A stretch of DNA of 64,000 nt from Escherichia phage MN01, in sequence record MT129652.1; one strand, written 5' to 3'. The notes under the pieces are model-generated. The model ran no database searches and was not told the origin of the DNA. It saw only the letters and a list, made by a program, of their open reading frames with translations. The position numbers were made by a program, and so were the translations under genes. Shown here one piece after another: positions 1-64,000 of this stretch (positions within the stretch are counted from its first letter, which is position 1; each line of letters opens with the position of its first letter).

Positions 1-82
1 CTCAACTTTTGTCTCCAATGAACCAGGAGGACGGATTGCAATGTTATCGCCTATATTCAGCGGATGGTCGTCGCTTAATACG

Positions 83-574
83 TTAACCGGCTGTTCCATT
101 AATTATTTTCTCTTGTCTTTCCTGAGCTTCGTATGAGTCACCAACCTCATCCATCAAATCAGCAGGAGACCCCATGAAAATAGTTGCATTTTCAATATTT
201 GTCTGTGATGGTGTACCACCTTTTGTGCCGATTTGTTCAGCGGTGATTTCTTTCATTTCTTTATGAAGTTTTAACAGCTCTTTGTTCGTGGTAGTCATTT
301 GCCCCATAAGAGTTGCAAAGACTTCCATATGCCGTGGCGATTCGGCGTTCTTGGCTGCTTCAAGGAATATCTTACCAGCATCCATCAACATCTGCTGTTG
401 GAAGTGCAAGTTTTTACGAACAACAGAATAGTCATCCTCAAGGTCTGGCGTACGGTTATTTGGATTGCTTTCGACTTCTTTTAATACGAGAGGTTCGTAT
501 GCAGTAACTTCCTCCCCGGCAATTCCGGGAAGGTCTGTTATATCCATCAATTTGTTAATATCAAGTTCACTCAT
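83..574 (-). CDS. 16: terminase small subunit (T4 gp16-like)
   Basis: 163 aa; near full-length match to remembered T4 gp16 ([40 protein letters not shown]); lies next to gene 15 as in T4. Confidence 0.9.
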
Positions 575-1446
575 AGTGGTACCCTATTTTTTCTTGGGGC
601 TGGCGGCGCCGGGTCAACCGGTACAGGAATATCCTGCGAATATGTTTGAACAGATTCACCTTGCCAGTCTTCTTGGTCGACGTCTCGTGGAACGGCTTCC
701 GAGTCAACAGATTCGAAATTGCCCTCCGGTGCAAGCTCTCTGGAATTTGCAAAGAAGTCAAGATAGATAGTACGGATTTCCCCGGCTACTTCCTTAACCG
801 GTGGATATAACCAACCGTTAACTTCGAACATAATGGACCATTCGAGTCTACGACGAGTCATTGCATCACCTTCAATTTGCTCATCCATTGCTATGGACTG
901 CAATACGATTCTTATATCACGTTCGAACGTAATTTCATTCGTATAAAGTTCAGTGATGGTTGTATTAAAATGTGGCTGGAAGTAAGGCATGATTTGTTCG
1001 ATAATCTGGAACATATCATCTTGATGCCTTGTATATATTCCAAGCTCGAAAATCATTTTGACCGGCACAGGAGAATATTGAGATATCTGCTTGCGAGGGT
1101 CGTTATTAGCAAATCGCGCCTGTGTGTGATTCTGGAGAGCCGTTTTATATTGCCCGTTATACATCAAGTCAACCATATGTAGGTTCATACGGGGCAATAC
1201 GGTCTCGATTTTGGCCTTCTGAGCAGCACGTTCTTGCGGTGTCATGTCAGGAGTCGGTGTATTCTGAATAGCGGTCCATTTTCCAAGCTGCATCATGAAT
1301 TTTTCTTTTGAAGCGTAAGAAATAGGGACCTTAATATATTTAAGTCCAGTGTCTTCTCTGGTTCTGGCCACTTGTACATGGGAAAATAAATCGCCCATTA
1401 AAACGATATAGCGACGCAGAGACGAATTATAAAAATGCCCAAACAA
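571..1446 (-). CDS. 15: tail sheath stabiliser / tail completion protein (T4 gp15-like)
   Basis: 291 aa; N-terminus [13 protein letters not shown] and internal blocks match T4 gp15; first codon may be a non-ATG start. Confidence 0.88.
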
Positions 1447-1489
1447 AGTAACCTCCAGGCGCCCAATTCGGGCGCATTAATAAATGTAT

Positions 1490-2275
1490 TTATTCATCAA
1501 AGAAACTATCGTCAAAGCTATCCTGTTTTGCCTTTGGAGGAGTCTCAAGTCCACGACCATTCTGCACAAAATATGGTTTAACATATTCAGCTGCTTCTGC
1601 GTTAATCTCATCAGATTCTGCATAAGGGATATCGCTGATATCTGTAAGGCCATCAATATTGTGGATTGGTTGTAAATCGAGCTCGCTGAATTCTGAAATA
1701 TTAATACCTTCATTCCGTTGCAATTCAGGTTTAAGTTCTTCCCCGGAGTAAATGTATTTGCTCGCGGTGATTTTACGAATGGCGTTTTGACCCACCTGAT
1801 AGAACGGGTCATAAGGTTGCACCCATGTAATTTCAAACAGGCTGTTATCGAGAGGGAAATAAATCAAATCCCCCGCGATAGGTTCAGTGCCATTACATTG
1901 ATGTTTAAACAGATTAGGGTTAATCGATATTGTGATTTCGTCATTCACCGTCATACCGAATTTACTAAAGATAGAACCATCACCCTGATAAGCATCAAAC
2001 GTATCCAGATAACCAGCAAATTTCCATGCTTTATCGAATTTACTCTGGAGGTCTTCACCGAATAACAAATCCGGTTTAACGAATTGTCTAGGGATATAAT
2101 AGAGAGACATCCCGCGCATCTGAATACTTTCAGCAACAATAGCATCGGCTAAAGTCTGGGTATTTTCATGATGCATAAAGTTTACATAAGGGTTCAATAT
2201 CTCTGTAGCATTGGTATTGTCATACCCGGTCCCGTCTTCGAGCCGGGCGAATAATCTTGAGTCATAAGTAGCCAT
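1490..2275 (-). CDS. 14: neck protein (T4 gp14-like)
   Basis: 261 aa; position between 15 and 13; size matches T4 gp14. Confidence 0.85.
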
Positions 2276-3213
2276 TAGCCCACCAATATAGGAGTTGGTG
2301 CATCCAGCAGGTCAAGTTCCTCACGAAGACGTTCTTTTTCCATGCGAGCTTCTTCGATTAAACGGACACCATCAACCGTGGTACCACCTGGCATCATCAT
2401 CCCCTGGTGTTTAGCCAATACGTTGCCGTTAACTTCCTTAACGAGCGCTGTGGCATAGTCTTTCACCCAACGGTTGTTGTATGCGCCATCTTGAAGTCCA
2501 AGGTCCTCACCGGCTCTCATACCGCTTATTCTGCGCGCTGGGTTATCCCACTGTGCACCCGCATTCCACGGATTATCACAATCGGCCGAAGCAAAACCAT
2601 AGCCAGCTGTATTGCCTACCATTGAATCCACACCGTTATACGATTTGGTATAAACTTCAATTACAATCACATCTCCCTGACGGAAGTTGCCCATAATTTT
2701 AAGTTGTTCAGTATCGTCATTATACCAGTAATCTGGCAGCGGAACCATCAGGTCTTGCATCATTGAACGGTATTGCATAAGCTGTGTAAAATAACCAAGG
2801 TCTGCACCAAAAGCATTTGGACCAAAGCTGTTACATGAGCTACCCATTCCACCGTTAATCCCGGCCAGCCCCAGAACAAAATCTGTGAACCACGGATATG
2901 TTGCTTGCCCGTCCATCGAAGTTAATGAACCGACGTTAGTACGAATAATCTGCGTTACTGCAAAAATATTACGTCCTTTTAAATCGAAAACACCATCACG
3001 GAATTTCTGTTGTGAAACTTCATCATGACCGATATAAAAAGCCTGATAACCTTTGTTATAACCATTATAATGATATTCACCATATAATTCTAATGCGCGC
3101 TGGATGCAATCATAAACCTGTTCGGTCGTAACTTCGATATTCGTGATTGGAGCACCAAGACGACGAAGGATTGCATCTTTTAATTGTTTCGGGTTGTATG
3201 ATTCAGTTGCCAT
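2275..3213 (-). CDS. 13: neck protein (T4 gp13-like)
   Basis: 312 aa; size and position match T4 gp13; overlaps gene 14 start (ATGA-type coupling). Confidence 0.85.
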
Positions 3214-3231
3214 ATGTTTTCCTCTTTACTG

Positions 3232-3239
3232 TATTTATA
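3232..3239 (-). promoter_or_regulatory. T4-type late promoter (TATAAATA on minus strand) for gene 13
   Basis: exact TATAAATA octamer about 20-28 nt upstream of the gene 13 ATG, immediately downstream of the wac terminator. Confidence 0.5.
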
Positions 3240-3241
3240 CG

Positions 3242-3262
3242 AAAAAAGGGCCGAAGCCCTTT
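3242..3262 (-). terminator. rho-independent terminator after wac
   Basis: GGGC-CGAA-GCCC hairpin flanked by A6/T5 runs directly after the wac stop. Confidence 0.6.
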
Positions 3263-3265
3263 TTG

Positions 3266-5635
3266 TTATGGTGCTGGATTTAATGTCACGAATGTTGACA
3301 AAAGAACCCATGCATTATCAACGAGAACATACGGGAGACCATCATCCGCAGGAGCGACAGGAGGCCTTTTGGAGAGCTCTGTTTCTAAGGCTGATACTTT
3401 ACCTTCCAACGTAGTTATCTTCGTCTCGGCTGCAGTCAGGCGACCAGGAAGAGGAGTTACTGTACCTTCAAGAGTTGTCACACGAGTAGTTAACGGTGCA
3501 ATTTTTGCAGTATCCAATTTAATTGCAGTAATTTCATCTTCAACTGTTGCAACTCTTTCGTCTAGCGGTGCAATTTTTGCGGTATCGAGTTTAATCGTAG
3601 TGATTTCTCCTTCACTTGATGTAACTCTTTCGTCTAGCGGTGCAATTTTTGCAGTATCCAATTTAATTGCGGTAATTTCATCTTCAACTGTTGCAATTTT
3701 TGCAGTATCCAATTTAATCGCAGTGATTTCATCTTCAACTGTTGCAACACGCGTAGTTAATGGAGCAATTTTTGCAGTATCCAATTTAATTGCGGTAATT
3801 TCATTTTCACTTGATGTGACACGCGTAGTTAATGGAGCAATTTTTGCAGTATCCAATTTAATCGCAGTGATTTCTCCTTCCGCCGAAGTCATTCGACCGG
3901 TCAAGGTTACCAAACCACCTTTGTTTGTTTCGATATTTGCTTTAATGGTAACCAGCTCGCCCTCAACATTGCTAACGTCTAAAGCCAAAGCAGTGACATC
4001 ATCATCAGTCGCCGCTGTTTTGGTTTCCAGTGCGGTTATTTTACCGTCAACAGTCGTATCCTTCGTTTCTAATGCAGTGAGTCGACCATCTTGTTCTGTA
4101 TCTTTATTTTGCAGAGCAAGAACATCTGCCTTAACACCGGTGACGGAAGTATTCAGTGCACCATAACGAGTATCTAATGAACTAATTGCCGTATCATTAT
4201 CATCAACACGACCTGTTAATGTTGTTACGCGTCCATCGGTTGTTGCCAATGAAGCTTTAACCGCGTCAACTTCAGTTTTGGAATCGATAATTTCAGCCCA
4301 AGTTCCTTGCTTGCGGCCATATAACTTATTATCTAGTGGTGCGTCGTTCAGCTTGGACGCCATCATCATATCCAAGTTAATTACAACCGGGAGAACACCA
4401 CGTTCAGCCACAGTAGCACCGTTAGGGTTGGTTCCGTTCATCTGACTAGTTAAAGTCAAAATAGAGCCTTTCATACCGGTGGTATTTGTACCGATTTCGG
4501 CCTGTACATCCTGAAGACCCGATGCAGTTTCGTTAGCCAGCGTAGTGGTTGCATTCAACTTATACGTGATAGTGTTTGGCTCCGGAGATTGCTCTGTACC
4601 GATTCTCTGAGAAAGCCATGCAGTGGTTCCGCGTAAACCAGAGCTTGAATCCTGACCAACAACAACCTGTAAGCCATTAACATCCGTCCGCAAAGCACCA
4701 ATTCGACCATTAATTGTCAATGGCTCCAGCGCTGTTCCAATATCGGTTTCAACCTTCGTGAGTCTTGGTTTGATATCAGCAATATCTGTTTCATTGGCTA
4801 AAACACGTCCACCAAGATTTTCAACGCGGGTTGTAATTGCAATCCCTGTACCAAAACCAATAGCTTCTTGAATGTTGACAATATCTTCGTCAATTTCAAC
4901 TGCTTTATCATCAAGAGTATTCAGTCGAACAAATACAGCCGGTTTATCTGTTGCTAAAGTAGACTCACCTAATTCTTCACGAATTTTAATTACTTTTACG
5001 TTAAGAGAACCAACATCAGAATCATGATAGTTATCTTCAAGAGTCTTAATACGAACTCCATGCGCAACAATAGCCGAACTGTTATCGATGATGCGGCGTT
5101 TCATGCCTTTTGACGGATTTCCAATAACCTGAAGACCATTTATATCTTGGTCAACATACTGACCTAATTCATTTTTAATCCATACGAGGTCATTACGAAC
5201 TGTACGATAATATGAATCGGTTAACGGGTCATAAGCACCAACATCTTCCTTTAACTTTTTAAGACCTTCGGATGTTTCGCTTGATAGTAATTCGGTATTA
5301 AATTGACGTTCATCAAGGTCAAGAATATCCGTACGGTTTTTTTCAATTTGTTTAACAACTTCCGTGTTAGTTGTTATATCCAAAGCTTCCTGAATATTAT
5401 TGACGTTATCAATAATTTCGTTGATTTTTTCTTTAGATGCATTTGAGTTGTCGTCGAGTGTATCTACGTTTGTTTGAACGCCAACTGCAGCGGCGTTCAA
5501 ATTACCATCATGACCATATTTGGTACTGGCCGCAGTCATACAATCGCCGTTTTGTATCCAACGAATTCTCTGTTGACCTTCGTCTGGAATACCGATGCTA
5601 TACGGCAGTTCTTTGAGACTGAGTTTATTAATCAT
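3266..5635 (-). CDS. wac: fibritin (whisker/collar protein), expanded coiled-coil
   Basis: N-terminus LPYSIGIPDEGQQRIRWIQNG matches T4 fibritin N-domain; C-terminal foldon-like LPYVLVDNAWVLLSTF; about 790 aa versus 487 in T4; start set at the Met following the gene 12 stop with an AGGA Shine-Dalgarno. Confidence 0.88.
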   Translation of the reverse strand: MINKLSLKELPYSIGIPDEGQQRIRWIQNGDCMTAASTKYGHDGNLNAAAVGVQTNVDTLDDNSNASKEKINEIIDNVNNIQEALDITTNTEVVKQIEKNRTDILDLDERQFNTELLSSETSEGLKKLKEDVGAYDPLTDSYYRTVRNDLVWIKNELGQYVDQDINGLQVIGNPSKGMKRRIIDNSSAIVAHGVRIKTLEDNYHDSDVGSLNVKVIKIREELGESTLATDKPAVFVRLNTLDDKAVEIDEDIVNIQEAIGFGTGIAITTRVENLGGRVLANETDIADIKPRLTKVETDIGTALEPLTINGRIGALRTDVNGLQVVVGQDSSSGLRGTTAWLSQRIGTEQSPEPNTITYKLNATTTLANETASGLQDVQAEIGTNTTGMKGSILTLTSQMNGTNPNGATVAERGVLPVVINLDMMMASKLNDAPLDNKLYGRKQGTWAEIIDSKTEVDAVKASLATTDGRVTTLTGRVDDNDTAISSLDTRYGALNTSVTGVKADVLALQNKDTEQDGRLTALETKDTTVDGKITALETKTAATDDDVTALALDVSNVEGELVTIKANIETNKGGLVTLTGRMTSAEGEITAIKLDTAKIAPLTTRVTSSENEITAIKLDTAKIAPLTTRVATVEDEITAIKLDTAKIATVEDEITAIKLDTAKIAPLDERVTSSEGEITTIKLDTAKIAPLDERVATVEDEITAIKLDTAKIAPLTTRVTTLEGTVTPLPGRLTAAETKITTLEGKVSALETELSKRPPVAPADDGLPYVLVDNAWVLLSTFVTLNPAP
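3470..3880 (-). repeat. tandem 72-bp (24-aa) coding repeat array inside wac
   Basis: six near-identical units EITAIKLDTAKIAPLTTRV(T/A)xx (one truncated to 17 aa) visible in both the protein and the nucleotide sequence. Confidence 0.85.
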
Positions 5636-5643
5636 TTTGGTCC

Positions 5644-7194
5644 TTAGTAATGAATTTTGATAATATAGTTTAAAGACATATTCCATGGGCGAGTTTCATA
5701 TCCAATAAGACCTTCACGGTTTAATGTACCTAAAGCATCTCTGCCGCCACCGAGTTCAAATCCATCGTTAGTAAAATATGAAGCGTTATCCCAGTCCGCA
5801 TATTTTCTTGTGCCCAGATAACCCTGATAAACTGATGCACCAAATGGAGCTTCGTTACGTTGGTATTCACCCCAACCACCCGCGTGTTTATGATATGACA
5901 TTTGCTGAGCTTGTACACCACCAACCCATGAACCATCACAACCAACACCTAAACGGTCTTTGCCATAACCATCTTGACCGCGGTTATTCAGAATATGCCC
6001 ACCGGTACCAGCACCACGAACAAACAAACCACGCATATCAGGAATACCGACGTTGGTCCAATCGCCACCGAAACGAGTTCCAACAGTATTTCGATAGTCA
6101 GGGAATTGGTCACCATTAACAGTGCCGCCATGACACATAATCCAGCCAGGAGGAGCATTATCACCTGCGAACATCATCACCGTTCCAACTGGAACCCGTT
6201 CAGAAGCATAACGCTGTGTAGAAAGTAATTGACCGCCCATATGAGCTGTATTGGAATCAAAATTGCCGGTGGAAATATAATCTAAAGAAAGACTTCCATT
6301 AATTCGTTGACCACCGCGAGTGTTGATTACATCAGCATTCCAAGCCAGCGCACCGGCACCATCACCACCAGGAGCAACCCCAGCCTGAGTGGTTAATCGA
6401 ACGACACCGCGAATATCGGTTGTAGCACCACGACCATTAAGAGTTGCTCCGGTTACCGCAACACCATCAGCACTGTTATTAATCTCTGACTGATTACCAA
6501 GACGAATAATCCCAGCGCGGTCTTGTGTTGCTGTACGAGCATTTAAACCTGCTGGAGAAATTGCCACACCGTCACCCAGGGTTCCTGCTTGCACTTCAGC
6601 ATTTGTAGCAATTCGTACTAAACCAGAAACAGTTTGTGTGGCAGTTGAATAAGTCGGAAGAGCCGCAGTTGCCTTGCCAATTGCCAGAGCAACTTTCAAC
6701 GGAGACATAGCGGTTGTATCATCTGTACCAGCTAACGCTGCATCCTCGGTACTAATACGAAGAACACCCAAATTATTTTCGGTACCAACACGAACAGTAA
6801 AAACATCATCAATTGTTGCTTTTAATGAAGATGGAACAATAGCTGCATCGGTTACTGTCCCGGCAATTGCTTCAGCATCGGTTGCATAACGGGTAATACC
6901 TACATAAGTTTCTGTGGCTTGCGTAGGGATGTCTAAACGAGCTTTTAAGGTCGCTGGAGTAACTGCAGAGTCTGGACTAATACCATCAATAACTTCTTGT
7001 GTGGTGGCTAGTCTGATGAGCCCTGCGGTCGTTTCGGAAGAGGCTGGGATATATCCATCTAACGCAATTTTATTAAGAGACCCTAAAGCCTCTTGTACGT
7101 TGGTAACAGTCGACGGGAAGGCTGTCCCCGTCGGGTCGAACGTTTTATATTCGGATTTATCGCTAATGTGTTTTAGCGTGTTAGTCGTTGTCAT
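5644..7194 (-). CDS. 12: short tail fibre protein (T4 gp12-like)
   Basis: 516 aa; strong collinear similarity to T4 gp12 including C-terminal ...MSYHKHAGG.GEY...TRPWN.SLNYIIK. Confidence 0.9.
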   Translation of the reverse strand: MTTTNTLKHISDKSEYKTFDPTGTAFPSTVTNVQEALGSLNKIALDGYIPASSETTAGLIRLATTQEVIDGISPDSAVTPATLKARLDIPTQATETYVGITRYATDAEAIAGTVTDAAIVPSSLKATIDDVFTVRVGTENNLGVLRISTEDAALAGTDDTTAMSPLKVALAIGKATAALPTYSTATQTVSGLVRIATNAEVQAGTLGDGVAISPAGLNARTATQDRAGIIRLGNQSEINNSADGVAVTGATLNGRGATTDIRGVVRLTTQAGVAPGGDGAGALAWNADVINTRGGQRINGSLSLDYISTGNFDSNTAHMGGQLLSTQRYASERVPVGTVMMFAGDNAPPGWIMCHGGTVNGDQFPDYRNTVGTRFGGDWTNVGIPDMRGLFVRGAGTGGHILNNRGQDGYGKDRLGVGCDGSWVGGVQAQQMSYHKHAGGWGEYQRNEAPFGASVYQGYLGTRKYADWDNASYFTNDGFELGGGRDALGTLNREGLIGYETRPWNMSLNYIIKIHY

Positions 7195-7859
7195 TACGAT
7201 ACTCGCTTATAATGGTAAAGTGAAATTGCGCCATTTGCTGTGCCACCTGATAATGTCTGGGTTGAAGTTCCAAGATATTCCCAGGAACCATAACCACCAC
7301 GCGGTTGCTGTATAATAGTCTGGCTAAGCGTACAACCATATTGAGCAAAAGGTGCAAAATTATGGTTTTGGTAGTCGTTATATGTAATATTTAATATAGA
7401 CTGGTCTACACTATCAATTGCAGAGCTTGACACAATTAAACTATCAGCAACAGCCGCCAGCAAAGCATCGTTAACCTTGGAAGCAACTAATACAGCCGAA
7501 TCCCCGACAATAACCTCAACTGGAATACCAAAAATGAAAAATAAAACAGTATCACCAACCCCAGCACCAGAAATAGACCCGGTGAATTTAATTTTATCCG
7601 ACTGGCTAATTGCCGCAGGAGAAAGGTTATTCGTATTAGTAATTACACTGCCAACCGGAAGCTCATATCGAAACGCAATATCATCTATTGCGCTCTGAAC
7701 TGTTGGATAAAAAATACCCTCGGTTGTTTGTGTTGCGGATGGGCCGCCGATTGCTCGTTGACCCATGACAGCCGTAATATTTTTTGATGTATTTTGAAAT
7801 TCTAAGTAACTAGCAAGGCGGGAAATTACTCCAGCCTTTTTATTCGTTAATGTTTTCAT
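7194..7859 (-). CDS. 11: baseplate wedge / short-tail-fibre attachment protein (T4 gp11-like)
   Basis: 221 aa; position and size match gp11. Confidence 0.85.
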   Translation of the reverse strand: MKTLTNKKAGVISRLASYLEFQNTSKNITAVMGQRAIGGPSATQTTEGIFYPTVQSAIDDIAFRYELPVGSVITNTNNLSPAAISQSDKIKFTGSISGAGVGDTVLFFIFGIPVEVIVGDSAVLVASKVNDALLAAVADSLIVSSSAIDSVDQSILNITYNDYQNHNFAPFAQYGCTLSQTIIQQPRGGYGSWEYLGTSTQTLSGGTANGAISLYHYKRVS

Positions 7860-9670
7860 TAAGCAATCCTTACCCAGCGATGAGCAATCAAATATGGAGG
7901 CATTGTATAAACCGGTTGAGCTTGAGGGTCTTGCGCCTGATTAATGGTGGCTTTGTCTTCTCTGTATTTGGTATAGGCTGGACCTTGTACGTCTGGGTCT
8001 ACCTGACAACCACCGACAACAATCGGGCCATTATCATCAACAACTAAAACCTTCTCATCGGTTTCAAGTTTAGGTACGTTTATATCTTTAATATGAACTT
8101 CAACGCTACCACCTGTACCACCTGCTGTCGCTTGTGGGTTACCACCAGAATCCAGGTCATTATTGTTTGTATGGAAGTTTGAGGCAGGGTCGTCTGACCA
8201 GGCAACAATTACACGTTCTTTCAAACGTTTCCATGAACCAAATCCCATATAAGTAACCGGGTTATTTGGGTTAACCGTATTTTCGTAAATTGTACCGACC
8301 GGATAGAATAATTCAAAGATAGCGCCAACAGAAGATGGAACAACTTCCTGAAGACCGACTGGCTCAACGTTTGGTGCAAACGGATTATCAAAATCTGTGA
8401 TACGCACACGTCCGGTTAGACTCAACGTATTTCCCTGAGAAACATAAAGAGTATCAGTCTCATCACGGATTTCATCCATGGTCATAGTTGTGCCGATATC
8501 GTTATTGTACCAAATGACCGACAGAATATCACCGTCCTCAAATTCACGATAAATGCTAATGCCTTCGATACGGTTATCATCATCAAATTGCAGCAAATAA
8601 TCCTGGGTCGATTCAGACCAGCTACCACCATTTGCACTACATTCTGCAGCAGTAGAACCTTGTGCACCTTCACAATAAAATACCGGAGTTCCCGCAGTAC
8701 CAGCTTGATGCTGTAAAATACTGTTAATGAATACCTGGCATGCGTTTGGGTTAATTGGGCTACCTGGGGAAATACCAAGTTCTTCAATTGTAAAGGTGTG
8801 TTTGGTTGTCAAATCCGTAACAATCAAAGAACCATTAATTGTTGTTTCTTTGGTCCTGTCTTGACTACGAACAAGTACATCGCGGCGATTATACGAACTA
8901 CGCCATTGAGCAATACCATCATTAAATGTTCGGATGATAACAGTATCACCTTCAGCACATGGCATTTTCAGACGGATGCTTTTACCATCAAGCGCAACGA
9001 TTTCACCAGGGTTTGCACCAGGGGAACCAAATTCAGCATTCACCGGGTCGAAAATATCATCTTTACCATAAAACAGGTCGTTACCACGGTGTTTGACTTC
9101 CAAGTTCGATACGCTATATGGAATAGCACCAAACACATTGATAAAGTCAGTTTGTCCTTCGGTAGCAATAAACTGTTGGGATGCAACTGTAGCAACGTCG
9201 TTATTTGAAATTTTATCGACTTGTTTATTATCGATATATTCCCAACGACCTGGTGAACAATATACAAGTTCAAGGTCAGCTAAGTTGCGTTTAATTTCTA
9301 CTGGATTCGGTGAGCCTTTAATCGTATCCCCGACTGCAGGAACAATTGTCACCGGGTTGATTTGCCAGGTAGCAAACACATCACGCAAGCGAATTACATA
9401 ATTGTATTCTTGAGTTGTTCCTTTTGGAAGGATAACTCGAACTGCACCGGCTGATGTATCGATGGTATAGCTTCGACCCATAACAGCGGACAACTCGGTG
9501 CCTTCTTGCGTAGTCCAAGTTTTCCATGCACCAGCTGCATGAGGATTTTCACCGTCCCCTAGCTGATAATAAAGGTCGTCAAAGTTATTGTTTATTTTTT
9601 GACCGCCAAGACGAAGGTAATCACCAGTACCATCATCAACCATATTGCCAATTTTTAAATTCTGTTTCAT
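7859..9670 (-). CDS. 10: baseplate wedge subunit (T4 gp10-like)
   Basis: 603 aa; position and size (T4 gp10 602 aa). Confidence 0.85.
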   Translation of the reverse strand: MKQNLKIGNMVDDGTGDYLRLGGQKINNNFDDLYYQLGDGENPHAAGAWKTWTTQEGTELSAVMGRSYTIDTSAGAVRVILPKGTTQEYNYVIRLRDVFATWQINPVTIVPAVGDTIKGSPNPVEIKRNLADLELVYCSPGRWEYIDNKQVDKISNNDVATVASQQFIATEGQTDFINVFGAIPYSVSNLEVKHRGNDLFYGKDDIFDPVNAEFGSPGANPGEIVALDGKSIRLKMPCAEGDTVIIRTFNDGIAQWRSSYNRRDVLVRSQDRTKETTINGSLIVTDLTTKHTFTIEELGISPGSPINPNACQVFINSILQHQAGTAGTPVFYCEGAQGSTAAECSANGGSWSESTQDYLLQFDDDNRIEGISIYREFEDGDILSVIWYNNDIGTTMTMDEIRDETDTLYVSQGNTLSLTGRVRITDFDNPFAPNVEPVGLQEVVPSSVGAIFELFYPVGTIYENTVNPNNPVTYMGFGSWKRLKERVIVAWSDDPASNFHTNNNDLDSGGNPQATAGGTGGSVEVHIKDINVPKLETDEKVLVVDDNGPIVVGGCQVDPDVQGPAYTKYREDKATINQAQDPQAQPVYTMPPYLIAHRWVRIA

Positions 9671-10539
9671 TATACCGGTACTCCGATTGTTTGGGTGGAA
9701 ATTACTTTAACAGCGAGCTTCATGGCAGTGGGTGAGCTTATAGCCGCCTGAATGATATCTTGGTTATCAATTCTAAAATCGATGGCATATATCTCATCAT
9801 CTTCATTAGTTTGTCCACGTTTGATTACAGCGTATTCTGTGCTATATACCTTGCGGTCCTTAAGGTCGATGTAAAGTAATATTTCTGATGCTTTGTATTT
9901 AGTTTCGTCTGTTGAAATAGCTGTCAGCATCAATTTGATAGTTTTATAATCTGCGCGGAAAGCAAGCGGAATATCACGAACAACCGAGCTCATATTGTAT
10001 GTTTTGTCGAGCAATACAGATTGGTTACCAAACATACTTTCAATTTTGTAGTCCCAGGTCCCTACGCCGTTAGCATCGTCAATACACCACAATGTAATTT
10101 TTGTATAAGGCTGAGTAAATTTCATTTTGTTCGTTGCGGCGGTCAGGAATGAATCCGTGCCTTGCAGTTCAACTTCCAGAGGCATCGAGGTGGATAATGA
10201 ACCATTGGAGTTAATAAAGATAACACCTTCGCCTGCTTTACCTTTTGCAATTCTTGCGGTGATAACACCTTCGGCAGTATTGACATCCCGCATAGAACCG
10301 AGAGCAACAGTCGAGTTCCATTCGATGATATTTGTAGCTTTTTGATAGTAGCCAGTCGCATGAAGTACCTGGGAGTTTTCTCCATTGTTCACAGAGTACA
10401 GACGCTGGTCGCCGAATGTATTATACAAACTGTCTAAATCCACGTTCAGTTTACGACCGCCTTCATATAGAATATCACCGGTGCTGGCGTTACCAATCTC
10501 GCCGATGTCTACTAATAATTTTGGGGTTTGATTAATCAT
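9670..10539 (-). CDS. 9: baseplate wedge long-tail-fibre connector (T4 gp9-like)
   Basis: 289 aa; position and size (T4 gp9 288 aa). Confidence 0.85.
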   Translation of the reverse strand: MINQTPKLLVDIGEIGNASTGDILYEGGRKLNVDLDSLYNTFGDQRLYSVNNGENSQVLHATGYYQKATNIIEWNSTVALGSMRDVNTAEGVITARIAKGKAGEGVIFINSNGSLSTSMPLEVELQGTDSFLTAATNKMKFTQPYTKITLWCIDDANGVGTWDYKIESMFGNQSVLLDKTYNMSSVVRDIPLAFRADYKTIKLMLTAISTDETKYKASEILLYIDLKDRKVYSTEYAVIKRGQTNEDDEIYAIDFRIDNQDIIQAAISSPTAMKLAVKVISTQTIGVPV

Positions 10540-10566
10540 AGGTAAGCCTCGTTATTGATATAGCTA

Positions 10567-10574
10567 TATTTATA
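10567..10574 (-). promoter_or_regulatory. T4-type late promoter (TATAAATA) for gene 9
   Basis: exact TATAAATA on minus strand about 28 nt upstream of the gene 9 ATG. Confidence 0.5.
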
Positions 10575-10578
10575 GAAT

Positions 10579-10600
10579 AAAAAAGGGACCCGAAGGTCCC
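10579..10600 (-). terminator. rho-independent terminator after gene 8
   Basis: GGGACC-CGAA-GGTCCC hairpin followed by T-run on minus strand, just downstream of the gene 8 stop. Confidence 0.6.
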
Positions 10601-10603
10601 TAG

Positions 10604-11608
10604 TTAGAATTCAAAAATAATGTTAACTTCTTCTGTCTGGTCCATTGCACGAATAATTGGTGGACGGTTTTCCATATAAATCATTTCCCCAGAATGACGG
10701 TCCAAATCAATTGCATCATAGTATTCTTTGATTGCTTTGATATTTGGGTCATTAGGATGTACTTTAACTTCAAGCGGGTTGGATATAATCGATAGCTGCC
10801 GGAAGCCTTTATTCCCCGGGAGACTGAACTCTGGGAAGTAAATGGAATCCATAAATGCTTTAAATCTGATTGTATATCCTTTGATTCTGTATATTAAACC
10901 GAAATCATCTTGTTGCCAGCTGATATTGTCTTCGTAACCCCAACGTGACGGGTCTTCTTCGATTTCTTCAGGCCATGGAACAACAATATATTCGTTAGTA
11001 CAACGGTTGATGGATACATCAGGCGGAATCTCATACAAATATTCCCATAGATAACCATCGCCCATATCAACTCGTCCTTCAGTGTCACCAGTCCCTGCTG
11101 GGGCTCTCGTCGAGTTGTATTCTGCCGTCCATTTACCACCGAGTTTTAAGCACTCTTCTTTATTGATAATGGAATAAATGGAGCAAGTCCCAACATCAGG
11201 AACATCCACACAACGATAAACCATCCAACCTTTACCAACATCAGTTCGGTTATATGGAGCACTGTTAGCTACAACAATTTCCCCTACCTGGAAGTTAAGC
11301 GGATTAGGATATCTGATATCGCCCCAGTCTTTCCGTGGGACAACACAATCAAGCATTGATTTATAAACTTTGACTGCCCCCATCATATTGGTCCAAGTAT
11401 CTTCAACACCTTGTGCTGTATCAACCGGATAAGGAGGGGCGAACCCCGGGTCATTCTCATTCGAAGCCCAGGGTTCAGCACGACCGAATGTTACATACAT
11501 CGTATTCTGGTCGGGCTCGTTACCAATCATTTTATAAAAGTTATACATTTTTTCAGTTCGAAATTTCGAGGTAATTATCGAACGATAAACTACAGATGAA
11601 TTATTCAT
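10604..11608 (-). CDS. 8: baseplate wedge subunit (T4 gp8-like)
   Basis: 334 aa, identical length to T4 gp8; position. Confidence 0.85.
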   Translation of the reverse strand: MNNSSVVYRSIITSKFRTEKMYNFYKMIGNEPDQNTMYVTFGRAEPWASNENDPGFAPPYPVDTAQGVEDTWTNMMGAVKVYKSMLDCVVPRKDWGDIRYPNPLNFQVGEIVVANSAPYNRTDVGKGWMVYRCVDVPDVGTCSIYSIINKEECLKLGGKWTAEYNSTRAPAGTGDTEGRVDMGDGYLWEYLYEIPPDVSINRCTNEYIVVPWPEEIEEDPSRWGYEDNISWQQDDFGLIYRIKGYTIRFKAFMDSIYFPEFSLPGNKGFRQLSIISNPLEVKVHPNDPNIKAIKEYYDAIDLDRHSGEMIYMENRPPIIRAMDQTEEVNIIFEF

Positions 11609-14600
11609 TTACCTTTACCTGTGTAGGGTCTTTCGGGTCGCGTGGATTACCAATATCATCCTTAAGACGTTGATTAACCAAATTGCGCCAGTTAGCAAAA
11701 GTCACGGCAGACTGGTCAAACAATGGACTGTATTTTTTACGACGTTCAGACGGGAGAGTCCCATGAAAATCTGAAAAATCGTTTTCGGCATCATAATCTG
11801 CTGGTAATGGGAATGGTAAACCTGCATTAGGAGCAATATTATATACTGCTTCACCTGTAACAGGACTATGCTCAATGTTTCCATCGGCCCCAATAACTGC
11901 GATACGGTCACACCATTCTGACGGAATACCCGACGACCAACGATAGTTGTTCAGTTTATTGATAATGGTTTCTGTATGTTTTAATGACAGACCAGCATTA
12001 ACAAACATTGTCAATAATGTAATTCCAACGAATCCAAATCCAACCGGATGAACAAATCGCAATACGTCATTACGATAACGAGATGTTGGGAGACTTGATT
12101 TAATGGTCATTACATAGTAAGAACGATTTCGGTTGATATAATCGATGTTGTTGCTAAGTAATTCTTTCCCACGAACACCCTGAACAATCATGCCTTCAAA
12201 GGAAGTCCTTTCGGATTTAATTTCTTGCCCAACAATAAAGCGACCAAGTAAGTTATGAATCGTGATACGCCATCTCAATTTACCCTGTTTATAGTCACGT
12301 TCCATATAAGTAACGTTACTGCGACCAGTTGGTGTGTAAATTGTTTGTCCAACAATATCTTCGCTGATGTTATCAGATTCGACGATTATGTCATACTCGG
12401 TTCCGTTCTTGGATTCAATATCGATTTCAACGTCTTCATTATATAACAATTTGAACAAAAACTTATAGGATGCTTCAGTCCCCTTAGTTGCCCAAAAATC
12501 AGACTGTCTTGCTTCAAAGAAACGAACTACTTCGTCACGCTTGGTCTTTGACAAATATATGTTTCTTTTGTACATTTCGCTCCAAAGGTATTCCCATGCA
12601 TCTTCCTCGCGTGGGTACTGGTTGCGAATTAAGTTCAAAAGGTTGTTATAATATGTGCCAGAGCCATCACTGATAAACTGCAAATAATATTCACAGAATT
12701 TTTCAAAGTTGCTATCCTGGAGCAAATAACTATCCGGAACCATCTTTGTTAAAAGAGGACGCAAGTCTGGGTCTTTCTCTTGTTCGTCATTATCTGGGGT
12801 CCATGGAATATCATGTTCCTGGTTCTGTAATTCTGCAGTAAACATAACTTCTTTCGGTTTCCAGATTAATCTAACTTCATCACGCATACGATAGTCAAAT
12901 TCAAAATAACCAATAAGCTCTCCAGTATTTTTGTGTAACATAATACCCGAGGCGTATTTTTTAAATCCATTGAATTCGATGTTAGGAGAAGTAACTTTTA
13001 CTTGACCTTTATTCCAGTATTCGTGTACAATACGTTCAGGGGATGAACCACCAAAGGTATCGATAATCTTTTGATACAGCATGTCATTATATACAACCAG
13101 AGCTCTGTCTGATGTGGTAATCCAACAACGAGTATCATCACGACGAGACCAGTTAAAGAACGGTTCAGCATAATATGACATACGTCCAGGTTTAAACTCT
13201 TCCCAACCTGAATCTTTATTCGACCTAAAACTCATCATCAAATAATGCTTGTCGTGTATCCATTGTTCATCATACACATATTTGACTGCTTCGTTAACTT
13301 CTTCAGGATACTTAATGGGGAGTTCGGTATCTGGTTCAACGGAATAACGGAAATTACTTGAACTGATAAAAAGTTCAATTCCATCAGTTGACATGCTTGT
13401 GTAGCCATGTTCAATACGACGGCGTTCATCCTCTGTATTGCCAAAAACTCGTGTCCATGTATCAGTATCGGTATTTAATTTATAAACGCCCTTTGATAAT
13501 GAATCAATAACGTTTTCGGGTTTAGTCGGGTCTTGGCGTTCTTCCTTTACTTCACCCGTGATTAATGCAAACACTTCACCGTCAATTGAATCCATCTTAT
13601 AACAAACAGCTTTTGGGTTACCACTTATTGTGCTATATCCAGCTTCAAATAATTTTTCACCAAACGTTGGGGAGTTAGGGTCATTATCAATTGGAGCATC
13701 CGAAGATTTAGCTTTGTACACGCGGTCACGGCCGGCAACGTAAATCATGGAATCGGTGGTAGTAATTGCTTCGGCAATTGTCGAGATATATGCCGGGAGT
13801 CTTGCGTATGTGCCAAATATTTCAATATCAAATCCGAGATTGATATCCGAACCAATTTTTGCAAATGTTATATCTTGAGAACTGAATCGAACATCATCAG
13901 CAGACCATCTTATGTCACTTGATTTGCGGCCGTAAAAAATTCGGTCATATCCGAGTACGTAAGTTGTCGTATCTGATTGATAATAAATTGTGCGCGATAC
14001 CGGGTTACCGATACGGTCATTAAACAATTTTACATAATACCAGTTCTGCCCTTTATCATTGGAGACTTTGACAGTTGTCTGGAATCGTTCAAACAAATAC
14101 AGTACGCCACCAAGTTCAGCAATCATTGTACGATTAACATCATTACACACCGGCTGAATACTACCCTGAATTTCGTGATATTGGTCTTCTTTTAATACAT
14201 AGTTTGAAATTGAAGACAAATGAGAATAAGCAGGAGTAAAGCTAAAATCTTCAGACATCAGCGATGCCATAATTGCATCATTATTAAAGTTGATATAAGC
14301 CTGGTTATTGTTTGTGAATTTTTCTTCGATGAATTTATTTGTTAATGTAAATTCACGCATGTGCTCAAATGTGTATGCGTTAGTTGCAAAGGTTTCAAAT
14401 TCTTCGGTATAAACCCAATCAGATTGTTCAAAACCCATTGCTGCAACAGCAACACGCATTTTGTAAAATGATACTGGACGAATAAAATCTTGTTCGAACC
14501 ATTCATTGTCTGGAGTATAACCTAAATTCCTCCATAAAAGATTTTCTTCTGGAATAGCAACACCATTTTCTTTTGTCGTAGCAATCTCAACAAAATAATA

Positions 14601-14699
14601 AAAGTTGGCGCCAACATTATCCCATTTTATGCTAACCTGGTTAGCAGATAGTTTATCAATCCGTAAGCTGGTTACATAAGGGGCTTTAACACTCATCAT
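11601..14699 (-). CDS. 7: baseplate wedge initiator (T4 gp7-like)
   Basis: N-terminus MMSVKAPYVTSLRIDKLSANQVSIKWDNVGANFYYFVEIA matches T4 gp7; start moved to the Met preceded by AAGGA. Confidence 0.88.
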   Translation of the reverse strand: MMSVKAPYVTSLRIDKLSANQVSIKWDNVGANFYYFVEIATTKENGVAIPEENLLWRNLGYTPDNEWFEQDFIRPVSFYKMRVAVAAMGFEQSDWVYTEEFETFATNAYTFEHMREFTLTNKFIEEKFTNNNQAYINFNNDAIMASLMSEDFSFTPAYSHLSSISNYVLKEDQYHEIQGSIQPVCNDVNRTMIAELGGVLYLFERFQTTVKVSNDKGQNWYYVKLFNDRIGNPVSRTIYYQSDTTTYVLGYDRIFYGRKSSDIRWSADDVRFSSQDITFAKIGSDINLGFDIEIFGTYARLPAYISTIAEAITTTDSMIYVAGRDRVYKAKSSDAPIDNDPNSPTFGEKLFEAGYSTISGNPKAVCYKMDSIDGEVFALITGEVKEERQDPTKPENVIDSLSKGVYKLNTDTDTWTRVFGNTEDERRRIEHGYTSMSTDGIELFISSSNFRYSVEPDTELPIKYPEEVNEAVKYVYDEQWIHDKHYLMMSFRSNKDSGWEEFKPGRMSYYAEPFFNWSRRDDTRCWITTSDRALVVYNDMLYQKIIDTFGGSSPERIVHEYWNKGQVKVTSPNIEFNGFKKYASGIMLHKNTGELIGYFEFDYRMRDEVRLIWKPKEVMFTAELQNQEHDIPWTPDNDEQEKDPDLRPLLTKMVPDSYLLQDSNFEKFCEYYLQFISDGSGTYYNNLLNLIRNQYPREEDAWEYLWSEMYKRNIYLSKTKRDEVVRFFEARQSDFWATKGTEASYKFLFKLLYNEDVEIDIESKNGTEYDIIVESDNISEDIVGQTIYTPTGRSNVTYMERDYKQGKLRWRITIHNLLGRFIVGQEIKSERTSFEGMIVQGVRGKELLSNNIDYINRNRSYYVMTIKSSLPTSRYRNDVLRFVHPVGFGFVGITLLTMFVNAGLSLKHTETIINKLNNYRWSSGIPSEWCDRIAVIGADGNIEHSPVTGEAVYNIAPNAGLPFPLPADYDAENDFSDFHGTLPSERRKKYSPLFDQSAVTFANWRNLVNQRLKDDIGNPRDPKDPTQVKVNE

Positions 14700-14707
14700 G
14701 GTTTCCT

Positions 14708-14728
14708 TAAAAAGCCTCCGAAGAGGCT
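14708..14728 (-). terminator. hairpin/attenuator between genes 6 and 7
   Basis: AGCCTC-CGAA-GAGGCT hairpin plus T5 directly after the gene 6 stop and before the gene 7 Shine-Dalgarno. Confidence 0.4.
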
Positions 14729-16674
14729 TATAGTGTAATTGGTTCAAGGTCAATCTTTGTATATTGCGGACGAAGGTCATTCTCAAATACAATCAGTGAA
14801 CCATCTTGCGTGTATATATTATCTTGGTTGGGACTTGCATAAAGTTCGATTGATTGAACTTCAAAGCGTTCGGAGGTCAATCCAATCGCGGCGATATCCC
14901 AAAAAATATAATCAGAGTAATAGTCAATTTCGCCAATTGCGTAATAAACTGTTTGGTCAGCCGGAGCTTCCATTTTATTAAAGTCATCTTGTAGGTAAGG
15001 CTGGATGTTTACGTTTTCAATAACATCGCCAGGACGGAATGGACCAATTACCATTTTACCATCACCACGAGAATCTTTATCAGTTGCAACAATGCGGACG
15101 TTATAGGCTTCACCCGTGGTCGGAACAAATTCAAATTCACTTGATTCGACTGAACGGTTGCCATACTGGTTATAGTATTTAATGCCAGATTCCGGAGTCT
15201 TAAAGAAGTTCAGGACTTCACGCACCATCGAAATGGTTGCAGACGAGCCAAGAATACTATGGTCGGTATTATCCACATATGTAAGCATTTTTGACTTAGC
15301 AAAACTTCTGTTAAAGATTTCAACTTCATCGATATAATAACGGTCAATCTGATTAATGATTTGTGCTTGCAACCATTGTTCAGATTCTTGTAATTTGTTC
15401 AGCGCATAAGACACTTTGATATTATGTTTAAGGAACAAATAATCCGGAGAAATTACCGATGGTGTAATTGTTGATACGTTGAACTCGCTAAGGTAGTTCT
15501 GGATGTCCTCACGCTGCACTGCAGTGAGATACAAGCCCGATTTAGGCTTAACTGATATAAACGCATACCCAGGTTTATTTGCGTCTGTAAACGTCTGTAC
15601 GGCTTGCACGATTGAGCCAAATCTTTCGGATACGAAGGTATCATAATCCGTTCCGGTGACAGCACGCATCTGCGCCTCACGTTTAACAACAGCCAGTTCA
15701 CGGATACGTTCGATATCTTCTGGGTCACCACCGCCATCGGCACCGACATAATCAGGGTCGTTATTATAGTTTTCGGTAATTTTATCCACTGTAATATAAG
15801 ACAAAGTATCAGCATAACTGAAATCAACAGCGCCGTTTGCATCTGCCCCGGAGGTACGGAGATACTCAATAACAATTGTTGAATCTTGTACAGGTTTAAG
15901 ACCGCCAATATAGTTGGCTTCCATAACGCCACCGGCCACAGATTTGGTGGATTCACCTTCACCGAAGAAAAATTCGGTATAGCCATCGATTGTTTCACGC
16001 ATATAAAATATGGTGGAAGTCGAACCAGCGTGAACCATTGATTTGTTCGTCCAGTCATTCCACTCAACACCGTTCACGTATAACTTAACTTCTTTGCGGT
16101 CGATATCCGGGTCGCGAATAAGAATAGGTTGTTTTGGGTCATATAAAAGTTCTGTACGAATAATACGGCCCTGTGCCAGAGATACAATCGGAAGGTATTG
16201 GTTGTTAATATCTTTAACCGCGATAACGTTTGCCGTGGTAACAAAAACATAGGGGTCAGCTGATGTATCACGAGCATAAGCCAGGAATTTAGTTCCTCGT
16301 GGGATTTCAATATTCGATGGTTGCAGAGCATGAGAACATGTCAGCATAACCGAAGTTTTTGCAGCCGAGCGAGAAGATGGAAGATAACCATTATCCTGTG
16401 CAGCCTGAACAACTGAAGACCTTAAGTTTGCAGTTCCGATAAATGATTCGTAAACTGCCGTGTTAGCAAACTGTTGCATATACAATGTATTATATGCAAG
16501 CATATCAATCAGGATATTCATTCGCGAACCTACGAAATCATAATCCTTAAATTCATCCTGGCTTGATAACCAGTCGATGATGTTCTTTTTAATTTCTTCA
16601 AACGTAGCTCCCACAAATACTTTTGGGATAGCGTTAACGGTTCTTGTTAATTGGTAATTCGTAGGAGTAGCCAT
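14728..16674 (-). CDS. 6: baseplate wedge subunit (T4 gp6-like)
   Basis: 648 aa; position and size (T4 gp6 660 aa). Confidence 0.85.
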   Translation of the reverse strand: MATPTNYQLTRTVNAIPKVFVGATFEEIKKNIIDWLSSQDEFKDYDFVGSRMNILIDMLAYNTLYMQQFANTAVYESFIGTANLRSSVVQAAQDNGYLPSSRSAAKTSVMLTCSHALQPSNIEIPRGTKFLAYARDTSADPYVFVTTANVIAVKDINNQYLPIVSLAQGRIIRTELLYDPKQPILIRDPDIDRKEVKLYVNGVEWNDWTNKSMVHAGSTSTIFYMRETIDGYTEFFFGEGESTKSVAGGVMEANYIGGLKPVQDSTIVIEYLRTSGADANGAVDFSYADTLSYITVDKITENYNNDPDYVGADGGGDPEDIERIRELAVVKREAQMRAVTGTDYDTFVSERFGSIVQAVQTFTDANKPGYAFISVKPKSGLYLTAVQREDIQNYLSEFNVSTITPSVISPDYLFLKHNIKVSYALNKLQESEQWLQAQIINQIDRYYIDEVEIFNRSFAKSKMLTYVDNTDHSILGSSATISMVREVLNFFKTPESGIKYYNQYGNRSVESSEFEFVPTTGEAYNVRIVATDKDSRGDGKMVIGPFRPGDVIENVNIQPYLQDDFNKMEAPADQTVYYAIGEIDYYSDYIFWDIAAIGLTSERFEVQSIELYASPNQDNIYTQDGSLIVFENDLRPQYTKIDLEPITL

Positions 16675-16682
16675 TTTATTTC

Positions 16683-16976
16683 CTATTTTATAAAGACTTT
16701 TGACGAGGCTTGAGCCACAGTATCACCACATGAAATCGGGTCTGCCATTTGAACAGCTTTCTTACCGGTAACAAATACCTTTGATGTGCGCGGTTGTGTT
16801 ACTCCGCCATGAGTTTCATATGGTTTTTTAATTTCGGTATGCTCGGTAATAGGGTCTCCGGCAACTAATACTGGAATTCCCCCGGTGAATACTTTACCTT
16901 GAGTTGCATTAATTACAGTCGGCGGCCATGCTTCGTGACCTGCTGTAACACATTGATTAAAACTTAATCCAGCCAT
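16683..16976 (-). CDS. 5.4: baseplate spike tip PAAR-repeat protein (T4 gp5.4-like)
   Basis: 97 aa, same length as T4 gp5.4; position between genes 5 and 6. Confidence 0.8.
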
Positions 16977-17557
16977 TAATCCCTCGCGTATACGTATGAA
17001 CGCAATTTATCCGCCCATCTTGACCAGTTGCCAACGATAGTTTTTGTGTAAACTTTTGTCATTGTCTTTCTTACTGGAGCAGGAGGTGGGTCGGTCTCAT
17101 TAACTGTACGGCTATTACTGCCCCCAGAGTTCCCTGTGTCTCCACCAGAGCTCTCTTCTTGAAAGTCATAGGTTAGGGTTACCGTGTATGAAAAGACCTT
17201 CTGGAGACTCGCTGGGGCCCTCCAGAGATACAATTGAGTACTCTTATCGGTAGGAAGGTCTTCCCATGAACCAGCAGTTTTGAATTCATCATTAAGCCGA
17301 TATTTAAGTGCATCATCTGCAAATCCGAACACGGATTCATAAACACCATAAAGATGATTTCCCTCAACATTAATGCCAGGGGTGGCCTCATATTCAGTTA
17401 TATTTATTTCGACTAATGTTTCGTTTGTTTCTAATTGAGCTGTAAACGTAACATCGATTGAGGCTCCTTCCATGGAGTCTCCTAAGTCAGTGCTCATTGG
17501 AAGTATATTAGCCAATGTCAATCCTCGAACCATCAATAGTATATTGTCCAGACGCAA
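16976..17557 (-). CDS. conserved hypothetical protein (T4 5.1 position)
   Basis: ORF between gene 5 and 5.4; track start overlaps the gene 5 end, true start probably the internal Met near 17473 that has an AGGAGA Shine-Dalgarno. Confidence 0.6.
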
Positions 17558-19250
17558 TAGAACTCATTGTGGACATTGTTTCGGACCAGTTGCCAGCTAC
17601 AGTCATATCAACGTTTCCGTTAACGGACCATTTGACATTACCGTTTACCGTATAATCATGGTTACCTTCGACCAAAGTTTTTGCATCACCTTTGACAGTT
17701 ATTTCAGCATTACCTTCGACAAGAATACTTACATTACCTTTGACAATAATTGTACCATCGCCTTCGATAGTTTTGGTTTCATTCCCTCTGATATGAATAC
17801 TTTCGTTTCCATCGGTCTGACGACGAACGTTAGCCATATTATAATAGGTTTCATCACCGCCAACGTTGACTTTATTATTCCCGCCAACATAAGTGCTTGA
17901 ATCGCCCTGGGTCATATAATAGCCATCGGCTACCGTCTTCGAAGTCTTACGACCATCTGGGGCAACTTCCTCATAGGAACCGGTCGGGTGAATCAGTCGA
18001 TAACGTTCTTGTCCTGGAGTGTTATCGAATTCCTGAACATGTCCGCCTTCAGTTTGCATTGTCTGCACGTAAGGATATTCGCCCTTGTAACTTGATTCTG
18101 GCTCTTTAAACAGAATCCTCGTATCTTCTGGAGTCCACGGGTCGGCTGGGTCGGAATTTGTAGGGGCTGCAAAGGTTTGAATCATTCTATATGAACGCCC
18201 GTTAAATGACCTTTCTTTAGGGGCCATAATACCATATGATTCCATGTTACCTGTGAGGATAATCATTGATACCCTTGATGCACGGCCTTTAGTTTGGTTA
18301 AACCATACAGAATCACGAGCGGCATCAAATGCTTTCTTATAATCTCCGGCTAACATTGCAGCGAGCATCGTTTTAAATTTAGCAAGCCCACCCAATCCCA
18401 TTTGGAAAGCCATGTTTTCAAGAGCCATTTGTCTCGAACGGTTTTCTTTATTGTAAACTGGACCCACAACACTATGCCGACCTATATCGTTTTGGACTTT
18501 TTTAAGGTCTTCTTGGAATAATTTAGAGGCCTCGTCCATTGATATTGCACCAGGGTTACCTTTAACTTCACGACCTATTTGATTAGATAATATTTTGTTT
18601 ATCTGATTCATATCTCTAATAGGTTGTGGTGCAATTAAGTGCCCTATACCTATAGTAGGATAACCTTCAGTGTCCCAATATACTTTCAGACGAAGACCTT
18701 CATCGCGGTGAAGCATATTTTCAATTGTGAAATTAGGATTATCATCTGGCTTAACTTGACTCAAATCAAGGCCGTCAGGGTTAATACCAAGGTCAAGGTT
18801 TGCATCCTGAATTACGTTCGAAGTTGCATCATAACCGACCTCACCGCCTCGGTTAAGCGCAGCAGCATCATTACCTACATAAAGTGGATATTGCCCTGTG
18901 GGGTCACTAAAACCTTCTGTTGTGTTTGCCTTCTGTCTTGATGCTGAGCCATATGTACCAAGGACCAATCCATTGAGCTTCCACTTGTCCAAAAAGTGAC
19001 CATATACTTGAGTACCCGGGACCATACCAGTCATGGCAGTTTGAATACCGGAAACCGATGCAGATGATGTTGGCATCAATACGGACATCCATGGCAGGTC
19101 TTCAGTTCTGATACCTTTTACAGGCCCTTGTGATTTCTCATATGGATGCATACCCCATACACGAACACGAACACGACCTTGTTGAAGTGGGTCCATTCGG
19201 TCTTCGACAACACCGACGAACCAACTTACACTATCTGACATATTAATCAT
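17508..19250 (-). CDS. 5: baseplate hub subunit with tail lysozyme and beta-helix (T4 gp5-like)
   Basis: 580 aa; N-terminal WFVGVVEDRMDP..GRVRVRV; central lysozyme-like block (YWDTEGYPTIGIGHLI); C-terminal repeated VxGN units. Confidence 0.9.
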   Translation of the reverse strand: MINMSDSVSWFVGVVEDRMDPLQQGRVRVRVWGMHPYEKSQGPVKGIRTEDLPWMSVLMPTSSASVSGIQTAMTGMVPGTQVYGHFLDKWKLNGLVLGTYGSASRQKANTTEGFSDPTGQYPLYVGNDAAALNRGGEVGYDATSNVIQDANLDLGINPDGLDLSQVKPDDNPNFTIENMLHRDEGLRLKVYWDTEGYPTIGIGHLIAPQPIRDMNQINKILSNQIGREVKGNPGAISMDEASKLFQEDLKKVQNDIGRHSVVGPVYNKENRSRQMALENMAFQMGLGGLAKFKTMLAAMLAGDYKKAFDAARDSVWFNQTKGRASRVSMIILTGNMESYGIMAPKERSFNGRSYRMIQTFAAPTNSDPADPWTPEDTRILFKEPESSYKGEYPYVQTMQTEGGHVQEFDNTPGQERYRLIHPTGSYEEVAPDGRKTSKTVADGYYMTQGDSSTYVGGNNKVNVGGDETYYNMANVRRQTDGNESIHIRGNETKTIEGDGTIIVKGNVSILVEGNAEITVKGDAKTLVEGNHDYTVNGNVKWSVNGNVDMTVAGNWSETMSTMSSIASGQYTIDGSRIDIG

Positions 19251-19849
19251 AATGACTTCTCCATTTCACGAATTAATGCCGAAATAAATGATTCGATATC
19301 ATTAGGGTCGATTATCTTTATTTCTCGTTTATATTCATTTTTGCGAATAGCATCTTCGTAGATATCCACTGCAGCTAATGGGCCTTCATACTGTGGGTAT
19401 AATTTGTTCTTATCACCTTTATCGTACCATGTGTATGGATTATCAGGATAAGAAACAAGATTCCAGAATTTTTCACCGTCTTCATTTACATGATAAAGAA
19501 CCTGATTACCACCTATATTCGAATAGCGTTGAATTGATGCCTGATACGATGATTCTTGCGAACATATCCAACCATAATAAGGGTCATAGATATTATTAAG
19601 CATAAGGAGAACCCAATAGAGTTGAGTATTACCATAGAGCTGATATGCAAGTTCTTCAGGTCTCGGAGCTCCGGCGATGTAATATGTTTTCGGTGTATAA
19701 TTAACCGCGACCTTATCAAAATATGCACGATAGTTTCTGAAGATGTCAGTCATTGGGATGCTTAAGACGTCTTCTTTCGTTAATGATGCCGAGTTTTTTC
19801 TGATTGTTTTAGCATCATAATCAATTGGGTTAAAAAATGAAAAAAGCAT
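19247..19849 (-). CDS. 53: baseplate wedge subunit (T4 gp53-like)
   Basis: N-terminus MLFSFFNPIDYDAK matches T4 gp53 MLFTFFDPIEY; start moved to that Met. Confidence 0.85.
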   Translation of the reverse strand: MLFSFFNPIDYDAKTIRKNSASLTKEDVLSIPMTDIFRNYRAYFDKVAVNYTPKTYYIAGAPRPEELAYQLYGNTQLYWVLLMLNNIYDPYYGWICSQESSYQASIQRYSNIGGNQVLYHVNEDGEKFWNLVSYPDNPYTWYDKGDKNKLYPQYEGPLAAVDIYEDAIRKNEYKREIKIIDPNDIESFISALIREMEKSL

Positions 19850-19861
19850 AAAGCCTCCATT

Positions 19862-19870
19862 TATAAATAA
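19862..19870 (+). promoter_or_regulatory. T4-type late promoter (TATAAATA) for gene 4, in the divergent 53/4 intergenic region
   Basis: exact TATAAATA about 28 nt upstream of the gene 4 ATG; an AATAAATA variant on the opposite strand faces gene 53. Confidence 0.5.
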
Positions 19871-19897
19871 GTATATCAATATTTATTAGGAGGCTAT

Positions 19898-20347
19898 ATG
19901 GCATACTCCGGGAAATTTAAGCCCACTAATATAGAAAAATATAAGGGCGACTGGAAGAAAATACAATACCGGTCAAGTTGGGAGGCTTGGCTGATGAGAT
20001 GGCTCGACAACCATCCGAACGTTGTTCAATGGGGTTCTGAGACTGTCATTATTCCCTACTTTAGCAATGCCGATGGTAAAAAGCGCAGATATTATATGGA
20101 TTTCTGGGTTAAGTTCGATACGGGACAACAGTTCTTTTTCGAAGTTAAGCCATTAAAAGAAACAAGACCTCCAGCCAAGCCAGTTAATAATACAGCCGCG
20201 AGTAAAAAGAGATTTATTAACGAGATGTACACCTGGAGCGTTAACTCTGACAAATGGAAAGCTGCGCAAGCTACCGCAGATAAAATGGGTATAACGTTCA
20301 GGATAATCACTGAAAACTCACTGAAAAAATTAGGATGGAAAGGATGA
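19898..20347 (+). CDS. 4: head completion protein (T4 gp4-like)
   Basis: 149 aa; [18 protein letters not shown] resembles the T4 gp4 N-terminus; position. Confidence 0.8.
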
Positions 20348-21168
20348 GTATTTTTACATTTATCAATGAATCTGCAGATAAACCAGGTCCGAAACCCAGT
20401 AAATCCGAACAACAATGGGTTGAGATAGGGGTTGAATTTTATACAGCAAAAGAAAAAGGAATGACCTCGAAGAAGTTTGCTGAAGAGAAAGGAATCAACT
20501 ATTCGACCTTTACCAAAAGCATGTCAAGATATCATTCGAGAATTCAGACTGCTTATAAAGTATCCAAGCTCAAAAAGAAACCTGCTGGTAAACTTACGAA
20601 GGCTGAACGCCAGCTGATAATGGTGAATAGCTTTAGGAAGAGCATAAGAGATAAGATTGCCAACGAAGGCGCTGCAAGCAACACCAAATCTGCCAGATGG
20701 TTCGCAGAGACAATTAAGAAATCAGTTCGCGGACACGTAACGGCTAAACCTCAACCAGGTAAACTTTATGCTTATATCTATGATGCAAAGCATAAGGATA
20801 CTCTTCCATACTGGGACAAATATCCGTTAATCATTTATCTTGGTCTAGGTAAGCATAATTTGATGTATGGTTTGAACTTGCACTATATTCCACCAAAGGC
20901 ACGTCAAGAGTTCCTTGAGGAACTTCTTAAGCAATATGCTAATACTCCTACGATTACTAACAAGACTCATCTGAAGATTGATTGGTCAAAGGTGAAGGGA
21001 TTTAAAGGGGCTGACCAGATGATTAAAGCATATATACCTGGCAATATAAAAGGTACTATCACTGAAATCAAGCCCAGCGACTGGGCAAACGTTGTTATGC
21101 TTCCGTTGCAACAATTTATGTCGAAAGGCAAAAGATTCTCTTCACAGAAAGTATGGAGAAATTCATAA
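20344..21168 (+). CDS. 2: DNA end protector protein (T4 gp2-like)
   Basis: about 274 aa basic protein; position between 4 and 3; start at the ATGA overlap with the gene 4 stop. Confidence 0.75.
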
Positions 21169-21253
21169 TCTATTATCGGTCAGTGTTATTGGTAAGGACA
21201 AAAGGTCTAGAACCATTATAACACTGATTGTTTTAAAGCAAACAAGGTGCATT

Positions 21254-21853
21254 ATGTCAGGTTTATATAATCAAACTAACACGACTAACTTTATATTAGA
21301 GGTAAGCGATTCAAACCTCACACAGACCTTTAAACTCAACGTTCAAGACGTTACCCTCCCTGGAGTTCACATCCCTGTGACAGATGTCCCTGGTGGAACA
21401 CAAGGTATAAATCGCTCCAGTCTTCCTGGTAGTACAATAGAATTCGACCCGCTGATTGTTAACTTTCTGTGTGACAAAGACCTAAGAGCATGGCTTGACA
21501 TTTATAAATGGATGCTCTCGCTCAACAACTACATCACACACGAATCAAAAGCATGGCATCCGAAGGGTCGCCCCGAAGCGGTCACGCTTCATATCTTAGA
21601 TAATAACAAGGACAAAATTGTCATGTCAATCCATTACTATGGGGCATGGCCGTCCGACCTGTCAGAGATTCAGTACTCATATAAAGAAGATTCTGACCCG
21701 GCTATCAATGCAACAGCAACTTTTAACTTTAAGTCTTTTGCTGTAGAAATTGATGGTATAATAATAGAAGGTAGACCACAGATTGATAGTAATGCAGCAA
21801 TGCAACAGGAAATCAGGTCTAAGTCAATGCATCCATCTATGAGAAACGTATGA
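21254..21853 (+). CDS. 3: tail completion / tail tube terminator (T4 gp3-like)
   Basis: start moved to MSGLYNQT; position between 2 and 1. Confidence 0.75.
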   Translation: MSGLYNQTNTTNFILEVSDSNLTQTFKLNVQDVTLPGVHIPVTDVPGGTQGINRSSLPGSTIEFDPLIVNFLCDKDLRAWLDIYKWMLSLNNYITHESKAWHPKGRPEAVTLHILDNNKDKIVMSIHYYGAWPSDLSEIQYSYKEDSDPAINATATFNFKSFAVEIDGIIIEGRPQIDSNAAMQQEIRSKSMHPSMRNV

Positions 21854-31362: not shown

Positions 31363-31702
31363 TCTTGCATCGCATGTTTATCAATTGGCTGAATATAATA
31401 TTGGTGCCAATTTATTATTGGGGATTGTCACCGCCATGCTTGGTGGTTTGGTTGGTCTGGTAATGACCACGGTTATGGCTGCAATTGAGGGAGTCATGCC
31501 TATTGAGATGGGCTTCTTTATGATAATTGCTCCGGCTGTTGTGGCTTATTTTATCCCGGTTGTGTATGATATCTGTCACACAAATGCCGTGAATGCTCCC
31601 AGCCGTAAGAGATATGCTTTGGCAATGGCTGAGTATAATAAGTTCCTAGACAAAACAAAACGTAATGACCTTGAAACCTTTATTAAGGAATGTAAATCAT
31701 GA
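31349..31702 (+). CDS. membrane protein, FIxEC-tail family
   Basis: start at MERPSL after AAGGAGG; multiple transmembrane segments; C-terminal ...LETFIKECKS. Confidence 0.55.
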   Translation: MERPSLASHVYQLAEYNIGANLLLGIVTAMLGGLVGLVMTTVMAAIEGVMPIEMGFFMIIAPAVVAYFIPVVYDICHTNAVNAPSRKRYALAMAEYNKFLDKTKRNDLETFIKECKS

Positions 31703-31989
31703 ATAAAATTGAAATTGAAATCCCTGAATACAACGACGAGAAATCCGCAGAAAAAGCCATCTATGACTTGCTGGGTAAAGTAGACACCATCGAATCCAAA
31801 TGTGAAGAAATTGCCGATAAGTACGGTATCCAATTCGGTACCGGCGATTACGGCACTGGCCGTACATATCATCCAGTTGGTTATGAATGTTCTGAATGGT
31901 TCGCCCACCATATTGAAAACAACGGTGGCCAGGTTGAAAACGGAATCGTTACTGTTGGCGCCTGGGTTTCCTCTTCTGAGGTGTGTTAA
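31699..31989 (+). CDS. small acidic protein, W-x-x-S-S-x-E-C C-terminal family (member 1)
   Basis: 96 aa; ends GAWVSSSEVC; shares EEIADKY with member 2. Confidence 0.55.
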   Translation: MNKIEIEIPEYNDEKSAEKAIYDLLGKVDTIESKCEEIADKYGIQFGTGDYGTGRTYHPVGYECSEWFAHHIENNGGQVENGIVTVGAWVSSSEVC

Positions 31990-31990
31990 T

Positions 31991-32272
31991 ATGATGAATG
32001 ATAACCATAACCAACCAGATCTTCTGGCCGCAGTAAAAGAAATCCATGAAGCCATTCGCCGTGCTGAGGAAATTGCAGACAAATATGAGACTCATTTTAA
32101 TATATACCCTGCTCGCGGTATGGGCGGTGACTATTATTCTCCTGGCGCCTTGAAAGCTGACCTTGCTCATTGGGAAGAAGATGGTCATCCTGAATGGGCC
32201 ATTGTTAATACTCATGACTACACAACCGACCTGGAAAATGGCGGTTGGGTGTCCTCTTCTTCTGAATGTTAA
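31991..32272 (+). CDS. small acidic protein, W-x-x-S-S-x-E-C family (member 2)
   Basis: start at the ATG two nt after the upstream stop; ends GGWVSSSSEC. Confidence 0.55.
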   Translation: MMNDNHNQPDLLAAVKEIHEAIRRAEEIADKYETHFNIYPARGMGGDYYSPGALKADLAHWEEDGHPEWAIVNTHDYTTDLENGGWVSSSSEC

Positions 32273-32280
32273 GGAATTAT

Positions 32281-32478
32281 ATGTCTCGTGAATTAGATTG
32301 TGCAATCCGTACTGCCGCAGCAGCTATTGAAAACGTTATCCAGATTTGCAAAGAAGAACGCGAAGAAGCTGATATCTATATCGATGGTGTTCGTGACCTA
32401 GACCGACATATTACGCTTTATAATGGTTGTATTACTATTAGTGGTACCTCTTGGGTGTCCTCCTCTTACGAATGCTAA
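32281..32478 (+). CDS. small acidic protein, W-x-x-S-S-x-E-C family (member 3)
   Basis: ends TSWVSSSYEC; AAGGAA Shine-Dalgarno. Confidence 0.55.
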   Translation: MSRELDCAIRTAAAAIENVIQICKEEREEADIYIDGVRDLDRHITLYNGCITISGTSWVSSSYEC

Positions 32479-32487
32479 GGAAATAAA

Positions 32488-32706
32488 ATGACTACTAAAA
32501 CTGTTAAAGAAATCGAAGACCAAATCCGTGCACTAATCTGTGAAGGTCTGACTGCGGCGGATGAAACCGGCGAACACTTCCGCGCCGGTGGCGAAGAATA
32601 TATTCCAGCTTCTAGCCCGGAATATGACGATTATGAATGGGTTCGTGATGAATATTGTATTCCAGAAGGTGAAGGTTTCTGGTTTAACTCCTCTATGTCT
32701 TGCTAA
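32488..32706 (+). CDS. small acidic protein, W-x-x-S-S-x-x-C family (member 4)
   Basis: ends GFWFNSSMSC; AAGGAAA Shine-Dalgarno. Confidence 0.5.
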   Translation: MTTKTVKEIEDQIRALICEGLTAADETGEHFRAGGEEYIPASSPEYDDYEWVRDEYCIPEGEGFWFNSSMSC

Positions 32707-32715
32707 GGTGATAAA

Positions 32716-32949
32716 ATGACTACTACTGTTGAACATGCTGAATTAGAAAAAGCTGCCCTTGAACTGGCCGCGCTGTATAAGAAAGTAAAAGATATGGCTT
32801 TTGCTCAAGATTTCGGTGTCGAGCTTGATGATTATGACGGCGAAGTCCGTCTTGAAGACTGGTTGAACAGCTCTTGTTATGGTGAAGAAGCTGGGCGTAC
32901 CTTCGTTGCTCGTGCCGATGGTAAAATCTGGTACCCAAGTTCATGTTAA
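32716..32949 (+). CDS. small acidic protein, W-x-x-S-S-C family (member 5)
   Basis: ends KIWYPSSC and has internal WLNSSCYGEE; AAGGTGA Shine-Dalgarno. Confidence 0.5.
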   Translation: MTTTVEHAELEKAALELAALYKKVKDMAFAQDFGVELDDYDGEVRLEDWLNSSCYGEEAGRTFVARADGKIWYPSSC

Positions 32950-33170
32950 AATTAAAGAAAAGATATATTCGTAAAATAAATGGTCTTCGTGATTACGCCA
33001 AAGGTTGGCCGTTAAGTATTATTATGGCTGATAGACATCCACGTTACAATACCGAGTTGACTTATTACAAAAAGTATGATTCGTATTGTCGGTCTAAAGC
33101 GGGTCGTTTAGATGGTTCCTATGAAGAATATTTCGGTAAAAAACCTACTCGTATTTCGTTAGGAAAATAA
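32943..33170 (+). CDS. small basic protein, hypothetical
   Basis: 75 aa Lys/Arg-rich ORF overlapping the upstream stop. Confidence 0.4.
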   Translation: MLKLKKRYIRKINGLRDYAKGWPLSIIMADRHPRYNTELTYYKKYDSYCRSKAGRLDGSYEEYFGKKPTRISLGK

Positions 33171-33273
33171 TTTAATCACAAGGATGTGATAGGAGGACTT
33201 ATGCGCAGAAATTTAGTGTACAAGCTCAAAGAAACGTAGTATCATTATCTTGTCAACTAATGAGGAAACCATT

Positions 33274-33504
33274 ATGTGGTATTATGCCCCAATGGCTGAT
33301 GAGCCTGTAAAAATTAGCCGTGCTAAGTTTACAAAGATTTACGGTCTCGTTTATAAAAAGTCTGATTACGGTGTGCGTTTTGAAGATGCACACTGTATCA
33401 ACGACCCTTATAATGAAGACCTCTATGGCAAATTGGTTCCTATCGTTAAGGGGTCCGCCTCTGAGATGATAGATGAATCTAATATATCTGCTGCTGAAAT
33501 TTAA
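33274..33504 (+). CDS. hypothetical protein
   Basis: start moved to MWYYAPM after GAGGAAA; promoter cassette upstream. Confidence 0.45.
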   Translation: MWYYAPMADEPVKISRAKFTKIYGLVYKKSDYGVRFEDAHCINDPYNEDLYGKLVPIVKGSASEMIDESNISAAEI

Positions 33505-33523
33505 GTTATCTGAGGAAAATATT

Positions 33524-34483
33524 ATGATGTTAGTTATTGGTTCTCGTGCATTACATAACGCTGGCCTGATTGAAAGTCAGAAAATTGAAAACTCTGATTG
33601 GGACTTCATCGCTGACCAAGGTTCCTGGAACCACTTTAAAGCACGTATGTTCGGTGCTCATGTTCCTGTGGATAACCCTGATGTCCAAGCTTTTAAATGT
33701 ATGTACAATGGCAAAGAAACTTATTTTGAAGCTTATATTGTCCGTGCCCTGACCAACGTACGAGAAATTACTGGTGAGCTTCAAGACGAAGATTTCACCT
33801 CAAGTTATCGTCTCTTGAAATACGCTGAAAATCATATTAAGAAAGACCGTCTTACAGGTTTCTATTGGGCAACTCCTGATATTTGTCTGGCAATTAAACT
33901 GTCTCATCGTTACCTGAAGAACAATCCATTCTTCCTGAAGACCATGAGCCATATTAATTACCTTCGTAATAAGGGTGTTGTTCTTAATGATGAACTGCAG
34001 AAAATCATGCTGCAACGGCAGGCAGAAACACTGTCATACAGCCACCCTAAACTAGACGTGGGCAAGAAAACTTTCTTTAATGATACAATCTATACCCTTG
34101 ACCATGACTCCATCCACGAGGCCGTGGCGCTTGCTGATAAGCCTGCATATAAGTTCTATATGAAGGATGATTCAGAAGTCATGACCTCGCGTGAAAAATT
34201 TGAAGCACTCCCTGATGTTATTAAACTGGCAGGTGTTTATGAAGAAGCATGTGTACTTGCTCTGGAGCGTTCGCAGGTTCCCAATGAGTTTAATATCTCT
34301 CCATCCGTGAGCTTCCATATTGCTCTGGAAAAAGTCTGCACCTCCATTACTTCTGGATGGTTCCGTGAGTATGCCTGGGAACATTACCAGGAAGTGGTTA
34401 ATATGTACAACACCCTGGGTCGCGAAGACTATGTTAAACGTTTCAAGGCTAACCAACATTTAATTCGTCCTTTCACAAAATAA
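33524..34483 (+). CDS. hypothetical protein with GS...DxD motif (possible nucleotidyltransferase fold)
   Basis: start moved to MMLVIGSRAL after GAGGAAAA; N-terminal IGSRAL...SDWDF loosely resembles the pol-beta nucleotidyltransferase signature but with long spacing. Confidence 0.5.
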   Translation: MMLVIGSRALHNAGLIESQKIENSDWDFIADQGSWNHFKARMFGAHVPVDNPDVQAFKCMYNGKETYFEAYIVRALTNVREITGELQDEDFTSSYRLLKYAENHIKKDRLTGFYWATPDICLAIKLSHRYLKNNPFFLKTMSHINYLRNKGVVLNDELQKIMLQRQAETLSYSHPKLDVGKKTFFNDTIYTLDHDSIHEAVALADKPAYKFYMKDDSEVMTSREKFEALPDVIKLAGVYEEACVLALERSQVPNEFNISPSVSFHIALEKVCTSITSGWFREYAWEHYQEVVNMYNTLGREDYVKRFKANQHLIRPFTK

Positions 34484-34542
34484 GTGTGTACATCCAAGTG
34501 GGACTATGACACAATGGTCCCACAATCAATGAGGAAAATATT

Positions 34543-35229
34543 ATGAACGGTCCAAAAACTTTTAATTCTCAAGCTCATGCAGTAGGCAGTTTCGCTGGTA
34601 AAATTTCTAATGATAAAATCAAAAACGAAACTATGTTCTTTAACAGCTCATTGGCTTTCGCTTTTGACAATGGTGGCCCTATTACTCGTAGCTTTATCAT
34701 GAGTCTGCCGGATGATTGGAACACTGACCAGGTTGTATTTGATTCTCGGGTTCATATGCTTATGCCTGGTTGGTATCCTGCTATCCCAGGTTATCACCAT
34801 GATGATGTACCACGCCCGGATATTCCGGTTGGTCAACACTTTATTACTGCAGGGCAACCTGATTATGATAATCCTCGTTACCATTCTGAACATATTCTTG
34901 GTCTTGTTAACGCTGATGTGTGTCCTACTTATTTTGCAACCGGAACTGCGCAATTTAGTCAGATTCCTGAAGGCGAACTTATCTATCGCCAGTGGCATAA
35001 AGAAGTTCTGGAAAAAATTGAGTCCAATGAATTAACCAAGTGGGATGCTCCTGACCGCACGTTGCTCCAGTTTGATTGGCAGACATGGCATACAGGTTCT
35101 CGCGCAGTAAGTAATGGTTGGCGCTGGTTTGGTCGTGTGTCTCGTAATACTGACCGTGTTAAAAAGATTACAAATGAAATCCGCGTCAATGCTCAAGTAT
35201 ATCTGGAATTCCCTATGGAGGGCTGGTAA
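34543..35229 (+). CDS. hypothetical protein
   Basis: 228 aa; GAGGAAAA Shine-Dalgarno; preceded by promoter cassette and stem-loop. Confidence 0.5.
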   Translation: MNGPKTFNSQAHAVGSFAGKISNDKIKNETMFFNSSLAFAFDNGGPITRSFIMSLPDDWNTDQVVFDSRVHMLMPGWYPAIPGYHHDDVPRPDIPVGQHFITAGQPDYDNPRYHSEHILGLVNADVCPTYFATGTAQFSQIPEGELIYRQWHKEVLEKIESNELTKWDAPDRTLLQFDWQTWHTGSRAVSNGWRWFGRVSRNTDRVKKITNEIRVNAQVYLEFPMEGW

Positions 35230-35816
35230 TGGCCCTTTATGAACCCGGCTGCATGGGTGTTGATGTAAACTTCATCCGCCGGGCAGAAAATACAGGTATA
35301 ATTGTATCAAGAGACGAATTTATGATTACCAAAAAATATTGGGCGAACCTTGATGATGGTGATGAAGGAATCAAGGTGGAAAATGTTGATTGGTCGCGAT
35401 GCAATCGTCATGTGAAAGAGCTTTTAATTAAGGAATATAAAATGGGATACATCATTAATGGGCATCAACCAGAACCGCTCAAAGAACAGACACCCGACCC
35501 ATTAATTTCTTATAGCAAGAAATATGGATTTCGTACCTGGAGTGATGAATTTGATAAGTTGATTTGTTCCAGGTTTTATGCCTGGGCTGGAATCTTATTT
35601 TTACCATTCCTGTGGTTTTTCTTGACAGGCAAAAATGAAGCACCCGTAGCTGTAATGGGCGCGTGCTTTTCTACTGCTCTTGCTGGGCTTATTGCATCAT
35701 TTTTATGGACTATGGTTATTGAAGTACCTTTTCGTATTTCTAAAGTTAAAAAGGTATATGACGATATCACTAAGAAAAATACATTGAACTCCTTTATTGA
35801 GGAATGCCGTAAATGA
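35229..35816 (+). CDS. membrane protein, FIxEC-tail family
   Basis: 195 aa; C-terminal transmembrane segments then ...TLNSFIEECRK; ATGA overlap with the next gene. Confidence 0.5.
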   Translation: MALYEPGCMGVDVNFIRRAENTGIIVSRDEFMITKKYWANLDDGDEGIKVENVDWSRCNRHVKELLIKEYKMGYIINGHQPEPLKEQTPDPLISYSKKYGFRTWSDEFDKLICSRFYAWAGILFLPFLWFFLTGKNEAPVAVMGACFSTALAGLIASFLWTMVIEVPFRISKVKKVYDDITKKNTLNSFIEECRK

Positions 35817-36049
35817 GTATTGCAATTTATATTAAATCCGAGTCATGTGATTCTTATCTGTATTCCTATGACACTGGAACACCAGAAGAGAAAATCAAAG
35901 ATGATTTAGAAACTGATTTAGATATGTTCCGCCCGATTTCTGAATACAGAATTCAAACTTCTGATAGTGAATCTCCTTCATTGGAAAACAGACTTGAATT
36001 TTTAATGAGTGATATTTTTAACCAATCATGGAAACGTGACGATGAGTAA
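35813..36049 (+). CDS. small acidic protein, hypothetical
   Basis: 78 aa ORF translationally coupled to the upstream gene. Confidence 0.45.
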   Translation: MSIAIYIKSESCDSYLYSYDTGTPEEKIKDDLETDLDMFRPISEYRIQTSDSESPSLENRLEFLMSDIFNQSWKRDDE

Positions 36050-36500
36050 GAAAAACAAGGTGAAAGAATTATCTGCTGGCATTATTTTCATGACTGAAGA
36101 TAAAGAGTTATTCATGGGTCGTGTGACTGGTTCTCGTAAACCAGGTATGCCTGCACACAAATGGGACATCCCTAAAGGTCATGTTGAAGCTGGTGAATCC
36201 CCGATTGAAGCGGCTATCCGTGAAACCGAAGAAGAAACCGGGTTTACTCAATACGACCCGGCATTCTTAAAGGACCTGGGCGAATTCCGTTATTCAGATA
36301 ACAAAAATCTTCACCTGTTTTTGTACACGGTTCCGGTCGAGCATGAGCAGTTCAGACATAGTAAATGCTCTGCCTATCATACCTTCCCGGATGGTAGTTC
36401 GATTCCAGAGTTCGATGCATTTGCTCTGATTAAACCAAGTCAATGGCAGTATGTGATGGGCAAATCGATGTACAAGGTACTGACTCAAATTTTCGGATAA
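36042..36500 (+). CDS. nudE: Nudix hydrolase (T4 NudE / e.1-like)
   Basis: Nudix box GHVEAGESPIEAAIRETEEETGF; immediately upstream of lysozyme e as in T4. Confidence 0.85.
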   Translation: MSKKNKVKELSAGIIFMTEDKELFMGRVTGSRKPGMPAHKWDIPKGHVEAGESPIEAAIRETEEETGFTQYDPAFLKDLGEFRYSDNKNLHLFLYTVPVEHEQFRHSKCSAYHTFPDGSSIPEFDAFALIKPSQWQYVMGKSMYKVLTQIFG

Positions 36501-36505
36501 TAAAT

Positions 36506-36523
36506 ACCCCTATATAAGGGGGT
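36506..36523 (+). promoter_or_regulatory. hairpin sequestering the gene e Shine-Dalgarno, with late-promoter-like AATAAATA just upstream
   Basis: ACCCCT-atata-AGGGGGT with the AGGGGG Shine-Dalgarno in the 3-prime arm, 4 nt before the e ATG. Confidence 0.5.
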
Positions 36524-36526
36524 ATT

Positions 36527-37018
36527 ATGAATATATTCGAAATGTTACGCATAGATGAAGGTTGTAAGTTGGATTTGTATAAAGATACTGAAGGCTATTG
36601 GACCATTGGTATCGGGCAACTGATAACTAAGAACCCATCAAAAGATGTTGCTCGTGCCGAGCTCGACAAACTCATGGGTCGCGTCTGTAATGGTCGCATA
36701 ACCCAGCACGAAGCTGAAACATTGTTTAACCGTTCGGTCGAAAAAGCTAAAGCCGGAATCTTGAGACACCCTGTCTTAAAACCTGTTTATGATGTGCTAG
36801 ATGAAGTTCGTCGTTGTGCACTCATTAATATGGTATTCCAGATGGGTGTTGCTGGTGTTGCTGGTTTTCCTAAGGGTATGCGACTTCTGAAGTCTAAATC
36901 ATGGGAAGCAGCTGCTAAGGAACTGGCGGACTCAAGATGGTATAAAGTCCAGACTCCGAACCGAGCCAAACGAGTTATAGAAACGTTCCGTACTGGAACT
37001 TTTAGCGCATACAAATAA
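36527..37018 (+). CDS. e: endolysin (T4 lysozyme e)
   Basis: 163 aa; [23 protein letters not shown] nearly identical to the T4 lysozyme N-terminus including catalytic E11/D20 context. Confidence 0.95.
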
Positions 37019-37026
37019 GGTAAAAT

Positions 37027-37329
37027 ATGAAAACGTATAAAGAATTTATCACCGAAGCGCGCGTAAGTGCAGGTAAATTAGAAGCCGCTGTAAATAAAAA
37101 GGCCCATTCATTTCATGATTTACCAGATAAAGACCGTAAGAAACTTGTAAGCCTTTATATTGACAAAGAGCGTATTCTAGCTCTCCCTGGCGCTAACGAA
37201 GGTAAACAGGCCAAGCCTTTGAATTCTGTCGAAAAGAAAATTGATAACTTTGCTTCTAAGTTCGGCATGTCTATGGATGACCTTCAGCAAGCGGCTATCG
37301 AAGCAGCTAAAGCAATTAAAGGTAAATAA
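37027..37329 (+). CDS. ipII: internal protein II-like (CTS-bearing)
   Basis: 100 aa; [40 protein letters not shown] matches remembered T4 IPII. Confidence 0.75.
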
Positions 37330-37360
37330 CAGTTTACTTCCACGATACGTGTGATATAAT

Positions 37361-37384
37361 GTTCTCCTACAAACATAGGAGAAC
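37361..37384 (+). promoter_or_regulatory. early promoter plus 9-bp hairpin sequestering the denV Shine-Dalgarno
   Basis: GTTTAC, 17 nt spacer, TATAAT at about 37333-37360, then GTTCTCCTA-caaaca-TAGGAGAAC hairpin whose 3-prime arm is the AGGAGAA Shine-Dalgarno. Confidence 0.45.
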
Positions 37385-37388
37385 AAAC

Positions 37389-37805
37389 ATGACTCGCATT
37401 AATTTGACCCTGGTATCTGAACTTGCTGACCAACATCTTATGGCCGAATATCGTGAACTTCCTCGCGTGTTTGGCGCTGTTCGTAAGCATGTGCAAAATG
37501 GTAAAAAGGTTTCTGACTTTAAAATCCCATCATCTTTTCTTTTAGGGACTGGTCATGTCACCTTCTTTTATGATAAGCTTTTGTTCCTTAAAAACCGACA
37601 TCAAGAACTTATTGCGGAATGTTTAAAGCGAGGGTTTAACATAAAAGATATTTCTACCCAAGACTTAACTGATATTCCTGATGAATGGAAGAATGATTAT
37701 CAACCATCAATCTGGTCAATTGAAATCAGTCAAGCTAGGCTGAATGAGAAAATTTCTCAAAAGCCCGCTTGGTACAAATACTATGGGAAAGCTGTGTACG
37801 CTTAA
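37389..37805 (+). CDS. denV: endonuclease V, pyrimidine dimer DNA glycosylase (T4 DenV)
   Basis: [34 protein letters not shown] matches T4 DenV; start moved to this Met. Confidence 0.92.
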
Positions 37806-37853
37806 CTACAAAGGTTGTATAATGATTTTATCAACCAAACAATGGAATATAAA

Positions 37854-38153
37854 ATGAAAACTTATCAAGAATTTATTACTGAAGCCAAAGCTCCTAAAGC
37901 ATTTCAAATTGGGGTTCAGGGTAATTTAGACCAACAATATGTTGATGCTATTGTAGCAAGCCTCGGTAAACAGGGTGTACAAGTGGATTTGGTTGATTTT
38001 ACTAAAGGTAATACTTTTAATATTGTTACATCTAAAGGTTCTTTAGCTAAAGTTAAAAAGGCCTTTGGTGTAGCACAAGCATACGAAATCGACCATTCTG
38101 AATTAGAAAATAAAGGTCGCCAGAACACAATTAAAGGTTCTGGTTCTTTCTAA
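37854..38153 (+). CDS. internal-protein-like protein (CTS-bearing; ipIII position)
   Basis: start moved to MKTYQEFITEAKAPKAFQ. Confidence 0.6.
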   Translation: MKTYQEFITEAKAPKAFQIGVQGNLDQQYVDAIVASLGKQGVQVDLVDFTKGNTFNIVTSKGSLAKVKKAFGVAQAYEIDHSELENKGRQNTIKGSGSF

Positions 38154-38313
38154 TAAAGGCAAGCCGGCCCTCTCCTCATGAACGTCGCGTCCTCTGAGTG
38201 ATGGACCTTTCCCTACCTGTAATAAGGTCGAGCCCAAGTGCGGTAAAGGGTTTACATACGGATACATGGATGAATTATGTGCCAAGGAACGGCCCCACAA
38301 TTAAGAGACAACT

Positions 38314-38841
38314 ATGAAATTTTTAACTCCAATTTATCTAACCTTAATGCACGCCTTCGCTGAACGCGCCATTGAACGCTTAGATTCAGACCAATACGCC
38401 TGGTATGAACCCGCTTCAAGAATGCAAGAGTTTGGTACTCTTAGACTTGATGGTGGAAGACAAACGGGTAAAACAAGTGCCATTGCGCAGTTTGCTGCGG
38501 ATTGGGTTTCTAAGGGTAATGATGTGATTGTTATGTCAAGTTCTTCGCATCGCTCACGAGAAATCTGTGATATAATAAAGCGGGTTTCTAAGGCACAGCC
38601 GCATCTTAATGTTGAACGACCTGGTTTTGTTGTATATGATACTGTTCGTTCATTTTTAGATGAAGATCATTTTCACAAGTATCGTGGACTGTCTGTTACC
38701 CGATTATTGATTATTATTGAAGAGCCTATTCGTCTCCCAGCGATGGATAAGTTCTATGAAGCTTATCAGACAATGATGAATAAATTTATGCGTCAGGGTT
38801 CTAAACCTCTGCCACTGTTCTTTGTGGTAGGAATGCAATGA
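38314..38841 (+). CDS. P-loop NTPase-like protein, hypothetical
   Basis: Walker A-like GGRQTGKTS; hydrophobic beta-strand LLIIIEEP consistent with Walker B. Confidence 0.5.
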   Translation: MKFLTPIYLTLMHAFAERAIERLDSDQYAWYEPASRMQEFGTLRLDGGRQTGKTSAIAQFAADWVSKGNDVIVMSSSSHRSREICDIIKRVSKAQPHLNVERPGFVVYDTVRSFLDEDHFHKYRGLSVTRLLIIIEEPIRLPAMDKFYEAYQTMMNKFMRQGSKPLPLFFVVGMQ

Positions 38842-39137
38842 TGACTGATGAAGAACTTTTTGACAAAATCTACTTTATTCCAAAGGTTAGGTCTGAAGAT
38901 TTCGTAAAGAACTATGAAATCTTTAATAAAGCTAATTTCTTTGAGTATGTGTTTTTGTCTGGGCCTTTTATTGGGTCCAGATTTCGTTGCACTGCTCCGA
39001 GTATTCGCTTGATGAAGTTGGTTCCTTACTTTACTCTGGAATTTATTTCTGGACCGTGTAAGGGTATTATCACTCGTAGCCTCCTGACCTATGACCAGGA
39101 TGTGCGATTAATTAGTGACTGGAAAAAATATGTCTAA
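38838..39137 (+). CDS. hypothetical protein
   Basis: 99 aa ORF, ATGA coupling. Confidence 0.45.
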   Translation: MMTDEELFDKIYFIPKVRSEDFVKNYEIFNKANFFEYVFLSGPFIGSRFRCTAPSIRLMKLVPYFTLEFISGPCKGIITRSLLTYDQDVRLISDWKKYV

Positions 39138-39344
39138 ATTGACTATTGAAGGTTCTGAAGAAGCTCTGAAGATGTTTGTTGACTGGTTCCACGAACAGGG
39201 CGAACAAGGCTTTATGGAATGTTGGGACGGCGGCCAATGGAATGGTAAAGAAATTGTTTACCCAACTACGTATATCTCCGTGCAAGGTTTGACTGAAGGC
39301 CTTCGTTTGGTAGAATACGATATCGCAACTGGCGAGGAAGTGAA

Positions 39345-39348
<4 letters not shown>
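39130..39348 (+). CDS. hypothetical protein
   Basis: start moved to MSKLTIEG. Confidence 0.45.
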
Positions 39349-39928
<580 letters not shown>

Positions 39929-39984
39929 TGTACAAGCAGATTGAAATGAGTTATGATTATCCCATCAAACAAAAGGAGATAATC

Positions 39985-40443
39985 ATGACTACTATCGATT
40001 CAAGTGTTTACATTCGCCGCAATAAACTTCGTCGCATTTTTGAAACGGAGTTCCTCAAAATTAATAATGCTATCAACAAGGCTTGTAAAGAAGCAGGCCT
40101 TGAAGCATTCTTCATTAAGTACAGTCCGCACCTGTTGGACCGTGCAATCCAACGTGAAATTGATGAACAATATGTTTTTGACTTGTTTGGAAAAATCACA
40201 CCACATGTAAAAGAAATCGTTGAATTCCTGGAGATGAAACCACTCCCGGAAGTTGAAGCACAAATTGACCCGAATGTGAACTACCGTCCACTTCGTCTGG
40301 AAATCACAGACAAGAACCTGTGGTTAGGAATGACAGTTAACCCGGCTCTTCCTGGGAAGTCTCCAACCATGTGTTGTCGTATGGCGTTTGTTAACTCTAA
40401 TCGTCTGGAAGGAAAAATTAGCACAAAAGTAATTTATATCTAA
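39985..40443 (+). CDS. regB: RegB-like sequence-specific endoribonuclease
   Basis: start moved to MTTIDSSVYIRRNKLRR; blocks IRRNKLRR, SPHLLDRAIQREIDE, RLEITDKNLWLG match my recollection of T4 RegB; AAGGAGA Shine-Dalgarno. Confidence 0.7.
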   Translation: MTTIDSSVYIRRNKLRRIFETEFLKINNAINKACKEAGLEAFFIKYSPHLLDRAIQREIDEQYVFDLFGKITPHVKEIVEFLEMKPLPEVEAQIDPNVNYRPLRLEITDKNLWLGMTVNPALPGKSPTMCCRMAFVNSNRLEGKISTKVIYI

Positions 40444-40453
40444 TGGGGAATTC

Positions 40454-40996
40454 ATGAAAAAAGTAATCGCCACCTTACTATTGACAGTTAGTATGTCTGC
40501 CCATAGCGTAGAGCCTACTTTCAGTAATGAACAAATGGGAAACCTCCAATATGCTTATGCGTTTGGAGAACAGTTCCAGAAAAATGGTAAGTACAAAGAA
40601 AATCCGCACCAACATAATGGTTTGGGATATATCATGGCTGGTTTAGCCTGGCAGGAAAGTTCTGCCGGGATTAATACTGGATTAAATAAAGATAAGCACC
40701 ATGCATATGGTATATTCCAAAATTATCTTCCAACCATTCGCGAACGCGTGAAACAGGTTGGGTGGACAATGACAGATAAAGAAATAATCAAGATGATAAG
40801 CAAGAGAGAGAACAGCGCACGTTGGGCTTACATTGAGCTTTCATACTGGTTGAATATTCATAAGGGGGATATAAGAAAAACACTATCATCATATAACGCA
40901 GGGTGGAATGTGAAAGCTGGTAATACGTATGCTTCGCAGGTCCTAGAAAAAGCTAACTACTTAAAATCACGAGGCCTATTAAAAACGGTGGATTAA
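40454..40996 (+). CDS. secreted lytic transglycosylase-like protein
   Basis: signal peptide MKKVIATLLLTVSMSAHS; SLT-like motifs (AWQESS, YGIFQ, SYNAG). Confidence 0.5.
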   Translation: MKKVIATLLLTVSMSAHSVEPTFSNEQMGNLQYAYAFGEQFQKNGKYKENPHQHNGLGYIMAGLAWQESSAGINTGLNKDKHHAYGIFQNYLPTIRERVKQVGWTMTDKEIIKMISKRENSARWAYIELSYWLNIHKGDIRKTLSSYNAGWNVKAGNTYASQVLEKANYLKSRGLLKTVD

Positions 40997-40998
40997 AA

Positions 40999-41358
40999 AT
41001 GGTAAGAGTTATCACTTTAGCCATAGGGTTAGTATTCAGCATGGGAGGAATAGCTTCAGTACAGAGCGACGACAACAACAGCATCATAGAATATGCAACG
41101 AGGACGGCTAAAGATTATTGCGCAGCAAGCAATGTGGATTGTGTAATCCAGTTCAGCGCCAAGCTCACCGCAGCCTATAAAGACGGCCAAAATGATGTTG
41201 AACACACGCTTTTGAAAAAGAATGTATTGTCCAACAAATATGAAAAGAAATTATTTGAAATGGATTGCATTCTGTCAAGTGCAAAATATAAGGCGGCCTG
41301 CACCAGTATGGTGGACAGGTTAGTGGATTCATATAATAGAGGATTGAACTCTAAATGA
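40999..41358 (+). CDS. secreted/periplasmic protein, hypothetical
   Basis: N-terminal signal-anchor; six Cys. Confidence 0.45.
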   Translation: MVRVITLAIGLVFSMGGIASVQSDDNNSIIEYATRTAKDYCAASNVDCVIQFSAKLTAAYKDGQNDVEHTLLKKNVLSNKYEKKLFEMDCILSSAKYKAACTSMVDRLVDSYNRGLNSK

Positions 41359-41828
41359 TTACCCAGTATATTAAGGGCGATATCGTCGCCCTCTTTCTTC
41401 AAGGCAATATTATTGCACATGGTTGCAACTGCTTCCACACAATGGGTTCTGGCGTAGCTGGACAGTTGGCGAAGGCTTATCCAAAAGTTTTAGAAATAGA
41501 TAAAACCACTACTGAATACGGTTCCAGAGAAAAACTCGGTGATATGTCTATTGTTTTTAAACATAAACCTATTGGGTTTGGTATGTGCTATAATTTGTAC
41601 ACCCAATATGAACCGGGCCCTAATCTTGATTATGGTGCTTTAGTAAATTGTATGATAGAATTAAATCTACAGGCAGAAACCCTTTTGTTTAAACCTGTAA
41701 TTTATATTCCTCGTATTGGTTGTGGTATTGCCGGTGGGGATTGGGAAAAGGTCTCTGTATTAATTGACATGTTTACTCCTGACATTGATTTAATAGTGGT
41801 GGATTATGAGCCAAGCTCGAATTCTTAA
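41355..41828 (+). CDS. macrodomain protein (TARG1/DarG-like ADP-ribose hydrolase fold)
   Basis: N-terminal IAHGCNCFHTMGSGVAGQLAKAYP resembles the TARG1/DarG macrodomain signature (AHCxS..MGAGIA..FK); C-terminal IPRIGCGIAGGDW matches the phosphate-binding G-x-G-x-A-G loop. Confidence 0.6.
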   Translation: MITQYIKGDIVALFLQGNIIAHGCNCFHTMGSGVAGQLAKAYPKVLEIDKTTTEYGSREKLGDMSIVFKHKPIGFGMCYNLYTQYEPGPNLDYGALVNCMIELNLQAETLLFKPVIYIPRIGCGIAGGDWEKVSVLIDMFTPDIDLIVVDYEPSSNS

Positions 41829-42012
41829 AACGGCCAAATGTGAAAAATGCGAATGGCCAGTAATCGCAGCTTTATGCAACGATGAAATGAATTGCGAATA
41901 TGATTACTGGTGGTACTGTTCTAATAAAGGATGTTCTAATCATAAGGGTGAAGGTTTTCATTCTGGTTATTGCGAACATCCTAAATTTGTGCGATATGGT
42001 GAACCGAAATGA
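41806..42012 (+). CDS. Cys-rich small protein (putative zinc-binding)
   Basis: 68 aa with CxxC, CNDEMNC, CSNKGC, C..H spacing. Confidence 0.45.
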   Translation: MSQARILKTAKCEKCEWPVIAALCNDEMNCEYDYWWYCSNKGCSNHKGEGFHSGYCEHPKFVRYGEPK

Positions 42013-42194
42013 GTTTAAGTATTAGTCAGAAAAGTAGATTATTTGAGCTTATTCATGAGCTTTTGGATGAGCATGCAGAAGCAAACGCTTTTTACGATGA
42101 ATATGGCCCGATAGATGCCGAACATCAGGAAGAATTTGCTAATCGATTTGATGAGAAAGAAAACGAATTAATAGCTTATGTGAATACACTTTAA
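42009..42194 (+). CDS. small acidic protein, hypothetical
   Basis: 61 aa, ATGA coupling. Confidence 0.4.
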   Translation: MSLSISQKSRLFELIHELLDEHAEANAFYDEYGPIDAEHQEEFANRFDEKENELIAYVNTL

Positions 42195-42203
42195 GAAGGT
42201 GAT

Positions 42204-42776
42204 ATGGCGAGTTTAATTTATCATTACGCAGCAATGAATGCAGGCAAAACAGCTTCATTGCTGACTGCAGCTTATTCCTATAAAGAGCGTGGAATGAGTG
42301 TGCTTTTGCTAAAACCTGTTATTGATAATCGGGACTCGGAATCTGAAATTAAATCACGCATCGGTATTAGCCAGGAAGCAAACCTGGTAACGGCCGACAT
42401 GAACCTGTTTGAATTCTATAAATGGGCCGAGTCTCAAAAGGATATCCATTGTGTCCTGGTCGATGAAGCTCAATTTTTGTTACCAGAGCAAATTGACCAG
42501 TTAGCTCAAGTGGTTGATAATTACAATATCCCCGTTATGTGTTACGGGCTAAGAACAGATTTTCGGGGCCAATTATTTCCCGGTTCGGCCAGACTTCTGG
42601 CTATTTCAGATAAACTGGTTGAATTAAAAGGCGTCTGTCATTGCGGCCGGAAAGCAACCATGACCGCTCGAGTAATCGACGGTGCTGCTGTAAAGGACGG
42701 CGAGCAAGTATTGGTCGGTGGGAATGAATCGTACGTATCTTTATGCAGAAAACATTGGCTCGAATTAACAAGCTGA
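42204..42776 (+). CDS. tk: thymidine kinase
   Basis: P-loop MNAGKT; C-terminal zinc ribbon CHCGRKAT...C; length matches T4 Tk. Confidence 0.92.
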   Translation: MASLIYHYAAMNAGKTASLLTAAYSYKERGMSVLLLKPVIDNRDSESEIKSRIGISQEANLVTADMNLFEFYKWAESQKDIHCVLVDEAQFLLPEQIDQLAQVVDNYNIPVMCYGLRTDFRGQLFPGSARLLAISDKLVELKGVCHCGRKATMTARVIDGAAVKDGEQVLVGGNESYVSLCRKHWLELTS

Positions 42777-42783
42777 GGTTCGC

Positions 42784-43059
42784 ATGGTATACAAGGTTTG
42801 GACGTATATCTCTATTTTGATATTTCTGGTTCTGGTTTTTGTTCCTATGCAACAGGACCAGGAAAGGTATGAGCGCGAAGTCGAAATCGTGGCAAGTACC
42901 TATCACTCGTTCAATAAAGAGTGTCCTAATAAAAATGGAATAAGCCTGCAACAAGCATACTATTTGTCAACGGTCACCAGTCCAAAACAACGGGTCTGGG
43001 TCGAACGTAATTTTGCAAGTTTATTTTCAGAGTACTGCTTTAATTTTAAACGTTTATAA
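42784..43059 (+). CDS. membrane-anchored protein, hypothetical
   Basis: 91 aa; N-terminal transmembrane segment. Confidence 0.45.
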   Translation: MVYKVWTYISILIFLVLVFVPMQQDQERYEREVEIVASTYHSFNKECPNKNGISLQQAYYLSTVTSPKQRVWVERNFASLFSEYCFNFKRL

Positions 43060-43131
43060 ATACAGTTGCTAACTAGTATTCCGCTATGTTAAGGCTGCAA
43101 AGCGTAATCATGACCAACAATAGGAGTCCTT

Positions 43132-43425
43132 ATGGACCTTATTCGAGGACTTTCATTAAGTCTAATAATCCTGGGCTGTTTAGGTCCAAATCTGTCCTCT
43201 GCAGCAGAGGGGAAGTTTACCCAATATGCAGATAGTGCGATGAAGATTTATTCGCAATTCAAAGAACCAAGCGTACATCAATCCGAACAGTTCTGGGCAT
43301 TTATCAAGACTGAATGGAACAACAAAAGCCAATGCGAAACCGAAATCACCTGCAAAAGCGATGGTAAAGCTGCGGCGAGAGAGTATGCTAAATTAATGAA
43401 GGTAAAATTGGAAGATGAAATTTGA
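43132..43425 (+). CDS. rI: lysis inhibition regulator RI-like (antiholin)
   Basis: 97 aa, same length as T4 RI; signal-anchor N-terminus; FWAFIKTEW..C..C..KLMKVKLE resembles the T4 RI periplasmic domain. Confidence 0.65.
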   Translation: MDLIRGLSLSLIILGCLGPNLSSAAEGKFTQYADSAMKIYSQFKEPSVHQSEQFWAFIKTEWNNKSQCETEITCKSDGKAAAREYAKLMKVKLEDEI

Positions 43426-43798
43426 TGATTTCGTAACGGGTCGTGGGTCTGAGGTGGATTCATACATTGGGTGGTTGTTAGTCTCTTTGGCTTATTTTAA
43501 GTCTGCCCATCTTGAAACCAAAAGTTACGCCCGCCATAAAGCTTATGATTTCTACTTCACAGAAATCCAAGGTCCACTCGACCAGTTCAGTGAGCAATGG
43601 TTAGGTTACAGCGGGAAACAATACAAAGCTGCATTACCGTCCGCCTCGGACTTGCCGAAAGATACAATTTTGTTTTTAGATGAAATGATTAAAAGCTCGG
43701 AAAGAGTCTATAAAGTTGTACCCAAGGCTATTCAATCGACTCTGGACGATATCGTTGGAGTTTTCTTTCAGACTAAGTATCTGTTAACACTAGAGTAA
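43415..43798 (+). CDS. hypothetical protein
   Basis: 127 aa ORF followed by a terminator. Confidence 0.45.
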   Translation: MKFDDFVTGRGSEVDSYIGWLLVSLAYFKSAHLETKSYARHKAYDFYFTEIQGPLDQFSEQWLGYSGKQYKAALPSASDLPKDTILFLDEMIKSSERVYKVVPKAIQSTLDDIVGVFFQTKYLLTLE

Positions 43799-43803
43799 TT
43801 CAA

Positions 43804-43831
43804 AAGGTCTGCCTTCGGGTGGACCTTTTTT
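43804..43831 (+). terminator. rho-independent terminator followed by an early promoter cassette
   Basis: AAGGTC..GACCTT stem plus T6; downstream GTTTAC and conserved leader before the ATG at 43900. Confidence 0.6.
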
Positions 43832-43899
43832 CATTTAGGGGGTTTACATCCTCATAAAAAGGGTGTACTATTATCCCATCAACTACTGAGGAGAACACA

Positions 43900-44103
43900 A
43901 TGAGAATTAAAAATATTAAGATTGATGCAGTTAATACTGGTGATGAGGTTGTTATCTATCTTAATGATTATGCAATCTTTATGGACAGTGCCACTGATGA
44001 AGAAGTGGTTGAACTCTTACAGAAAGCTCCATTTGAACTGTGTGAAGAAGATGCTACTCATCTTTCATCAGCAATTTTCTCATTATCATATGTGGTGGAA
44101 TAA
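43900..44103 (+). CDS. hypothetical protein
   Basis: 67 aa; GAGGAGAA Shine-Dalgarno. Confidence 0.45.
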   Translation: MRIKNIKIDAVNTGDEVVIYLNDYAIFMDSATDEEVVELLQKAPFELCEEDATHLSSAIFSLSYVVE

Positions 44104-44339
44104 TGAAACTTACAAATACCATGGTTTCATTGGAATATGAAACCAATAATCATATTCTTGAAATTAAGATATTTGATGACGGAAGCATATTTGCTGATTA
44201 CCGCGGATATAGAATTCGTCTGGAAAAGGACGAGCTCAAAGAGCCATGGCTCCTTAAAGACACTTTAAAGGGTTGTGGGTGTAAGCTGAAGACCACTCAA
44301 GCCCAAGAATTAATTTCTACCATCAAAAAATACTGGTGA
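44103..44339 (+). CDS. hypothetical protein
   Basis: 78 aa, ATGA coupling. Confidence 0.45.
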   Translation: MKLTNTMVSLEYETNNHILEIKIFDDGSIFADYRGYRIRLEKDELKEPWLLKDTLKGCGCKLKTTQAQELISTIKKYW

Positions 44340-44343
44340 TATT

Positions 44344-44526
44344 ATGTTAACTACTGAACAGATTGAACAAATCCTTAAACTTGCTACTGCTATTGAACGC
44401 GATTCTTATGATAGTGCAGTAGAACATTGTGAAGGCTATTCATATTCCGGAATAGAGCAGTGTAAACGAGATTTAGCGAATTCTAAAGCAGCATTGGTTG
44501 AGTATCTGAATGAGTTGAAAGAATAA
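44344..44526 (+). CDS. hypothetical protein
   Basis: 60 aa ORF. Confidence 0.4.
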   Translation: MLTTEQIEQILKLATAIERDSYDSAVEHCEGYSYSGIEQCKRDLANSKAALVEYLNELKE

Positions 44527-44783
44527 TGGCTGTTGGATTTGCAAAAGATGGTGCTGAACAGTTAGAGATGGAAGCGGTTGTACAAGCCGCTATCATCCAT
44601 GCGAGAGCACAGGTTACAGTTGAAAGGGAGTCTGCTGAATTCTGCTTTGACTGCGACGAAAAAATTCCTGAAGCGCGGAGACAAGCGATTAAAGGTGTGA
44701 TATATTGTGTTGGTTGTCAATCAATGCATGATGAAATTTTTAAACGTGAGCCACGTAACTGCTGGCATAGGAGCATGAGATGA
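44526..44783 (+). CDS. TraR/DksA-type C4 zinc-finger protein
   Basis: CFDCDEKIPEARRQAIKGVIYCVGCQ matches the TraR/DksA zinc-finger pattern Cx2Cx17Cx2C with the conserved IPEAR. Confidence 0.6.
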   Translation: MAVGFAKDGAEQLEMEAVVQAAIIHARAQVTVERESAEFCFDCDEKIPEARRQAIKGVIYCVGCQSMHDEIFKREPRNCWHRSMR

Positions 44784-44874
44784 TTTACTATCTTGAACCT
44801 TGGGCTTGGCTTACAATGCTTATTGGTCCAGTTTTAATAGGTTTATTCTTTTCATGGTTAGCGAGGAAACTGTA

Positions 44875-45072
44875 ATGTTATACGACCCAAGTGGTAATTC
44901 TGAAGACGGTATTATTGTCCTTTTGGCAGATGTTGAAGAGTCTGACGATGACATTTTTGTTAAAGATTGGGAAGAAAAAGGCGGAATAACAATCCAGCAA
45001 GAAAATGATATGATTTGTCTGAATGCGAGCCAAGTCGAAGAACTGTACAGTATTTTAAAACACAACCGTTGA
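44875..45072 (+). CDS. small acidic protein, hypothetical
   Basis: start moved to the Met after GAGGAAA. Confidence 0.4.
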   Translation: MLYDPSGNSEDGIIVLLADVEESDDDIFVKDWEEKGGITIQQENDMICLNASQVEELYSILKHNR

Positions 45073-45082
45073 GGAACAGAAA

Positions 45083-45643
45083 ATGATTATTGAAACAACT
45101 GAATTGTTTGGCGAACTGACCGCTGAAGTAGTTAATAATGCAATTGAGCTTTGTCAAGAAGACGATAAAATCGTACTGACTATCCAAGATATTAAACCAC
45201 TTTATGATTTAAAGGTTTTGGATAAAGATGAATATCTTAGCGGTAGTTTTAGTGGTGTATTTGATATTAACGATGATGTATGTGCTCGCATTTATAAGAA
45301 CGATGGCGGGTTTAATATTGAAACAGATGAAAAATGCCTGAGCATTAGTAATTCTGATAAATTCTTTAAATGTATTTTCAAACTGTTCCAGGAAGAATGC
45401 AAGCCAGAAGTCGAATGGAAAGTCCCTGGACAAGATGCACTGATTCGCTCTAGTGAAACCTTTGACGGTGACGAAGAGGAATTGAATTATAATACCGAAC
45501 TGACTGTTGTTCAACATGACGGTCGTGACCAACTATGTATTACCCAAGTACACGATGGTTTTAATGAAGTGGTATTTACTAAAGACGAGCTAAAAGTTTT
45601 AGTCTCTTATCTGAACTCTGTTATCCCAACTATGAACTCTTAA
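45083..45643 (+). CDS. hypothetical protein
   Basis: 186 aa acidic ORF. Confidence 0.5.
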   Translation: MIIETTELFGELTAEVVNNAIELCQEDDKIVLTIQDIKPLYDLKVLDKDEYLSGSFSGVFDINDDVCARIYKNDGGFNIETDEKCLSISNSDKFFKCIFKLFQEECKPEVEWKVPGQDALIRSSETFDGDEEELNYNTELTVVQHDGRDQLCITQVHDGFNEVVFTKDELKVLVSYLNSVIPTMNS

Positions 45644-45653
45644 GGAAAATATT

Positions 45654-46106
45654 ATGATTATCAATTCAAACTCTTGGCACGTTAAATTACACGACCGTTT
45701 TTATGACCGTCATTCTCGACCACACTCTTTGTGTGCTTATTTCTGGAAAATGATTTGGGCTTGTTTTGCTTGTGCTATTGTTGCAGGTAGTACGCTTTTT
45801 GGATTAACTGTTGCAGGCGCTGGTGTATTAGAACATTTCTTTGTATTAAGTACTCCTGTTCTGTTGAGTCTAGGGTTTGTTTTAGGGTTGGCTGCAATAG
45901 CTCTTATTATTGCGCTATCCATTGGTTTGGCATTAGGTGCGATGAATTTACACGCATGGTATGATGCACGTATAGAAGAAAAGGAATGGCAACGTATTCA
46001 AGCTGAGCGGGAAGGCCGAGAAATTAAAGAAAATATCGTTATTCAATACATTAAAGCTCGTAAATCTAAGATGTGCCCGGTAATCCATTTTGAGGCGAAG
46101 AAATGA
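45654..46106 (+). CDS. membrane protein, hypothetical
   Basis: 150 aa; two or three transmembrane segments. Confidence 0.5.
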   Translation: MIINSNSWHVKLHDRFYDRHSRPHSLCAYFWKMIWACFACAIVAGSTLFGLTVAGAGVLEHFFVLSTPVLLSLGFVLGLAAIALIIALSIGLALGAMNLHAWYDARIEEKEWQRIQAEREGREIKENIVIQYIKARKSKMCPVIHFEAKK

Positions 46107-47113
46107 GAACAGTTATGAAAGGCTACTTCGGTAGCCATCTTTATGGGACAAGTACTCCGGAATCTGATGTCGATTTTAAAGAAATCTTTGTTCCTCATCC
46201 GCGAGATATCCTGCTCGGAACCGCGATGAACCATACCAACCTGAACACAAATAACACGGCTACCAAAAATACAAAAGATGATGTTGACCATGAACTTTAT
46301 AGCCTGAAATATTTCTTTAAACTGGCAGCCGAAGGTGAAACCGTTGCCCTGGATATGATTCACACACCGGCTGACCTGGTAGTCAAATCCGATTTACCAG
46401 ATGTATGGAAGTTTATTCAAGACAACCGTTCGCGGTTCTATACAACTAACATGAAAGCCTATTTGGGGTATGTCCGTAAGCAAGCTTCCAAATATGGTGT
46501 TAAAGGTTCTCGATTGGCTGCACTGCGTGGTGTACTGGCAATCGTTAACCAGATTCCTGAACAGTGGGTCGACTATCAAGAAGGAATCCCTGATAAACTT
46601 CGTCGTACTAAGGTAGAAGATATCAAACATCGACTTCCTGAAAACGAGTTCTGTGAATGGGTATTCCATAACCATGAGAAAACAGGTCCTCAAACGTTCT
46701 ATACTGTCCTCGGACGTAAGTACCAAACTACTCTGTCATTGGTCGAGCTTAAGCAATCTCTGAATAAACTTGATGCCGAATATGGCGAACGTGCTCGTAA
46801 GGCTGAAGCTAATGAAGGTATTGACTGGAAAGCACTGAGCCATGCATATCGTGCAGGGTATCAATTGATGGAAATCTACCAAACAGGTGACTTGGTATTC
46901 CCATTGCGTGAAGCCTCTATCATTAAGCTGATTAAAGCTGGTGAATTACCATTTAAAGAAGTTCAAGAACTTCTTGAAGATACTGTCGATTTAGTTGAAG
47001 TTCTGGCCATCCAGGCTGCTAAGAATGGTATGCCTGCGAAGGTGGACATGAAGTTCTGGGACAAGTTTGTTGAAGAGGTATACCTTGACAACCACAATTC
47101 CTATTATCGTTAA
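46103..47113 (+). CDS. pol-beta superfamily nucleotidyltransferase, hypothetical
   Basis: N-terminal GSHLYGTSTPESDVDF is the canonical hG[GS]x9-13Dh[DE]h nucleotidyltransferase signature; 336 aa with helical C-terminal domain. Confidence 0.6.
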   Translation: MRTVMKGYFGSHLYGTSTPESDVDFKEIFVPHPRDILLGTAMNHTNLNTNNTATKNTKDDVDHELYSLKYFFKLAAEGETVALDMIHTPADLVVKSDLPDVWKFIQDNRSRFYTTNMKAYLGYVRKQASKYGVKGSRLAALRGVLAIVNQIPEQWVDYQEGIPDKLRRTKVEDIKHRLPENEFCEWVFHNHEKTGPQTFYTVLGRKYQTTLSLVELKQSLNKLDAEYGERARKAEANEGIDWKALSHAYRAGYQLMEIYQTGDLVFPLREASIIKLIKAGELPFKEVQELLEDTVDLVEVLAIQAAKNGMPAKVDMKFWDKFVEEVYLDNHNSYYR

Positions 47114-47308
47114 CAAAGAAATCAAGGTCTTCTTATCATACGGAAGACCTCATAAAGGCCGCCGATGGTATCTCGAAGCAGTCTGTCGAGAAACTGGTCG
47201 TCGAATCAATATCAAGTACACATGCAAACCAACACCCAAGCAAACTCGCAGGTTTGCTAATTGGGCTATCAATAATATCAGATTCCATAATTTTTGGAGT
47301 GCAATCTA

Positions 47309-47335
47309 AGGACCCTTCGGGGTCCTTTTTTATTT
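47309..47335 (+). terminator. rho-independent terminator
   Basis: AAGGACCC-TTCG-GGGTCCTT plus T-run. Confidence 0.65.
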
Positions 47336-47393
47336 TAAAGGTGTACAAACTTGTCTCTGTTGATGCATAATGAATTTTTACTAAGGAGCCATT

Positions 47394-47570
47394 ATGAATC
47401 ATATGAGACCTCGCGTATCCAAACAAACGCGAGAAGAAGCGATTGAACATTTTAAACGCCATCATGGAAGTCAATCATGCGAGGTGATTGTTGGTATCGA
47501 CATAGAAAAGATGAAGGAAACTGCCAAGCACTACCAGGGCAGGATTGATATTAAAAATTATATAAAGTAG
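47394..47570 (+). CDS. small basic protein, hypothetical (58 aa, below ORF-track cutoff)
   Basis: ATG preceded by AAGGAG Shine-Dalgarno and GTGTAC..CATAAT promoter; read by eye. Confidence 0.4.
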   Translation: MNHMRPRVSKQTREEAIEHFKRHHGSQSCEVIVGIDIEKMKETAKHYQGRIDIKNYIK

Positions 47571-47639
47571 TGTACATCAGTATGGGGATAGACGTATAAT
47601 GTTCCCATACTGAGTTACCAAATAAAAACGGAGAATAAA
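47570..47639 (+). repeat. promoter/leader cassette, direct repeat copy A
   Basis: GTGTACAT..TATGGGGATAGACGTATAATGTTCCCATACTGAGTTACCAAATA..GGAGAATAAA; near-identical to the copy at 48158. Confidence 0.8.
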
Positions 47640-47846
47640 ATGTTAGAATTAATCAAAGCTGCTGGTGAAAAAGGTCTGATGGTTAACACTCGTGACCCTG
47701 AACAACGTCAAGCATTTGGTGAGTTAAAAGCTAAAGGTCTGGTTAAAGCATCCCTTGGTATTGGTAATGCTTTGCGTGTGACTTTGACCCCTGCTGGTAA
47801 AGCAATGTTCTTCCCTAAACCATTACCAAAACGTCGTCGCAAGTGA
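47640..47846 (+). CDS. small protein with basic C-terminal tail, hypothetical
   Basis: 68 aa; C-terminal KPLPKRRRK. Confidence 0.45.
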   Translation: MLELIKAAGEKGLMVNTRDPEQRQAFGELKAKGLVKASLGIGNALRVTLTPAGKAMFFPKPLPKRRRK

Positions 47847-47852
47847 GGAATT

Positions 47853-48155
47853 ATGAAAAAGTATGAACTTGACATGATTGACGCATGTCTGAAATCTGCT
47901 GACCATTTTAAGTTGAAAATGCACAAGTTAAGAGGAATGGTCAAAACTCCAGAAGAGAAGAAGCGTTATGCTCTGAAGGAGAAATGTAAAGCTCTTATCA
48001 TGATGGATAAGATGCAAATGGTCGCCGCAGAAGCTCACAGAACACGTAAAGCTGAGGCCCTTGGTGTTTATATGGCGGAGCAGCTCCATCGCGCCCAGCA
48101 AGCCGTTAAGAGCGTCTGGTTCAGCGGTGAAAATACTGAAAGAACTTTTAATTAA
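47853..48155 (+). CDS. hypothetical protein
   Basis: 100 aa; AGGAA Shine-Dalgarno. Confidence 0.45.
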   Translation: MKKYELDMIDACLKSADHFKLKMHKLRGMVKTPEEKKRYALKEKCKALIMMDKMQMVAAEAHRTRKAEALGVYMAEQLHRAQQAVKSVWFSGENTERTFN

Positions 48156-48157
48156 AT

Positions 48158-48223
48158 GTGTACATAGTATGGGGATAGACGTATAATGTTCCCATACTGA
48201 GTTACCAAATACTGGAGAATAAA
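48158..48223 (+). repeat. promoter/leader cassette, direct repeat copy B
   Basis: about 90 percent identical to copy A. Confidence 0.8.
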
Positions 48224-48748
48224 ATGGAAGCCAAATCAATCTTTAATCTGATTAATTACAATAATGGTAATTTTAAATCAGAAGCACAAAGCAAGTTCTT
48301 TAATGATGTTGCTTGTGCAGGTGAGATTACAGTATCAGGTGGCCAAACTTATAAAAACGCCTGGAACTGGATTGTGACTGTTGATTCAGTTGGTATTGTT
48401 GATGTGTATAAAAACACCAATAAAAACCGCTCTTTGTTCTGGTCAAGAGAGACTAATGCTGAGTATCAGGCAACAAGAGCAAAGAAAAATATGCCTACTG
48501 AATCTGATGTACAAAACATCAAATCAGATATCCAGTATTATGATGGTCTGATTGCTGAACAACAAGCGGTGCTTGATAAGTTCAATGAAATCAAAGCATG
48601 CAAAGAAATTCCTGAATTCATGCGGGAATCAGTTAATGAACAATACAATCTCACTTCAGAGCGTATTGAAACCTATACCAAACAAAGAGCAGAGCGCCAG
48701 GTACTCCTTCAGAAGTTTGAAGAGCGTTTAAAGACGGTTCTCGCATAA
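48224..48748 (+). CDS. hypothetical protein
   Basis: 174 aa ORF behind a promoter cassette. Confidence 0.5.
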   Translation: MEAKSIFNLINYNNGNFKSEAQSKFFNDVACAGEITVSGGQTYKNAWNWIVTVDSVGIVDVYKNTNKNRSLFWSRETNAEYQATRAKKNMPTESDVQNIKSDIQYYDGLIAEQQAVLDKFNEIKACKEIPEFMRESVNEQYNLTSERIETYTKQRAERQVLLQKFEERLKTVLA

Positions 48749-48811
48749 ACGCTTTATACCAAGGATGGTATAATGGTTCTGACCTTTGATTAATCTATTG
48801 AGGAAATTATT

Positions 48812-49660
48812 ATGTCACAAGCAATTAATGAAATTCGTTCTGAAGTTAAAAAAGCTATTAAATTTGGTCGTATTCCAAGCACCAAAGATGTGGTTTTAAA
48901 TGTTCTATATATGATGTGGAATAAGTTCAATGTTTGTACTAATTCCGCTGAATTCACTAAAATCTTTGAAAAGACCACTGGCCTTCTTACATTAGAAGAC
49001 CGAGTCATGAAAACTCTTCATCGTTCAGGTATGTTGTCTCGTGCTAATGCCAAAATTTTACTTAAAAATTATAACAAAGGCTATGACCTTTATGGTCGTG
49101 CGATTAGCACCATGACGTTTGATGAAGTGGTTAAAGACCTTTGGAAAAACCAGCGTCGTTTACTGGCATTAGGTGCTCGTTTAGCAAGCGGTCAAGATAA
49201 ACAAATGACCTTTAAAACCAATAATTCTTTAGATTATAAACTATTTAATGTTATTAAAGGTCAAAAAGAAGGCGAATACAGTATTTCTTCTTTTAGTGGC
49301 TGCCAATATGATAATTGGAAGTTCCATCTTCGTTTAGCATTGTCTGAACTGGAATGCCAGGGTGTTCTTACCTTTTATGATGTTCAAACTGGAGGTGTCC
49401 AGCGTATTAAATTATGTCAAATTAAAGACCAAGTTGAAGTCGAGAGCCCCATTGAACAAGCTCCTAAAATGGAACCTGTTCCAGTGCGAAGCAATGAAAA
49501 ATATTCAGAGCAAATTGAGCTTTTCACTAAACAGATTGAAGAGCTTAATATCACCATCCAGCAACAAGATGATGAAATTTTCCGTCTGGCGGGACTGAAT
49601 AACGCGGCGAAAGCCGAACGTCAGAAACTGATGAACGTTATTGAATTGCTTAAGGATTAA
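48812..49660 (+). CDS. hypothetical protein with C-terminal coiled coil
   Basis: 282 aa; GAGGAAA Shine-Dalgarno; TATAAT-type promoter upstream. Confidence 0.5.
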   Translation: MSQAINEIRSEVKKAIKFGRIPSTKDVVLNVLYMMWNKFNVCTNSAEFTKIFEKTTGLLTLEDRVMKTLHRSGMLSRANAKILLKNYNKGYDLYGRAISTMTFDEVVKDLWKNQRRLLALGARLASGQDKQMTFKTNNSLDYKLFNVIKGQKEGEYSISSFSGCQYDNWKFHLRLALSELECQGVLTFYDVQTGGVQRIKLCQIKDQVEVESPIEQAPKMEPVPVRSNEKYSEQIELFTKQIEELNITIQQQDDEIFRLAGLNNAAKAERQKLMNVIELLKD

Positions 49661-49744
49661 TAATGGAATGGCTTGCTGTTCTTGGTTATGTAATCGTCGC
49701 CACAGGTATTCTGTGGCTTATATTCTCAAATATTGTAGGTTAAT

Positions 49745-49960
49745 ATGACCATTTTGAGTATCAGTATTATTTTTGGCTATCTTGTGGTAGGATTTATTAC
49801 TACCCTGTTGCTCCACAAGTTTGATAGTCCCTACGAAAGTGGGGACGAGTATGATGCGGCGTTCACAACATTTTGCTGGCCTATATTCTGGGTAGTCGCT
49901 GTTATAATGTGTGTGACCTGGCCTATTGCTAAATTCTATGAAAAATTATTTGGACTATGA
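49745..49960 (+). CDS. small membrane protein
   Basis: 71 aa with two hydrophobic segments. Confidence 0.45.
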   Translation: MTILSISIIFGYLVVGFITTLLLHKFDSPYESGDEYDAAFTTFCWPIFWVVAVIMCVTWPIAKFYEKLFGL

Positions 49961-49961
49961 T

Positions 49962-50861
49962 ATGAAAATTAAAACTCGTGCTGAATATGCTAGTAGTTAT
50001 GAACCACATGACGGTCGTGTGACTCGTCTTATCGCAATGAATTCTTTGGTTAACTTTGGCAAAATCAAATCAGGTTCTGCTACCCAGGGGTATGGTCAAC
50101 GTATTGTAAGAATTAACTCTCTGAATGATTACTGCCGCCGCCCAGCGTTTTTGTTTGGTGCCACGGTTCGTAAGAGTATCAAGGAAATTCTGGCCGGCGG
50201 ATTTCGTATTCGCAAAGCTCCGGTTAACATCAAGAACTATAATTTTAACTCTGACAACTTGATTATCAATATCAAGAATGATGGTGTACAGATTAAGTTC
50301 AAACCAACCACCAAGGGCGATGTTGCTCTTTGTCATAACTTTAAAGAGGTTATGGGTATTGCGCTGTTTTATATGCGCCATGCTGTTGAATCGTACACGT
50401 TTGATGAAGATACAAATTATATCCACCAAACGGAAAAATTCCTCAAAACTATAGCTATTGATATTAAATTAACTAAAGAATATCTTTTGTCTTATGCTCC
50501 TTATCAAGAGAAAAATGAACCAGAAGATAAAAAGGAACCAGAAATGGAACGTATCCCTACCGCATCATATGGCCCAGCATTTGCAGGTCAGTTTAAATCT
50601 TACGACCAGACTAAAATTTCACCACTGGAAGTTAAAAATATGTATCAATGGAAAATCCAGCCCGACAGCTCTCTTGAAATCTTTAACCCACCAATGAAGC
50701 CTATTGAGAGCTATCATGCTGATGCTATCCGGGAATCGGTTAACCGCTTAAATGGTCTGATTGAAGATGAGAAAAAGGGTATCCAGGATGTTCTGAATCG
50801 CATCAAGAATATGGAAAAACAACGCAATAAATTGCAAGCTGCAATCAAAGCATTAAAATAA
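49962..50861 (+). CDS. hypothetical protein with C-terminal coiled coil
   Basis: start moved to the Met just after the upstream stop. Confidence 0.5.
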   Translation: MKIKTRAEYASSYEPHDGRVTRLIAMNSLVNFGKIKSGSATQGYGQRIVRINSLNDYCRRPAFLFGATVRKSIKEILAGGFRIRKAPVNIKNYNFNSDNLIINIKNDGVQIKFKPTTKGDVALCHNFKEVMGIALFYMRHAVESYTFDEDTNYIHQTEKFLKTIAIDIKLTKEYLLSYAPYQEKNEPEDKKEPEMERIPTASYGPAFAGQFKSYDQTKISPLEVKNMYQWKIQPDSSLEIFNPPMKPIESYHADAIRESVNRLNGLIEDEKKGIQDVLNRIKNMEKQRNKLQAAIKALK

Positions 50862-50919
50862 TGTTTACTTCCAAGGATGGAGGGAGTATAATGAATTCCT
50901 ACTTTATGAGGAGAACACT

Positions 50920-51912
50920 ATGACGCGTAACGAATATATCCAGGCCTTTAATACCACTATTGATGCAAAAGTAAAACCATTAATAGGTGAATCGGCTATC
51001 CTTTTAATTATCAATTACTGGTTAAATCAGATTGACTCGACGATTGTTGCATCCGGTCGCTTCAAGAAAGACATTGCGACTATTGCGAGTCGTGCCGGTA
51101 AAGATGATATCAAGAAAACTTTTAAAGGTTCCCGAGTCCTGGCATACCTAGTTAATAAAGACCTTCTTAATAAGTTTGGTGTTGAATCCAGACGTGGTAA
51201 AGGTACAATTGGATATCATTGGTTTGGTGATGTTGAAAAATACTACCTTGATAATCAAGGCTATACTGTTTCTGAATTCGCAAATTGCTGGGCTCGTGAA
51301 TTCAGAGATAACAAAATGTCTATCATCAAATCAGCGACAAAATTGATGGGTGGCGATTATCGCACTATCTCCCATTTGGCTGAGCACATGATAAAGGTTA
51401 AAGAGTCTGGTGCAAACCAGGTAATTATTACAGCTAAGTATGGATTCTTTACGCCAGTGGCTACCCCAGAAAATGTCAAAAAGTATTTTGATGCTGCAAG
51501 TACGCTTACTTCACAGATGCAGTGTGCCCTTAATTATATGCGTACTGTTGAAAAAATTAAAGTAGACCCTATCACCAGTACTCATGGTTGGAAAGGTTGG
51601 AAAATTGTGGTGACATTACGCGAAGTTAAATGTGCAAAGCAACCAACTGTTGCAGAAATCCATAAAAAGAAAAATGAGGAAATTATGAACGCTCCGCATG
51701 AAGTTACCACCCTTGAAGACCTGATTGATAATCTGAATAATGAGCCAGTGAAACAAAAAGCGCCTGAAATTGTTGCCCTGGAAACAGCGTATAATGAAGC
51801 TCTTGCTGTTAATAAAAAAGCAACTGAAGACTATACAAAAGCCAAGCGACTTTGGGAAGAATCAACCAATCGTCTGGATAAACTGGAACAGGCCCTGGAG
51901 CTGCTGAAATGA
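50920..51912 (+). CDS. hypothetical protein with C-terminal coiled coil
   Basis: 330 aa; GAGGAGAA Shine-Dalgarno; promoter cassette upstream. Confidence 0.5.
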   Translation: MTRNEYIQAFNTTIDAKVKPLIGESAILLIINYWLNQIDSTIVASGRFKKDIATIASRAGKDDIKKTFKGSRVLAYLVNKDLLNKFGVESRRGKGTIGYHWFGDVEKYYLDNQGYTVSEFANCWAREFRDNKMSIIKSATKLMGGDYRTISHLAEHMIKVKESGANQVIITAKYGFFTPVATPENVKKYFDAASTLTSQMQCALNYMRTVEKIKVDPITSTHGWKGWKIVVTLREVKCAKQPTVAEIHKKKNEEIMNAPHEVTTLEDLIDNLNNEPVKQKAPEIVALETAYNEALAVNKKATEDYTKAKRLWEESTNRLDKLEQALELLK

Positions 51913-52247
51913 AACAACGTTTAGCTGAAGATATTGCAGAAACTGCATTTCCAGAATGGACCCCCGCTGTGGGGGTTAATAAAGGTCTTTTAAAATTTAT
52001 TGAAAACGCCGAAGGCGAAGACCTTGTACAGTTAGGAAAGATTCATGGCTGTGATGATTATAGTCAGGTTCCCGATTGGGATATGGTAATGGCTATGGTT
52101 CGCCGCCGTGAACGCGCTTCTAAGAGCGTTCCAAACTGTCCAGAATGCGGAACTGAACAGGTCCAGTTGGTCCATTGGCAGACTAGCAATCTTCGTTATA
52201 AATGCAGACATTGTAAACACAAATTTGAGCGAGAAGAAAATGATTAA
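51909..52247 (+). CDS. zinc-ribbon protein, hypothetical
   Basis: C-terminal CPECG...CRHCKHKF. Confidence 0.45.
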   Translation: MKQRLAEDIAETAFPEWTPAVGVNKGLLKFIENAEGEDLVQLGKIHGCDDYSQVPDWDMVMAMVRRRERASKSVPNCPECGTEQVQLVHWQTSNLRYKCRHCKHKFEREEND

Positions 52248-52419
52248 TTTAGACGAATTAAAAAAGCTTAAAGAAAAATGTGCTTTGGATATAAATGACT
52301 TCGCAAAACAAATTTGTGAAGTCCAGCCCATGCCGGATAATTTAGTGTCAGACATCCTGGAAGCACTTGATGGTAAATCACTTGTAATCAGTCCGCGAGA
52401 AGAAAATGGCAAAGCGTAA
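52240..52419 (+). CDS. small protein, hypothetical
   Basis: start moved to [10 protein letters not shown]. Confidence 0.35.
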
Positions 52420-52648
52420 AGAATATCTTGAGACTGCTGATAAGGTGGTCCGTGAATTAACTCTGGCCTATTATAAAGAACACGGTAAACTTCCGGATAG
52501 TTATTCAGTATTGAAATCTGCTTTAACTCGTTCATATAATAATATGCGTTCAGAAGTTTATGGTATTATGGTCAAACATAAAGAACAAACCGGTCAATAC
52601 CCCGATTATACTGAGACCTTCAAACAAGTATTAGGAATTAAGGAATAA
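52406..52648 (+). CDS. hypothetical protein
   Basis: 80 aa ORF. Confidence 0.45.
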
Positions 52649-52649
52649 T

Positions 52650-52913
52650 ATGTTTAAAGTATATGGTTATGATTCATCTATTCATCGCTGCGTTTTCTGC
52701 GATAATGCAAAACGTCTACTTGACGTTAAAAAACAACCTTACGAATTCATCAATGTTATGCCGGAAAAAGGTGTGTTTGATGATGAGAAGATTGCTCAAC
52801 TCCTGGCTGCACTTGGTCGCGAATCCCAAATTGGTTTGACCATGCCGCAAGTATTTGCCCCTGACGGAAGTCATATTGGTGGCTTCGACCAACTGCGAGC
52901 ATATTTCAAATGA
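52650..52913 (+). CDS. nrdC: thioredoxin/glutaredoxin (T4 NrdC-like)
   Basis: 87 aa; MFKVYGYDS..CVFCDNAKRLL..GLTMPQVFAPDGSHIGGFDQLR nearly identical to T4 NrdC. Confidence 0.92.
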   Translation: MFKVYGYDSSIHRCVFCDNAKRLLDVKKQPYEFINVMPEKGVFDDEKIAQLLAALGRESQIGLTMPQVFAPDGSHIGGFDQLRAYFK

Positions 52914-53077
52914 TTGAATTATTGTTGGGTATTTTGTATCTTATCATCGGTATTGGTTATGCTAAGACCCTAGCTAAATTAGATGATTTCGGTGCAGGTG
53001 ACTTTTGCTGGTGGCTAACGTCTATGATTTGTTGGCCTTTATTTCTGGTTGGTGCTTCATTCTGGAACTTTAAATGA
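52910..53077 (+). CDS. small membrane protein (55 aa, below ORF-track cutoff)
   Basis: ATGA overlap with the nrdC stop; two hydrophobic segments; read by eye. Confidence 0.35.
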   Translation: MIELLLGILYLIIGIGYAKTLAKLDDFGAGDFCWWLTSMICWPLFLVGASFWNFK

Positions 53078-53099
53078 TTGACAAATTTATGGTGGAATT

Positions 53100-53408
53100 A
53101 TGAGTGAATTAGACGGACAAACAATTTATCTGGGTGACGGTAAAGAAGACGACCTGGAATATAAACTATACGAATACATGGTAGCCCTGGCAAAGGAAGA
53201 AGGTATTGACTTTGCTGTGGCTAACCCGTATGGTGAGAACACTGTTGTAATTGGCGGCACTGCTTATGAAGTCCAATGGCAATACGTTGGCCTTGAATCT
53301 GAAGTATATGAAGAAGATAAGCATGGCGATTGGCATCCCATGGGCCCTTGGTACTGGGACGACGGCGAGCCTGATTTTGAAGTATCAAGCTATTGGAGTG
53401 ACCAATGA
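53100..53408 (+). CDS. acidic protein, hypothetical
   Basis: 102 aa ORF. Confidence 0.45.
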   Translation: MSELDGQTIYLGDGKEDDLEYKLYEYMVALAKEEGIDFAVANPYGENTVVIGGTAYEVQWQYVGLESEVYEEDKHGDWHPMGPWYWDDGEPDFEVSSYWSDQ

Positions 53409-53725
53409 CTATTGAAAATGAATTAGATGTTGATGCTGTTTTAAGCGAAATCATTGAAGACCATGATGCGTTTACTGAATCATACGAGTTTGAATTTTCG
53501 GACTACCTGGTTCCGGTTGAATTAGGCGAATGGACACAAACCGGCAAATACCAATATCGCCAAGCAATTTATTTCAGCAAGAAACATAACGTGCATGTGG
53601 CCGTAAACGAAACTCGTACTGGTTCTTATCATACTGACTGGGACCATATGGTCCCGACTGTTGAACTGGTCAAGCTCCAAGAACGTGTCGTAACCCAAAC
53701 TATCAGAGAATGGATTACGCTATAA
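53405..53725 (+). CDS. acidic protein, hypothetical
   Basis: 106 aa, ATGA coupling. Confidence 0.45.
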   Translation: MTIENELDVDAVLSEIIEDHDAFTESYEFEFSDYLVPVELGEWTQTGKYQYRQAIYFSKKHNVHVAVNETRTGSYHTDWDHMVPTVELVKLQERVVTQTIREWITL

Positions 53726-53842
53726 AACCATGGTATACCGCTCGATGGGAAACCGTCGAGCCAGAGGAACCTGTTTACAACGATTCCGAAATAGATTATA
53801 ATGAACCTTCAAACAATGATTTAATCGATATGGAGTTTGGAT

Positions 53843-54016
53843 ATGAGTACCAAAATTGAAATCGGCCGTCATAAAGGCCGTCTGATTGAACATTCGCTTT
53901 ATGAATTGTCGGATTCTCGTAAGTTACCCGATGAAGAATCTGCTTTGATTTTTGCCGCAGCTGACTACATTCATTGGCTTGAAGCCCAACTCCGCTTTTC
54001 TGATGAGGCCTTCTGA
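53843..54016 (+). CDS. small protein (57 aa, below cutoff), hypothetical
   Basis: ATG after GGATAT; stop overlaps the next ATG; read by eye. Confidence 0.3.
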   Translation: MSTKIEIGRHKGRLIEHSLYELSDSRKLPDEESALIFAAADYIHWLEAQLRFSDEAF

Positions 54017-54318
54017 TGAATTTATTTGAATTTGAAGGTAAAACTATTCGTATTACTGAAGAAGATGTCGACCATTATGTTGACTGGCCTGAATTAAACG
54101 GCAATCGCGGTTTTGAGTCAGGCGAGCTCTGTGAAGGTGCTGAAGTTAAAATCTTGAAGGTGGAGATTTCTCCATGGGGCAATCCTGAAATCATTGGCGT
54201 AACTGCTATCGAATTCAATGGTAAGGTATACGAATACACTAAAGAAATGTTTGAAGATACTAAAGCTTCATTCTGGTGTTTTTGGACTAACGATGATAAT
54301 GAATTTGAGGTCGCATGA
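54016..54318 (+). CDS. hypothetical protein
   Basis: 100 aa ORF. Confidence 0.45.
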   Translation: MNLFEFEGKTIRITEEDVDHYVDWPELNGNRGFESGELCEGAEVKILKVEISPWGNPEIIGVTAIEFNGKVYEYTKEMFEDTKASFWCFWTNDDNEFEVA

Positions 54319-54491
54319 AAACTGCATTAGTCTATACCGAAAAGTTAAACGGTGACAAGGTCTGGAAACTTCTTATCAAAGGAAGCCCTACTGACCAGTT
54401 TATGGCCACCTGTGTGGGATTGTATACTCGTCCTACCAAAAAGATGATTCGTCAATTTAAACGGTTGCACCGTTCGTTCTACGGGGTCTGA
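54315..54491 (+). CDS. small basic protein (58 aa, below cutoff), hypothetical
   Basis: ATGA overlap with the upstream stop; read by eye. Confidence 0.3.
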   Translation: MKTALVYTEKLNGDKVWKLLIKGSPTDQFMATCVGLYTRPTKKMIRQFKRLHRSFYGV

Positions 54492-54590
54492 TATGGATGC
54501 TCTTATTACGGTATTTTGGGTCGGAGTTGTTTTATTCGGATTGTTGTTAGTGCTAAGTTGCACTGCTAAACTATTAGGATATTAATAAAT

Positions 54591-54615
54591 ACCCTTATCT
54601 AATAATGGTAAGGGT
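54591..54615 (+). promoter_or_regulatory. hairpin sequestering the gene 49 Shine-Dalgarno, with late-promoter-like AATAAATA upstream
   Basis: ACCCTTA-loop-TAAGGGT with AAGGG Shine-Dalgarno in the 3-prime arm 6 nt before the ATG; same GGATA(T)TAATAAATACCC context as gene e. Confidence 0.5.
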
Positions 54616-54620
54616 TTATT

Positions 54621-55094
54621 ATGTTGTTGACTGGCAAATTATACAAAGAAGAAAAACAAAAACTTTATGATGCACAAGCTGGTAAGTGTCCAATTTGCCA
54701 CCGTGATTTGGACTCTGATGTTCAGGCCAACCATCTTGACCATGACCACGAATTGAACGGGCCAAAAGCCGGTAAGGTTCGCGGGTTACTATGCAATCTG
54801 TGCAATGGAACAGAAGGGCAAATGAAGCATAAGTTCAGCCGTTCGGGTCTGAAAGGTCGTGATGTTGACTACCTGGAATGGTTAGAGAGTTTGCTTGTCT
54901 ATCTGAAATCTGATTATACCGAAAACAATATTCACCCTAATTTTGTGACAGACAAAGCTAAAGAGTTCGGTCGCCTGGGGAAAGAAGAAATGATTCAGGA
55001 AATGCTTTTGAACGGCATGACTTATAATGAATCTGATACGAAGCCTAAACTACAAGCTTCATTTAAAAAACAACTGAGGAAATCGCTTAAATGA
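54621..55094 (+). CDS. 49: endonuclease VII, Holliday junction resolvase (T4 gp49)
   Basis: 157 aa; MLLTGKLYKEEKQK..DHDHELNGPKAGKVRGLLCNLCN nearly identical to T4 endonuclease VII. Confidence 0.95.
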   Translation: MLLTGKLYKEEKQKLYDAQAGKCPICHRDLDSDVQANHLDHDHELNGPKAGKVRGLLCNLCNGTEGQMKHKFSRSGLKGRDVDYLEWLESLLVYLKSDYTENNIHPNFVTDKAKEFGRLGKEEMIQEMLLNGMTYNESDTKPKLQASFKKQLRKSLK

Positions 55095-55179
55095 TTAATT
55101 TTTATGGAATTATTGTATATTGTATTGGCGAAGCTATAAACAATTTAATACGATTGATGGGTGAGGAGTATCCTTCTCA

Positions 55180-55431
55180 ATGGCTATTCCTCGTAACCAA
55201 TACAGGACCTTTCTAATGAACAAATTTCGTAATGCTGTTTCTGATATCCTGGCCAATATTACATTTGTCTTGTTTATTGTGTGCCTTTTAATTCTGGTCG
55301 TCCCATTTGGATTGCTGTTTGTGATGATTGGCGCCCTGAGTACTGAAAAGGGCCTTGAAGGGTCTGAGTTCGACAAACGAATCCAGGCTGTCCATAGTGT
55401 TATTGCTAAAATGATGAAGGTGAAAGAATGA
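55180..55431 (+). CDS. small membrane protein
   Basis: 83 aa; one long hydrophobic segment. Confidence 0.45.
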   Translation: MAIPRNQYRTFLMNKFRNAVSDILANITFVLFIVCLLILVVPFGLLFVMIGALSTEKGLEGSEFDKRIQAVHSVIAKMMKVKE

Positions 55432-55727
55432 AACGTTTTGAAGAATATGTAGCTACTAATTGGACTGCATGGGACAAGTTCGGTGATGAATGGTACTTCC
55501 ACGACTGTGACCTGGACCCGAAATTCTTTGCTGATAAAGAAGAAGACCTTAAAGATATCTATGCTCTATCTGAGATTCATGGAATCAAACCGACGGTTTA
55601 TTTCTCTTTCGATGACACAGGTTTCCTTATTCAGATTTATGTCCCGTACGCAACTTCCAGCGATGAAGAAGTTATTAAAACCTGGAACTACCAAGGAGTG
55701 ATTTCCTGTGGGCCAAAACTCGACTAA
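55428..55727 (+). CDS. hypothetical protein
   Basis: 99 aa, ATGA coupling. Confidence 0.45.
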   Translation: MKRFEEYVATNWTAWDKFGDEWYFHDCDLDPKFFADKEEDLKDIYALSEIHGIKPTVYFSFDDTGFLIQIYVPYATSSDEEVIKTWNYQGVISCGPKLD

Positions 55728-56025
55728 GATTGAAATCTATGGTATTCCCGAAGAAGTCGGTCGATGCCCAGGTTGTATGCACGTCAGGAGCCTTCTGGGC
55801 TCCTTAAACCTTCCTTATACATTCTATTCAGTCCTTAACAAACAAGGCTCTGAAATCGCTTATGACAGGCCTTTAATCGTGTCTCTGGCCAAGCGTGCTG
55901 GATATCCTACCCTTAACATTCGTTACCCGGTGATTTTTGTCAATGATGAAAAAATGACCAATATTCCTGCCTTTAAAACAAAACTGATATCCCTGGGGTA
56001 TGACCAGGACTTAATTGAAGATTAA
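55708..56025 (+). CDS. glutaredoxin/thioredoxin-fold protein (NrdH-like)
   Basis: KIEIYGIPEEVGRCPGCMHV: beta-strand then C-P-G-C redox motif. Confidence 0.6.
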   Translation: MGQNSTKIEIYGIPEEVGRCPGCMHVRSLLGSLNLPYTFYSVLNKQGSEIAYDRPLIVSLAKRAGYPTLNIRYPVIFVNDEKMTNIPAFKTKLISLGYDQDLIED

Positions 56026-56061
56026 AAAGGGGTGTACAAGCCCCTTTGAATGATGTATCAT
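56026..56061 (+). promoter_or_regulatory. stem-loop plus early promoter cassette
   Basis: AAAGGGG-tGTGTACaag-CCCCTTT hairpin with the -35-like GTGTAC in its loop, then TATCAT and the conserved leader. Confidence 0.45.
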
Positions 56062-56092
56062 TATCCCATCAACTACTGATGAGGAAAACATA

Positions 56093-56269
56093 ATGACTAT
56101 CCAAGATAAAGAAATTAAAGTCAACCAGTATTATTCAATCAACGGCAAAGCTGTTCTAGTAACTGAAATATCTAGCCTGGATGTGTGGTATACCATAATT
56201 GACCTTAATATTAAAATGATTTGTGACCGTGGTGTATTTTGTTCGATAGCTAAGGAAATTAAATTATGA
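56093..56269 (+). CDS. small protein (58 aa, below cutoff), hypothetical
   Basis: ATG after GAGGAAAA; stop overlaps the next ATG. Confidence 0.4.
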   Translation: MTIQDKEIKVNQYYSINGKAVLVTEISSLDVWYTIIDLNIKMICDRGVFCSIAKEIKL

Positions 56270-56520
56270 GCCTGAAATTACACTCAATGAAAAATATCAT
56301 TACCCTTAATCTGGATGATGAGCGCCTAATTTTTCTCACCGTCACTGATAAGAATATTGAAATTGCAAATGGTCCTAAGACTTATTGCTGCCCAGTGAAG
56401 AATTGGAAGCATGTAACCTTTTTGACCCTGTGTGACCGTCTGAAAGACCTTAAGTTGGATTTGGATGTCAAAGATATCCAGTACATTAAAAATCTTATTG
56501 GATACAAACTGTTGAGGTAA
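56266..56520 (+). CDS. hypothetical protein
   Basis: 84 aa ORF. Confidence 0.45.
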   Translation: MSLKLHSMKNIITLNLDDERLIFLTVTDKNIEIANGPKTYCCPVKNWKHVTFLTLCDRLKDLKLDLDVKDIQYIKNLIGYKLLR

Positions 56521-56522
56521 CT

Positions 56523-56816
56523 ATGGGTAAAACTATTCGTCGTAAAGATTTGTCTTCTAAAGATTTTAATTGCATAGCTAGACGTAAAGCGCCTGATGGT
56601 GTATCAGAAGAAACTTTAAACGAAAATATCTTCCGTTCAGACAAATGGAAGCGCATGAGCGGTGTTGATTCTGAAGTTAAGAATGAAATGAATCGTCAAC
56701 TGCGTAAAGAAGTTCGTCAGTTGAAAAAAGATGTATACGTTGAGGATGATTTGGATTATAATACTTCTCACCGTGTTGCAAAGCGTAAATCAAACGAATG
56801 CTATCGTTACAGCTGA
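56523..56816 (+). CDS. basic protein, hypothetical
   Basis: 97 aa Lys/Arg-rich ORF. Confidence 0.45.
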   Translation: MGKTIRRKDLSSKDFNCIARRKAPDGVSEETLNENIFRSDKWKRMSGVDSEVKNEMNRQLRKEVRQLKKDVYVEDDLDYNTSHRVAKRKSNECYRYS

Positions 56817-56823
56817 GGAAAAT

Positions 56824-56955
56824 ATGAATATCAAACGTATGCTTTTTAAACAAGGGTTATACACTTTAAATTCTGCTCCAAAAGGCGATACAACCAAGTG
56901 GTCAGTAAATGACTGGATTGAATTTATTGATGAAAACGGTAACTGGAAAATTTAA
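56824..56955 (+). CDS. small protein (43 aa), hypothetical
   Basis: start moved to the Met after GAGGAAAA. Confidence 0.3.
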   Translation: MNIKRMLFKQGLYTLNSAPKGDTTKWSVNDWIEFIDENGNWKI

Positions 56956-56956
56956 A

Positions 56957-57154
56957 ATGAATCCACAATCTAAATTGTCACAACGTATTGCAGAAGAACG
57001 TGCCAAATTTTTCCAGAACATGAAACACTCTGGCATTGAGGATGAAGTTTTTCTGAACTGGTTTTGGAATAATAAGTATGCAGCATGTGAAGGCGCACTG
57101 CTTTTGTCCGTTGCAATGATGTATGAAGGCTGGAAAGCGGCTAAAGCGCAATAA
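56957..57154 (+). CDS. small protein, hypothetical
   Basis: start moved to MNPQSKL. Confidence 0.35.
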   Translation: MNPQSKLSQRIAEERAKFFQNMKHSGIEDEVFLNWFWNNKYAACEGALLLSVAMMYEGWKAAKAQ

Positions 57155-57226
57155 AAACCAACGGGGTCATGGTATAATGACCCCAGGATAATAAAATTTT
57201 AATTTAATGAGACTGAGGAATATATC

Positions 57227-57553
57227 ATGACTGCATCTATCACTAACATCATCGCTAATTTCGCATTTGCTAAAGTTAACACTCTGATGAAATCTGGTTT
57301 TGTTACCCCTGAGATTCTGGACCAGTGGGAAGGCGATGTACAGAAACTGATTATTGCGGAAGGTCAGACAATGGGTAAAGCGCGTATTCGTGAAAGCCTT
57401 GTCCAGTATATCCTGAATGAATTTGATGTAGTAGCGTTTGGTTTACCGCTTCTGCGTGAAAACAAAGAAGTTTCTGATAAAGCTATCAAGCGTATGAAGT
57501 CCCAACGCAAGAAGGGGTTTGTTGACCTGAAAATTGTTAAGGGTGCAAAATGA
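57227..57553 (+). CDS. hypothetical protein
   Basis: 108 aa; GAGGAATA Shine-Dalgarno and TATAAT promoter upstream. Confidence 0.5.
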   Translation: MTASITNIIANFAFAKVNTLMKSGFVTPEILDQWEGDVQKLIIAEGQTMGKARIRESLVQYILNEFDVVAFGLPLLRENKEVSDKAIKRMKSQRKKGFVDLKIVKGAK

Positions 57554-57813
57554 TGTGCCCTGCTATTGAATTACCTGAAGGTGTTGCGGTAATAGTATCT
57601 TACAAACATACGTATGCTAATGGAATTCGCCGAGCTCATAAAATTAGTCACGGTTACTATTTACAAAGGACTTTAAATTATTTCATTTCAATGGGATATG
57701 AATTCAGAATCTATCCTATGTGTACTAAAACCAAGTACACTAAAATCGATGCTTGGGAAGCTTGGGCGGAAGGCATGACATTAGACGAATTCCTGGACTA
57801 CTTAAATGATTAA
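57550..57813 (+). CDS. hypothetical protein
   Basis: 87 aa, ATGA coupling. Confidence 0.45.
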   Translation: MMCPAIELPEGVAVIVSYKHTYANGIRRAHKISHGYYLQRTLNYFISMGYEFRIYPMCTKTKYTKIDAWEAWAEGMTLDEFLDYLND

Positions 57814-58072
57814 AATAAAACTCTCTAATTACGATAAAAACCTGGAAATGATTACTATGAAAGAAGAACTCCTGAATGATGTCCGCTTTACGGGTTATGC
57901 AGTTCAATTTAATAATGCTGGTGTTCTCCAGATTGAAGGTGACCACTTTATTATCGAATATGAATTTAAACAGTATTGGTTGTATGCCAAAGATGAAGTA
58001 GGTGGGATTGATTATGTTGACCAGTTTGATAAGCTTGACGATGTTTTAGAAGCTGCTCAGATGGTGTACTGA
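57806..58072 (+). CDS. hypothetical protein
   Basis: 88 aa ORF. Confidence 0.45.
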   Translation: MIKIKLSNYDKNLEMITMKEELLNDVRFTGYAVQFNNAGVLQIEGDHFIIEYEFKQYWLYAKDEVGGIDYVDQFDKLDDVLEAAQMVY

Positions 58073-58338
58073 TGCACATCAATCATACAATGATATCCAT
58101 CCAGGACCTGGGAACGTTTTGTGTGGATGAATTCATGAAAATAACATTCTTCCCGCATGCAGAAGGATATGGCTCTTGGGAGTCTCATATCGGCATGTTG
58201 AATGAAGGACAATACCGCAACGAGCATGACCGTCTGATGGAATTCATTAGTGATGCCGAGGTTATTCCTTATATTGACATTCATGAATTTAAGGCAATTA
58301 TGGAGAAGGTCTTTCAGGCTTACTGTTTACTTCGCTAA
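58072..58338 (+). CDS. hypothetical protein
   Basis: 88 aa ORF. Confidence 0.45.
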   Translation: MHINHTMISIQDLGTFCVDEFMKITFFPHAEGYGSWESHIGMLNEGQYRNEHDRLMEFISDAEVIPYIDIHEFKAIMEKVFQAYCLLR

Positions 58339-58386
58339 TGCTTTGTATCAAGGATGATATAATATTCATATACTAAGTGAGGCGAT

Positions 58387-58944
58387 ATGAACGAAATTAA
58401 ATTAACTAAGAATAACTATGTAAATAATAAAGAGCTTTTGAAAGCTATTTCGGAGTGGAAACAGAAGCTGAATGCGAACACCGACCCGAATAAAATTATT
58501 CGCCAGAACGATGTTATTGGTCTGGCAATTATGCTTATAGCCGAAGGTCTTAGCAAACGTTTCAACTTCTCCGGATATACCCAATCTTGGAAGCAAGAAA
58601 TGATTGCAGACGGAATTGAGGCCGCAATAAAAGGTCTTCACAACTTCGACGAAACAAAATACGATAATCCACATGCTTACATAACAATGGCTTGCTTCAA
58701 TGCTTTCGTTCAGCGTATCAAAAAAGAACGTAAAGAAATGGCAAAGAAATATAGCTACTTCGTCCATAACGTGTATGATTCACGTGACGACGATATGGTG
58801 GCTCTGGCTGATGAAACATTTATCCAGGACATCTATGACAAAATGACACAGTACGAATCCTCTTTAGTTAAAGCGCCAGGGTCTGATAAGAGCGCCAAAG
58901 ATAAAGAAGGTGATTTGGATTTTTTATATGGAACATCAATTTGA
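58387..58944 (+). CDS. 55: late-transcription sigma factor (T4 gp55)
   Basis: 185 aa; [65 protein letters not shown] matches T4 gp55. Confidence 0.93.
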
Positions 58945-59161
58945 TATTACCGATTTTTTAGATAAAATCGAGGAAGACTTTACTGCGCTCCCATATTTCA
59001 TTAAACTTTATCTGCGAGACATAAAAGGTCTTCCAATTGATATCGACCCTTTAAACGTCCGGAATCTGGAATTTACTTCACCGGATAATAACGTTGATTA
59101 CCGTTATCATGTGGATAATGCTAATCTATATTTTACAATTGAGTTAACTCCCAAGGATTAA
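58928..59161 (+). CDS. hypothetical protein
   Basis: start moved to MEHQFD; overlaps the gene 55 end. Confidence 0.4.
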
Positions 59162-59162
59162 T

Positions 59163-59474
59163 ATGCAAGCTCCAGATATTTCTCAACTGACCGATAAGCA
59201 GATTGAAGAAGCACAGGAACGTCTCGAAGAAGCGAACGCGCTCGAAGCACAGAGTCAAGCAGCAAAGATTCTGAAAAAGAATGCTCGTGAAATTGCACGA
59301 CTGAATAAGCATGCTCAAGGGGCAGTGCTGGAAAACAATTTTGAAGCATACAAATACGCTTTAGCTAAACTGCGTGGGATTTACCGCCAACCCGTTACGG
59401 AAGACCTGATTAAGTTGATGTGGGATTCTACTCGCAAACAAATTTGGGAAATCGTAAATGGCATTAGTAAATAA
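59163..59474 (+). CDS. hypothetical protein
   Basis: 103 aa helical ORF. Confidence 0.45.
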   Translation: MQAPDISQLTDKQIEEAQERLEEANALEAQSQAAKILKKNAREIARLNKHAQGAVLENNFEAYKYALAKLRGIYRQPVTEDLIKLMWDSTRKQIWEIVNGISK

Positions 59475-59658
59475 ACCCTTTAAACGGCTTCTTATTGGAG
59501 CCGCTTTCAGACTTCGCTCATATGGTAATATCTGTATCAAGCAGACTGAAACCGAATATAAAATGGTTGGGCAGTATTCCGATGAAATTTTTCGGATTGA
59601 ACCTGTGGCCAAGGTTTGGGTGGATTCACATCAACTTAAGAAGTGGTGGCAACGATGA
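59458..59658 (+). CDS. small basic protein, hypothetical
   Basis: 66 aa ORF. Confidence 0.4.
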   Translation: MALVNKPFKRLLIGAAFRLRSYGNICIKQTETEYKMVGQYSDEIFRIEPVAKVWVDSHQLKKWWQR

Positions 59659-59747
59659 TAACGTGGACAGGTGGCTAATGAAAGACGAACATCCGGATTT
59701 TTAAGCTTATGAATGACGAATACGAAAAAGTTTAAGAGGTCATATGA

Positions 59748-59921
59748 ATGACGAATTCGACGGATTTTGATAAGATTAAATCTGACAAAAATGAGATGAT
59801 ACTTCAATTTGAAGCCGCTCGCATTAAAGCAGAAAATGAAGGTACTATTACCTATAAGCCTATCAAGTTCAGGTCTTCTCATGAACCTCTGTATGGTGTA
59901 TTAATTGGAAAGGAAGCCTAG
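59748..59921 (+). CDS. small protein (57 aa, below cutoff), hypothetical
   Basis: ATG after AGAGG; followed by a terminator; read by eye. Confidence 0.3.
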   Translation: MTNSTDFDKIKSDKNEMILQFEAARIKAENEGTITYKPIKFRSSHEPLYGVLIGKEA

Positions 59922-59934
59922 TGCTTCCTTTTTT
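59911..59934 (+). terminator. rho-independent terminator
   Basis: AGGAAGC-ctagt-GCTTCCT plus T6. Confidence 0.6.
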
Positions 59935-60118
59935 GCTTTATATTCGGGATGATAAAATGAACCAACTGAGGAGATTATATGGAATTATTTTTAGGATATG
60001 TTGTGTTATTCATGGCATTCTACACATTCACACGAGCTTGTTGGATAGGATTCTTTTCTACTCCTGACGGGTTCATTTCAATAATTTTATTTTGCACTGC
60101 GATAACGGCGCTTGGCTT

Positions 60119-61138
60119 ATGAAAATTTTAAATTTAGGTGATTGGCACTTGGGTGTCAAAGCTGACGACCCATGGGCTCAAAACATTCAACGTGATGGTA
60201 TTTTACAGGCGATTGCATATTCCAAAGCGAATGGAATTAAAGTCTGGATTCAATATGGTGATATTTTTGACGTCCGTAAGGCCGTAACGCATAAGACGAT
60301 GGAATTCAGCCGTGAGATTATGGAACTCCTTCGTGAAGCAGGAATTACTATGCACACGATAGTCGGGAACCATGACATGAATCTGAAGAATAAGATTCAT
60401 CCTAATGCTATCACTGAACTCCTGAATAAGTATGACCATGTTAAAATCTACGACAAGCCAACGACTGTTGATTTTGACGGTTGTCAGATTGATATGATTC
60501 CATGGATGTGTGACGAGAACGCGACTGACATTCATCAACACATCAAAACTTCTGGTGCCGAATATTGCATCGGTCACTGGGAATTAACCGGGTTTTATTT
60601 CTATAAAGGATTGAAATCCCACGGGCTTGAGCCTGATTTCCTTAAGAAGTACAAGCAGGTTTGGTCTGGACACTTCCATACCATTTCAGAAGCTGCAAAC
60701 GTTAAGTACATCGGGACACCATGGACATTAACGGCAGGTGATGAGAACGACCCGCGCGGGTTCTGGGAATTTGATACCAAAACCGAAGAGATGAAATTTA
60801 TTCCGAATGAAACCACCTGGCATCGGAAGATTTTCTATCCAAACGAAACTATTAACTACGACGACTTCAAAGACTTATCAGTCCGTGTTATTGTAGAAAA
60901 AGTCGATAAAGACCTGACCAAGTTCGAATCCGAATTAGAAAAGCGTGTGCATGAATTGCGTGTTGTCAATAAGGTTGATAACAGTGTTGATACGACTGAC
61001 TCCGAAGAAGAGTTAGATATAAAACGCTTAACTGATATGATGGCAGAATATATCGATGCATTACCTGACGCCAATGAGAAAGAATCAAAAGCTCTCAAAG
61101 CATTGGCCAACAAATTATACCTTGAGGTGCAACCATGA
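60119..61138 (+). CDS. 47: recombination endonuclease subunit, Mre11-like (T4 gp47)
   Basis: start moved to MKILNLGDWHLG; phosphoesterase motifs GDIFD, GNHD, GHFH; collinear with T4 gp47. Confidence 0.93.
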   Translation: MKILNLGDWHLGVKADDPWAQNIQRDGILQAIAYSKANGIKVWIQYGDIFDVRKAVTHKTMEFSREIMELLREAGITMHTIVGNHDMNLKNKIHPNAITELLNKYDHVKIYDKPTTVDFDGCQIDMIPWMCDENATDIHQHIKTSGAEYCIGHWELTGFYFYKGLKSHGLEPDFLKKYKQVWSGHFHTISEAANVKYIGTPWTLTAGDENDPRGFWEFDTKTEEMKFIPNETTWHRKIFYPNETINYDDFKDLSVRVIVEKVDKDLTKFESELEKRVHELRVVNKVDNSVDTTDSEEELDIKRLTDMMAEYIDALPDANEKESKALKALANKLYLEVQP

Positions 61139-61398
61139 GACTTTATGATTTTAATGAAGCGGGGCTTGAGCATATCCGCGAATGTGATGTGGTTGACGAC
61201 GATAATCAACCGAATACTATTAAGTATTGGTTTGAAGCTATCACTGACCGGGAAACCGGTCAACTTATCAAAGTCTATGTAGTCACCGATTGGGCCGTGG
61301 AATTTAGCTTTAATGTAATGGAAGATGATACTCCAGAGACATTAATTCATATGGCTGAATCATGCATCAAGGATGCTTATTATGATGAAGACTTTTGA
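61135..61398 (+). CDS. hypothetical protein (T4 46.1 position)
   Basis: 87 aa ORF between 47 and 46. Confidence 0.5.
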   Translation: MRLYDFNEAGLEHIRECDVVDDDNQPNTIKYWFEAITDRETGQLIKVYVVTDWAVEFSFNVMEDDTPETLIHMAESCIKDAYYDEDF

Positions 61399-61591
61399 AT
61401 TTAATCTTGACGATGAATTTGTAGCAAATATTGATTATACCGAAGAAGATTCTAGATATATCGGAATAATTTATATCACATCAAAAACGGCGCAGGGAGT
61501 GGTTTGCATGGCTGAATTTGATGAATGCTTTTTAGATTATGATGATATGATAGAATGGTCTAAAAGATACATTAAAAGGAATCTTTTGTGA
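61373..61591 (+). CDS. hypothetical protein (T4 46.2 position)
   Basis: 72 aa ORF between 47 and 46. Confidence 0.45.
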   Translation: MLIMMKTFEFNLDDEFVANIDYTEEDSRYIGIIYITSKTAQGVVCMAEFDECFLDYDDMIEWSKRYIKRNLL

Positions 61592-63270
61592 AGACTTTTA
61601 AGCTTAAGAAAGTTATCTATAAAAATATTATGTCGGTTGGTGCTCAACCGATTACTGTTGAACTGGATAAAGTCCAGAAAACTCTGGTCACCGGCAAGAA
61701 TGGTGCGGGTAAATCTACGTTCCTTGAAGCGGTTACTTTTGCTATGTTCGGTAAGCCTTTCCGTGATGTAAAGAAAGGCCAGTTGATTAACTCGAGCAAC
61801 AAAAAAGATATGCTCGTTGAATTGTGGATGGAATATGATGGAAAAGAATACTATATCAAACGCGGGCAAAAACCCAATGTTTTTGAAATCTCTTGTGGCG
61901 GTAAACGTCTTGATGAATCTGCCAGCAGTAAAGACTTCCAAGCGGAATTTGAACAGCTTATCGGAATGTCATACGCCAGTTTCAAACAAATCGTCGTACT
62001 CGGCACAGCTGGATATACCCCTTTTATGGGCCTATCCACTCCTGCAAGAAGAAAACTCGTCGAAGACCTGTTAGAGGTTTCTGTACTGGCCGATATGGAT
62101 AAGCTGAACAAATCTCTTATCCGCGAAGTCAATAGCCAAATCCAGGTTATGGATGTACAGCATGACGGTATCGTTCAACAGATTAAAATCTATCAGGACA
62201 ATGAAGACCGTCAAAGAAAATTGTCAGGTGATAATCTGTTGCGACTGCAAACGATGTATGATGAACTTGCCACAGAAGCACGTGGAATCAAGGCAACTAT
62301 CGAAGAAGCAACGACAAGACTGACTGAAATAATCTTGGGAGAAGACCCCGAGCATGAACTCACGAAGTTAAAGCAGGAATCATTCCTGATTAAATCGAAG
62401 ATTGACGATTATCGAAAGGTTGTCAGCCTGTACGAGAAAGGTGGTTGTTGTCAGACTTGTGCTAGTCAGTTGCATCCAGGAGACCCTATTGTCGCCAGGA
62501 TTGAGTCAAAGATTGAAGAATGTAATGCATCGGCTGATAAGCATAAAGCTCGTCAGAATGCTGTTCAGGAGCAATTTGATACGTATTCTGCTGCAAGACA
62601 AAACCAGCGTACAATAGCACAAGACATTCAAACTAAGAAACAAACCTTAGTCCAGACTGTCGAAAAGGCTAAAAAGGTTAAAGCATTAATCGAGCAAGCC
62701 AAGTCAGAATTCATTGACCACGCAGCAGACATTAAAATGCTTCAAGACCAGCTTGATAAAATAGTCAAACAGAAATCTGACCTTGTGATGGAAAAATATC
62801 AACGTGGTATCCTAACGGATATGTTGAAAGATTCTGGTATTAAGGGCGCGATTATTAAGAAATATATTCCTATCTTTAATAAGCAGATAAACGCTTATCT
62901 TAAAGTTATGGAAGCTGATTATAGCTTTACGTTAGATGAAGAGTTCAACGAAACGATTAAATCTCGTGGTCGTGAAGACTTCAGCTATGCATCATTTAGC
63001 CAGGGTGAAAAAGCTCGTATCGATATTGCATTGCTGTTTACATGGCGCGATATTGCTGCAAAAGTATCTGGTGTGCAAATTAGTACGTTGATTCTGGATG
63101 AGGTCATGGATTCAGCCACTGACGCCGAAGGCATCAAAGCTATCCAGGCAATTATCAATAAATTGGAAGGTCAAAACGTGTTTATCATCAGTCACCGAGA
63201 CCATGACCCAGAAGCATATGGACAGCATCTTCAAATGAAAAAAGTCGGTCGATTTACTGTTCTGGAATGA
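61588..63270 (+). CDS. 46: recombination endonuclease subunit, Rad50-like ATPase (T4 gp46)
   Basis: 560 aa, same length as T4 gp46; Walker A GKNGAGKST; zinc hook CCQTC; C-terminal LILDEV..D and IISH. Confidence 0.93.
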   Translation: MKTFKLKKVIYKNIMSVGAQPITVELDKVQKTLVTGKNGAGKSTFLEAVTFAMFGKPFRDVKKGQLINSSNKKDMLVELWMEYDGKEYYIKRGQKPNVFEISCGGKRLDESASSKDFQAEFEQLIGMSYASFKQIVVLGTAGYTPFMGLSTPARRKLVEDLLEVSVLADMDKLNKSLIREVNSQIQVMDVQHDGIVQQIKIYQDNEDRQRKLSGDNLLRLQTMYDELATEARGIKATIEEATTRLTEIILGEDPEHELTKLKQESFLIKSKIDDYRKVVSLYEKGGCCQTCASQLHPGDPIVARIESKIEECNASADKHKARQNAVQEQFDTYSAARQNQRTIAQDIQTKKQTLVQTVEKAKKVKALIEQAKSEFIDHAADIKMLQDQLDKIVKQKSDLVMEKYQRGILTDMLKDSGIKGAIIKKYIPIFNKQINAYLKVMEADYSFTLDEEFNETIKSRGREDFSYASFSQGEKARIDIALLFTWRDIAAKVSGVQISTLILDEVMDSATDAEGIKAIQAIINKLEGQNVFIISHRDHDPEAYGQHLQMKKVGRFTVLE

Positions 63271-63290
63271 GCCTCTTATTGAGGCTTCAT
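63271..63290 (+). terminator. terminator hairpin after gene 46
   Basis: GCCTC-ttatt-GAGGC then T-rich tract; the hairpin overlaps the stop of the convergent HNH gene. Confidence 0.5.
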
Positions 63291-63992
63291 TTTGCAGTTA
63301 TCAAAATGCCAACGTTTCATATTAGCTGGCATACCGACTACATTACAGTGTGGACACTGAATTTTGGGGTCCACCTTTTTCTTCCGGTTTGGATTGGATT
63401 TGCAGAATTGTTGGTGAGTGGATATAACACACTTTTTACCTTCAAGCCCGCAAAATTCACAATTTAAAATTTCATGTTTAGCTTGTTTTAAACCTACTGA
63501 AATTTTTTGCTTTTGCTTTTCCGGAATAGTATGAACAACCTTGTTTGGACCTTTGGAACAGTTATCAAAATGCCAACGATTCATATTGCCAGCGAGACCG
63601 GTTTTTCCACAGTGTGGACATTCGACTCTCGGTTTTAATTTGGCGGATTCTGACATTTTCTTTCTGGTTTCATCGGAGAAAATTTTATTTTGTTGAGCTT
63701 CCAAGTTTTTACGACGAAGCCATCCAAATAATTTGTTTTTGCTTCTGTCGGCATTTGGTGCAGAAACTGTCATCATGCGCGCGGCATAGACCAAAGAAGC
63801 GTTATTTGGATGCATTTTGACCAACAGTTGATGGCAAACGAAATGTTCCTCGGGAGTTAAATCAACAAGATTTGAAGCGTCGTCAGCCCCACCCATACAA
63901 CGGGGTATAATGTGATGGCTTTCAGAGTATGTGGTTAATTTGCGATTCAATGCTCTGCTAATAAGCTTTTGGTAAATGATGTTATAATTCAT
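63276..63992 (-). CDS. HNH homing endonuclease-like protein with duplicated zinc-finger modules
   Basis: HNH motif HHIIPRCMGGADDASNLVDLTPEEH; repeated CPHC....NM.RWHFDNC modules; opposite strand to all flanking genes. Confidence 0.7.
   Translation of the reverse strand: MNYNIIYQKLISRALNRKLTTYSESHHIIPRCMGGADDASNLVDLTPEEHFVCHQLLVKMHPNNASLVYAARMMTVSAPNADRSKNKLFGWLRRKNLEAQQNKIFSDETRKKMSESAKLKPRVECPHCGKTGLAGNMNRWHFDNCSKGPNKVVHTIPEKQKQKISVGLKQAKHEILNCEFCGLEGKKCVISTHQQFCKSNPNRKKKVDPKIQCPHCNVVGMPANMKRWHFDNCKMKPQ
63276..63992 (-). mobile_element. putative free-standing homing endonuclease insertion between genes 46 and 45
   Basis: antisense HNH gene in an otherwise unidirectional block, at a site where I do not recall a homing endonuclease in T4. 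Confidence 0.45.
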
Positions 63993-64000
63993 ATCAGACC

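Follow-up and report, generated by a model that had tools for sequence, protein, structure and literature searches.

A six-unit, in-frame tandem array in the inter-foldon spacer of a probable JS98-type Gaprivervirus whisker fibritin

Fibritin, the neck whisker encoded by wac, has 487 aa in T4, while in the stretch of DNA analysed here (64,000 nucleotides, referred to as the window) the corresponding protein reaches 789 aa. This raises the question of what the additional residues consist of, and whether such a whisker represents anything unusual. The gene very probably encodes a JS98-type, two-foldon Gaprivervirus whisker fibritin, the spacer of which holds an in-frame array of six units with variable copy number. 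The features on which this assignment is built are collected in Table 1.

The identity of the gene is supported by both homology and context. In a phmmer search, residues 5-416 aligned with residues 4-421 of T4 fibritin (E 1e-87); residues 6-84 matched the N-terminal T4 fibritin fragments 1ox3 and 2ibl, and the homologues in VR26, DK-13 and UPEC07 carry a wac/fibritin annotation. The protein has the conserved N-terminal neck-attachment domain (~50 aa) and, after it, a segmented coiled-coil rod with homology to T4 gpwac. Its gene is flanked by ORFs homologous to annotated gp12 (short tail fibre; 5644-7194, minus strand) and gp13 (neck protein; 2275-3213, minus strand), with no additional ORF between wac and gp13 in the ORF listing of the window. 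An earlier note on this DNA had named the gene as wac, enlarged to about 790 aa and retaining the N-terminal region and the C-terminal foldon of T4 fibritin, all of which is borne out by the gp12-gp13 position, the T4 match and the alignment. That note had also allowed for a frameshift splitting the protein; the array, nevertheless, lies in frame within a single uninterrupted ORF (3266..5686, minus strand). The likely true start of the gene is the ATG at 5635 (MINKL...), because AAGGA precedes it and the protein so defined aligns with the T4 N-terminus. The upstream in-frame ATG at 5686, which would give 806 aa, was discarded for having no ribosome-binding site and for its overlap with gp12.

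Table 1. Features of the wac locus, in coordinates of the window
Feature	Position	Strand	Basis and remarks
wac (fibritin, neck whisker) CDS, JS98-type	3266..5635	-	789 aa plus stop; ORF listing, phmmer, annotated homologues
Shine-Dalgarno-like AAGGA	5641..5645	-	Five bases before ATG 5635; overlaps gp12 stop codon 5644-5646; read from sequence
T4-like part (aa 1-430), with the neck-attachment domain at the N-terminus and the segmented coiled-coil rod	4346..5635	-	Alignment to T4 fibritin, PDB 2bsg/3j2o
Internal foldon-like motif F1 (aa 431-449, DAPLDNKLYGRKQGTWAEI)	4289..4345	-	Pfam Fibritin_C; motif in all relatives
Non-repeated coiled-coil segment, 133 aa = 19 heptads (aa 451-583)	3887..4285	-	Constant heptad register
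Tandem array of six in-frame units (aa 584-720), where five span 72 bp (24 aa) and one spans 51 bp (17 aa)	3476..3886	-	Tandem Repeats Finder, unit dissection, consensus scan
Unit 1, SAEGEITAIKLDTAKIAPLTTRVT	3815..3886	-	Unit dissection
Unit 2, SSENEITAIKLDTAKIAPLTTRVA	3743..3814	-	Unit dissection
Unit 3, TVEDEITAIKLDTAKIA, truncated (17 aa), without exactly one heptad (PLTTRVA)	3692..3742	-	Unit dissection
Unit 4, TVEDEITAIKLDTAKIAPLDERVT	3620..3691	-	Unit dissection
Unit 5, SSEGEITTIKLDTAKIAPLDERVA, which diverges most and has, like relatives, a CTC Leu codon	3548..3619	-	Unit dissection
Unit 6, TVEDEITAIKLDTAKIAPLTTRVT	3476..3547	-	Unit dissection
Conserved terminal coiled coil ahead of F2 (aa 721-764)	3344..3475	-	Constant heptad register; alignment with residues 423-460 of T4 fibritin
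C-terminal foldon F2 (aa 765-782, DGLPYVLVDNAWVLLSTF)	3290..3343	-	Aligned to T4 foldon, PDB 2bsg, 1avy, 2ibl

Beyond the T4-like part, the protein is organized around two foldon-like motifs. The internal one, F1, lies at the end of a Pfam Fibritin_C match (aa 369-449, profile positions 3-90 of 93, E 1e-18), the alignment of the C-terminal one, F2, with the T4 foldon spans aa 759-784, and both motifs were found by a regex check in 17 of the 17 relatives examined. F1 had been overlooked by the earlier note, and the array sits between the two foldons. The F1-F2 spacer (315 aa) is heptad-patterned, with the 133-aa non-repeated segment followed by the array and then by the terminal coil. The 133-aa segment is carried by TH44, VR26 and TH15, and is missing in DK-13, UPEC07 and UPEC01. 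The C-terminal part of the terminal coil (roughly TKITTLEGKVSALETELSKRPPVAP) is common to every Gaprivervirus wac examined, its last ~20 residues being shared with the Dhakavirus wac proteins as well; the N-terminal part, TTLEGTVTPLPGRL, is not in VR7, VR25, SP18 or VR20. An AF2 model of the full-length monomer (8-sequence alignment, mean pLDDT 42.7, pTM 0.20) placed a beta-hairpin at 439-448 within F1 and predicted F2 as a helix, and this low-confidence model is to be read as a weak secondary-structure hint only.

Tandem Repeats Finder reported arrays with periods of 72, 51, 123 and 195 across 3494-3874 (scores 193-514). When the protein was scanned with the consensus unit, the six units scored 76-114, against a maximum of 37 in 200 shuffles, and no other position rose above 31. 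Three positions of the 133-aa segment scored 30-31, which is borderline with respect to the shuffled 95th percentile of 29, and the segment is not claimed to consist of degenerate array units. The longest exact blocks common to units measure 44, 40, 38, 33 and 30 nt. Units are distinguished by linked 'cassette' variants in head and tail, each of the six being a unique variant combination. As its units are fairly diverged, the array should not be put down to recent amplification alone. The earlier note had counted at least six near-identical 24-residue units, repeated almost exactly in the DNA, and had ascribed the extra length to them. Six tandem units are indeed present, although one has 17 aa; the near-exact repetition could not be upheld, the pairwise nucleotide identity among the six units being 69-96% and no exact block exceeding 44 nt. 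As for the extra length, the units account for 137 of the ~302 additional residues, and the rest corresponds to the 133-aa heptad segment, the terminal coil and the second-foldon module.

Coiled-coil prediction had been proposed by the same note, and heptad register analysis gave a coiled-coil pattern for the spacer. The best a/d register of 21-residue stretches was constant (0) for those starting at aa 441-588, stepped through 0, 3, 6, 2, 5, 1, 4 along the six units, and was constant again for those starting at aa 702-747. Unit lengths equal whole heptads plus three residues, i.e. 7n+3 (24 and 17 aa here, 31 aa in Dhakavirus), and therefore the register moves on by +3 with every unit, near Ala-Pro-Leu. 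Motifs of the type R-h-x-x-h-E occur at aa 581, 629, 694, 718 and 732. The array has seven boundaries, of which four show the strict form (before unit 1 and after units 2, 5 and 6); a relaxed RVTSSE follows units 1 and 4, and no motif follows the truncated unit 3. From the sequence, we infer that the spacer is a trimeric alpha-helical structure, in which the in-frame gain or loss of a unit would leave the trimer undisturbed. Each full unit would lengthen the distal rod by roughly 3.6 nm, at about 0.15 nm per residue, and a rigid coiled coil would reach about 47 nm past F1 in the window protein.

That whisker length varies between isolates through the number of repeats, as the earlier note had anticipated, was confirmed among Gaprivervirus relatives. 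The gene has no unit in VR7, VR25, SP18 and VR20, one in TH15, DK-13, UPEC07 and UPEC01, three in VR26, four in TH44 and six in the window. Among the genomes compared, several (TH15, TH44) bear the UNVERIFIED flag, and repeats can be miscounted in assemblies of short reads. Six is the top copy number seen in the genus (0-4 in the relatives), and the 17-aa truncated unit occurs in the window only, among the Gaprivervirus wac genes compared. VR26, TH44, TH15, DK-13, UPEC07 and UPEC01 belong to the window's genus, have the same unit family, and are 92-96% identical to the window in nucleotides over wac codons 1-450. Their fibritins measure 722 (VR26), 748 (TH44), 674 (TH15) and about 541 aa (DK-13, UPEC07, UPEC01). 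In the window's own clade the relatives carry 1, 3 or 4 units and the length differences are whole numbers of units; differences in protein length amount to 41 (24+17), 48 (2x24) and 133 aa. VR7, VR25, SP18 and VR20, with fibritins of 525-528 aa, are far more divergent, since megablast covers merely 5-7% of the gene. Spacer length in the Gaprivervirus relatives is 50-274 aa, as against 315 aa in the window. Positions 6000-30000 of the window are 96-97% identical to P8 and UPEC07, which have one unit, and to the four-unit TH44, and the genes around wac are 92-97% identical among phages differing in copy number. Pattern scans for further copy-number variants returned VR26 itself only in IMG/VR and none in two scans of JGI metagenomes. 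Word-indexed protein searches gave only short-spacer fibritins and unrelated coiled-coil proteins for the C-terminal 354 aa, and no relevant match for the 133-aa segment. The idea that long spacers are rare forms was overturned by tblastn against phage genomes.

Some of the history of the array can be read from its units. Units 3, 4 and 6 are mutually 94-96% identical over the 51 nt that they have in common, and their identity to units elsewhere does not exceed 92%. A TTG Leu codon is present in five window units out of six vs one of ten relative units. There are signs here of duplication or conversion within the window lineage. Unit 1, in turn, is orthologous to unit 1 of TH44, since both are 97.2% identical. 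The proposed route by which copy number would change is gene conversion or unequal homologous recombination, with the identical stretches of 30-44 nt in the units as substrate; it fits a phage group in which recombination is very active. As to the direction of change (expansion vs deletion), we infer it from the distribution among relatives only.

Two rival readings concern the reality of the array and the origin of the spacer. One holds that the number or order of the units is a product of short-read mis-assembly over the repeat. Although exact matches between units reach 44 nt and some related records bear the UNVERIFIED flag, these exact repeats are much shorter than typical reads, every unit has its unique combination of variants, and the array is in frame with the ORF intact. 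Moreover, arrays of three and four units, as well as the equivalent 93-bp Dhakavirus arrays, have been deposited by independent laboratories, and an artefact is extremely improbable. The other reading starts from the resemblance of the spacer to trimeric coiled coils of known structure, namely the gp26 tail needle (4lin_A, E 4e-9) and reovirus sigma-1. According to it, the spacer would have come from a tail-needle (gp26) gene of the P22-like type and would act as an envelope-contacting needle or adhesin, not as a passive rod. In fact, aa 450-618 align with residues 68-230 of the gp26 of PDB 4lin at the E value just given, aa 697-755 with P22 gp26 at about E 1e-4, and P22-like gp26 (PDB 4lin, 2poh, 3c9i) also consists of a long trimeric coiled coil with, in our reading of the alignment, R-h-x-x-h-E-type repeats. 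Nevertheless, the match does not extend outside the heptad region and its compositional bias score is high, reovirus sigma-1 and designed coiled coils score similarly, and the N-terminal and tip domains of gp26 gave no match. The gp26-like segment, furthermore, sits between two fibritin foldons and is kept within wac in two genera, whereas gp26 belongs to another part of the virion, with different terminal domains and gene context, the similarity being confined to heptad repeats. Such an acquisition is very improbable. Membership in the gp26 tail-needle family was likewise rejected: the heptad region alone matches, no tail plug or tip was matched, and the context is a T4-like neck gene cluster.

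Once the array is taken as a genuine part of the fibritin spacer, its effect on the phage has to be considered. T4 whiskers promote tail-fibre attachment and retraction, and T4 fibritin attaches through its C-terminal end to the long tail fibre at the gp35 'kneecap' (PMC3004832; PMC3797505). As the earlier note had suggested, the repeat number might be a tuner; as an adaptive one it would set whisker reach and through it how readily the long tail fibres are kept retracted, with selectable differences in infectivity depending on conditions. Besides these T4 functions, such a role would be in keeping with copy number differing among phages with backbones 95-97% identical, with the conservation of core unit residues via synonymous change (70 synonymous vs 54 non-synonymous codon differences), and with the independent expansion of the corresponding spacer in Dhakavirus by a different unit, which hints at some selection on length. 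However, F1 keeps, in all variants, the T4-equivalent position, and therefore the contact with the tail fibre might stay exactly where it is; F1 would keep the place equivalent to the tail-fibre-binding end of T4. In addition, the gp34-36 span measures 5811 nt in TH15 (one unit), in TH44 (four units) and in the other listed one-unit relatives, and 5868 nt in VR26 (three units). Its equality in one- and four-unit relatives speaks against a simple compensating change in fibre geometry, and no simple co-variation of tail-fibre length (gp34-36 span) with whisker unit number was found among the listed close relatives. Short- and long-spacer forms also coexist in both genera. An adaptive tuner is, on balance, unlikely. 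Quite doubtful, too, is the proposal that the inter-foldon spacer is a fast-evolving 'length dial', expanded independently in two genera by different units of 7n+3 length, so that the extension would have a selectable function of its own, such as setting the conditions of fibre release or touching the cell surface first. The most likely effect of the array would be a tolerated length polymorphism of the distal extension.

The analysis makes clear that what seemed an unusual, enlarged T4 whisker is a described JS98-type fibritin of typical size. To this it adds that in-frame tandem units generate variation in spacer length, copy number differing where wac is 92-96% identical, that Gaprivervirus and Dhakavirus amplified different units in the corresponding spacer, and that the lengths of all units are whole heptads plus three residues. 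No paper on the array was found in the literature on VR26/VR20/VR25 or Gaprivervirus fibritin and on fibritin tandem repeats. The natural series of 1, 3, 4 and 6 units (wac 92-96% identical) could serve as a ready allelic series for relating whisker length to tail-fibre deployment. Also, for protein engineering purposes, the predicted modular trimeric coiled-coil rod, foldon-capped and adjustable in length, could be of use.

With respect to known systems, T4 fibritin (gpwac, 487 aa; PDB 2bsg, 1aa0, 1avy) resembles the window protein in gene position, N-terminus, segmented rod and foldon motif, but ends at its first foldon. Assignment to the T4-type, single-foldon fibritins was rejected, since ~337 residues (spacer and second foldon) follow F1. 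The JS98-type, with two foldons and a coiled-coil spacer of variable length, has already been described (Letarov & Krisch 2013, Ecol Evol, PMC3797505), and self-sufficient foldon trimerisation of JS98 fibritin, with no separate chaperone, has been reported biochemically (PMC3797505); the lack of a further ORF between wac and gp13 in the window would be consistent with this. The window protein likewise combines two T4-like foldon motifs in a single chain (F1 aa 431-449, F2 aa 765-782), separated by a coiled-coil-patterned spacer of variable length, and in tblastn its aa 451-789 aligned with JS98 at 100% query coverage and 52% identity (E 2e-79). Latypov et al. (2007) is a further reference for this type, and AAU29287.1 of phage JS98 is its type protein. 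The window and JS98 proteins have in common the conserved N-terminal domain, the T4-like rod, the 133-aa segment after F1 (62% aa identity) and the last ~20 spacer residues (KITALETEL.KRPPVAP) with the F2 foldon, and JS98 has one copy of the unit EITxIKxDTAKIAPLTTRV. Dhakavirus fibritins have the same architecture and are similar in size (751-827 aa; JS98 751, IME08 799, Esco_phi_B-01 827), with spacers of 219-357 aa, and on this comparison 789 aa is a normal size for the JS98-type. The difference lies in the unit amplified: JS98, IME08, VR5, CLB_P2 and Esco_phi_B-01 have one to five copies of a 31-aa (93-bp) unit, VKVESDKVAGINTRLGTAEGKITTLETGLAA, absent from the window wac, whereas the 24-aa unit, present six times in the window, is single-copy in those Dhakaviruses except Esco_phi_B-01, where a partial duplication gave two core matches. 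The architecture is a known one, and the array is a new example of it, not a new kind of thing.

The wac gene, encoding the fibritin of the neck whiskers, is a single open reading frame of 806 aa counted from its first ATG. Its true start is likely to be the ATG at 5635 (MINKLSLKELPY...), since this is preceded by an AAGGA site overlapping the gp12 stop codon, agrees with the start annotated in VR26, VR7 and JS98, and gives a product aligning with T4 fibritin at residue 4. From there the protein has 789 aa, in keeping with the approximately 790 aa of the earlier note, and the alignment of aa 5-416 with T4 fibritin 4-421 (E 1e-87) establishes it as the fibritin proposed there. The in-frame ATG at 5686 adds a 17-residue extension (MEYVFKLYYQNSLLRTK) overlapping the end of gp12. 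This codon is taken as the wac start in several GenBank records (DK-13, UPEC07, P8), probably wrongly, given the AAGGA site of the ATG at 5635 and its agreement with the N-terminus of T4 fibritin.

Since the Pfam Fibritin_C match runs to profile position 90/93, the T4-like part ends in an internal foldon-like motif, F1 (DAPLDNKLYGRKQGTWAEI). A second foldon, the C-terminal F2 (DGLPYVLVDNAWVLLSTF), aligns with that of T4, and the 315-aa spacer between both contains the repeat array. The earlier note was right as regards gene identity and in-frame repeats, and had missed the two-foldon layout. The protein is a "JS98-type" fibritin of Letarov & Krisch (2013) (PMC3797505), JS98 fibritin trimerising with small foldon motifs alone. 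The short tail after F2 occurs in two forms (...STFVTLNPAP and ...STFVTVGP) among the wac 3' ends of the window and of the relatives' loci L001-L010, distributed independently of spacer type and overall relatedness, which suggests recombination at this end of the gene.

Features of the wac region and other annotated positions in the window
Feature	Position (nt)	Strand	Residues (aa)	Length
wac ORF	3266-5686	-		806 aa
AAGGA site	5645-5641			
N-terminal extension	5635-5686	-		17 aa
Fibritin_C match			369-449	
F1			431-449	
Non-repeated segment			451-583	133 aa
Tail-needle-like region	3782-4285	-	451-618	
Unit 1	3815-3886	-		72 bp
Unit 2	3743-3814	-		72 bp
Unit 3	3692-3742	-		51 bp
Unit 4	3620-3691	-		72 bp
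Unit 5	3548-3619	-		72 bp
Unit 6	3476-3547	-		72 bp
F2			765-782	
Tail after F2	3266-3289	-		
gp13	2275-3213			
gp14	1490-2275			
tRNA-Met (CAT) and tRNA-Arg (TCT), adjacent	26241-26393	+		

Tandem Repeats Finder returned overlapping arrays of period 72, 51, 123 and 195 over 3494-3874 (scores 193-514), which were dissected into exactly six units. These score 76-114 in a consensus-unit scan against a maximum of 37 in 200 shuffles, and nothing else in the whole wac protein scored above 31. The tandem coding array noted earlier is thus genuine, keeps the reading frame and greatly exceeds what chance would give. Its near-identity, with the DNA repeated almost exactly, had nevertheless been overstated: units are 69-96% identical pairwise, their longest shared exact blocks are 44, 40, 38, 33 and 30 nt, and linked cassettes of variants tell them apart (heads SAEG, SSEN, SSEG or TVED; tails PLTTRV or PLDERV, with differing codons). 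The units have thus diverged moderately and make up a mosaic instead of near-identical recent copies. Codon differences summed over unit pairs are 70 synonymous and 54 non-synonymous. The extra length, formerly ascribed to the units, derives from them in part, their 137 aa representing less than half of the ~302-aa excess over T4.

From wac and the neighbouring 24 kb, the phage is a Gaprivervirus, the best matches (96-97% identical) being P8, pEC-M719-6WT.2, UPEC07 and TH44; the sequence search found no identical record for either region. The wac proteins of ten relatives were extracted to compare copy number. Against the six units of the 24-aa family in the window, TH44 (748 aa, spacer 274 aa) has four, VR26 (722 aa, spacer 250 aa) three, TH15 (674 aa, spacer 202 aa) one, DK-13, UPEC07 and UPEC01 (541-543 aa, spacer 69 aa) one without the 133-aa segment, and VR7, VR25, SP18 and VR20 (525-528 aa, spacer 50-51 aa) none, which bears out the suspected variation in whisker length between isolates. 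In the alignment, arrays differ by whole units (41 aa, that is 24+17, 24 aa and 48 aa), and long and short forms lie 133 aa, exactly 19 heptads, apart. Since TH44 and UPEC07 are 95.6% and 95.3% identical to the window over wac codons 1-450, copy number varies among very close relatives. Beside gp13, VR26 (L001 1-444) and SP18 (L009 1359-1994) carry a SegC-like homing endonuclease gene; in the window gp14 directly adjoins gp13 at 2275, without this insert.

Unit 1 of the window and that of TH44 are orthologous, being 97.2% identical. Units 3, 4 and 6 are mutually 94-96% identical over their shared 51 nt and at most 92% identical to any other phage's unit; moreover, the Leu codon at unit position 11 is TTG in all but one of the six window units, and CTC, CTT or ATC in nine of ten units from relatives. 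This pattern fits local duplication or gene conversion in this lineage. Copy number would then change by unequal homologous recombination between the identical blocks of 30-44 nt, in a T4-like phage that is itself highly recombinogenic.

In a register scan of the spacer with 21-residue windows, one and the same a/d heptad register is best wherever the window starts between aa 441 and 588. The best register then steps by +3 per unit across the array (0,3,6,2,5,1,4), in keeping with unit lengths of 24 = 3x7+3 and 17 = 2x7+3 residues, and no longer changes where windows start at aa 702-747, immediately ahead of F2; the shift is located at K-I-A-P-L. Strict R-h-x-x-h-E motifs, reportedly proposed as coiled-coil trimerisation motifs by Kammerer and co-workers in PNAS in 2005, occur at aa 581, 629, 694, 718 and 732, the first four being at array boundaries (before unit 1 and after units 2, 5 and 6), with a relaxed RVTSSE after units 1 and 4. 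An AF2 monomer model of low confidence (pLDDT 42.7) places a beta-hairpin at F1 (439-448) and a long helix along the 133-aa segment, and shows helix breaks separating most of the array units, with units 1 and 2 (~aa 590-623) mostly non-helical; it lends slight support to this reading of the spacer. The spacer also matches the gp26 of a P22-like tail needle (4lin_A, E 4e-9), P22 gp26 (~1e-4) and reovirus sigma-1 (~1e-3), trimeric coiled coils of known structure, matches which are read as common coiled-coil character and not family membership; the likeness to gp26 may be convergent or go back to coiled-coil modules that phage fibres exchanged long ago. In the alignment, the gp26 chain of 4lin has a stretch of ~51 residues (ESRITANTKAITALNVRVTTAEGEIASLQTNVSALDGRVTTAENNISALQAD) twice.

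With the coiled-coil rise of ~0.15 nm per residue, calculated lengths are ~3.6 nm for a unit, ~20 nm for the array and ~47 nm for the whole spacer. T4 fibritin measures 53 nm (PMC3004832); its C-terminal end attaches to the long tail fibre at the gp35 "kneecap", and the whiskers speed fibre attachment and have a part in retracting the fibres when conditions are unfavourable (PMC3004832; PMC3797505). Adaptive tuning of fibre deployment by whisker length, as the earlier note had suggested, is a possible but less favoured reading. No simple co-variation of fibre geometry with whisker length was found among the listed relatives, since the gp34-36 span is 5811 nt in TH15 (1 unit), in TH44 (4 units) and in the other one-unit relatives alike; it is 5868 nt in VR26 (3 units). 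The best reading is a modular rod distal to F1 with tolerated, recombination-driven length polymorphism.

A word-indexed protein search returned no long-spacer fibritin, although GenBank contains those of VR26, JS98 and IME08. The candidate list of this search seems to fill up when the query is a repetitive coiled coil, and missing matches are therefore not evidence of rarity. In fact, tblastn with aa 451-789 retrieved many Dhakaviruses at 100% query coverage and ~50-55% identity, with wac proteins of 689 (dhaeg), 751 (JS98), 768 (VR5), 772 (CLB_P2), 799 (IME08) and 827 aa (Esco_phi_B-01). Bp7-type wac proteins (529 aa) look like the JS98 type with an internal in-frame deletion. Dhakavirus wac shares with the window F1, F2, the last ~20 spacer residues ahead of F2 and the 133-aa segment (62% identity), and has one EITxIKxDTAKIAPLTTRV unit, with a second, partial copy in Esco_phi_B-01. 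Between these shared spacer elements it carries another tandem array, of one to five 31-aa (93-bp) units (for example 2471-2909 of L014, among the Dhakavirus loci L013-L018), in the same place of the inter-foldon spacer and also with truncated 51-bp (17-aa) units; unit lengths in both genera (17, 24 and 31 aa, 31 being 4x7+3) are all 7n+3. Because Dhakavirus proteins are of like size and layout, the window protein is neither unusually long nor new in architecture. Its particular feature is the 24-aa unit, amplified here and single-copy in JS98.

What the first reader, a model, noticed from the sequence alone, without database searches (positions are those of the whole stretch)
31699..32949. 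Tandem array of five small acidic proteins ending in W-x-x-S-S-x-E-C
Five consecutive, translationally coupled genes encode 65-96 aa acidic proteins that are almost unrelated except at the extreme C-terminus: ...GAWVSSSEVC, ...GGWVSSSSEC, ...TSWVSSSYEC, ...GFWFNSSMSC, ...KIWYPSSC. The first two also share an EEIADKY block. A Trp followed by a Ser-rich stretch and a terminal Cys is conserved while everything upstream has diverged. That pattern points to a C-terminal tag recognised by a common partner, such as a modifying enzyme, a protease, a packaging or export route, or a metal or redox site. The diversified bodies suggest an arms-race effector family. I do not recognise this motif from any characterised phage protein family.
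Basis: seen in the sequence. Interest (0 to 1): 0.65.

Follow-up and report, generated by a model that had tools for sequence, protein, structure and literature searches.

The report
Tail-tagged small proteins beside a phage nucleotidyltransferase
Five small acidic phage proteins that all end in Trp-x-x-Ser-Ser-(x-x)-Cys belong to a widespread, uncharacterised phage family that almost always sits just upstream of one conserved nucleotidyltransferase-like enzyme, which suggests an undescribed two-part phage system.

Summary
Five adjacent + strand genes (31699-32949) encode 65-96 aa proteins with pI 4.1-4.6. Each ends in W-x-x-S-S-(0 or 2 residues)-Cys-stop, and no other frame in the window does.

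They are not unrelated bodies carrying a common tag. They are paralogues of one small fold family (phrog_899 and phrog_4882). The model is confident (pLDDT 92.5) and has no solved structural relative.

The new result is context. Across 35 lineages of large phages, tail-bearing genes (1-6 per locus) lie 0-3.6 kb upstream, on the same strand, of one conserved ~310-aa protein. In the window this is 33524-34483 (DUF7277+DUF7275). In 85 loci fetched through that protein alone, the tail occurs in 193 of 1872 upstream same-strand frames and in 0 of 9881 other frames.

I conclude the tail is the shared handle linking these proteins to that enzyme. Most likely it acts as an acceptor or pseudo-acceptor. 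This mechanism is inferred, not shown.

The parts
31699..31989 (+). g1, 96 aa, pI 4.4. Small tail-family protein with tail AWVSSSEVC (W89-C96, 31963-31986).
   Evidence: ORF and sequence. phrog_899 E 6e-21. Family HMM E 1.6e-22. AF2 pLDDT 92.5. Identical to phage MN01 protein QIN95456.1, annotated 'hypothetical protein'.
31991..32272 (+). g2, 93 aa, pI 4.6. Tail GWVSSSSEC (32246-32269). Its only Cys is the terminal one. Carries the RGMGGDYYSP loop.
   Evidence: phrog_899 E 2.8e-19. HMM E 7.5e-24. Alignment A3.
32281..32478 (+). g3, 65 aa, pI 4.5. Tail SWVSSSYEC (32452-32475). Divergent body.
   Evidence: phrog_4882 E 1.6e-36. Family HMM E 1.2e-08.
32488..32706 (+). g4, 72 aa, pI 4.1. Tail FWFNSSMSC (32680-32703).
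   Evidence: phrog_899 E 5.5e-10. HMM E 8.8e-24.
32716..32949 (+). g5, 77 aa, pI 4.4. Short-class tail IWYPSSC (32929-32946), plus an internal second copy DWLNSSC (32860-32877).
   Evidence: phrog_899 E 5.9e-09. HMM E 3.3e-04. The short tail class W-x-x-S-S-C accounts for 47 of 206 tails.
33524..34483 (+). Candidate partner, 319 aa, pI 6.5. Pfam DUF7277 plus DUF7275, phrog_2141. Pol-beta-fold nucleotidyltransferase with invariant G6 S7, D25 x D27 and E69.

Best explanation
The five genes are the small-protein half of a two-part, phage-specific module. The other half is the conserved nucleotidyltransferase (NTase) encoded just downstream at 33524-34483.

The small proteins share one compact fold: a long N-terminal helix followed by a small beta-sheet. 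The last strand and final turn of that fold carry the invariant W-x-x-S-S-(x-x)-Cys-COOH.

My committed mechanism is that this tail is the element each paralogue presents to the NTase. One conserved enzyme would then work on, or with, a variable set of 1-6 'client' proteins. Most likely it uses a tail Ser hydroxyl (or the terminal Cys) as acceptor for a nucleotidyl or phosphoryl group. The divergent acidic bodies would carry the different downstream activities.

Shown: the family, its fold, the motif statistics, the synteny, the NTase fold and its catalytic signature.
Inferred: that the two proteins touch, that contact is through the tail, and that the tail is modified.

My estimates: about 0.7 that the small proteins and the NTase are direct functional partners, and about 0.35 that the tail is a covalent acceptor.
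For: (1) Forward synteny. Of 41 loci found through the small family, 38 have the NTase 0-1.4 kb downstream on the same strand. The other 3 are contigs that end before it.

(2) Reverse synteny. In 85 loci found through the NTase alone, the strict tail occurs in 193 of 1872 same-strand frames within 3.6 kb upstream and in 0 of 9881 other frames. 79 of the 85 loci have at least one.

(3) Across 35 NTase lineages (below 60% identity), the tail family is the only co-conserved neighbour. 33 of 35 lineages have it, with 1-6 copies.

(4) Asymmetry. The NTase occurs without tail genes (L065; L085/L087/L097/L120). The small family was never seen without the NTase in uncut loci. This fits accessory clients of an enzyme.

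(5) Co-absence. The whole T4 genome has neither component. The 185,579-genome bacterial and archaeal set yielded only 5 MAG contigs, and those also carry tail ORFs.

(6) The enzyme looks active. G-S, D-x-D and E are invariant, and it is 40-70% identical across lineages in which the small proteins are below 30% identical.

(7) The tail is under protein-level selection and is retained when the body has diverged almost beyond profile detection (g3, g5).

(8) Precedent. Pol-beta-fold enzymes transfer NMP to protein hydroxyls, and MenT1 and MenT3 transfer phosphate to an active-site Thr or Ser (PMC11375011).

(9) No + strand terminator-like site lies between the array and the NTase.
Against: No physical or structural evidence of contact was obtained.

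In the monomer model the Trp is in a beta-strand and the last residues form a helical turn (pLDDT about 81 for the last block). The tail may therefore be partly buried and structural rather than a free acceptor.

The Cys sits at W+5 or W+7, so its geometry relative to W-x-x-S-S is not fixed.

Two unrelated genes (75 and 77 aa) lie between the array and the NTase in this window.

The tail-less NTase lineages keep all the invariant NTase residues, so no tail-binding signature was found.

Synteny could reflect co-regulation without contact.
Confidence: 0.4

Rival explanations
1. Antitoxin-like regulators. The small proteins bind and hold in check, or time, a potentially toxic tRNA-directed NTase. 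This is what the 68-aa MenA1, encoded upstream of MenT1, does. The tail would act as a pseudo-substrate plug or as an inducer of enzyme self-modification.
Against: Five very different paralogues inhibiting one enzyme would be redundant. The NTase exists alone in at least 2 lineages with its catalytic residues intact, which is unexpected for a toxin that needs an antidote. The enzyme has a canonical D-x-D where MenT has S/T-x-D. It has no sequence match to DUF1814 or to PADLOC models. Its pI is 6.5, not basic. There is no evidence that the enzyme is toxic.
Confidence: 0.25
2. Adaptors. The tail docks non-covalently on the NTase, and each variable body recruits a different host or rival-phage target for nucleotidylation. 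This would be an F-box-like logic.
For: The pattern is an invariant docking element on a diversified body, with several paralogues per enzyme. g1 and g4 evolve faster than the enzyme, and the array is mosaic.
Against: The evidence is purely pattern-based. The bodies are only 50-85 residues, most of which is shared fold, so little surface is left for target binding. No targets are known.
Confidence: 0.1
3. Structural or metal-binding motif without enzyme contact. W-x-x-S-S-C is a fold-closing or dimerising, thiol- or metal-binding element of the small proteins. The NTase would be a neighbour only because both act in the same pathway (for example on tRNA ends) or are co-regulated.
For: In the model the Trp lies in the last beta-strand, with high confidence. 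Some members carry a second, internal W-x-x-S-S-C (g5; P0060, P0063, P0087, P0092). This could pair with the terminal copy as a pseudo-dimer. 78 of 212 members have the terminal Cys as their only Cys, so any Cys pairing would have to be between molecules.
Against: This does not explain why the Cys must be the very last residue in 126 of 128 body-defined relatives. It also does not explain the near-absolute, directional synteny over 35 lineages.
Confidence: 0.18
4. A tag read by host machinery: a degron, an export signal or a packaging signal.
For: The position at the extreme C-terminus resembles C-terminal degrons.
Against: The tail does not resemble the known E. coli C-terminal degrons (my own knowledge, not tested). 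The hosts range from Enterobacteria to Aeromonas, Pseudomonas, Acinetobacter and Xanthomonas, yet the tail is invariant. This reading leaves the linkage to the NTase unexplained.
Confidence: 0.05

Closest known systems
MenAT1 (MenA1-MenT1) toxin-antitoxin pair of Mycobacterium tuberculosis; the wider MenT/AbiEii (DUF1814) nucleotidyltransferases
   Different: There is no sequence similarity. The phage enzyme has a canonical D-x-D plus E where MenT has S/T-x-D, and it carries about 120 extra, highly conserved C-terminal residues. It is phage-encoded and essentially absent from bacterial genomes. The small partners are a different fold family with an invariant WxxSS(xx)C end, occur in arrays of up to 6, and are not always present. 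Toxicity and tRNA activity are untested.
Small-molecule O-nucleotidyltransferases ANT(2'')-Ia (AadB) and LnuA
   Different: They are about 160-180 aa enzymes that act on antibiotics and have no protein partners. The phage protein has a large conserved helical domain (DUF7275).
Protein-nucleotidylating Pol-beta-fold enzymes (GlnE, GlnD, MntA of the MNT-HEPN systems, DrrA)
   Same: They provide the logic proposed here, an NTase that modifies a hydroxyl of a partner protein. In MNT-HEPN the partner is also encoded next door. This comparison rests on my own knowledge of the literature.
PHROG families phrog_899, phrog_4882 (small proteins) and phrog_2141 (enzyme); Pfam DUF7277 and DUF7275
   Same: The window's proteins are members.
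   Different: These are catalogue entries with no function attached. Neither the tail motif nor the linkage between the small and large families is recorded there, and no paper mentioning them was found.

Membership tests
phrog_899 / phrog_4882 small phage proteins (tail family) | Full-length profile match | tested here: met
   g1, g2, g4 and g5 match phrog_899 at E 6e-21 to 6e-9. g3 matches phrog_4882 at E 2e-36. All five hit a family HMM built here.
phrog_899 / phrog_4882 small phage proteins (tail family) | C-terminal W-x-x-S-S-(0 or 2 residues)-Cys as the last residues | tested here: met
   Present in all five. Found in 126 of 128 relatives identified with a tail-less body profile.
phrog_899 / phrog_4882 small phage proteins (tail family) | Encoded upstream of a DUF7277/DUF7275 gene on the same strand | tested here: met
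   In the window the array ends at 32949 and the enzyme starts at 33524. Also seen in 38 of 38 uncut loci.
Pol-beta superfamily nucleotidyltransferases | hG[GS] ... D-x-[DE] signature plus a third carboxylate | tested here: met
   VIGS(4-7), D25-W-D27 and E69 are invariant in 36 diverse homologues. G, S, D and D are also kept in the distant homologues from Gram-positive-host phages.
Pol-beta superfamily nucleotidyltransferases | alpha/beta NTase core fold | tested here: met
Pol-beta superfamily nucleotidyltransferases | Nucleotidyl transfer activity | not testable with these tools
   Requires biochemistry.
MenT/AbiEii (DUF1814) toxins | Sequence membership in DUF1814 (Pfam) or in AbiE models (PADLOC) | tested here: not met
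   There is no Pfam hit other than DUF7275 and DUF7277, even at E up to 10. There is no AbiE hit in PADLOC. Sequence and profile searches of the PDB found no MenT chain.
MenT/AbiEii (DUF1814) toxins | Phospho-acceptor Ser/Thr two residues before the catalytic Asp (S78-x-D80 in MenT3, T39-x-D41 in MenT1) | tested here: not met
   The equivalent position is an invariant Asp (D25-x-D27). The MenT residues are taken from PMC10435456 and PMC7450476.
MenT/AbiEii (DUF1814) toxins | Growth-inhibiting toxin neutralised by a cognate upstream antitoxin; adds nucleotides to tRNA 3' ends | not testable with these tools
   There are only indirect hints. tRNA genes lie within 5 kb in 13 of 60 loci. Distant homologues sit beside pnk, tRNA genes or a tRNA nucleotidyltransferase.
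   The whole T4 genome gave no tail-regex ORF and no HMM hit at E up to 10 for either family. In T4, e.3 and e.2 abut.

The most novel reading that the evidence does not exclude
A phage protein-tagging system. One conserved nucleotidyltransferase would covalently nucleotidylate (or phosphorylate) the Ser or Cys of a shared C-terminal WxxSS(xx)C tail on a diversifying set of small acidic proteins. This would arm or switch them, possibly as mimics of the tRNA acceptor end, to interfere with host tRNA-directed defences or with translation.
Probability: 0.25. Interest if true: 0.85.

Novelty: new variant of a known kind. Interest (0 to 1): 0.62.

Why it matters
Large lytic phages carry hundreds of small genes with no assigned function. 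This analysis ties one such family to a specific enzyme through a residue-level signature that can be mutated directly. The family occurs in T4-like phages (though not T4 itself), rV5-like phages, phiPsa374-like phages and jumbo phages.

If the tail is an acceptor, this would be a virus-encoded protein-nucleotidylation system with several clients. If the small proteins are regulators, it would be a MenAT-like toxin-control pair moved into lytic phages.

Either outcome would give Pfam DUF7275 and DUF7277, and three PHROG families, their first functional hypothesis. It may also connect to the contest between phages and hosts over tRNA 3' ends.

Tried and rejected
- Pfam, NCBIfam and PADLOC scans of the five small proteins found nothing.
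- BFVD returned only uncharacterised family members.
- The AFDB library was unavailable.
- A PDB profile search with the small family gave only spurious hits to designed helical proteins.
- PDB sequence and profile searches with the enzyme found nothing.
A narrower alignment, A4, worked.
- Three long hits in the exhaustive search (P0053, P0059, P0104) are repeat or coiled-coil artefacts, not fusions.
- I looked for a third conserved gene in the module and found none.
- I looked for NTase residues that change in tail-less lineages. None change within the proteobacterial-phage clade. Differences in the Gram-positive-host phage homologues (for example C271, R280, R164) are confounded by phylogenetic distance.
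- I considered a DNA-level repeat or recombination cassette as the source of the tail and rejected it on codon diversity.
- T4 nrdC.11, annotated 'nucleotidyltransferase', is not detectably related.
- Literature searches for family names, ORF names and motif strings found nothing relevant.
- A RiPP or AviCys-type reading (Ser-x-x-Cys-COOH) was considered only from memory. The proteins are folded and no RiPP enzyme is linked, so I did not pursue it.

Full report
**What is there**

Five + strand ORFs lie head to tail: g1 31699-31989 (96 aa), g2 31991-32272 (93 aa), g3 32281-32478 (65 aa), g4 32488-32706 (72 aa) and g5 32716-32949 (77 aa).

All five are acidic, with pI 4.1-4.6. The gaps between them are 1-9 nt. 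The g1 start overlaps the e.3 stop codon. Each TAA stop runs into the next gene's ribosome-binding site (TAAGGA or TAAGGT). Among 684 stop-to-stop frames of at least 40 aa in the window, only these five carry the tail. The proteins are identical to hypothetical proteins MN01_00078-00082 of Escherichia phage MN01. At the DNA level the region is 88-92% identical to VR7-, SP18- and JS98-type T4-like phages.

**They are paralogues, not unrelated bodies**

Four of the five match phrog_899 over their full length (E 6e-21 to 6e-9), and g3 matches phrog_4882. Pfam, NCBIfam and PADLOC find nothing.

Alignments with relatives show a common plan:
- an N-terminal helix ending in 'EAExIADexG';
- an 'F.F' strand;
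- in many members a 'YGMGGTYYP' or 'GDYGSGRTYYP' loop;
- an acidic, Trp-containing linker;
- the C-terminal 'G.W.SSS..C'.

**The tail is a family-wide, protein-level constraint**

An exhaustive profile search of 1.84 billion representative proteins gave 71 hits. Almost all are 70-140 aa, and their match runs to the very last residue.

A profile built from the bodies with the tail columns removed recovered 128 distinct relatives from independently fetched loci. Of these, 126 end in Cys as the final residue, against a 4.7% background, and 125 carry the tail.

In 149 distinct tail DNAs the two invariant Ser positions use all six Ser codons, Cys uses both of its codons, and all three stop codons occur. 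This is selection on the protein, not a DNA repeat.

There are two tail classes, W-x-x-S-S-x-x-C (149 tails) and W-x-x-S-S-C (47 tails, like g5). The W-x-x-S-S core is therefore fixed while the Cys sits at W+7 or W+5. Some members, including g5, also carry an internal W-x-x-S-S-C.

**The key finding: a conserved neighbour**

I fetched 39 viral loci through a small-family motif and clustered the ORFs from those loci, the VR7 locus and the window (41 loci in all). One ~310-330 aa protein was present in 38 of the 41. It was always on the same strand and 0-1.4 kb downstream. The three exceptions are contigs that end too early. In the window this protein is 33524-34483, which matches Pfam DUF7277 plus DUF7275 and phrog_2141.

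The reverse test used 85 loci fetched only through that large protein. The strict tail pattern occurs in 193 of 1872 same-strand frames within 3.6 kb upstream. It occurs in 0 of 9881 frames elsewhere or on the other strand.

I collapsed the loci into 35 lineages at below 60% enzyme identity. The tail family is the only co-conserved neighbour. It is present in 33 of the 35 lineages, with maximum copy numbers of 1 (13 lineages), 2 (13), 3 (1), 4 (3), 5 (2) and 6 (1).

A few lineages have the enzyme without tail genes, and their catalytic residues are intact. The reverse case was not seen.

T4 has neither component anywhere in its genome, and its e.3 and e.2 genes abut where this window carries the block.

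The bacterial and archaeal genome set gave no small-family hit for the motif searched. It gave only five MAG contigs for the enzyme, and these also carry tail ORFs.

The enzyme occurs in 697 phage records. These include T4-like phages of Enterobacteria, Aeromonas and Acinetobacter, rV5-like phages, phiPsa374-like phages, jumbo phages, and partial homologues in actinophages and Bacillus phage G.

**What the neighbour is**

It has more than 2000 unnamed homologues at 40-70% identity. The invariant residues include G6-S7, D25-x-D27, E69, K125/H128, D193-H194-D195/H198, E240-E241, E248-R249, C243 and C272.

It differs from the MenT toxins in two ways. It has a canonical D-x-D where they have S/T-x-D, and it carries about 120 extra, highly conserved C-terminal residues.

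MenT enzymes add nucleotides to tRNA 3' ends (PMC7450476). MenT1 is controlled by a 68-aa protein encoded upstream, which binds through a long helix and induces auto-phosphorylation of an active-site Thr (PMC10435456, PMC11375011).

The hints of a tRNA connection here are weak. tRNA genes lie within 5 kb in 13 of 60 loci. tRNA-Met and tRNA-Arg lie 5.3 kb upstream in the window. Distant homologues sit next to pnk, tRNA clusters or a tRNA nucleotidyltransferase.

**How it most likely works**

The following are shown:
- a fold family with an invariant terminal W-x-x-S-S-(x-x)-Cys;
- strict, directional linkage to an apparently active nucleotidyltransferase;
- faster evolution and mosaicism of the small genes: g1 and g4 are 64-84% identical where the enzyme is 86-99%, and g2/g3 are closest to one relative while the enzyme is closest to another.

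The following are inferred. I think the tail is what each paralogue presents to the enzyme. I favour a 'client' model, at about 0.35, in which a tail Ser (or the Cys) is the acceptor for a nucleotidyl or phosphoryl group. This model explains three things: why several very different paralogues keep only the tail, why the enzyme can exist alone, and why hydroxyl residues are invariant.

The main rival, at about 0.25, is a MenA1-like regulator or pseudo-substrate. Gene order and the N-terminal helix favour it. Its weaknesses are the redundancy of five inhibitors and the existence of stand-alone enzymes.

The remaining alternatives are an adaptor model (about 0.1), a purely structural or metal-binding tail with no enzyme contact (about 0.18), and a tag read by the host (about 0.05).

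That model, together with intact-mass spectrometry, is the decisive test.

**Novelty**

The families are catalogued as being of unknown function. I found no paper that mentions them, the motif or the linkage.

The enzyme fold is known. A small upstream partner of a MenT-like NTase has a precedent. The invariant C-terminal tail, the multi-copy arrays and the restriction to phages do not. I therefore rate this a new variant of a known kind, with a realistic chance of something more novel.

Noticed in passing
window 31699-36000 versus T4 67957-67960 (L130): The whole block lies between the e.3 and e.2/e.1 homologues, which directly abut in T4. It contains the five small genes, a 75-aa and a 77-aa ORF, the NTase, a 228-aa ORF and a 195-aa membrane-protein ORF. 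It is therefore a hyperplastic-region insertion relative to T4.
   Followed up: partly
window 31699-34483 versus L041, L045, L047: The array is mosaic. g2 and g3 are 98% identical to the L045/L047 (JS98/IME08-type) copies. The NTase is 99% identical to the L041 (VR20) copy. g1 and g4 are only 64-84% identical to any close relative. This suggests recombination inside the array.
   Followed up: partly
window 32860-32877: g5 has an internal second copy of the motif (DWLNSSC-YGEE). The same internal 'DW..SS.C-YG-acidic' element recurs in distant members (P0060, P0063, P0087, P0092).
   Followed up: partly
window 32943-33170: A 75-aa basic ORF (pI 10.0, phrog_7065) starts inside the g5 stop region (ATGTTAA). 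It is present in only some close relatives (L044, L045, L047). Its function is unknown.
   Followed up: no
window 26241-26393: Adjacent tRNA-Met(CAT) and tRNA-Arg(TCT) genes lie 5.3 kb upstream of the array.
   Followed up: partly
window 33387-33414: This is the best sigma-70-like promoter match in the region (10 of 12), just upstream of the NTase gene. The total number of matches in the region is below the shuffled expectation, so it may be chance.
   Followed up: no
L128 3013-3459 (Bacillus phage G gp204): The ORF directly upstream of the distant NTase homologue gp205 is very acidic and ends ...EEEETSSSW. It has Ser and Trp near the end but lacks the family tail. A tRNA nucleotidyltransferase (gp199) lies nearby.
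   Followed up: no
L127 (Gordonia phage Miskis) and L126 (Streptomyces phage BillNye): Partial homologues of the DUF7275 domain sit next to a tRNA gene cluster (Miskis gp14) and near a polynucleotide kinase (BillNye gp172/gp180). Neither locus has tail-bearing ORFs.
   Followed up: partly
L132 5435-6445 (T4 nrdC.11): T4 nrdC.11 is annotated 'nucleotidyltransferase' but shows no profile similarity to the DUF7277/DUF7275 enzyme (E above 10).
   Followed up: yes
NTase alignment, window protein positions about 128, 139, 164, 171, 271, 276, 280: These residues are invariant in the proteobacterial-phage clade, where tail genes occur. They differ in the tail-less homologues from Gram-positive-host phages (R128, T139, R164, Y171, C271, S276, R280). 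They are possible tail-contact candidates, but the comparison is confounded by phylogenetic distance.
   Followed up: partly

Follow-up and report, generated by a model that had tools for sequence, protein, structure and literature searches.

Introduction

How are individual genes regulated in dense phage genomes that contain few terminators? Three genes of Escherichia phage MN01 raise this question: e, which encodes lysozyme, gene 49, which encodes endonuclease VII, and denV, which encodes an early repair nuclease. The original prediction held that the Shine-Dalgarno (SD) sequence before each of them lies in the 3' arm of a stable hairpin, and that a promoter is placed so that transcripts started locally lose the 5' arm. 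We analyze the folding, promoter geometry, and conservation of these leaders in the window, by which we mean the whole 64,000-nucleotide stretch of record MT129652.1 that was studied, and in related phages. Our main reading, to which we assign a probability of about 0.7, is that each of these elements masks translation in a manner that depends on promoter position.

Masks of this kind are familiar from phage T4. Inhibitory structures are established for T4 e, soc, 49, and I-TevI (Uzan and Miller 2010, PMC3014915 section 29), and repression of the long transcript together with mapped short 5' ends has been published for these four T4 genes only (PMC3014915). The T4 e leader hairpin with its embedded late promoters is credited to McPheeters et al. 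1986 (via PMC3014915 section 29, Fig. 5), and the T4 gene 49 hairpin with its late promoter to Barth et al. 1988 (via PMC2988022 and PMC3014915). Phages related to T4 have already been shown with an e leader hairpin and late promoter (Uzan and Miller 2010, PMC3014915). The leaders of soc, I-TevI, I-TevII, I-TevIII, segB, and Aeh1 mobE follow the same logic: only RNA from a distal promoter carries the 5' arm, and an embedded promoter frees the SD. All described cases of a hairpin at the ribosome-binding site are late genes with late promoters (PMC2988022 section 12).

The denV leader differs from the soc, I-Tev, segB, and mobE cases: the gene is early, the promoter is of the sigma-70 type, and the temporal polarity is reversed. 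No description of a hairpin at the denV ribosome-binding site was found in the searchable literature, and a denV hairpin switch run by an early promoter appears to be undescribed. Valerie and co-workers are said to have noted, in 1986, that stem-loops could form ahead of ipIII, ipII, denV, and orf61.9; in that case the structure at T4 denV had been noticed before, but was read differently. The e and 49 parts of our analysis merely confirm that textbook T4 control is retained in this phage. The denV part, if true, extends that control from late proteins that must not be made from early read-through mRNA to the opposite case, an early DNA-repair nuclease that is not made from abundant late mRNA.

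Genomic context

The window belongs to a T4-like phage of the Tevenvirinae. Across 2 kb, it matches the Escherichia phages PSD2001, P896, and CJ20 at approximately 96% identity; SP18 and VR7 are also close. Its + strand is equivalent to the T4 minus strand, and all features described here lie on that + strand. The gene nudE ends at 36500 and is followed by e (36527-37018, ATG at 36527), an ipII-like internal protein gene (37027-37329; phrog_7857, internal virion protein), and denV (37389-37805, ATG at 37389). Gene 49 (phrog_423) occupies 54621-55094, with its ATG at 54621. No Rfam families are found at the e, 49, and denV sites, and no promoter features are annotated for this region in GenBank T4 records.

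The position of denV would expose it to the transcription of its neighbors. The e late promoter lies approximately 850 nt upstream of denV, and in the interval from e to denV a scan of the window found nothing terminator-like on the + strand. With that promoter upstream and no + strand terminator in between, late transcripts of e and the ip gene, as well as early read-through, should carry the denV frame. The gene immediately before denV is an ip gene or e, encoded on the same strand, in every locus of the Tevenvirinae type, and the stop codon of this upstream gene abuts the denV -35 element. The ip genes upstream of denV vary among relatives.

Hairpins at the three ribosome-binding sites

RNA folding placed the SD in the 3' arm of a stable hairpin before e, 49, and denV, each at its predicted position, and the promoter geometry was correct at all three genes: given the predicted +1, local transcripts would lose the 5' arm. 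These parts of the original prediction were supported, and so was its extension to denV, while the identical sequence context and the reused module that it also proposed did not. Every +1 given here was derived from spacing rules and is a predicted position. Transcripts modelled from these predicted starts lose the hairpin, and the folding energy changes from about -22 to -25 kcal/mol to about -3 kcal/mol.

Masking of this degree is rare in the window. We computed the SD unpaired probability in a read-through context (-75 to +6) for 82 heuristically called + strand starts, and the median was 0.39. Only three of these starts fell below 0.01, namely denV, 49, and gene 4; gene e lies outside the set of 82 owing to SD scoring. 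The e, 49, and denV hairpins are extreme outliers among the approximately 82 gene starts of the window. The apparent mask of gene 4 was rejected as a switch, as it is just an inverted repeat formed by the SDs of the divergent genes 53 and 4. Gene 4 shows that by-product hairpins exist, and for this reason covariation matters at denV. We also rejected the idea that SD masking is general to genes with early promoters: the 13 genes of this kind and the other 70 window genes have medians of 0.39 and 0.39 (Mann-Whitney p = 0.49). denV is the lone extreme among the 13, and the other twelve have no SD mask.

Genes e and 49

Before e, the late-promoter-like motif AATAAATA occupies 36499-36506, with a predicted late +1 at ~36512, just past the 5' arm of the hairpin. 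The hairpin extends from 36503 to 36526 (5' arm 36503-36511, loop 36512-36517, 3' arm 36518-36526); it comprises 9 bp and folds at -12 to -13 kcal/mol, with z = -3.4 for its 76-nt context. The SD, AAGGGGG at 36516-36522, is assigned to the 3' arm, and its unpaired probability in read-through RNA is 0.18 because of a bulged G. Across relatives, ATAAATAC is invariant and holds a constant register to the hairpin, both in an alignment of 18 e leaders from Tevenvirinae and in a set of 24 distinct leaders; the base before the late-promoter core varies between T, A, and G. The T4 e leader (TTTTATAAATACCTTCTATAAATACTTAGGAGGTATTATG) is orthologous to that of the window in gene and position: ATAAATAC runs directly into the anti-SD 5' arm, the 3' arm carries the SD, and the ATG stands 1-4 nt past the stem. 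The two leaders differ in promoter count, with one AATAAATA in the window and two TATAAATA in T4. They also differ in the bases that pair with the SD: GGGGG pairs with CCCC(U) in the window, and GGAGG pairs with CCUUC in T4, which is a compensated change.

Before gene 49, AATAAATA occupies 54584-54591, with a predicted late +1 at ~54597; the predicted late RNA keeps 3 nt of the hairpin 5' arm. The hairpin (54583-54621) is composed of a lower stem, 54583-54588 with 54616-54621, and an upper stem, 54591-54599 with 54607-54615, and folds at -14.1 kcal/mol (z = -2.5). The SD, AAGGG at 54610-54614, is inside the 3' arm and has an unpaired probability of 0.001. A hairpin is seen at this site in 47/47 related loci, where the stem sequences are many and different, and ATAAATA is kept in 21/22 aligned gene 49 leaders. 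The T4 sequence (AATAATAAATACCCTTATCTATTTAAGGTAAGGGTTTATTATG) is nearly identical to that of the window and itself uses AATAAATA; the stretch AATAAATACCCTTATC...GGTAAGGGTTTATTATG is near-identical in the two phages, and the difference is confined to the loop. Codon 53 of the gene also differs. In T4 it is GTG, an internal start that yields a short gp49 from the masked early RNA; in the window it is GTT, so the nested short gp49 would probably not be made from that codon in this phage.

The T4 late motif usually lies at -13 to -6 relative to +1. The degenerate motif WATAAATA occurs 13 times in the window versus 13.5 expected; this is its chance frequency, and so only its placement is informative. 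AATAAATA departs from the late consensus TATAAATA at the first base. In Tevenvirinae e and 49 leaders from IMG/VR, ATAAATA stands in a fixed register to the hairpin and is preceded by T, A, G, or C. Stems in these relatives were judged from per-sequence folds, and they fall into compensating families: AGTTCA/TGAACT, GGTTCA/TGAACC, CGTTCA/TGAACG, GATTCA/TGAATC, ACCCTTA/TAAGGGT, CACTTATC/GGTAAGTG, and CCTCTATA/TATAGAGG. RNAalifold, run on the leaders of denV type A (see below), 49, and e as aligned by MAFFT, returned a consensus that was absent or trivial because loop-length differences shift the arms out of register. A late promoter embedded so that late RNA would lack the 5' arm was found, by motif, at e and 49 only. 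As judged by orthology, the e and 49 elements are the counterparts of proven T4 late-promoter/hairpin switches, and are already known. The claim that the temporal switch is established for T4 e and 49 agrees with PMC3014915 section 29, PMC2988022 section 12, and the T4 sequences.

Do e and 49 share a copied module? The original prediction described an identical GGATA(T) context before the two genes and suggested a reused regulatory module. The contexts read GGATA-ATAAATACCC before e and GGATATTAATAAATACCC before 49, with a 3-nt indel between them; GGATA is absent in close relatives of 49, and the GGATAA before e is the final nudE codon plus its stop. The part common to e and 49 is ATAAATACC(C), that is, a late-promoter core followed by the complement of a GGG-type SD. 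The 9-mer ATAAATACC occurs twice in the window versus 0.94 expected, and 31% of shuffles contain it at least twice. In addition, neither stems nor loops nor SDs are the same, and the denV element has an unrelated sequence and belongs to another promoter class. A shared e/49 module was rejected on the grounds of a 9-mer near chance, the 3-nt indel, and the lack of conservation of GGATA. Common constraints, or convergence, have led the three elements to one design; they are not copies or products of duplication.

The denV leader

The predicted GTTTAC..TATAAT early promoter before denV was found at 37332-37360. It is a sigma-70 promoter of the T4 early type: the -35 element GTTTAC occupies 37332-37337, followed by a 17-nt spacer and the extended -10 element TGaTATAAT, 37352-37360. 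With 10/12 matches plus the TG, it is the best sigma-70-like site in 35900-38400. The predicted +1 is at ~37367-37369, approximately 7 nt past the -10; by the same spacing rule, the T4 counterpart is the A of ATCAACTAC.

The denV hairpin occupies 37360-37385 (5' arm 37360-37369, loop 37370-37375, 3' arm 37376-37385). Its 5' arm begins at the final base of the -10, and most of it precedes the predicted +1. The hairpin has 10 bp, folds at -13 to -14 kcal/mol, and has a z of -4.4. The SD, AGGAG at 37377-37381, is within the 3' arm and has an unpaired probability of 0.001; shuffled versions of the upstream sequence have a median SD accessibility of 0.39, and 0/100 are as low as 0.001. The predicted local RNA retains 3 nt of the 5' arm, and its modelled SD accessibility is only ~0.3 because of weak alternative pairings. 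No ATAAATA is present near denV in the window. The denV element does not have an embedded late promoter: it would function like the switch family, and is no member of it in the strict late-promoter sense.

Conservation of denV masking

We collected denV loci from IMG/VR, together with T4, and obtained 33 distinct upstream sequences of the Tevenvirinae type. The SD unpaired probability is at most 0.02 in 28 of these 33 sequences, T4 included, which are non-independent samples; shuffled upstream sequences of the relatives give medians of 0.12-0.50. Weaker masks are seen at three loci with a value of 0.10 and at one locus with a value of 0.40. In the denV homologues of jumbo phages, the SD is unmasked. 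GTTTAC, or a near variant, and a -10 element precede denV in all Tevenvirinae-type loci.

Masking at denV uses two architectures, and in both of them the 5' arm lies mostly upstream of the predicted +1. In type A, found in T4 and others, the anti-SD CUCC is in the spacer between -35 and -10, right behind the -35. The helix is long-range, as in T4 CTCCTGTAG with CTACAGGAG. Its loop of ~30-40 nt holds the -10 and, around it, an inner stem-loop on which the SD helix is stacked. In type B, found in the window and others, the 5' arm consists of the end of the -10 (up to its last 4 nt) and the next ~6 nt. The 3' end of ipII and CAGTTTAC are common to T4 and the window, yet their denV architectures differ. 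Since the same flanks hold different architectures, masking, and not a particular sequence, appears to be conserved at denV, as far as can be read from these leaders.

Both architectures show compensatory change. In a type B alignment of 13 relatives, 95.2% of cells are paired versus 84.3 +/- 1.8 in shuffled alignments (0/500), and pairing drops to 41-62% when the partner is slid. Double changes occur at 5/10 pairs, two of them within the -10 hexamer, and A-to-G changes in the -10 are compensated beside the ATG. Several of the pairs are G-U, which argues for sense-strand RNA. The type A alignment was anchored on CTCC and GGAG in place of RNAalifold. It gives 87.1% paired versus 70.1 +/- 2.9 in shuffled alignments (0/500), with double changes at 7/11 pairs, for example CCTCCAAG/CTTGGAGG, CTCCGTTTG/CAAACGGAG, and CTCCTGTG/CACAGGAG. 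Within these alignments, the covariation proves selection for the denV helix, not for translational masking as such. The masked sequences (28/33) and the compensatory changes together provide strong comparative support for the claim that the hairpin switch extends to denV.

Alternative explanations

If selection has kept the denV helix, what has it been kept for? The nearest alternative comes from the promoter-early stem-loop (PeSL) cassettes of T4-type phages (PMC2839356, PMC4122927), whose layout the leader fits. In either case, a stem-loop lies in or overlaps a strong sigma-70-like promoter, the 3' end carries the SD and ATG, and the whole is found in a variable inter-ORF region; both adjoin highly variable genes, which at denV are the ip genes, and insulation of the downstream gene from upstream transcription has been proposed. 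The denV stem-loop could then be an element of the PeSL type that attenuates or terminates transcription of e and ip, or protects the 3' ends of their mRNAs. Insulation would act at the level of RNA synthesis or stability, and pairing of the SD would be incidental. Stem-loops between -35 and -10, or overlapping the -10, were described in T4-type sigma-70 cassettes by Arbiol et al. 2010 (PMC2839356), and one of them cut downstream lacZ about as much as a strong terminator (PMC2839356). The stacking of the type A SD helix on a stem-loop near the -10 fits this layout as well.

We nevertheless consider a PeSL-type role unlikely, and the difference lies at the 3' arm. PeSL stem-loops are described as standing apart from the SD and are read as terminators or attenuators, whereas the 3' arm at denV is the SD itself, constant in both architectures, and its pairing is conserved through two geometries. 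In none of the relatives is the denV hairpin followed by a U-tract, the flanks being A-rich (AACAAACATG, ATTAAAAATG), and a type A loop of this length is not terminator-like. The absence of SD masks at the twelve other early-promoter genes of the window also speaks against incidental pairing.

A second possibility concerns mRNA decay. Early SDs are cleaved at GGAG by the endonuclease RegB, which secondary structure inhibits. In T4, the denV SD resists RegB in vivo (PMC1702504), and GGAGAACAAAC in the window matches the RegB consensus GGAGRAYARAA. A hairpin whose main role on long transcripts is to shield the GGAG in the SD from endonucleases such as RegB, or to tune mRNA stability, and not to time translation, is improbable. 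The RegB resistance of T4 denV was traced to the bases on the 3' side of GGAG, and the site became cleavable in vivo once an A-rich tail was grafted on (PMC1702504); a masked SD would be untranslatable regardless of RegB. Moreover, the translatable local denV mRNA would lack the hairpin, which makes protection from RegB an unlikely function.

Finally, it is very improbable that the hairpins are by-products of sequence constraint (palindromic promoter cassettes, or AT-rich late promoters beside purine-rich SDs) with no regulatory role here: gene 4 provides a precedent, WATAAATA is at chance frequency, and the 49 hairpin, a stem followed by TTATTATGTT, is flagged as terminator-like and may be an intrinsic terminator, but denV shows compensatory changes, 49 and e have many stem families, their T4 orthologues are experimentally established (PMC3014915), and all three genes stand far outside the background. 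Neither the e nor the denV hairpin was flagged as a + strand terminator.

Proposed mechanism

We return to promoter-position-dependent masking. From the structures, their exceptionality, the promoter geometry, and the conserved pairing, we infer a translational effect. RNA started upstream would hold both arms, the SD being the 3' arm; with the SD buried in this manner, 30S subunits would be unable to bind such RNA. Transcripts from a promoter in or just before the 5' arm would be free of this arm and open to translation.

The consequences would depend on the class of the embedded promoter. At e and 49, which sit in an early-transcribed region, a T4 late promoter with an ATAAATA core would restrict translation to late times, by the mechanism proven for the T4 orthologues. 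At denV, the embedded promoter is a predicted strong sigma-70 early promoter, and the 5' arm would be formed on or just after the -10 in this phage and in the spacer in T4. DenV would be translated only from its own early transcripts, and would stay silent on read-through RNA from e and the ip genes, abundant late RNA included. Thus, as read from the leaders, the hairpin most likely confines DenV translation to transcripts of its own early promoter. The biological rationale may be that the mask insulates DenV dosage and confines DenV to the early period, with a temporal polarity that is the reverse of that at e and 49. In T4 omics data, denV has early RNA and early protein, and e, ipII, and ipIII have early RNA and late protein (PMC9697503 supplements).

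Implications and other masked genes

If the proposal is true, promoter bases and the flanks of a ribosome site co-evolve to preserve an RNA helix; in type B, bases of the -10 would covary with bases adjoining the start codon. The design is also of interest to synthetic biology, as it offers compact parts that tie translation to the promoter from which an RNA originates. The denV proposal can be tested cheaply in T4 itself.

The same metric provides a view of T4. Among 99 annotated T4 genes, seven have values at or below 0.001: the known cases I-TevII, e, and 49, plus denV, motB.2, modB, and gene 55. The mask of T4 motB.2 is type A-like and that of T4 modB is type B-like; the relatives of these two genes have near-identical sequences. 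At gene 55 of the window, a mask like that of T4 gene 55 is not apparent. We tentatively propose, at somewhat less than even odds, that denV is an early-gene hairpin switch conserved through two interchangeable architectures, and that it may belong to a small, unrecognised class of insulators, acting at the level of translation, that includes T4 modB and motB.2. Such a class would serve early genes located downstream of heavily transcribed late genes.

A separate observation in the window is the weak, type-B-like mask of a 330-aa gene at 50920, for which relatives provide 3 close loci.

Early promoters and cassettes in T4

Sequestration of the Shine-Dalgarno (SD) on read-through RNA is also computed at early promoters of two other T4 genes, modB (L206, a T4 sequence, 13130-13205) and motB.2 (L206 8161-8236), which between them repeat both architectures seen at denV: the 5' arm of modB begins within the -10, and motB.2 carries its anti-SD in the spacer, 3' of GTTTAC. 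The relatives of modB and motB.2 that were retrieved are near-identical sequences. A different arrangement is found 5' of each of the T4 internal-protein genes ipII and ipIII (L002, also from T4, 3225-3300 and 3935-3995, minus strand): a GTTTAC early-promoter cassette whose stem-loop of 9-13 bp, GAATTGTGA...TCACAATTC, surrounds the -10 and leaves the SD outside. In L019, a denV locus other than the window, this cassette stands before denV, and promoter cassettes are therefore mosaic around the ip genes.

Middle and late genes

In T4 gene 55 (L206 40157-40232), the SD is paired with CCTCT immediately 5' of a MotA-box/TATAAT middle promoter, and its unpaired probability is 0.001; an equivalent mask is not evident at window gene 55 (ATG 58387; 58310-58389 examined). 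The window carries an inverted repeat, AGCCTCC...GGAGGCT (19852-19895), whose arms are the SDs of the divergent late genes 53 (minus strand) and 4 (plus strand, ATG 19898). Within it lie TATAAATA on the plus strand (19862-19869) and AATAAATA on the minus strand (19880-19887). The gene 4 SD, with an unpaired probability of 0.001, is scored as masked, and no plus-strand gene lies upstream; the symmetry of the divergent late promoters probably produces this mask as a by-product. TATAAATA also occurs at 23607-23614 (within 23600-23626), just 9 nt 5' of the start codon (ATG 23624) of a gene for an internal head protein. A small hairpin around it pairs the SD of that gene (unpaired probability 0.044), and the predicted late +1, at about 23620, would be downstream of the SD.

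Differences from T4 in denV and gene 49

Measured against the published consensus for RegB/S1, GGAGRAYARAA, the denV SD context of the window (37378-37388), GGAGAACAAAC, is a better fit than that of T4, GGAGAACACUA, where position 9 is a C. The T4 denV SD is RegB-resistant (PMC1702504); because of the better consensus fit, denV mRNA of the window phage may be RegB-sensitive. In gene 49, T4 makes a nested short endonuclease VII from an internal GTG at codon 53 (T4 46699, L201), whereas the window has GTT (54777-54779), and the window phage probably does not make the nested product from this codon.

Other features of the window

Just past gene 46, on the opposite (minus) strand, a 238-aa ORF (63276-63992) with HNH-endonuclease-like motifs (HHIIPRCMGG, repeated CPHC...RWHFDNC) is likely a free-standing homing endonuclease. 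Two adjacent tRNA genes lie at 26241-26390 (Rfam RF00005, 62 and 74 bits).

What the first reader, a model, noticed from the sequence alone, without database searches (positions are those of the whole stretch)
41355..42012. TARG1/DarG-like macrodomain protein followed by a Cys-rich zinc-binding protein, just upstream of tk
The 157-aa protein has the N-terminal AHGCNCFHTMGSGVAGQ block and C-terminal GCGIAGGDW loop typical of TARG1/DarG-type macrodomains, which remove ADP-ribose from proteins or DNA. I do not recall a macrodomain among T4 core genes. A phage macrodomain could reverse host ADP-ribosylation-based immunity such as DarT-type DNA modification, process NAD-derived signalling molecules, or regulate the ADP-ribosyltransferases of the phage itself. 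The overlapping 68-aa Cys-rich ORF may be a partner.
Basis: partly seen in the sequence, partly recalled or inferred. Interest (0 to 1): 0.6.

Follow-up and report, generated by a model that had tools for sequence, protein, structure and literature searches.

The report
Phage T4 tk.4 (AdfM) macrodomain orthologue
This is the T4-like phage gene tk.4 (recently named adfM), a small enzyme that most likely strips ADP-ribose off phage DNA to defeat the bacterial DarTG2 defence; it is already described in phage T4, and the small zinc protein next to it is an unrelated, movable neighbour.

Summary
Window 41355-41828 (+) encodes a 157-aa macrodomain, overlapped by 23 nt by a 68-aa Cys-rich ORF (41806-42012). 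tk follows only after a third small ORF, tk.2.

The window is an SP18-like T-even phage (Gaprivervirus, about 96% nt identity). The macrodomain is the syntenic orthologue of T4 Tk.4 (56% identity over 153 aa, between vs and tk). A 2025 preprint renamed T4 tk.4 as adfM because its knockout sensitises T4 to DarTG2.

A refinement: fold and profile matches place it in the TARG1/DarG/ALC1-like class. However, the catalytic Lys of DarG and TARG1 is replaced by a Gln that is invariant in 120 of 120 homologues. This matches SCO6735/BT1257, where that Gln is essential for removing ADP-ribose from thymidine. It is not a DarG member: no DarT-binding domain, no Lys, no adjacent darT.

The 68-aa ORF is Pfam PF23895, a zinc-ribbon-like protein of unknown function. 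It is absent from T4, from close relatives and from 36 of 36 non-tk-linked macrodomain loci. Its overlap with tk.4 comes from an exact ATG-to-ATG cassette difference from SP18. Partnership is not supported.

Verdict: already known, low interest.

The parts
41355..41828 (+). tk.4 / adfM orthologue: a stand-alone 157-aa macrodomain, predicted ADP-ribosyl glycohydrolase
   Evidence: ORF. Pfam Macro 32.4 bits, cut-off 22. phrog_335 E 2.8e-70. 56% identity to T4 Tk.4 over 153 aa, E 2e-68. AF2 model pLDDT 94.9. Foldseek best matches are TARG1, Poa1p, DarG and BT1257.
41415..41465 (+). N-terminal active-site block AHGCNCFHTMGSGVAGQ (residues 21-37), including H22 and N25
   Evidence: H22, G23, N25, C26 and G33 are invariant in 62 homologues. 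H22 and N25 align with SCO6735 His24 and Asn27. The N27S mutation nearly abolishes SCO6735 activity (PMC9411070).
41604..41606 (+). Codon CAA = Gln84, at the position of the catalytic Lys of DarG (K80) and TARG1 (K84) and of the essential Gln85 of SCO6735
   Evidence: hhalign to Mtb DarG, SCO6735 and TARG1. In a MAFFT alignment the position is Q in 120 of 120 homologues and in T4 and T2 Tk.4. It is K in DarG, TARG1 and PhiKZ gp104, and Q in SCO6735 and BT1257.
41718..41744 (+). Phosphate-binding loop GCGIAGGDW (residues 122-130)
   Evidence: G122, G124 and W130 are invariant. The motif GCG[IL]AGG.W is the same as in SCO6735 and BT1257. TARG1 Asp125 corresponds to Ala126 here.
41806..42012 (+). 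68-aa zinc-ribbon-like protein, Pfam PF23895 (= RB32ORF111c of phage T2); function unknown; a neighbour, not a demonstrated partner
40999..41358 (+). Context: vs (valyl-tRNA synthetase modifier); its stop overlaps the tk.4 start (ATGA)
   Evidence: phrog_1256 E 1.4e-32. Same gene order as in SP18 and T4.
42009..42194 (+). Context: tk.2 (DUF7438), lying between the zinc ORF and tk
   Evidence: Pfam DUF7438 E 7.4e-16. 49% identity to T4 Tk.2.
42204..42776 (+). Context: tk, thymidine kinase
   Evidence: Pfam TK E 5.7e-58.

Best explanation
The 157-aa protein is the orthologue of phage T4 Tk.4 (AdfM) in an SP18-like T-even phage. It is a stand-alone macrodomain, apparently transcribed together with vs, tk.2 and tk, since the ORFs abut or overlap. 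It most likely binds ADP-ribose attached to thymidine in single-stranded phage DNA and hydrolyses the N-glycosidic bond. That modification is written by host DarT2-type toxins (DarTG2 defence). Removing it restores a replicable template, so the phage escapes DarTG2.

The active site is not the Lys type of DarG and TARG1. It is the Gln type described for Streptomyces SCO6735: His22, Asn25, Gln84 and the GCGIAGG loop. In SCO6735 the Gln positions the distal ribose and a water molecule does the chemistry.

Shown elsewhere, not here:
- The genetic requirement of T4 tk.4 for growth on a DarTG2 host.
- Thymidine-ADP-ribose hydrolysis by SCO6735, and its dependence on Gln85 and Asn27.
- In vitro removal of DarT2-written ADP-ribose from DNA by the unrelated-clade phage macrodomain PhiKZ AdfM.

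Inferred here: that this 56%-identical orthologue has the same activity and role.

The overlapping 68-aa zinc-ribbon ORF is an independent small gene of the variable cassette region between tk.4 and tk.
For: Identity and context:
- The window is about 96% nt identical to Gaprivervirus phages, with gene order regB-vs.1-vs-tk.4-...-tk.2-tk.
- 56% identity to T4 Tk.4 over 153 aa without gaps, at the same position.
- T4 tk.4 is the only significant transposon hit under DarTG2, and a clean knockout is sensitised; it was named AdfM.

Fold and family:
- Pfam Macro above the cut-off.
- PDB sequence hits to BT1257, Poa1p, SCO6735, Mtb DarG and TARG1.
- AF2 pLDDT 94.9. Foldseek best matches are TARG1 (E 5e-10, TM 0.73-0.82), Poa1p, DarG and BT1257.
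- DarG is the only PADLOC and NCBIfam hit.

Active site:
- Q84 aligns to DarG K80, TARG1 K84 and SCO6735 Q85. H22 aligns to H24 and N25 to N27. The P-loop matches GCGLAGG.
- Q84, H22, N25, G122 and G124 are invariant in the homologues.
- SCO6735 Q85A is inactive and N27S is nearly inactive on DarT-modified DNA.
- The phage macrodomain PhiKZ AdfM removes DarT2-written ADP-ribose from DNA in vitro.
Against: - No biochemistry exists for any member of the Tk.4 clade. The T4 evidence is genetic and comes from a preprint.
- This allele is only 56% identical to the tested T4 allele.
- Residues that help SCO6735 bind DNA are not conserved: Lys34 corresponds to Ser32, and no counterpart of Lys89 could be placed in the shorter loop. 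The 5-residue longer 'mobile loop' is absent.
- Enzymes of the TARG1 class are promiscuous (protein Glu/Asp-ADP-ribose, O-acetyl-ADP-ribose, ADP-ribose-1''-phosphate), so DNA need not be the only or main substrate.
- Bacterial homologues of this clade that I inspected are not next to darT.
Confidence: 0.75

Rival explanations
1. It is a metabolite-level 'phosphatase' or deacetylase, as the old T4 annotation says. On this view it hydrolyses ADP-ribose-1''-phosphate (as yeast Poa1p does) or O-acetyl-ADP-ribose, tidying NAD-derived small molecules during infection rather than acting on DNA.
For: T4 tk.4 is annotated 'contains A1pp phosphatase motif' and PHROG calls the family 'phosphatase'. Poa1p is among the best sequence and fold matches. 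His22 aligns with the Poa1p residue mutated in PDB 6lfs (H23A). That correspondence is my reading of the printed alignment, assuming a 3-residue offset in chain numbering.
Against: The only phenotype known for the T4 orthologue is specific to DarTG2. By the same reading, Poa1p Ser30 is Thr29 here. Poa1p Phe152 is Ala126 here (alignment of the wild-type chain). No pathway known in T-even infection produces ADP-ribose-1''-phosphate (background knowledge). The 'phosphatase' label is inherited from the domain name, not from an assay.
Confidence: 0.1
2. It reverses ADP-ribosylation of proteins or RNA. The modification would be written either by host ADP-ribosyltransferase defences or by the phage's own Alt/ModA/ModB enzymes, so the protein would act as a regulator of phage-driven modification.
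For: TARG1 and SCO6735 also remove ADP-ribose from protein substrates. T-even phages encode several ADP-ribosyltransferases (background knowledge; mentions phage ARTs).
Against: Alt, ModA and ModB modify arginine, and macrodomains are not known to cleave that linkage; ARH/DraG-type enzymes do (established knowledge, not tested here). T4 stays sensitive to the mRNA ADP-ribosyltransferase system CmdTAC despite carrying tk.4 (abstract of PMC11618068). No phenotype other than DarTG2 was reported.
Confidence: 0.1
3. The macrodomain and the overlapping 68-aa zinc protein form a two-component unit. The zinc protein would target or regulate the macrodomain, for example by binding DNA or DarT.
For: The ORFs overlap by 23 nt in the window. 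Whenever PF23895 occurs in T4-like phages it lies between tk.4 and tk, even in the distant Slopekvirus-like Klebsiella phages. The fold is zinc-ribbon-like, a type often used for nucleic-acid binding (weak).
Against: - T4 lacks the zinc ORF, and its 'Tk.3' is unrelated, yet its AdfM is functional.
- Only 19 of 42 tk-linked and 0 of 36 other macrodomain loci carry it. Only 6 have it directly adjacent.
- Near-identical relatives L004 and L006 (tk 99%, vs 96%) lack it.
- In the phage collection, 777 records carry it against 2753 with the macrodomain.
- In SP18, T4-type tk.3 sits between the two genes, and the window differs by an exact ATG-to-ATG indel.
- PF23895 occurs in Ralstonia prophage-like regions with neither a macrodomain nor tk.
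Confidence: 0.04

Closest known systems
Phage T4 Tk.4 = AdfM (anti-DarT factor, macrodomain); bioRxiv 10.1101/2025.11.20.689424
   Same: Full-length orthologue: 56% identity with no gaps over 153 aa. It has the same position between vs and tk, the same size, and the same H/N/Q active-site residues.
   Different: It is a divergent allele. Its P-loop is GCGIAGGDW where T4 has GAGIGKGNW. Its downstream neighbour is PF23895 instead of T4-type Tk.3. This allele, at 90-95% identity, also occurs in many Tequatrovirus genomes.
Streptomyces coelicolor SCO6735 and Bacteroides BT1257 (Gln-type ALC1-like macrodomains; PDB 5E3B, 2FG1)
   Same: BT1257 is the best PDB sequence match (E about 1e-10). The Gln sits at the catalytic position, and His, Asn and the GCG[IL]AGG.W loop are conserved. 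SCO6735 hydrolyses DarT-written thymidine-ADP-ribose.
   Different: Only 26-29% identity. It lacks the 5-residue longer 'mobile loop'. Of the DNA-contacting lysines, Lys34 is Ser32 here and no Lys89 counterpart could be placed. It is phage-encoded.
DarG antitoxin macrodomain (M. tuberculosis 5M3I, T. aquaticus 5M31/5M3E)
   Same: Same fold class (Foldseek E about 1e-8, TM about 0.73; hhalign probability 97.8%). It has the same presumed substrate, and the Asn and the Thr before the catalytic position are conserved.
   Different: Catalytic Lys80 is replaced by Gln. There is no C-terminal DarT-binding domain and no darT neighbour. The NCBIfam DarG equivalog scores 30.6 bits against a cut-off of 250.
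Human TARG1 (C6orf130/OARD1; PDB 4J5R/4J5S)
   Same: Best Foldseek match (E 5e-10). The catalytic loop has the same length, so the alignment has no gap there.
   Different: The Lys84/Asp125 dyad is Gln84/Ala126 here. Identity is 25%.
PhiKZ gp104 'AdfM' (Cell Rep 2026, PMC13309987)
   Same: A phage-encoded stand-alone macrodomain that counters DarTG2, with removal of ADP-ribose from DNA shown in vitro.
   Different: It belongs to a different clade: DarG-like with the FPTK lysine, 22% identity, hhalign probability 96% over 126 columns only. The shared name hides two independent acquisitions with different catalytic residues.

Membership tests
Macrodomain superfamily (Pfam PF01661) | Profile score above Pfam's gathering threshold | tested here: met
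   32.4 bits vs 22, residues 22-134 on model positions 2-115 of 118.
Macrodomain superfamily (Pfam PF01661) | Three-layer alpha/beta/alpha fold with a mixed beta-sheet | tested here: met
   AF2 model pLDDT 94.9 with alternating strands and helices. 163 PDB matches at E<=0.001; the 50 best listed are macrodomains or designed proteins on a similar fold.
TARG1/ALC1-like class of macrodomains | Closest structural and sequence neighbours are members of this class | tested here: met
   Best matches are TARG1, Poa1p, DarG, BT1257, SCO6735 and ALC1.
T4 Tk.4 / AdfM | Full-length sequence orthology | tested here: met
   56% identity, 74% positives, 0 gaps over 153 aa, E 2e-68.
T4 Tk.4 / AdfM | Conserved genomic position (downstream of vs, upstream of tk) | tested here: met
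   Gene order vs-tk.4-...-tk.2-tk in the window, SP18, T4 and T2.
T4 Tk.4 / AdfM | Required for phage growth on a DarTG2-expressing host | not testable with these tools
   Shown only for T4.
DarG antitoxin (NCBIfam NF048014, equivalog) | Score above the curated cut-off | tested here: not met
   30.6 bits vs 250.
DarG antitoxin | C-terminal DarT-binding domain | tested here: not met
   The protein is 157 aa and matches only positions 3-150 of the 338-position model, and 4-148 of 329 in PADLOC.
DarG antitoxin | Catalytic lysine (Lys80) | tested here: not met
   Gln84 aligns with Lys80.
DarG antitoxin | Operon with a darT toxin gene | tested here: not met
   The neighbours are vs, PF23895, DUF7438 and TK.
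TARG1 | Lys84/Asp125 catalytic dyad | tested here: not met
   Gln84 and Ala126 occupy these positions. The TARG1 sequence was verified against the PDB.
SCO6735/BT1257 subclass (Gln-type) | Gln at the catalytic position, held by a conserved Asn; His before it; Gly-rich P-loop | tested here: met
   Q84, N25, H22 and GCGIAGG align with Q85, N27, H24 and GCGLAGG. Functional data on these residues are in PMC9411070.
SCO6735/BT1257 subclass (Gln-type) | Extended 'mobile loop' (5 residues longer than in DarG and TARG1) | tested here: not met
   The loop after Gln84 has the TARG1/DarG length. SCO6735 and BT1257 carry a 5-residue insertion relative to the window protein.
Poa1p-type ADP-ribose-1''-phosphate phosphatase | Residues mutated in the Poa1p crystal structures (His23, Ser30, Phe152) | tested here: inconclusive
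   From the alignment, His is conserved (H22), Ser30 is Thr29 and Phe152 is Ala126. The His and Ser positions assume a 3-residue offset in chain numbering.
Pfam PF23895 'Phage zinc binding domain' (the 68-aa ORF) | Profile score above the cut-off and conserved metal ligands | tested here: met
   102.4 bits vs 27, end to end. C12, C15, C38, C43 and H46 are invariant in 65 sequences. Metal binding itself is not testable here.

The most novel reading that the evidence does not exclude
Two deeply divergent tk.4 alleles (56% identity, different phosphate-loop sequences) are swapped among T-even genera at the same locus. They might be specialised for different ADP-ribosylating toxins. On this reading the window-type allele would counter a DarT variant, or another nucleic-acid ADP-ribosyltransferase, that the T4-type allele does not. 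Alternatively, the Gln-type short-loop clade as a whole might have a substrate range distinct from Lys-type DarG-like phage macrodomains such as PhiKZ AdfM. A stand-alone homologue beside a CmdC-like toxin-antitoxin-chaperone module in a Vibrio island (L144) hints that the clade may meet ADP-ribosylation systems other than DarT.
Probability: 0.12. Interest if true: 0.5.

Novelty: already known. Interest (0 to 1): 0.15.

Why it matters
As a discovery it matters little. The gene has been annotated in T4 since the genome was first described, and its anti-DarTG2 role was reported in 2025. Three modest points add value.

(1) Two phage proteins now share the name AdfM. T4 Tk.4 is Gln-type and SCO6735-like, while PhiKZ gp104 is Lys-type and DarG-like. 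This implies independent recruitment of macrodomains against the same defence, probably with different chemistry.

(2) The Gln84/Asn25/His22 triad gives precise mutants for the missing biochemistry of the Tk.4 clade.

(3) The tk.4-tk interval is a small-ORF cassette region. Gene adjacency or overlap there should not be read as functional coupling.

Tried and rejected
- Promoter and terminator scan of 38500-43500: 13 promoter-like sites against 13.6 expected, so nothing usable. Co-transcription is inferred only from abutting or overlapping ORFs.
- Sequence search of the zinc ORF against the PDB: nothing below E 0.5.
- The first homologue search for the zinc ORF found only 2 proteins. A profile of 8 locus-derived sequences was needed to reach 134.
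- HMMER's pairwise alignment to BT1257 misplaced the catalytic loop, aligning Q84 to Asp. I rejected it in favour of the profile and MAFFT alignments, which agree with each other.
- Looked for darT next to bacterial homologues of the clade (Ruegeria, Pelagimonas, Verrucomicrobia, Vibrio and others). None was evident by inspection, but this was not an exhaustive profile search.
- The 189-aa and 101-aa ORFs of the Vibrio TAC-like module gave no Pfam or PADLOC hit.
- The Iyer/Aravind virus NAD-ADPr survey and the CmdTAC paper contained nothing specific on Tk.4.
- Not used: the search of protein representatives, the third fold search, and the metagenome scan. They were judged unnecessary.
Full report
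**1. What is in the sequence**

Window 41355-41828 (+) is a 157-aa ORF. Window 41806-42012 (+) is a 68-aa ORF that overlaps it by 23 nt.

The surrounding genes all lie on the + strand and abut or overlap one another:
- vs.1-like (40454-40996)
- vs (40999-41358; its stop overlaps the macrodomain start)
- the macrodomain ORF
- the Cys-rich ORF
- a 61-aa ORF (42009-42194, ATGA overlap)
- tk (42204-42776)

So tk is not immediately downstream; tk.2 intervenes. A consensus promoter and terminator scan gave no signal above shuffled expectation.

**2. Where the window comes from and what the genes are called**

The 2.7-kb stretch is 94-97% identical to SP18-like T-even phages (Gaprivervirus, Straboviridae). 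In SP18 the same genes are annotated regB, vs.1, vs, tk.4, tk.3, gp111, tk.2 and tk.

T4 itself has vs, tk.4 ('phosphatase; contains A1pp phosphatase motif'), tk.3, tk.2, tk.1 and tk. The window macrodomain is 56% identical to T4 Tk.4 over 153 aa without a gap (E 2e-68). T2 Tk.4 is identical to T4's. The 61-aa ORF is 49% identical to T4 Tk.2.

The family is large. tblastn finds it in 2753 of 50,697 phage records: T-even relatives of Escherichia, Klebsiella, Salmonella, Acinetobacter, Aeromonas and Vibrio, as well as unrelated myoviruses.

**3. What is already known about tk.4**

A transposon-sequencing study of T4 found tk.4 to be the single significant hit on a DarTG2-expressing host. A clean knockout was sensitised to DarTG2. 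The authors named the gene adfM (anti-DarT factor, macrodomain). From structural similarity to M. tuberculosis DarG they proposed, without biochemistry, that it removes ADP-ribose from DNA (bioRxiv 10.1101/2025.11.20.689424).

This fits an earlier observation that T4 and T2 lacking AdfA and AdfN remain DarTG2-resistant (PMC11825919).

Independently, a macrodomain of the jumbo phage PhiKZ (gp104) received the same name. It was shown in vitro to remove DarT2-written ADP-ribose from a TNTC oligonucleotide (PMC13309987).

**4. Fold and class**

Evidence for the fold class:
- Pfam Macro is passed (32.4 vs 22 bits).
- phmmer against PDB sequences finds, in order: BT1257 (2FG1/2AFC, E about 1e-10), yeast Poa1p, SCO6735 (5E3B), Mtb DarG (5M3I) and TARG1.
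- An AF2 model built on 62 homologues is confident (pLDDT 94.9, pTM 0.89).
- Its best Foldseek PDB matches are TARG1 (E 5e-10), Poa1p, T. aquaticus and M. tuberculosis DarG, and BT1257. Viral MacroD-type domains rank lower.
- PADLOC and NCBIfam each return DarG as the only hit. It covers the macrodomain part alone and scores far below the equivalog cut-off (30.6 vs 250 bits).

Assignment to the TARG1/DarG (ALC1-like) class is supported. Membership of DarG proper is not.

**5. Active site: a refinement**

DarG uses Lys80 and TARG1 uses the Lys84/Asp125 dyad. SCO6735 lacks both. It has Gln85 at the lysine position, and Q85A abolishes hydrolysis of DarT-modified DNA. N27S nearly abolishes it and G128E reduces it (PMC9411070).

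I recovered the real PDB sequences of BT1257, SCO6735, Mtb DarG and TARG1 from HMMER alignments. I aligned them to the family profile with hhalign, and to 120 homologues with MAFFT. All alignments agree:

| Window residue | DarG | TARG1 | SCO6735 |
|---|---|---|---|
| Gln84 | Lys80 | Lys84 | Gln85 |
| Asn25 | Asn (conserved) | Ser | Asn27 |
| His22 | Asn | His | His24 |
| Ala126 | Gly | Asp125 | Ala |
| GCGIAGG loop | GVGNGGL | GCGLDRL | GCGLAGG |

- Gln84 is Q in 120 of 120 homologues and in T4 and T2 Tk.4.
- PhiKZ gp104 has the DarG-type FPTK lysine and is only 22% identical.
- The Tk.4 clade lacks the 5-residue longer 'mobile loop' of SCO6735 and BT1257. Lys34 of SCO6735 corresponds to Ser32 here.

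The clade is thus a Gln-type, short-loop branch of the ALC1-like class. The two phage 'AdfM' proteins are different solutions to the same defence.

**6. Mechanism proposed**

Host DarT2 ADP-ribosylates thymidine in single-stranded phage DNA and blocks replication (background). The Tk.4 orthologue binds the ADP-ribose through its Gly-rich loops. It positions the distal ribose with Gln84, which is held by Asn25. It then hydrolyses the thymidine-ribose bond, as proposed for SCO6735, and so restores the template.

The T4 phenotype, the SCO6735 chemistry and the PhiKZ activity were all shown elsewhere. Transfer of these to this protein is inference from 56% orthology, synteny and complete conservation of the functional residues. 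My confidence is about 0.75. Direct inhibition of DarT by binding, as reported for SCO6735, cannot be excluded as a contribution.

**7. The 68-aa Cys-rich ORF**

*Whether it partners the macrodomain.* The distribution argues against it:
- It is not homologous to T4 Tk.3, and T4 lacks it although T4 AdfM works.
- Among 78 IMG/VR loci with a macrodomain homologue, it is present in 19 of 42 tk-linked loci and in 0 of 36 others. It is directly adjacent in only 6.
- Relatives with 99%-identical tk and 96%-identical vs (L004, L006) lack it.
- In the phage collection, 777 records carry it against 2753 with the macrodomain.
- In SP18 a T4-type tk.3 lies between tk.4 and this ORF. The window differs from SP18 by an exact ATG-to-ATG indel of that cassette. 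The overlap, and the last few residues of Tk.4 (which score low in the model), are therefore by-products of cassette exchange.
- In Slopekvirus-like Klebsiella phages it sits two ORFs after the macrodomain and directly before tk.
- In Ralstonia prophage-like regions it occurs with neither gene.

Its recurrent location between tk.4 and tk in T-even phages reflects conserved synteny of a variable small-ORF region, not coupling.

**8. Other readings**

*Metabolite phosphatase or deacetylase.* This rests on an inherited domain label and on similarity to Poa1p. It cannot be excluded as a side activity, but it does not explain the DarTG2-specific phenotype.

*Reversal of the phage's own Alt/Mod ADP-ribosylation.* This is unlikely. 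Those enzymes modify arginine, a linkage macrodomains are not known to cleave (established knowledge, not tested here).

*Action on RNA ADP-ribosylation.* CmdTAC robustly defends against the T-even family, which carries tk.4 (abstract of PMC11618068).

**9. Wider distribution**

Homologues of about 35-40% identity, with the same NxYTQ and G[AC]G[IL]AGGDW motifs, occur as stand-alone genes in bacterial genomes. These include Rhodobacteraceae, Verrucomicrobia and Desulfobacterales (255 confirmed stretches). Those I inspected had no obvious darT neighbour. In Vibrio aestuarianus one lies in an integrase-flanked island beside a three-gene module. The last gene of that module is a SecB/CmdC-like chaperone. 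This is a lead only.

**10. Verdict**

The gene is an orthologue of an already described T4 counter-defence gene, so novelty is 'already known' and interest is low, about 0.15. The residual novel possibility is allele- or clade-specific substrate range.

Noticed in passing
window 41780-41810 vs L001 (SP18) 2880-3120: The window differs from SP18 by an exact ATG-to-ATG absence of the 210-bp T4-type tk.3 cassette. The same 28-nt tk.4 3' end (GACATTGATTTAATAGTGGTGGATTATG) is joined to tk.3 in SP18 and to the PF23895 ORF in the window. The sequence before the PF23895 ATG in SP18 shows short similarity (..TTATGA). This looks like small-ORF cassette shuffling at start-codon junctions.
   Followed up: partly
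L003, L040 (IMG/VR Tequatrovirus-like contigs), positions 4001-4462; identity bands: Two tk.4 alleles about 56% identical circulate at the same locus. Contigs with T4-like neighbours (T4-type tk.3 at 90-93%; vs and tk only 43% and 71% identical to the window) carry the window-type macrodomain at 92%. 290 phage records fall in the 90-95% band. This indicates allele exchange between T-even genera.
   Followed up: partly
L144 (Vibrio aestuarianus LMG 7909) 2762-5885: A Tk.4-clade macrodomain (3992-4462, +) lies next to an integrase-like ORF. It is convergent to a three-gene minus-strand module of 189 aa, 101 aa and 157 aa. The last is SecB-like and matches the PADLOC PD-T4-9_C (CmdC-type) chaperone at E 8e-9. 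This is a possible toxin-antitoxin-chaperone defence module beside a stand-alone macrodomain.
   Followed up: partly
PhiKZ gp104 sequence from PMC13309987, compared with window 41355-41828: The name AdfM is now used for two non-orthologous phage macrodomains. PhiKZ gp104 is DarG-like with the FPTK catalytic Lys. T4 Tk.4 and this protein have Gln at that position. They share 22% identity.
   Followed up: yes
L162-L165 (Ralstonia-associated contigs) 4001-4234: PF23895 zinc-ribbon homologues occur in prophage-like regions (GpA-type terminase and DUF1064 nearby) among small ORFs, next to an ISL3 transposase, with no macrodomain or tk. P0216 fuses PF23895 to a UVR (PF02151) motif.
   Followed up: partly
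window 42009-42194: Tk.2 (DUF7438, 61 aa, acidic and helical) gives a sub-threshold match to Pfam 'Unstab_antitox', a putative addiction-module component (E 0.005, 17.2 vs 23.3 bits).
   Followed up: no
window 40454-40996: The Vs.1 orthologue (180 aa) has an N-terminal signal-peptide-like segment and a weak SLT lytic-transglycosylase match (E 0.0075, below the cut-off). Some phage records annotate it as an SLT-domain protein.
   Followed up: no

Follow-up and report, generated by a model that had tools for sequence, protein, structure and literature searches.

Does a small zinc-finger protein encoded by a phage of the T4 type act on the RNA polymerase (RNAP) of its host, and if so, in what manner? 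This question is raised by a gene in a 64,000-nt stretch of DNA from Escherichia phage MN01 (sequence record MT129652.1), referred to here as the window. In the ORF listing, positions 44526..44783 on the plus strand hold an ATG start, 85 codons, and a TGA stop at 44781-44783, with the translation MAVGFAKDGAEQLEMEAVVQAAIIHARAQVTVERESAEFCFDCDEKIPEARRQAIKGVIYCVGCQSMHDEIFKREPRNCWHRSMR. The initial annotation had reported an 85-aa ORF with a C4 zinc finger at these positions, and both the ORF listing and the cysteine pattern agree with it. The pattern, CxxC-x17-CxxC, lies in the peptide CFDCDEKIPEARRQAIKGVIYCVGCQ (residues 40-65) and has the same spacing as that of TraR (C37/C40/C58/C61), and its four cysteines (C40, C43, C61, and C64) are unchanged in an alignment of 58 homologues.

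44526..44783, plus strand: complete gene for a YbiI/TraR-type zinc-finger protein (ORF list; Pfam, PHROG, and NCBIfam matches; public cluster P0001)
44643..44717, plus strand: C4 zinc ribbon, C40-x2-C43-x17-C61-x2-C64 (sequence; cysteine invariance; Pfam match to residues 38-66)

The 85-aa protein is a member of the DksA/TraR C4 zinc-finger superfamily. A search with Pfam PF01258 (zf-dskA_traR), proposed earlier as a check of the annotation, matches residues 38-66 with 36.2 bits (E 5.9e-9), above the gathering score of 24.9, and PHROG 54, 'DksA-like zinc-finger protein', matches with an E-value of 4.6e-20. Together, these matches rule out chance as an explanation for the cysteine pattern. The assignment itself is routine, and the family label for near-identical proteins is already public in GenBank and PHROGs. 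GenBank names such proteins 'TraR family C-4 type zinc finger', 'DksA C4-type domain-containing protein', or 'hypothetical protein'; the copy in phage VR7 is ORF106c, a 'hypothetical protein' similar to JS98 ORF095c, and the public protein cluster P0001 is 98% identical to the protein described here. A table published in 2006 already lists a dksA/traR Pfam match in the T4-like phage 44RR (ORF130c), and this table is the only mention of DksA-like proteins of T4-like phages that was found in the literature (PMC1524935).

Below the superfamily level, sequence comparison places the protein in the YbiI branch and not in TraR proper. Of the solved structures, that of E. coli YbiI (2KGO) is closest in sequence (E 1.6e-9, with residues 1-69 aligned), and TraR in its RNAP complexes (5W1S and 6N57, E ~1e-4) comes next. 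The top NCBIfam model, PRK11019 (NF008243; 'DksA/TraR family C4-type zinc finger'), scores 75.3 bits without reaching its cut-off of 96, and its match spans residues 1-71 only, leaving the tail outside. The models for the TraR subfamily (TIGR02419, 52.2 bits), the TraR equivalog (NF010268, 29.4 bits), and DksA (NF033459, 12.8 bits) fall under their cut-offs of 59.7, 108, and 105, respectively. The earlier assignment to the TraR/DksA family holds at the level of the superfamily, where Pfam and PHROGs, the solved structures matched by sequence, and the fold match to RNAP-bound TraR concur, but not in detail, since the protein groups with YbiI in the structure search and scores below the cut-offs of the TraR models.

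E. coli YbiI and the phage protein are of one length class (88 and 85 aa, respectively) and have the same layout of a single helix, a zinc ribbon, a short helix, and a tail. They are also alike in the N-terminal signature MA.G[FW]A.D.A and the IP.ARR motif. They differ in the tail, which is YNRRGSKDSQLR in YbiI and FKREPRNCWHRSMR in the phage protein, in a one-residue insertion before the first cysteine of the phage protein, and in setting, the phage gene lying in an early-gene context while E. coli ybiI has been placed in an iron-metabolism operon (PMC2613031). No published biochemistry was found for the YbiI branch, for which the sole experimental statement found is a remark that overexpressed YbiI rescues dksA auxotrophy ('data not shown'; PMC2613031). 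DksA has the C4 zinc-finger Pfam domain in common with the phage protein, together with the secondary-channel binding mode of the superfamily, but it is 151 aa long, depends on ppGpp, and has a two-helix coiled coil whose tip bears the DxxDxA motif (PMC9239242).

The AlphaFold2 model (mean pLDDT 73) contains a helix at residues 8-29, the zinc ribbon, and a second helix at residues 62-71. Confidence is low for the tail and for residues 1-7, the latter being unstructured with a pLDDT below 50.

44547..44612, plus strand: predicted long N-terminal helix, residues 8-29, counterpart of the TraR N-helix (AlphaFold2; Foldseek on 6n57_M; PMC6970531)
44709..44738, plus strand: predicted C-terminal helix, residues 62-71, counterpart of the TraR C-helix (AlphaFold2; PMC6970531)

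In Foldseek searches, the top match by E-value is YbiI (37% identity), and the model superimposes on RNAP-bound TraR (6n57_M) with a target-normalised TM of 0.82 and an rmsd of 1.9 A over 69 columns; DksA in RNAP complexes (7khi_M and 5vsw_M) is matched weakly. TraR is a ppGpp-independent regulator that binds the secondary channel of RNAP, and in cryo-EM its N-helix is seen in the channel, with the beta' rim helices carrying the globular zinc domain and beta lobe-Si1 the C-helix (PMC6970531). The model of the phage protein predicts the same three-element layout of N-helix, C4 zinc globular domain, and C-helix, without a coiled coil. The coiled coil implied by the initial annotation is absent, and in its place stands a single N-terminal helix, as in TraR and YbiI. 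The residues of helix 62-71 are not conserved with TraR, and a tail of 14 residues that TraR lacks extends beyond it.

The features of TraR regarded as key are the DxxDxA tip, the C4 zinc site, R48, R49, and the C-terminal helix; R48 contacts the beta' rim helices, R49 contacts beta' Si3, and the C-terminal helix contacts beta Si1 (PMC9239242). At only 26-29% identity overall, the phage protein and F TraR (5W1S, 6N57) are identical at 12 of the 20 residues across PIPEARRKIFPGVTLCVECQ, R48 and R49 included. In the HMMER alignment, IPEARR of the phage protein faces PIPEARR of TraR, with I47, P48, R51, and R52 invariant.

44664..44681, plus strand: IPEARR, residues 47-52, with R51/R52 as the equivalents of TraR R48/R49 (HMMER alignment to 5w1s/6n57; PMC9239242)
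44526..44561, plus strand: N-terminal signature MAVGFAKDGAEQ, residues 1-12, at the place of the TraR DxxDxA tip (alignment; codon variation; tip comparison)

The tip itself is a different matter. The protein begins M-A-V-G-F5-A6-K7-D8-G9-A10-E11-Q, with FAKDGA in place of DxxDxA, and its stretch ahead of the Asp is two residues longer than that of TraR. Lambda Orf73 and VP882 Orf61 begin M-x-D-x-x-D-x-A (DxxDxA at residues 3-8), while P2 Orf82 has DxxDxI. The N-terminus of TraR, which we take to be M-x-D-x-x-D-x-A as well, agrees with the published positions of S2, D3, and D6. Counted from the first cysteine, D8 and A10 can face TraR D6 and A8, in which case F5 replaces D3; D8 stands 32 residues ahead of the first cysteine, where YbiI has a spacing of 31 and the TraR group one of 29-31. 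The best-case register matches only the second Asp and the Ala of DxxDxA, and the ungapped HMMER register (offset 3) matches no position of the motif. The register against TraR is, on these alignments, ambiguous by one residue, and the motif is broken in either. The initial annotation had tied the activity of the protein to residues at the tip of the coiled coil, and of these no more than the second Asp and the Ala are retained. S2 of TraR already lies 4.3 A from the catalytic Mg (PMC6970531), and in VP882 TraR both Asp residues of DxxDxA are needed for growth suppression. Among the five TraR homologues that have been tested, P2 Orf82 and Xenorhabdus Gp34 carry an incomplete DxxDxA (Gopalkrishnan et al. 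2022, PMC9239242), and these two still inhibited rRNA promoters, though less strongly (PMC9239242).

Both ends of the protein are strictly conserved, each in its own way. The signature MAVGFAKDGAEQ, in which MA.G[FW]..D is present, is invariant in the phage clade and is common to the bacterial YbiI-type N-terminus MAGG[WF]AKDGAVQ, which continues as MAGG[WF]AKDGAVQ[ED]QID. Bacterial YbiI-type proteins end in the near-invariant YNRRGSKDSQLR, the last nine residues of which, RGSKDSQLR, are found in 53 of 68 bacterial loci, with single conservative changes in the rest. This canonical tail is also present in dozens of unrelated phages whose protein bodies are 35-50% identical to the query and whose N-termini vary, including Karamvirus- and Slopekvirus-like T4 relatives, T4-like phages of Acinetobacter and Aeromonas, and jumbo phages of Erwinia and Dickeya. 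In the window's clade, the N-terminus is still of the bacterial type and the tail has been exchanged.

44739..44780, plus strand: clade-specific basic tail FKREPRNCWHRSMR, residues 72-85, replacing the YbiI tail YNRRGSKDSQLR (alignments; residues 77-85 invariant)

The clade tail, FKR.PRNCWHRSMR, and the canonical tail are of equal length and both basic, and are otherwise unrelated. A frameshift origin was considered and rejected, as the other two frames of the canonical tail DNA of nine phages hold nothing like NCWHRSMR. The clade was found in phages of Enterobacterales only, and every sequence seen to carry its tail was a phage genome or a contig of phage size with the label of an Enterobacterales assembly.

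That the ORF is a real gene is evident from its codons and its position. In a comparison of 22 clade copies, taken from T4-like phages of Escherichia, Klebsiella, Enterobacter, Citrobacter, and Yersinia and from jumbo phages of ~350 kb such as 121Q, the reading frame is unbroken in every member. Residues 2-12, A17, V18, A26, R27, S36, and the four cysteines are invariant in all 22, as are I47, P48, E49, R51, R52, G57, Y60, Q65, D69, F72, R74, and 77-85. These invariant residues use 2-6 synonymous codons each (2-4 per invariant residue in the N-terminal 12 amino acids), and at both termini synonymous change is saturated while the amino acids stay the same. The zinc-finger gene is under purifying selection, and this codon usage, together with a syntenic position kept in many T4-like genera, is why we regard 44526..44783 as a real gene.

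Homologues were found by tblastn in 762 phage records, mostly of large virulent phages (T4-like and jumbo), including those of Klebsiella (275), Escherichia (106), Acinetobacter (67), Erwinia (63), Aeromonas (48), and others. In many genera of the Straboviridae, the homologue occupies one slot between rI/rI.-1 and nrdC.11. The syntenic region of T4 (mobD.3, mobD.2a, and mobD.2) gave no tblastn match and no recognisable translation, so a remnant of the gene in that region was rejected. Mosigvirus carries a 54-aa chimera, PHROG 25948, in which the N-terminus of the ORF094c-type gene from downstream is followed by the final 29-31 residues of the zinc-finger protein. With no copy in the syntenic region of T4 and only a shortened form in Mosigvirus, the gene is accessory and not core. 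On the bacterial side, the YbiI-type profile retrieves 2,788 cluster representatives at an E-value of 0.001 or better, and a single N-terminal pattern places YbiI-type proteins in at least 526 species. The bacterial genes have a single recurrent neighbour, DUF6445, which follows them directly in 19 of the 80 loci; as a clue to the function of YbiI it was set aside as too narrow, the examples inspected being Xanthomonas-group genomes.

The TraR type has a different range among phages. With F-plasmid TraR as the query, 121 phage records were found, and among the 12 matches listed nearly all are genomes of ~29-38 kb, such as P2-like phages, VP882, and a Mannheimia phage. Lambda Orf73, P2 Orf82, and VP882 Orf61 are, like the protein of the window, phage-encoded and small; they are expressed with early or lytic genes and have been proposed to divert host transcription capacity to the phage, and with lambda Orf73 the host grows more slowly and bursts are larger (PMC9239242). 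These TraR-type proteins are 73-74 aa long, tailless, and carried by temperate phages (121 records), whereas the YbiI type of the window belongs mainly to large virulent phages, both T4-like and jumbo (762 records).

When, then, would such a protein be made? The DNA surrounding the gene is 86-94% identical to that of the Gaprivervirus/Dhakavirus-type T4-like phages TH44, UPEC07, SP18, and VR7, and by this measure the window is that of a Gaprivervirus/Dhakavirus-like T4-type phage. The gene lies inside a block with the order tk - rI - rI.-1 - mobD.5 ... mobD.1 - nrdC.11, where it is flanked by a mobD.3 homologue and a 31-aa hydrophobic ORF in records of the TH44/UPEC07/SP18/VR7 type. The tk-rI-mobD-nrdC region is early and dispensable.

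43802..43829, plus strand: strong terminator-like hairpin with a 12-bp stem and T run, closing the preceding rI/rI.-1 unit (sequence scan)
43842..43871, plus strand: T4-type early-promoter match GTTTACA-N17-TACTAT, ~650 bp upstream of the gene and conserved in relatives
44524..44528, plus strand: TAATG overlap of the mobD.3-homologue stop and the zinc-finger gene start (sequence; likewise in VR7 and UPEC07)
44769..44783, plus strand: AGGAG in codons R82-S83, followed by an ATGA stop/start overlap (sequence)

A generic sigma-70 scan of the region was at background, with 21 matches found and 18 expected, and for this reason only the GTTTAC-type match that is conserved in relatives was used. T4, VR7, UPEC07, and others have the early-promoter motif in the homologous intergenic region, and in the more distant T4-like phages L033 and L039 a motif of this kind lies immediately 5' of the homologue. 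The transcript that includes the zinc-finger gene likely starts at this match, from which nine closely packed ORFs extend to a terminator-like site at 47308. Neither a middle promoter (MotA box plus -10) nor a late promoter (TATAAATA) was found between 43800 and 44526; motifs of these types are present only upstream of rI. Judged by its promoter motifs, we infer that the zinc-finger gene is expressed early. A weak Shine-Dalgarno sequence, and no strong one, precedes the gene, and the TAATG overlap suggests translational coupling to the mobD.3 homologue. At the other end, AGGAG provides the ribosome-binding site for the 31-aa hydrophobic ORF that follows (44780..44875), whose start lies in ATGA. 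No partner gene of the kind that QisA represents for VP882 TraR co-occurs with the gene across genera; mobD.3, the 31-aa ORF, and the ORF094c homologue accompany it only in the closest genera and not clade-wide.

Taken together, these observations make it rather probable that the protein is an early-made binder of the RNAP secondary channel which alters initiation kinetics without ppGpp and depresses the promoters of rRNA and ribosomal-protein genes. By analogy with TraR, the protein would be made early from a promoter of the sigma-70/T4-early type, and its N-terminal helix (residues 8-29), with the invariant MAVGFAKD tip in front, would enter the secondary channel of the host RNAP. R51 and R52 would hold the zinc-ribbon domain on the beta' rim helices and beta' Si3, with the C-terminal helix and basic tail placed toward the beta lobe/Si1. 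This would depress promoters whose open complexes are short-lived, such as those for rRNA and ribosomal proteins, and would free polymerase and nucleotides for phage transcription. This reading is favored because of the superfamily match, the fold match to TraR, the invariant R51 and R52, and the activity of TraR homologues with an incomplete tip, and also because of the reported dksA rescue by YbiI, the selection on the gene, the early-type promoter upstream, and the recurrence of the same rI/nrdC.11 slot in many genera. RNAP binding, the direction of the regulatory effect, and the benefit to the phage are presumed here from homology. Against the reading stand the missing DxxDxA, the two extra residues ahead of the Asp and the ambiguous register, the TraR and YbiI NCBIfam models below their cut-offs, and a tail that is modelled at low confidence and is unlike TraR and YbiI alike. 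T4-type phages also carry several other modifiers of RNAP, which makes the need for the zinc-finger protein less evident.

Other explanations deserve to be weighed against this one. The ORF could be a remnant that is decaying or without function and plays no part in infection, as might be suspected from its absence in the syntenic region of T4, from the Mosigvirus chimera that holds just the last 29-31 residues in 54 aa, and from the weak Shine-Dalgarno sequence. This is hardly credible, however, for a gene whose frame is intact in 22 of 22 clade members and whose key residues stay invariant through 2-6 synonymous codons each, a pattern which by itself makes decay very unlikely; the gene is furthermore present across unrelated phage groups, the ~350 kb jumbo phages among them, and the TAATG overlap would give it translational coupling. 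A functional protein might still occupy the secondary channel without working like TraR, acting as a plug or competitor that excludes DksA/ppGpp, GreA/GreB, or host YbiI, and might in this way shield phage transcription from the host stringent response; or it might inhibit catalysis directly in place of reprogramming initiation at rRNA promoters. The tip speaks for such a role, being [FW]xxDxA and not DxxDxA, with an aromatic residue, two extra residues, and the first Asp missing, and so does the invariance of the MAxG[FW] N-terminus across phage and bacterial YbiI-type proteins. Rnk provides a precedent for a non-regulatory occupant of the channel (PMC9239242), and VP882 TraR requires the Asp residues of DxxDxA to suppress growth. 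On the other hand, P2 Orf82 and Gp34 inhibited rRNA promoters despite their incomplete motifs, if less strongly (PMC9239242), the reported rescue of dksA auxotrophy by YbiI calls for a positive DksA-like activity beyond occupancy (PMC2613031), and the position of residues 1-7 is not readable from an AlphaFold2 model in which they are unstructured with a pLDDT below 50. We consider simple occupancy or inhibition of this kind unlikely, if not strikingly so.

A further departure from the modulator would be that YbiI-type proteins primarily target something other than RNAP, with the zinc ribbon as a scaffold and the invariant termini binding another conserved host component; the phage clade would then have exchanged its tail to change or evade that partner. 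The tails lend this some appeal, given that 68 bacterial loci and dozens of unrelated phages, the latter with bodies of only 35-50% identity, have RGSKDSQLR almost without change, that the phage-clade tail is equally invariant, and that TraR works without any such tail. A role of YbiI in iron metabolism was suspected by authors in 2009 (PMC2613031), a second phage protein is bound in a complex by VP882 TraR without need of the RNAP-binding motif of that TraR, and some C4 zinc-finger proteins classed as DksA/TraR are unlike DksA in their behaviour (PMC9239242). Yet the residues with which TraR contacts RNAP (R48, R49, and the IPE motif) are invariant across the YbiI branch, and the fold fits RNAP-bound TraR better than anything else in the PDB. 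Nor does gene neighbourhood point to a partner, as none co-occurs with the phage gene across genera and the recurrent bacterial neighbour, DUF6445, is confined to 19 of 80 loci, with the inspected examples from the Xanthomonas group. A primary target outside RNAP is, on this evidence, improbable.

If the RNAP-modulator reading is right in its central point, the binding of RNAP, then virulent phages of the T4-like and jumbo kinds can redirect the transcription of their hosts by a route independent of ppGpp, in addition to the host-RNAP modifiers known from T4, and T4 itself would apparently be without such a factor in the corresponding region. TraR-type regulation has so far been tested only for the plasmid protein and its temperate-phage and prophage homologues. 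The YbiI branch is large, with the 2,788 cluster representatives and 762 phage records given above, and its invariant termini and tail swap define simple mutants. The tail swap and the strict conservation of both termini amount to modest new leads and to no new kind of system. A bolder possibility, which we hold to be doubtful, is that YbiI-type proteins form a distinct class of secondary-channel factor, whose N-terminus could reach or occlude the active site and whose C-terminal peptide could bind a second site; a lineage of virulent Enterobacterales phages, that of the window included, would in that case have swapped YNRRGSKDSQLR for NCWHRSMR to retarget the protein or to escape host control.

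The Mosigvirus chimeras retain only the clade tail, which may hint at an activity of the tail itself.

The C-terminal peptide YNRRGSKDSQLR is nearly invariant in YbiI-type zinc-finger proteins of bacteria from many orders, and equally so at the C-termini of homologues in many unrelated phages (L026-L084 and L089-L168). Outside this tail, the identity of YbiI-type homologues falls to 35-50%. Both TraR and DksA lack a tail of this type. The zinc site itself is varied in some phage homologues (L052, L060, L061, L084; L066, L069, L071, L074; and further similar loci). In some of these proteins His replaces Cys as the fourth zinc ligand (YCVAHQ, YCIEHQ, YCIKHQ), and homologues of the Erwinia/Dickeya jumbo phage type have CxxxxC (CVNPDCG) rather than CxxC as the first ligand pair.

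A 54-aa chimeric ORF is found in Mosigvirus genomes (Escherichia phage PNJ-6, L004:2459-2623; also proteins P0048, P0049, P0056, P0059, and P0063) and constitutes the family PHROG 25948. Its N-terminal part, MLYDYTGKSEDGVLELLPESAEDDM, is similar to the beginning of the ORF094c-type gene that lies downstream in the window (44875..45072). This part continues in frame into VVIYCVGCQSMHDEIFKREPRNCWHRSMR, the final 29-31 residues of the zinc-finger protein. The chimera's tail is identical to that of the window's zinc-finger protein, with four codon differences between the two, all synonymous. Only two zinc ligands are kept in the chimera, and one variant is short of one more (YYVGCQ).

Several features surround the zinc-finger gene in the window:

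43036 (region 43036-43062), MotA-box core TGCTTTA
43055 (region 43036-43062), T4 late-promoter consensus TATAAATA
43802-43871, terminator-like hairpin with a 12-bp stem, followed at once by GTTTACA-N17-TACTAT
44780-44875, strongly hydrophobic 31-aa ORF MIYYLEPWAWLTMLIGPVLIGLFFSWLARKL, whose start codon overlaps the stop codon of the zinc-finger gene (ATGA)

The ribosome-binding site of the 31-aa ORF sits within the last codons of the zinc-finger gene, and the ORF is conserved across relatives from Gaprivervirus, Dhakavirus, and Mosigvirus (83-100% identity). The motif that follows the hairpin matches a T4-early-type promoter, and T4, VR7, and UPEC07 carry the same early-type motif at the homologous rI.-1/mobD.5 intergenic site. 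The rI homologue (43132..43425) is preceded, at a distance of ~70-95 bp, by the MotA-box core and the late consensus, and these sequence matches would fit both middle and late expression of rI.

In 19 of the 80 bacterial loci, the ybiI-like gene is followed directly by a DUF6445 gene in the same orientation, those inspected being Xanthomonas-group genomes. One such gene is listed here:

L117:4332-4940, DUF6445 protein of ~200 aa (Pfam PF20043, E 2e-13), also present at 18 other bacterial loci

In E. coli, ybiI reportedly clusters within an iron-metabolism operon (PMC2613031).

In the annotation tables of UPEC07 (L001) and the T4 RefSeq record (L003), product names were apparently carried over from gene symbols. 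Several of the mobD.x ORFs that neighbour mobD, a mobile endonuclease gene, bear the name 'molybdopterin-guanine dinucleotide biosynthesis protein MobD'. In UPEC07, the mobD.1 homologue is named 'thymidine kinase' and small ORFs are named 'valyl-tRNA synthetase modifier' or 'endoribonuclease'; these labels look like annotation artefacts.
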